A stretch of 13,522 bases of DNA. It comes from a virus. Location: UHGV virus genome UHGV-0292061; one strand, given 5' to 3'. Of this stretch, positions 1 to 13,522 are shown piece by piece; position 1 is the stretch's first letter, and the number at the start of each line of letters is the position of its first letter. The translations under genes and the position numbers were made by a program. Under the pieces are notes generated by a model. It saw only the letters and a list, made by a program, of their open reading frames with translations. It searched no databases and was not told the DNA's origin.

Positions 1-149
1 CCAGAAAGCTACCTCCGCTATGTCCTTGACGTCATAGCCGACTGGCCGATAAACCGGGTCGGCGAACTGCTCCCCTGGCGCGTAGCACTGCCGACTGAAT
101 AACACATCCCCGTCAATACGGTTCTTGCTGCACGCTTACGAAACATCAT
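1..149 (-). other. 5' end of the gene downstream of V (expected tail assembly chaperone, G-like); reading frame unresolved
   Basis: Tandem ATG codons at 149-147 and 146-144 sit 5 nt downstream of GGTGGAGA (minus strand). That frame stops after 43 codons (TAG at 20-18), while a different frame stays open to the window edge. Assignment is by position only. Confidence 0.25.
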
Positions 150-162
150 GTTCTCCACCTGC

Positions 163-186
163 AAAAAAGCCCCGGATAACCGGGGC
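163..186 (-). terminator. Intrinsic terminator downstream of V
   Basis: Minus strand reads GCCCCGG-UUAU-CCGGGGC (7-bp G+C stem) followed by UUUUUU, 21 nt after the V stop codon. Confidence 0.7.
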
Positions 187-206
187 AAATGATGAGTATC
201 GTCCTG

Positions 207-950
207 TTAACCTGCGGCGCTGACAGCCACCGTAGCCACTGCCACAAAATCGCCGTCAGAAGTCATGCCCACAATGCTGACACTGCCCTGCTTCACGCCT
301 TTCACCGTGGCCACAAGCCCGTTCAGGGTCACCGTGGCAGTCTGTGGATCTGTCGAATGCACACTGATCGCTTTGTCACTGGCTCCGTCAGGTTTTACTG
401 TAAAGGTCAGCGTGGTGGTTGCTCCCACTTTTACACTGGCAGATGCCGGTGCCACCGTCAGCCCGGTAACGCTCACGGTTTCAGTGCCTTCCTCTGCCAG
501 ATACGGACGCCCCACACCGCTGATTTTCACAGTGCGGGTCATCACGTCTTTTGAGGCAATGGTTTTACCCAGTGAGCTCAGCCAGCCGCGGAAAACATCA
601 ACAGTACCGTTGGGATATTTGATACGAAACGCGCAGACTTCACCGGAGTCGAACAACTGAACCAGTTTTTTCTGCCCGCTGTCACCCGGACGCCAGGCCA
701 GCGTCGCCGAAGTATCACCAACGGATTTCTGCCCCTGGGTTGTCGTTTTCCAGTCTGCATCCTCATCATCGAGATAAGTGTCATCTTCTGCATCAGCGGT
801 CATTTCGCCAGGTTGCAGATCCTTCACCATCGCAAGACGCAGCCAGTCAGTGTCCGACAAAGGGTTCGCAAACGCATCGCCCTTGCCGGTATACATCCAG
901 AACGTCGTCCCCGCACCTTTCGTCTTTGCCAGTGGATTTGGTGTGGTCAT
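207..950 (-). CDS. V: Major tail protein, lambda gpV-like, with C-terminal Ig-like (Big_2-type) domain
   Basis: 247 aa starting MTTPNPLAKTKGAGTT; aligns by eye along its length with remembered lambda gpV (KGAGTT, ANPLSD, YLDDEDADW, GDTS.TLAW, FRGW.SS.GK blocks). AAGGAGG lies 5 nt upstream of the ATG at 950-948. The track ORF start at 1025 was rejected because it overlaps U and lacks an RBS. Confidence 0.92.
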   Translation of the reverse strand: MTTPNPLAKTKGAGTTFWMYTGKGDAFANPLSDTDWLRLAMVKDLQPGEMTADAEDDTYLDDEDADWKTTTQGQKSVGDTSATLAWRPGDSGQKKLVQLFDSGEVCAFRIKYPNGTVDVFRGWLSSLGKTIASKDVMTRTVKISGVGRPYLAEEGTETVSVTGLTVAPASASVKVGATTTLTFTVKPDGASDKAISVHSTDPQTATVTLNGLVATVKGVKQGSVSIVGMTSDGDFVAVATVAVSAAG

Positions 951-960
951 TACCACCTCC

Positions 961-1362
961 TTAATTCGTGTACGTGATCTGGTACGTGATTTCCGCCATC
1001 GCCCAGGTGGCCATCTCATTATCACGTTGATAGTTAAAACCGAGTGGGATCAGGGTGTCGATGAGTCCGGAAAGTGCCGGTACATCATTCAGGGCCGGGA
1101 AAATGGTGCTCTCCATCCACATATCCAGCTCTGAATCCGGTGCCTGTGCCCGGATGAAGACAGCAATATGCAGAACAGCCTGCCAGTCATCTTCATCCGT
1201 CATTTTTCCGGTGTACTGAGCATCACTCAGCCACACCGCCACGGCAGGCAGTTCCTGCGCATCAACAAATGCCGGAAGCCCGTCAAAAAACGTGGCGCTG
1301 TCTCCACACTGCTCCCGAAGGCGTGCCAGTACGACCAGGCGGATTTGTGTATGTCGGTTCAT
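961..1362 (-). CDS. U: Tail terminator protein, lambda gpU-like
   Basis: 133 aa; MNRHTQIRLVVLARL...ATFFDG...PAVAV...DSELD.WMES...PAL..LI...Y.....TY.ITY matches remembered lambda gpU. Start ATG 1362-1360 overlaps the Z stop (ATGA). Confidence 0.9.
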   Translation of the reverse strand: MNRHTQIRLVVLARLREQCGDSATFFDGLPAFVDAQELPAVAVWLSDAQYTGKMTDEDDWQAVLHIAVFIRAQAPDSELDMWMESTIFPALNDVPALSGLIDTLIPLGFNYQRDNEMATWAMAEITYQITYTN

Positions 1363-1937
1363 CGGGTCAGCCATAACCTCAGTTGTTGTTTCAGTGCATA
1401 CCCCAGCTGTTTCGGCATTTCCGCAGCAATGATGCGGTCGCGGGCATCTTCAAATGCCTGTGTCAGCGGTCCGGAAAGCGGGATTTTCACCACATCAATG
1501 GGGTAACGATTTTTGCCATCAATACGCCGCATCACATGCCAGCGACCATTCGCCAGTTGCTGAATAAACGCATCCCGGAAAAGATATTTACCCACCTTCA
1601 GCACACTGCCACGGTACTGCAGTTTTCCACCACGCCGGGCCAGTCTGACCCGGGCTGTCCCCAGCTTAATGGCGGGCAGATTGCCCCGGTTAACGCGGAT
1701 CCTGGCCGTCATTTTTCCTGACGGACTGGCTTTAAACACCCGGACACGCTGACGTACCAGTTTCAGGGGGATCCCTTTCACCTGGTTATCTCCCGCAACG
1801 GTATTCCCGGCAACCTGCCGGGTGGCAACCGAGACCGCTTTCTGTGCCACACGGTTTATCGCCCATGCGCTGGCCTGTGGCACCATACGGGTATCAAGGC
1901 TGTTCAGATTGCGGATGGCATTCTCAAGCCCCTTCAT
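1359..1937 (-). CDS. Z: Tail completion protein, lambda gpZ-like
   Basis: 192 aa; block AFIQQLANGRWHVMRRIDGKNRYPIDVVKIP is near-identical to remembered lambda gpZ; AAGAGGTG RBS upstream of the ATG at 1937. Confidence 0.9.
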   Translation of the reverse strand: MKGLENAIRNLNSLDTRMVPQASAWAINRVAQKAVSVATRQVAGNTVAGDNQVKGIPLKLVRQRVRVFKASPSGKMTARIRVNRGNLPAIKLGTARVRLARRGGKLQYRGSVLKVGKYLFRDAFIQQLANGRWHVMRRIDGKNRYPIDVVKIPLSGPLTQAFEDARDRIIAAEMPKQLGYALKQQLRLWLTR

Positions 1938-1948
1938 CCCACACCTCT

Positions 1949-2224
1949 TTACTCAATAAAGATCATTGGCTTACCGTTAAAACGTTCATGCCGTGTGACC
2001 GTCCATTGTTGTCCGTCATAAACAACGCGATCCCCGCGCCGTGGGCGGTATCCCGAAGAAAACACCACCAGAGAGACCGCAGGTCCGGACAGAGCATTCA
2101 GTTCTGCCAGTGTTTCGCCCGGGATCACAGCCATATCGACATCATTAATCGAGGCTGTCTTTCCCATCTTTCTGACCGTGATCGCATCCATACGCGCTGC
2201 CAGCCGGGAAAAGGGATCAGACAT
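1949..2224 (-). CDS. Head-tail joining / head completion protein (lambda FII-like)
   Basis: 91 aa; position between the capsid module and Z; the C-terminal RRGDRVVYDGQQWTV resembles the remembered FII RRGDTLTIGEENFWV segment. Start overlaps the upstream gene's stop. Confidence 0.65.
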   Translation of the reverse strand: MSDPFSRLAARMDAITVRKMGKTASINDVDMAVIPGETLAELNALSGPAVSLVVFSSGYRPRRGDRVVYDGQQWTVTRHERFNGKPMIFIE

Positions 2225-2540
2225 TGAGTTTTACCGGCACTTCTTCTGCACTGGTTCCGGCATCTGCCCAGACAACCCCGACCAGCGGATCAGAGCCGCT
2301 GTTAGTCAGCTGAACTTTTCCGGACTTCAGATAAACCTTCTTACCCGTTTTCATGTCATCCGTTTTCAGTTTAGGCAGGATAAACACACCTTCGGTCATG
2401 CCGTCGCCTGTTTCACCCTGTGGAATATCGGTCAGCGCCACCGCAAAAACATCACCCACCTGCACCAGATCTCCGCTGCTGATGGCTGCACTGGCAACAA
2501 TCGCCACCGTTTTTCCTTCTTCTACAAAATTCTTTGCCAT
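2217..2540 (-). CDS. Small beta-rich structural protein, possibly a head decoration / DUF2190-like protein
   Basis: 107 aa from MAKNFVEEGKTVAIV; GGAG 8 nt upstream of the ATG at 2540; sits directly downstream of the capsid gene and its terminator. Family assignment is from memory and weak. Confidence 0.5.
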   Translation of the reverse strand: MAKNFVEEGKTVAIVASAAISSGDLVQVGDVFAVALTDIPQGETGDGMTEGVFILPKLKTDDMKTGKKVYLKSGKVQLTNSGSDPLVGVVWADAGTSAEEVPVKLNV

Positions 2541-2583
2541 AACTGTCTCCGCACAGCCCCGTTCAGGGGCTGATTTCAGGTAC

Positions 2584-2602
2584 AAAAAAAGCCCTTACGG
2601 GC
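2584..2602 (-). terminator. Intrinsic terminator immediately downstream of the capsid gene
   Basis: Minus strand reads GGCCC-GUAA-GGGCU (GNRA tetraloop, four G:C pairs plus a G:U) followed by seven U, 25 nt after the capsid stop. Short stem, so probably leaky. Confidence 0.5.
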
Positions 2603-2626
2603 CATCAGAGTTGTTGTCTGCGACGT

Positions 2627-4585
2627 TTACGCCGTACATTTCACCAGACCGCGGTGATCAACTGGCGCGACACCGGCGTCAATACGCACTTTCGTTGTCA
2701 CGCCATCCACACTGAAGCCCTCCATCTGATCAATATATGGCGTATCCACACCGTTGAGATAAGCCACTTCAATCGTATCGGAGCCTTTGGACGCAGCCAG
2801 GTAGAAGGTGGTCTGGCTGTTATCATCAAGACGAGGCTCTGCAATAACGGTCGCAAAATCTTTCACCGGGTTAATAATACCGGCGTTAATGTCAGCCCCC
2901 TTGACACTTGAGGAGCGAATGACCTGGTTAGCAACAGACTCCATCGCCGTCGGTACCAGTACGAACGCAGGACGAATATTCAGATGACGCTCCCCCTCTT
3001 TCTGAACGCGCATCAACTGGCGGGCTTTATCCAGCGATGCCACGTCCATTGCAGCGCTCTCCAGTACGTTTGCATGTTTCGCTTTATCGAACAGACTTAC
3101 ATTATCTGTGGAGATTTTCGGGTTAGACGTCAGAATGGCATAAACCAGATCGGCAATGGTGGATTTCGCCGCACGGCCCAGTTTCATCGGGACATCGGTC
3201 AGCATATTCAGATCATCATTGATAATGGCCTGACGGGTGATACTGAACAGCTCGCCATAGGTCGCCAGTGCAATAGTGGCCTGTTTATCTCCGGTGGTGA
3301 CGTATTTATATTCCGCCCCTTCACGCACCTGACGCAGAGCACTGAAGCCCCCCATACCCACACGATGGGCAATTTTAAAATCAGACAACTGACCTTTCCG
3401 CGTCCACTGTTCATAGGTTTCAGGGGCATCTTCCCAGCCCTGCAGAATGGCTTTGTTCGCAACATCCAGCAGAATATTACCGAAGTCAGACGTACTGTGT
3501 GTGAACGCCGCACCGACCATCTGCATCGGGTTATAACCGGAAACCCCAATACCCCGTTCAGTCAGTGACATACGGGCATATTCACGCAGGGTCATCCCGT
3601 TGTAGACATTATCACGTTCGGTTTTTTCAAATCCGGCACGCGCCATCAGCGCCTGGCGGATCCCGTCCCCCACAAAATTACCGTTACCGGCATAAATATG
3701 AGCCGGGGTATTTTTATTGGATGGCGTGGACTCGCGCCCCATCTCGTTCAACAGCTTTTCGCGGGCCTGCTCCAGCGAACATTCAGGATCGGCAAGACAC
3801 TGAGCCTGCAGCGTCTGATAACGCCCGCCAAACATGGCAAACAGATCATTAATACCGTTTACACGCGCTTTTTGCTCTGCCAGTACCTGCGCACGGATAC
3901 TGTTTTCATCCACCACGGGTGCTGCTGCCTGCACTGGCGTCCGGGAGGCTGCAGGTTCATCATCCTGTACGCGTGGAGCACTGTTGCGTGGCGGAGTAAT
4001 CATGTTTCGAATGGATTCCGGCATCTTTTTAAATTCCTCTGTACGTTTTGACTGAATACATGCCATTGCCTTAACGGCTGGCGTTACCTGATCAGCAAAT
4101 CCATGTGCCAGACATTCGGCACCGGACATCCAGGTCTCATCCGCCAGCATGGCAGCAATTTCATCGGTGGTTTTCCCGGTTTTCTGTGCATAAGCGGGTA
4201 ACAGAACCGCCTCAACTTTATCGAGCAGGTCGGCATAGGTGCGCATGTCCTCCGCATCACCGCCCGTAAAGCCAAATGGTTTATGAATCATCATGAAAGT
4301 GTTTTCCGGCATAATGACCGGGTTTCCCACCATCGCAATGACCGACGCCATTGACGCCGCCACACCGTCGACATAAACGGTAATGGACGCACCATGTGTT
4401 TTCAGTGCATTAAAAATGGCGATGCCTTCAAAGACATCGCCACCCGGTGAATTAATATGAAGATTAATGTGGGTGATATCGCCCAGTGCATTCAGATCAC
4501 TGATAAACTGCTTCGCTGTAACACCCCAGAAACCAATCTCGTCATAAATATAAATATCCGCGTCACTCTGGTGACCAGCCTGCAT
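2627..4585 (-). CDS. Prohead protease (ClpP-like, S14) - scaffold-like linker - major capsid protein fusion
   Basis: 652 aa from MQAGHQSDADIYIYDEIGFWG. The N-terminal ~200 aa carry ClpP-type catalytic motifs (GVAASMAS serine motif, MMIHKPFG histidine motif). The middle is a Q/A/E-rich predicted helical linker. The C-terminal ~330 aa are called capsid by size and position only. ATG at 4585 lies 13 nt after the portal stop; the track's upstream extension to 4846 overlaps the portal and was rejected. Confidence 0.8.
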   Translation of the reverse strand: MQAGHQSDADIYIYDEIGFWGVTAKQFISDLNALGDITHINLHINSPGGDVFEGIAIFNALKTHGASITVYVDGVAASMASVIAMVGNPVIMPENTFMMIHKPFGFTGGDAEDMRTYADLLDKVEAVLLPAYAQKTGKTTDEIAAMLADETWMSGAECLAHGFADQVTPAVKAMACIQSKRTEEFKKMPESIRNMITPPRNSAPRVQDDEPAASRTPVQAAAPVVDENSIRAQVLAEQKARVNGINDLFAMFGGRYQTLQAQCLADPECSLEQAREKLLNEMGRESTPSNKNTPAHIYAGNGNFVGDGIRQALMARAGFEKTERDNVYNGMTLREYARMSLTERGIGVSGYNPMQMVGAAFTHSTSDFGNILLDVANKAILQGWEDAPETYEQWTRKGQLSDFKIAHRVGMGGFSALRQVREGAEYKYVTTGDKQATIALATYGELFSITRQAIINDDLNMLTDVPMKLGRAAKSTIADLVYAILTSNPKISTDNVSLFDKAKHANVLESAAMDVASLDKARQLMRVQKEGERHLNIRPAFVLVPTAMESVANQVIRSSSVKGADINAGIINPVKDFATVIAEPRLDDNSQTTFYLAASKGSDTIEVAYLNGVDTPYIDQMEGFSVDGVTTKVRIDAGVAPVDHRGLVKCTA

Positions 4586-4598
4586 CCTGAACCAGGAA

Positions 4599-6107
4599 TT
4601 ATTCTTCGGACTGGTCGTCGGTGTGCTGCGGCTCCTGTCGTTTCGTTGCGGCACTGCTGCCTCCTTTATCACTGGCCGGATCGGTATCAAATACCAGATC
4701 CAGCTTGCGGTTTTCATCAATTTCGGCCTTGCGCCGACGTTTGACATCATCCGGATTACGACCACCAGCACGTACCCAGTCTGATTCTGTCGCCGCTCCA
4801 CCACGAATCTGGATTTTCCAGGCCTCAGCCTCCTTAACAGGGTCAATCCACGGCATCACTGGTCCGAAATACACCGCGGTATACAGTGAAGAACGGTCAA
4901 GATCGCGGGGTAGCCTGATAACACCGGATGCCACAGCCTGTTTCAGCCAGGCACGATACATCGGACGGGTGACGGCACCAATAAACCAGTCCTGCAGGAT
5001 CAGGTAGCCATCAGTAGACTCAACCAGTTCCTGACGCTGGGCGCTGTAAGTGCCGTTATAGTTGCGTGCCGTACTGGAAAAACTCAGACGACTGCCCGCC
5101 GCCACGGCACGCAACTGACCATTACGAAAAGTTTCCAGGTTAGGATTGGGACGATCCGACTTCACCATTCCGATTTCTTCGCCGGGTTTCAGATCGTCGT
5201 AAATAATGCCTGGCTGAATGGTAAGCTCGCGTTCATTCTCCTTGCTGTCATTACCATCCGTTTCATAGCTCTGTCCGTCGCCTTTCCGGATGTACATCCC
5301 CAGAGCAGCGGCGATCCTTGCTGCAGTCAGCTCAGAATCTTCATACTCTTTCAGGGCGCTGAGGCGGATCAGCACACCGGACAATAAAGACGTCCCGCGC
5401 ATCTGGTGCAGACGGCGAACAAATTTAAGATGCAGCATTCGCTCTGCATCCACTTCTTTGGTTTCCATCTGCCGTCCGGATACGGGACGGCTTTTATACA
5501 CCAGATATTTTTCGGGACGCCCCCAGTCATCAACAAACACGCCCTGATTCAGCCTGTTGCTCTCATCACTGGTCATGGGAATAAAGTCCGGCTCGAGCGC
5601 CTCCAGCCAGAAATGAACACCGGCAGAAGGCGTCAGGCTGTTTATGCGCCCGGAAACCATCTGGGCAAACACCTCACCATCGCGCAGCCAGGTACGCAGC
5701 ATCAGACGTTCCAGCATCGGACGGGTAAACTGCCCGGTGACTTCCGGACTGACAGACCATTCACTCCATCGGGTGCGTATCTCCGCTGCCAGATCACGGG
5801 CAATGGCCCCATTGCGTAATACCGGATGTGGCTCGACAATAATCCCGTTTTTCCCCACCACCCGTTCTTCCAGCTTGTCAAATACACCAATGACCAGATC
5901 GTGGTTGTTATCAAGGTAACGGGCCTGCTCACGTAACGACACGGCCCCGTACTGGCTTAACTGGTCGGCAGTTCGGTTCTCCCGTCGGGCTTTGTGTGTC
6001 CGCGTCGTTTTTACGGCCTCATAAGCCTGGATCACCGCACGGGAACGCAGCCTTGCCGCTTTCCATCCTGGTGAAAAAACGCCAATCACATCATCAAGAA
6101 TTGCCAT
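4599..6107 (-). CDS. B: Portal protein (lambda gpB-like family)
   Basis: 502 aa from MAILDDVIGVF; position between W and the protease/capsid gene matches the lambda W-B-C order; start ATG overlaps the W stop (TGATG). Sequence resemblance to remembered gpB is weak, so the call rests mainly on order and size. Confidence 0.8.
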   Translation of the reverse strand: MAILDDVIGVFSPGWKAARLRSRAVIQAYEAVKTTRTHKARRENRTADQLSQYGAVSLREQARYLDNNHDLVIGVFDKLEERVVGKNGIIVEPHPVLRNGAIARDLAAEIRTRWSEWSVSPEVTGQFTRPMLERLMLRTWLRDGEVFAQMVSGRINSLTPSAGVHFWLEALEPDFIPMTSDESNRLNQGVFVDDWGRPEKYLVYKSRPVSGRQMETKEVDAERMLHLKFVRRLHQMRGTSLLSGVLIRLSALKEYEDSELTAARIAAALGMYIRKGDGQSYETDGNDSKENERELTIQPGIIYDDLKPGEEIGMVKSDRPNPNLETFRNGQLRAVAAGSRLSFSSTARNYNGTYSAQRQELVESTDGYLILQDWFIGAVTRPMYRAWLKQAVASGVIRLPRDLDRSSLYTAVYFGPVMPWIDPVKEAEAWKIQIRGGAATESDWVRAGGRNPDDVKRRRKAEIDENRKLDLVFDTDPASDKGGSSAATKRQEPQHTDDQSEE

Positions 6108-6319
6108 CAGAACCTCGCCAACCGGTACCCGGGATGCCCCCGTCGTCGTGTAATCAGAGCCGCAAGGCGGCGCTCCCACTCCTGCCGCCCCTGCCGGATC
6201 TCAGATAAGTTTTCCATGGTCATCTGCTGACCATTAAAAGTGACGGATTTTCCGTCCAGCACCGCCATTTCAGCTTCCGTATAACGCTGAATCATGGCTT
6301 CAATATCATTCTGATTCAT
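6107..6319 (-). CDS. W: Head-tail joining protein, lambda gpW-like
   Basis: 70 aa from MNQNDIEAM...; ends ...ITRRRGHPGYRLARF, like the remembered gpW C-terminus (...QRRRGPAGFYV). ATG 6319-6317 overlaps the large-terminase stop (ATGA) with GGAGG 6 nt upstream. Confidence 0.85.
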   Translation of the reverse strand: MNQNDIEAMIQRYTEAEMAVLDGKSVTFNGQQMTMENLSEIRQGRQEWERRLAALITRRRGHPGYRLARF

Positions 6320-8415
6320 AACCATCCTCCGGAAGTCAGCCAGGGGTTAACATCGTCAGTTACTGTTTTCTTCCGTTTTTGTTTTTTAACAGGCGTGGAT
6401 ACCGGTTCCGGTGAGGGTGACGGTTCGGTACTGTCCGGGACACACTCCAGCCAGGTTTCCCGGCTCGCCCACTCCGGTGCATCCGGCCAGCGGATCTTTT
6501 CGTATCCATGCAGAATGACCAGAGCCTCGGCATACACCATCAGGTCAAAAGCTTCGTTGGCACCGCGACCCGGTTTACTCCATTTCCCGTCACTGCTCCG
6601 CTCTTCATACGTCAGTTCGTCGTAAAACCAGCTCCCCAGCCAGTCAGGGAAATGCACATAGCCGGGACCTGGCGAGTCACGCCATAACGCGTTATTCACC
6701 CGGTCTTTCAGGGCATCCGTCTGAAGAAACCAGAGCGGCACATCACCTGCGGCCTGCGCCCGTCGGCCCGTTCGTCCGGTGTTATCAGGGAATGTACGGC
6801 TGATCAGTTTTGCGCGCCGGATGCTGTCGCCCTTAAACAGGTAAATACGTTTACCAAGGCCATCACGACGGCAACGACGCCAGAATTTATAGGCATTATC
6901 AGTGACCCCGTCTTCACCGCCGGAGTCCACCGCCATTGCCATCAGTCGCATTTGTTGAGAAGGATCGGAGGCCAGCGGCCAGCTTTTATGAAAAACATCC
7001 GTCAGCAGGACATCCCAGTCTTCCGGATAGCTGGCCGGATCAATTCGCTGGCTCTCCCCGTCGCTGTCACCGCGCAATGACTGCGTGATGTTGTAACGAT
7101 CAATAATCCAGCGTTCGCCACGGCTGCCATAGCCCGTTACCTGAACCACAAAACGGCGATGACGTCCCGCCTGCACATCCACTGCCGCCACAAGGAAATT
7201 AACGCCATCCGGCACACTGCGGGAAGGAACTGGCTCTGCCCGCTGCTCAAGCAGTTCACTTTTTCGTTGCTCCATGCTGGCGCGGGGAAGATAAGGTAAT
7301 CCCCAGTCGGTATTGATAACCGCCCTGAGTGTTTCTTCGCTTCCTGTCGCTTCATACTCCTGTTCTGCAGTCAGTAATTTGTAAACCAGTTGCGCCCAGG
7401 TCTGATACGCAGCAGCTGGCCCTTCCATCCAGAAACTGGCGATACGGGAGCGGCGCGGTTCACCGGAAACGTTGCCGTTACGATCAATGACCTGACCTTC
7501 ACGCAACCAGACTCCTGCACTATTGAGCTCACGCTTTTTCTCCGCAGTGATAATGCCGCTGCAGTGCGGGCAAAGTAGATACGCCGCCTCACTGGCTTTA
7601 AAGGGATCCGGTTCATTACGGTAGCCGGTCATGGCATCCATGGCTGGCTGAAAATATTCACCGCAGTGCGGACATGGCCAGTACCAGCGGCGGCGGTCAC
7701 CACGATTGTAAAGGGAAAGAATACCAGTCGTCGGTGGCGCTTCATGAGGCGACTTACGTCGCCATTTGCTGTCGCAGATGTCACGTCCCGGCGAGCTCTC
7801 CACCAGAGTCATCCCGGCGGACATAAATGTGGTGGTACGTTTTGAGGCCAGGGAGAAACCATCACCCTCGCTGTCGATATTCTCCGGAAAACGGTCGTAA
7901 TCGGTTAAGGCGACAAACCGGTAATCCGACGACGACATAATGTTGACCGAGGGCCAACCAATTTTAAGGAACGAGCCATCCCTGAACGTCTTATCATGAA
8001 CATTATTGTCGTTACGACGTGGACTCATTCTTTTCTTTACCGCCGCACTGCTTCTGAACGTTCTGTCGAGGCGCTTTTTAGAATGCTCGCGGGCCTTATC
8101 TTCGGTCATCTGCACAACGAGCATGTCCGAAGGATCGCAAACGATGGTATAGACAATCCATCCATCGATCAGACCAATGGTCTTCCCTGTTCGCGCAGGA
8201 CCAACAAAAATCACCGCATCGTATTCACGCGATGCCAGGCAGTTCATGGGCTCAATGATGTAGGGTGTCAGTTCAGGATCCCATGGCACCGAGTTACCAG
8301 CCCCCTTGGGAACACGCATGAATTTTTTAACAGCCTCCGAAATCGGCATGCGACGTGGTGGGGAAAATCCTGCCGATATGTCCCTTCCCAAATTTCGGGC
8401 TGATGAAAAACCCAT
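6316..8415 (-). CDS. A: Terminase large subunit (lambda gpA-like)
   Basis: 699 aa; Walker A-like GPARTGKT near the N-terminus and a CPHCGE motif as in remembered lambda gpA; TAGGAGGAATA-ATG RBS at the 8415 start; 8 nt after the small-terminase stop. Confidence 0.9.
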   Translation of the reverse strand: MGFSSARNLGRDISAGFSPPRRMPISEAVKKFMRVPKGAGNSVPWDPELTPYIIEPMNCLASREYDAVIFVGPARTGKTIGLIDGWIVYTIVCDPSDMLVVQMTEDKAREHSKKRLDRTFRSSAAVKKRMSPRRNDNNVHDKTFRDGSFLKIGWPSVNIMSSSDYRFVALTDYDRFPENIDSEGDGFSLASKRTTTFMSAGMTLVESSPGRDICDSKWRRKSPHEAPPTTGILSLYNRGDRRRWYWPCPHCGEYFQPAMDAMTGYRNEPDPFKASEAAYLLCPHCSGIITAEKKRELNSAGVWLREGQVIDRNGNVSGEPRRSRIASFWMEGPAAAYQTWAQLVYKLLTAEQEYEATGSEETLRAVINTDWGLPYLPRASMEQRKSELLEQRAEPVPSRSVPDGVNFLVAAVDVQAGRHRRFVVQVTGYGSRGERWIIDRYNITQSLRGDSDGESQRIDPASYPEDWDVLLTDVFHKSWPLASDPSQQMRLMAMAVDSGGEDGVTDNAYKFWRRCRRDGLGKRIYLFKGDSIRRAKLISRTFPDNTGRTGRRAQAAGDVPLWFLQTDALKDRVNNALWRDSPGPGYVHFPDWLGSWFYDELTYEERSSDGKWSKPGRGANEAFDLMVYAEALVILHGYEKIRWPDAPEWASRETWLECVPDSTEPSPSPEPVSTPVKKQKRKKTVTDDVNPWLTSGGWL

Positions 8416-8423
8416 TATTCCTC

Positions 8424-13522: not shown

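What the first reader, a model, noticed from the sequence alone, without database searches (positions are those of the whole stretch)
2627..4585. Single 652-aa ORF fusing ClpP-type prohead protease, scaffold-like linker and capsid
Lambda uses separate C (protease), Nu3 (scaffold, nested in-frame) and E (capsid) genes. Here ClpP catalytic motifs, a Q/A/E-rich helical stretch (ENSIRAQVLAEQKARV...LEQAREKLLNEM) and a capsid-sized C-terminal domain share one frame. Maturation would then require self-cleavage. In-frame internal Met codons near the linker (for example ...FKKMPESIRNM...) could give a scaffold-capsid product without protease, by analogy with C/Nu3.
Basis: partly seen in the sequence, partly recalled or inferred. 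Interest (0 to 1): 0.5.

Follow-up and report, generated by a model that had tools for sequence, protein, structure and literature searches.

The report
Fused protease–scaffold–capsid phage head gene
This is the well-known single head gene of Gifsy-2/mEp460-type lambdoid prophages, which joins the capsid-maturation protease, a scaffold and the capsid protein in one frame; comparison of about 100 relatives also shows a conserved internal ribosome-binding site and start codon that probably gives a second, protease-free scaffold–capsid product.

Summary
It lies on the minus strand. One uninterrupted frame (2627–4585; more likely 2627–4654 from a GTG, 675 aa) carries three parts:
- a ClpP-like S14 protease (Pfam 4.5e-36);
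- a variable Pro/Ala-rich linker followed by a helical scaffold-like segment;
- an HK97-fold capsid protein (Pfam Phage_capsid_4 8e-55; AlphaFold pLDDT 85.5; Foldseek probability 1.0 to HK97, D3, T5 capsids and encapsulins).

It is already known. It scores 986 bits against NCBIfam NF045540, [quoted passage not shown]. It is ≥99% identical to genes of phages mEp460 and cdtI. It occurs in 2,125 of 5,426 complete E. coli genomes. It is 70% identical to the Gifsy-2 "tripartite capsid gene" (Effantin 2010).

- The ATG at 4024 is invariant in 86 of 86 homologues.
- An AGGA 10 nt upstream is kept in 68 of 69 representatives, through a synonymous site (GAG 55/55).
- This spot is the gene's peak of synonymous constraint and its minimum of predicted mRNA structure.
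- The same junction start is seen in 13 of 13 more distant fusions, seven of them with a different N-terminal, presumably protease, part.

A nested scaffold–capsid product (465 aa) is therefore likely (about 0.75) but not shown experimentally.

The parts
2627..4654 (-). Probable full coding sequence of the protease-scaffold-capsid fusion protein (675 aa, GTG start, stop at 2627-2629)
Evidence: Open frame. Best SD of all in-frame starts. RefSeq 675-aa proteins P0004 and P0008. NF045540, 986 bits.
2627..4585 (-).
   Evidence: Translation. Phage annotators (mEp460, cdtI) use this start. It has a weak SD and the ATG is not conserved.
4660..4666 (-). Shine-Dalgarno AAGGAGG, 5 nt upstream of GTG 4654, embedded in the 3' end of the portal gene
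   Evidence: Sequence. Pairing energy -11.6 kcal/mol. Same arrangement in mEp213 and 1720a-02.
4082..4519 (-). ClpP-like (peptidase S14) prohead protease domain, residues 23-168 of the 652-aa numbering
   Evidence: Pfam PF00574, 4.5e-36. NF045542 head maturation protease, ClpP-related, 3.3e-64. PDB ClpP chains down to 3.9e-16.
4352..4354 (-). Catalytic Ser78 codon (TCA) in GVAASMAS
   Evidence: Aligned with the ClpP active-site motif. Invariant in 7 homologues of 58-78% identity.
4283..4285 (-). Catalytic His101 codon (CAT) in MMIHKP
4136..4138 (-). Glu150 codon, aligned with the catalytic Asp171 of ClpP (Asp replaced by Glu). Invariant, whereas the neighbouring Asp149 is not.
   Evidence: Residue-by-residue alignment. 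Invariant columns.
4035..4039 (-). Internal Shine-Dalgarno-like GAGGA (core AGGA 4035-4038), 10 nt upstream of ATG 4024
   Evidence: AGGA is present at this aligned position in 68 of 69 representatives; the next best site in the gene has 29 of 69. The Glu codon is GAG 55/55, against 40% GAG overall. Amino-acid replacements there (Gln CAG, Lys AAG, Gly GGA) keep the nucleotides.
4022..4024 (-). Invariant internal ATG (Met188 of 652; Met211 of 675), the proposed start of the nested product
   Evidence: ATG in 86 of 86 homologues. Centre of the synonymous-constraint peak and of the minimum of predicted mRNA structure.
2627..4024 (-). Predicted nested coding sequence: scaffold + capsid protein without protease (465 aa)
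   Evidence: Inferred. Modelled at pLDDT 85.5.
3908..3997 (-). Variable Pro/Ala/Gln-rich low-complexity linker (about residues 197-226). Its length and sequence differ even between close relatives.
   Evidence: Alignments. pLDDT below 60. 675-, 686- and 690-aa variants.
3734..3907 (-). Helical scaffold-like ('delta-like') segment: three helices, residues 227-284
   Evidence: Helices 40-63, 70-78 and 84-97 of the model, pLDDT 86-94. Conserved IRAQ...R..I..F motif.
3677..3733 (-). Disordered, variable segment (EMGRESTPSNKNTPAHIYA) between scaffold helices and capsid N-arm. Candidate region for the maturation cleavage.
   Evidence: pLDDT about 50 and indels in alignments. The cleavage site itself is inferred, not shown.
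2630..3676 (-). HK97-fold major capsid protein (about residues 304-652)
   Evidence: Pfam PF25209, 8.3e-55, and Mu-like gpT. Profile hit to solved chains 8rkc/8rkx ('Bacteriophage Mu GpT domain-containing protein'), 8.8e-11, and 9jod ('Major capsid protein'), 2.8e-9. Foldseek probability 1.00 to HK97, D3, T5 and FCWL1 capsids and encapsulins.
2590..2603 (-). GC-rich hairpin followed by a T-run, between the capsid gene and the decoration gene (terminator-like)
   Evidence: Scan. Annotated as a rho-independent terminator at the same place in mEp460 and mEp213.
2217..2540 (-). Head decoration / cement protein gene (DUF2190, 107 aa), the constant downstream partner of the fusion gene
   Evidence: Pfam Phage_cement_2, 2e-20, and phrog_122 head decoration. 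Same neighbour in all relatives examined.
4599..6107 (-). Lambda-family portal gene, the constant upstream partner. Its last 56 nt overlap the fusion gene's 5' end.
   Evidence: Pfam Phage_portal_2, 5.7e-82. mEp460 annotation.

Best explanation
This is the single head-shell gene of a Gifsy-2/mEp460-type lambdoid (pro)phage. It sits between the portal gene and the DUF2190 decoration gene.

The long product (675 aa, from GTG 4654) has three parts:
- a ClpP-like serine protease;
- a flexible Pro/Ala-rich linker plus a three-helix scaffolding ('delta-like') segment;
- an HK97-fold major capsid protein.

A second, nested product is very probably also made: scaffold + capsid, 465 aa, from the internal ATG at 4024, which has its own ribosome-binding site.

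Proposed mechanism. Both forms co-assemble on the portal through their capsid domains, with scaffold and protease parts pointing inwards. In this way the protease enters the procapsid as a covalently tethered minority of subunits. It then cuts away itself and the scaffold segments somewhere in the disordered stretch before the capsid N-arm. The roughly 350-aa capsid protein expands on DNA packaging. The decoration protein cements the shell.

Shown here: domain identities and fold, synteny, and the conserved start signals.

Inferred: that the internal start is used, the ratio of the two products, the cleavage sites, and the T=7 and decoration details. These last are from my recollection of Effantin 2010, which I could not read.
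For: Identity of the gene:
- Pfam, PHROG and NCBIfam matches.
- At least 99% nucleotide identity to mEp460, cdtI and Ayreon.
- 69.6% amino-acid identity over the full length to Gifsy-2.
- RefSeq name in 2,125 of 5,426 E. coli genomes.
- The same tripartite reading was published for the 57%-identical MD8 gp5 (PMC8508860).
- Citing papers say the Gifsy-2 protease and coat genes are fused (PMC12315714).

Fold: AlphaFold pLDDT 85.5; Foldseek probability 1.0 to HK97-fold shells.

Catalytic residues are invariant.

Internal start:
- The ATG is invariant in 86 of 86 homologues.
- AGGA is present in 68 of 69 representatives, against 29 of 69 for the next site.
- The Glu codon is GAG 55/55, against 40% GAG in the gene overall. 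It ranks first of 466 degenerate columns, and 4 of the 5 most constrained codons lie at residues 180-193.
- The sliding synonymous-identity peak falls at residues 180-194, z=4.4.
- The ten least-structured 50-nt windows of 625 are centred on codons 184-193.
- No conserved overlapping ORF is present.
- The same junction ATG with an SD occurs in 7 of 7 fusions with a different N-terminal, presumably protease, part and in 6 of 6 distant ClpP-type fusions, where it is the best or tied-best SD among 22-29 in-frame ATGs.
Against: - There are no expression, proteomic or ribosome-profiling data for any member.
- In the window itself the internal SD is only moderate (-6.0 kcal/mol, 6th of 46 in-frame starts), and the spacing of 10 nt is on the long side.
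- Ranked by raw pairing energy, other conserved positions score as well. One example is Met114 inside the protease, preceded by Gly-Gly-Asp codons. So SD + ATG can arise from protein constraint alone. Only the synonymous-site and structure evidence separates Met188 from such cases.
- The upstream GTG has a much stronger SD, so the long form may dominate.
- The two 'stand-alone' scaffold-capsid proteins in the databases are artefacts: one a frameshifted pseudogene, one a contig-end fragment.
- I could not read Effantin 2010, which may contain protein data that bear on this.
Confidence: 0.75

Rival explanations
1. Only the full-length polyprotein is made. Every capsid subunit carries its own protease, which removes itself in cis or trans. 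The conserved AGGA-N10-ATG then reflects something other than initiation. It could be a ribosome pause between domains that helps the ClpP domain fold, a protein-level need for the Glu/Asp-Phe-x-x-Met-Pro motif as a cleavage or docking site, or a relic of an ancestral two-gene arrangement.
For: The upstream GTG has by far the strongest SD. The protein motif SKRxEEFxxMP is itself conserved. Conserved SD-like + ATG combinations can arise from coding constraint, as at Met114. As I recall it, the Gifsy-2 abstract describes one composite gene without mentioning a second product.
Against: Protein constraint cannot explain several observations:
- GAG is used 55/55 even in AT-rich Pasteurellaceae.
- Replacements by Gln, Lys or Gly keep the nucleotides AGGA, and Asp is never seen at that site.
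- Constraint extends to neighbouring synonymous sites (AAA at 180 and 193, GAA at 186).
- The region is the least structured in the gene.

A relic would have decayed across lineages that are only 36-57% identical, yet it recurs in 13 of 13 distant fusions, with canonical 5-8 nt spacing in most of them. A pause site does not need an in-frame ATG.
Confidence: 0.2
2. The long ORF is an artefact: a sequencing error or frameshift has joined two real genes (protease-scaffold and capsid), as in lambda C/Nu3 plus E.
For: None found.
Against: The frame is uninterrupted in 86 homologous loci from Enterobacterales, Pasteurellaceae, Pseudomonas and Shewanella. More than 100 of the best 150 cluster representatives at 50% identity are matched end to end. 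The gene is in 2,003 complete E. coli genomes at 80% coverage or more. There is a curated full-length NCBI family.
Confidence: 0.01
3. The conserved nucleotides around 4024 belong to a programmed frameshift site. The window has TTT AAA AAG just before the ATG, and an upstream SD, as in dnaX.
For: The window sequence A-AAA-AAG with GAGGA upstream superficially resembles the dnaX -1 frameshift signal.
Against: The AAAAAG is not conserved. Homologues have GAA AAG, GAG CAT, GCC CAC, GAC GCT or ACA AAT at those codons. The alternative forward frames are closed within a median of 11-38 codons, with minima of 2-9.
Confidence: 0.02

Closest known systems
Gifsy-2 'tripartite capsid gene' (STM1033 region; Effantin, Figueroa-Bossi, Schoehn, Bossi & Conway, Virology 2010, 402:355) and its curated family NCBIfam NF045540
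   Same: Same architecture: ClpP-like protease, a central domain of about 200 residues, and an HK97-fold capsid protein. Identity is 69.6% over the whole length. The neighbours are the same: a lambda-type portal upstream, and a decoration gene of about 107 aa (DUF2190/Phage_cement_2 in the window) and gpZ/gpU homologues downstream. The window protein scores 986 bits against a cut-off of 475.
   Different: Only sequence divergence and the length of the variable linker. Whether that paper considered an internal start I could not check, because the paper is not held.
Pseudomonas phage MD8 gp5 (Int J Mol Sci 2021, PMC8508860)
   Same: 57% identical over the full length. Its authors concluded independently that protease, scaffold and capsid protein are encoded by one gene. 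It has the same invariant MP and AGGA (CAG GAG) at the junction.
   Different: GC-rich host. The passages returned by my term search of that paper do not mention internal initiation.
Lambda C / Nu3 / E
   Same: A protease gene with an in-frame nested start that yields a scaffold sharing the C-terminus of the long product (established knowledge; Shaw & Murialdo 1980, cited). The portal-protease-scaffold-decoration/capsid gene order is similar, and capsid stabilisation relies on a decoration protein.
   Different: By my knowledge, the lambda protease gpC belongs to a different peptidase family (S49), not S14 ClpP. Its capsid protein gpE is a separate gene. Its decoration gene D lies before E, and gpD is unrelated to DUF2190. 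Here the nested product would include the capsid protein itself.
HK97 gp4 (protease) / gp5 (delta domain + capsid)
   Same: The proposed short product (helical N-terminal scaffold segment fused to an HK97-fold capsid protein and removed by the protease) is the HK97 gp5 design. The fused scaffolding domain in HK97 and T5 is described in PMC10275583.
   Different: The HK97 protease is a separate gene of another family and is packaged through a C-terminal targeting tail. Here it would be targeted by covalent fusion. HK97 uses chain-mail cross-links rather than a decoration protein. Cross-linking was not tested here.
Second fusion family (NCBIfam NF045541, 'prohead protease/major capsid protein fusion protein'; possible members are Ralstonia phage YO135_4 and Rhodobacter phage RcOceanus gp8, which I did not score against the profile)
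   Same: The scaffold-capsid part is homologous: the window matches profile positions 176-630 of NF045541 (402 bits, below the 525-bit cut-off), and is 31% identical to the Ralstonia phage. The neighbours are the same (portal upstream, DUF2190 downstream). An in-frame ATG with an SD lies at the junction.
   Different: The N-terminal part of the seven phage fusions compared here is not ClpP-like over its length; I take it to be a different protease but did not test this. The window gene scores below that family's cut-off, so it is not a member.

Membership tests
ClpP-like prohead protease / major capsid protein fusion (NCBIfam NF045540; Gifsy-2 type) | Full-length match to the family profile above the curated cut-off | tested here: met
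   985.9 bits against a cut-off of 475; residues 9-651 on profile positions 2-651 of 652. phrog_133 matches end to end, 1187 bits.
ClpP-like prohead protease / major capsid protein fusion (NCBIfam NF045540; Gifsy-2 type) | N-terminal S14 (ClpP-fold) domain with the catalytic Ser and His | tested here: met
   PF00574, 4.5e-36. Ser78 and His101 lie in the canonical motifs and are invariant. Glu150 occupies the catalytic Asp position.
ClpP-like prohead protease / major capsid protein fusion (NCBIfam NF045540; Gifsy-2 type) | C-terminal HK97-fold major capsid protein | tested here: met
   PF25209, 8.3e-55. Profile hits to solved chains 8rkc and 9jod. AlphaFold model pLDDT 85.5 and Foldseek probability 1.00 to HK97, D3 and T5 capsids.
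ClpP-like prohead protease / major capsid protein fusion (NCBIfam NF045540; Gifsy-2 type) | Position in the head module: lambda-type portal upstream, DUF2190 decoration gene downstream, no other capsid or scaffold gene | tested here: met
   The same order is seen in Gifsy-2, Fels-1, MD8, mEp213 and 1720a-02.
ClpP-like prohead protease / major capsid protein fusion (NCBIfam NF045540; Gifsy-2 type) | Proteolytic maturation, leaving only the C-terminal capsid domain in virions | not testable with these tools
   Needs virion protein analysis. Reported for Gifsy-2 according to my recollection of Effantin 2010 (paper not held).
Nested in-frame genes of the lambda C/Nu3 kind | Internal in-frame start codon with its own ribosome-binding site, kept by selection | tested here: met
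   ATG in 86 of 86. AGGA in 68 of 69, kept through a synonymous site. Peak of synonymous constraint and minimum of mRNA structure at this spot. The signal recurs in 13 of 13 distant fusions.
Nested in-frame genes of the lambda C/Nu3 kind | The shorter protein is actually made and is needed for assembly | not testable with these tools
   No expression data were available. See the decisive next steps.
Nested in-frame genes of the lambda C/Nu3 kind | Homology to lambda gpC (S49 protease) and a separate capsid gene | tested here: not met
   The protease is S14 ClpP-like, not S49. SppA-type models score far below their cut-off (22 bits against 155). The capsid protein is in the same frame. So this is an analogue of C/Nu3, not a member.
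HK97-type capsid precursor (delta domain + capsid protein) | Helical N-terminal scaffolding segment directly fused to an HK97-fold capsid protein | tested here: met
   Model helices 40-97, then a disordered stretch, then an HK97 fold.
HK97-type capsid precursor (delta domain + capsid protein) | Separate protease gene; chain-mail cross-linking instead of a decoration protein | tested here: not met
   The protease is fused in frame. A DUF2190 cement protein gene follows. Cross-link residues were not examined.
NCBIfam NF045541 (second protease/capsid fusion family) | Full-length match above the cut-off | tested here: not met
   402 bits against a cut-off of 525. Only residues 197-649 align.

The most novel reading that the evidence does not exclude
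Protease-capsid fusion genes are really nested gene pairs. Across the whole ClpP-type family, and in seven related fusions whose N-terminal part is not ClpP-like, a selected internal ribosome-binding site and ATG at the protease/scaffold junction produce a protease-free scaffold-capsid protein alongside the full-length form. The protease would then be delivered into the procapsid as a tunable minority of capsid subunits that carry it covalently. That is a packaging and stoichiometry mechanism distinct from HK97 (targeting tail) and from lambda (separate capsid gene). I found no report of this in the searchable literature, but I could not read the Gifsy-2 paper.
Probability: 0.7. Interest if true: 0.55.

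Novelty: already known. Interest (0 to 1): 0.35.

Why it matters
The fusion itself adds nothing new. It is annotated routinely, is present in about 40% of complete E. coli genomes, and has been studied structurally in Gifsy-2.

The internal start is what could matter. If every capsid subunit carried a protease, a T=7 procapsid would enclose about 415 protease domains, whereas (from memory) HK97 packs far fewer. A nested start would explain how these phages set the protease-to-capsid ratio. It would also explain why the fusion is evolutionarily stable, and how the protease is targeted into the shell without a separate targeting signal.

It also matters for annotation and engineering. These genes encode two products. 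The N-terminus called by many phage annotators (ATG 4585) is probably wrong. Expressing the 465-aa form alone should give protease-free procapsids of a very common E. coli and Salmonella prophage type, including Stx- and Cdt-converting phages.

Tried and rejected
- **Plus-strand reading of 2627-4585.** It is full of stops. The gene is on the minus strand.
- **AlphaFold on the full 675 aa with 15 close homologues.** It failed, with mean pLDDT 35.9, and was not used. A second run on residues 188-652 with 67 diverse sequences worked.
- **Effantin 2010 and Duda 2013.** Neither paper is held. Four full-text searches for an internal start in such fusions, plus a fifth for papers on the fusion itself, found nothing relevant except the MD8 paper.
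- **Raw SD:anti-SD pairing energy averaged over homologues.** It does not single out Met188, because Gly-rich protein motifs score as well. I dropped it as a criterion and used synonymous sites instead.
- **Stand-alone scaffold-capsid genes as proof that 'MP...' is a natural N-terminus.** P0167 is a multiply frameshifted pseudogene and P0227 is a contig-end fragment. Both were rejected as evidence.
- **Programmed frameshift at AAAAAG.** The sequence is not conserved.
- **Overlapping gene as the cause of synonymous constraint.** No frame is conserved open. My first version of that script mislabelled the antisense frames, so I redid it.
- **Promoter upstream of the internal start.** No sigma-70-like site is found between 2100 and 4900.
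Full report
**Observation**

The coordinates 2627-4585 hold no open frame on the plus strand. On the minus strand they hold a 652-codon ATG-to-stop frame, embedded in a longer open frame 2627-4846.

The window is the late region of a lambdoid siphovirus, read right to left:
- DNA methylase, holin, endolysin, Rz;
- small terminase (DUF1441) and large terminase (gpA type);
- a 72-aa ORF (6107-6325), placed like the head-tail adaptor of mEp460;
- lambda-family portal (4599-6107);
- the ORF in question;
- a DUF2190/Phage_cement_2 decoration gene (2217-2540);
- a small connector gene, then gpZ, gpU and the tail tube protein.

**What the ORF is**

Sequence profiles:
- Pfam finds CLP_protease at residues 23-168 (4.5e-36) and Phage_capsid_4 at 352-649 (8.3e-55), plus Mu-like gpT.
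- phrog_133 matches end to end.
- NCBIfam NF045540, [quoted passage not shown], scores 986 bits against a cut-off of 475.

Protease half:
- It aligns with solved ClpP chains (best 3.9e-16).
- Ser78 lies in GVAASMAS and His101 in MMIHKP. Glu150 occupies the position of ClpP's catalytic Asp.
- All three are invariant in seven homologues of 58-78% identity.

Capsid half:
- A profile of 69 homologues hits solved chains 8rkc/8rkx ("Bacteriophage Mu GpT domain-containing protein", 8.8e-11) and 9jod ("Major capsid protein", 2.8e-9).
- A first AlphaFold run on the whole protein with a shallow alignment failed (pLDDT 36).
- A second run on residues 188-652 with 67 diverse sequences gave mean pLDDT 85.5 and pTM 0.70. 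The model has a disordered 39-residue linker, three confident helices (residues 40-97 of the model), a disordered stretch, then a compact domain.
- Foldseek matches that model to HK97-fold shells at probability 1.00: encapsulins and the capsids of FCWL1, phiXacJX1, LME-1, D3, HK97 and T5. There are 348 hits at E≤0.001.

**It is not an artefact, and it is not new**

- The DNA is ≥98.6% identical to 16 phage records (≥99% in 13), among them mEp460, cdtI, Ayreon and Tritos. There the gene is variously called protease/scaffold, head maturation protease or major capsid protein.
- It occurs in 2,125 of 5,426 complete E. coli genomes, up to six copies each, under the RefSeq name of the fusion family.
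- Full-length relatives exist in Stx- and Cdt-converting phages, VT1-Sakai, mEp213, LLS, Fels-1, Gifsy-2 (69.6% identity), a Providencia phage and some 30 Pseudomonas phages.
- Seventy-nine further loci from different species all carry one uninterrupted frame. They come mainly from Enterobacterales, Pasteurellaceae, Pseudomonas and Shewanella.
- More than 100 of the best 150 cluster representatives at 50% identity are matched end to end at 36-54% identity.
- The arrangement was described for Gifsy-2 (Effantin et al. [quoted passage not shown] It was described independently for Pseudomonas phage MD8 (PMC8508860).

**Correction of the 5' end**

- The residues just upstream (…NSWFR) belong to a motif SW[FY] conserved in all 69 non-redundant homologues.
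- Only 38 of these 69 have ATG at that position; the others have ATC, ATT, AGC and so on.
- Many distant homologues begin 2-5 residues before the motif.
- In the window the only upstream start codon in frame is GTG 4654. It is preceded by AAGGAGG at a 5-nt spacing, the best anti-SD pairing of all 46 in-frame start codons (-11.6 kcal/mol).
- The same arrangement is seen in mEp213 and 1720a-02.
- RefSeq calls this 675-aa form.
- The 5' end then overlaps the portal gene by 56 nt.

**The internal start**

I tested this on 86 homologues, reduced to 69 representatives below 95% nucleotide identity.

1. The first Met of that peptide (Met188; ATG 4024-4022) is invariant. The tetramer AGGA at -14 to -11 is present in 68 of 69, and the exception has AGGAG one base upstream. 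The next most conserved AGGA in the gene occurs in 29 of 69.

2. AGGA spans a synonymous site.
   - The Glu codon at -5 is GAG in 55 of 55. GAG makes up 40% of all Glu codons in these genes, and the next Glu column reaches 62%.
   - This holds even in AT-rich Haemophilus and Pasteurella.
   - Where the amino acid differs it is Gln (CAG), Lys (AAG) or Gly (GGA), which are exactly the changes that keep the nucleotides.
   - This codon ranks first of 466 degenerate columns. Four of the five most constrained codons of the gene are 180, 183, 186 and 193.

3. A 15-codon sliding window of synonymous identity peaks at residues 180-194 (z=4.4). All ten top windows overlap Met188.

4. The ten 50-nt windows with the least predicted mRNA structure, out of 625, are centred on codons 184-193.

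5. No alternative frame is conserved open there. The AAAAAG of the window is not conserved, so neither an overlapping gene nor a frameshift site explains the constraint.

6. The signal recurs independently.
   - Seven fusions with a different N-terminal, presumably protease, part each have an in-frame ATG at the protease/scaffold junction (residues 197-227). These are from Ralstonia, Pseudomonas LPPA33, Rhodobacter RcOceanus, Bordetella, Synechococcus, Vibrio and Paenibacillus phages. Most have a canonically spaced SD, for example agagaggaaaacaccATG and cccggagggccagATG; it is weak in the Vibrio phage.
   - In six metagenomic ClpP-type fusions of 36-45% identity, the junction ATG has the best or tied-best SD of 22-29 in-frame ATGs, for example aaacaggaggaacaaaacATG.

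A caution applies. Raw pairing energy alone does not single the site out, because Gly-rich motifs inside the protease score as well. In the window the internal SD is moderate (-6.0 kcal/mol) with a 10-nt spacing. No expression data exist in what I could read.

**Mechanism proposed**

Two products come from one frame. The first is a 675-aa protease-scaffold-capsid chain from GTG 4654. The second is a 465-aa scaffold-capsid chain from ATG 4024, which is an HK97-gp5-like precursor.

They co-assemble through the capsid domain on the portal, so the protease is brought inside as a covalently attached minority. The protease then removes itself and the helical scaffold segments. The cuts probably fall in the disordered, variable stretch at residues 285-303. 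The capsid protein of about 350 aa expands, and the DUF2190 protein cements it.

Domain identities, fold, synteny and the conserved start signals are shown. Use of the start, the ratio of the two products, the cleavage sites and the capsid geometry are inferred. The geometry rests on my memory of the Gifsy-2 abstract (T=7, with gpD-like trimers).

**Comparison and verdict**

The gene is a member of the NF045540 / Gifsy-2 family; all testable defining features are met. It works like lambda C/Nu3 in its in-frame nesting, and like HK97 gp5 in having the scaffold fused to the capsid protein. It is a member of neither. The protease is S14 ClpP-like rather than lambda's gpC type (S49, by my knowledge), the capsid protein is not a separate gene, the protease is not a separate gene, and a cement protein is present. 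It scores below the cut-off of the second fusion family, NF045541.

As a finding it is already known, and its interest is low. The part worth following up is the well-supported but untested nested start, which I could not find reported.

Noticed in passing
window 4599-4654 (minus strand): The probable GTG start of the fusion gene and its AAGGAGG lie inside the last 56-68 nt of the portal gene, in another frame. Database proteins of 1,080-1,135 aa carry portal + ClpP + capsid domains (P0033, P0034, P0068). They look like single-base indels or miscalls in this overlap.
   Followed up: partly
window 4136-4141 (minus strand): The position of ClpP's catalytic Asp is occupied by an invariant Glu (Glu150). 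The adjacent Asp149 varies (Lys, Glu, Ser in relatives). The phage protease may therefore use a Ser-His-Glu triad or a dyad.
   Followed up: partly
window 3908-3997 (minus strand); P0012, P0032, P0046: The Pro/Ala/Gln/Thr-rich linker after the internal start varies in length and sequence even between proteins 91-96% identical overall (675, 686 and 690 aa). The flanks stay constant, which suggests frequent indels or recombination in this spacer.
   Followed up: no
window 2590-2603 (minus strand): A GC-rich hairpin plus T-run lies directly after the capsid stop codon and before the decoration gene. It is annotated as a rho-independent terminator in mEp460 and mEp213. It sits in the middle of the late operon, so it is probably a partial terminator or an mRNA-stabilising hairpin.
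   Followed up: partly
window 10263-10739 (minus strand): This 158-aa ORF lies between the holin and Rz. It reads like the lambda R transglycosylase (from my memory of the sequence) but gave no Pfam hit at E≤0.001.
   Followed up: no
window 11155-12207 (minus strand): A 350-aa N6/N4 DNA methyltransferase gene (PF01555, 2.7e-42) lies immediately upstream of the lysis cassette and overlaps the holin ORF start by 20 nt.
   Followed up: no
window 1949-2224 (minus strand): This 91-aa ORF matches Pfam 'Gifsy-2' (PF13856), whose description reads 'ATP-binding sugar transporter from pro-phage'. By position it is a head-tail connector protein, and PHROGs (phrog_153) calls it a minor tail protein. The Pfam description looks like a misnomer.
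   Followed up: no
L095 2357-4332 (GCA_000755365.1, contig BBMQ01000056.1): A relative in which the fusion gene is broken by several frameshifts into a 201-aa 'ClpP' ORF and a 443-aa 'capsid' ORF that begins at the homologous Met-Pro. It looks like a decaying prophage, or sequencing errors, that mimics an unfused gene pair.
   Followed up: yes
window 12838-13401 and 9415-9798 (minus strand): A 187-aa ORF with no Pfam match lies at the right end of the window. A 127-aa ORF with an ORF11CD3 domain lies between Rz and the small terminase. The function of both is unknown.
   Followed up: no
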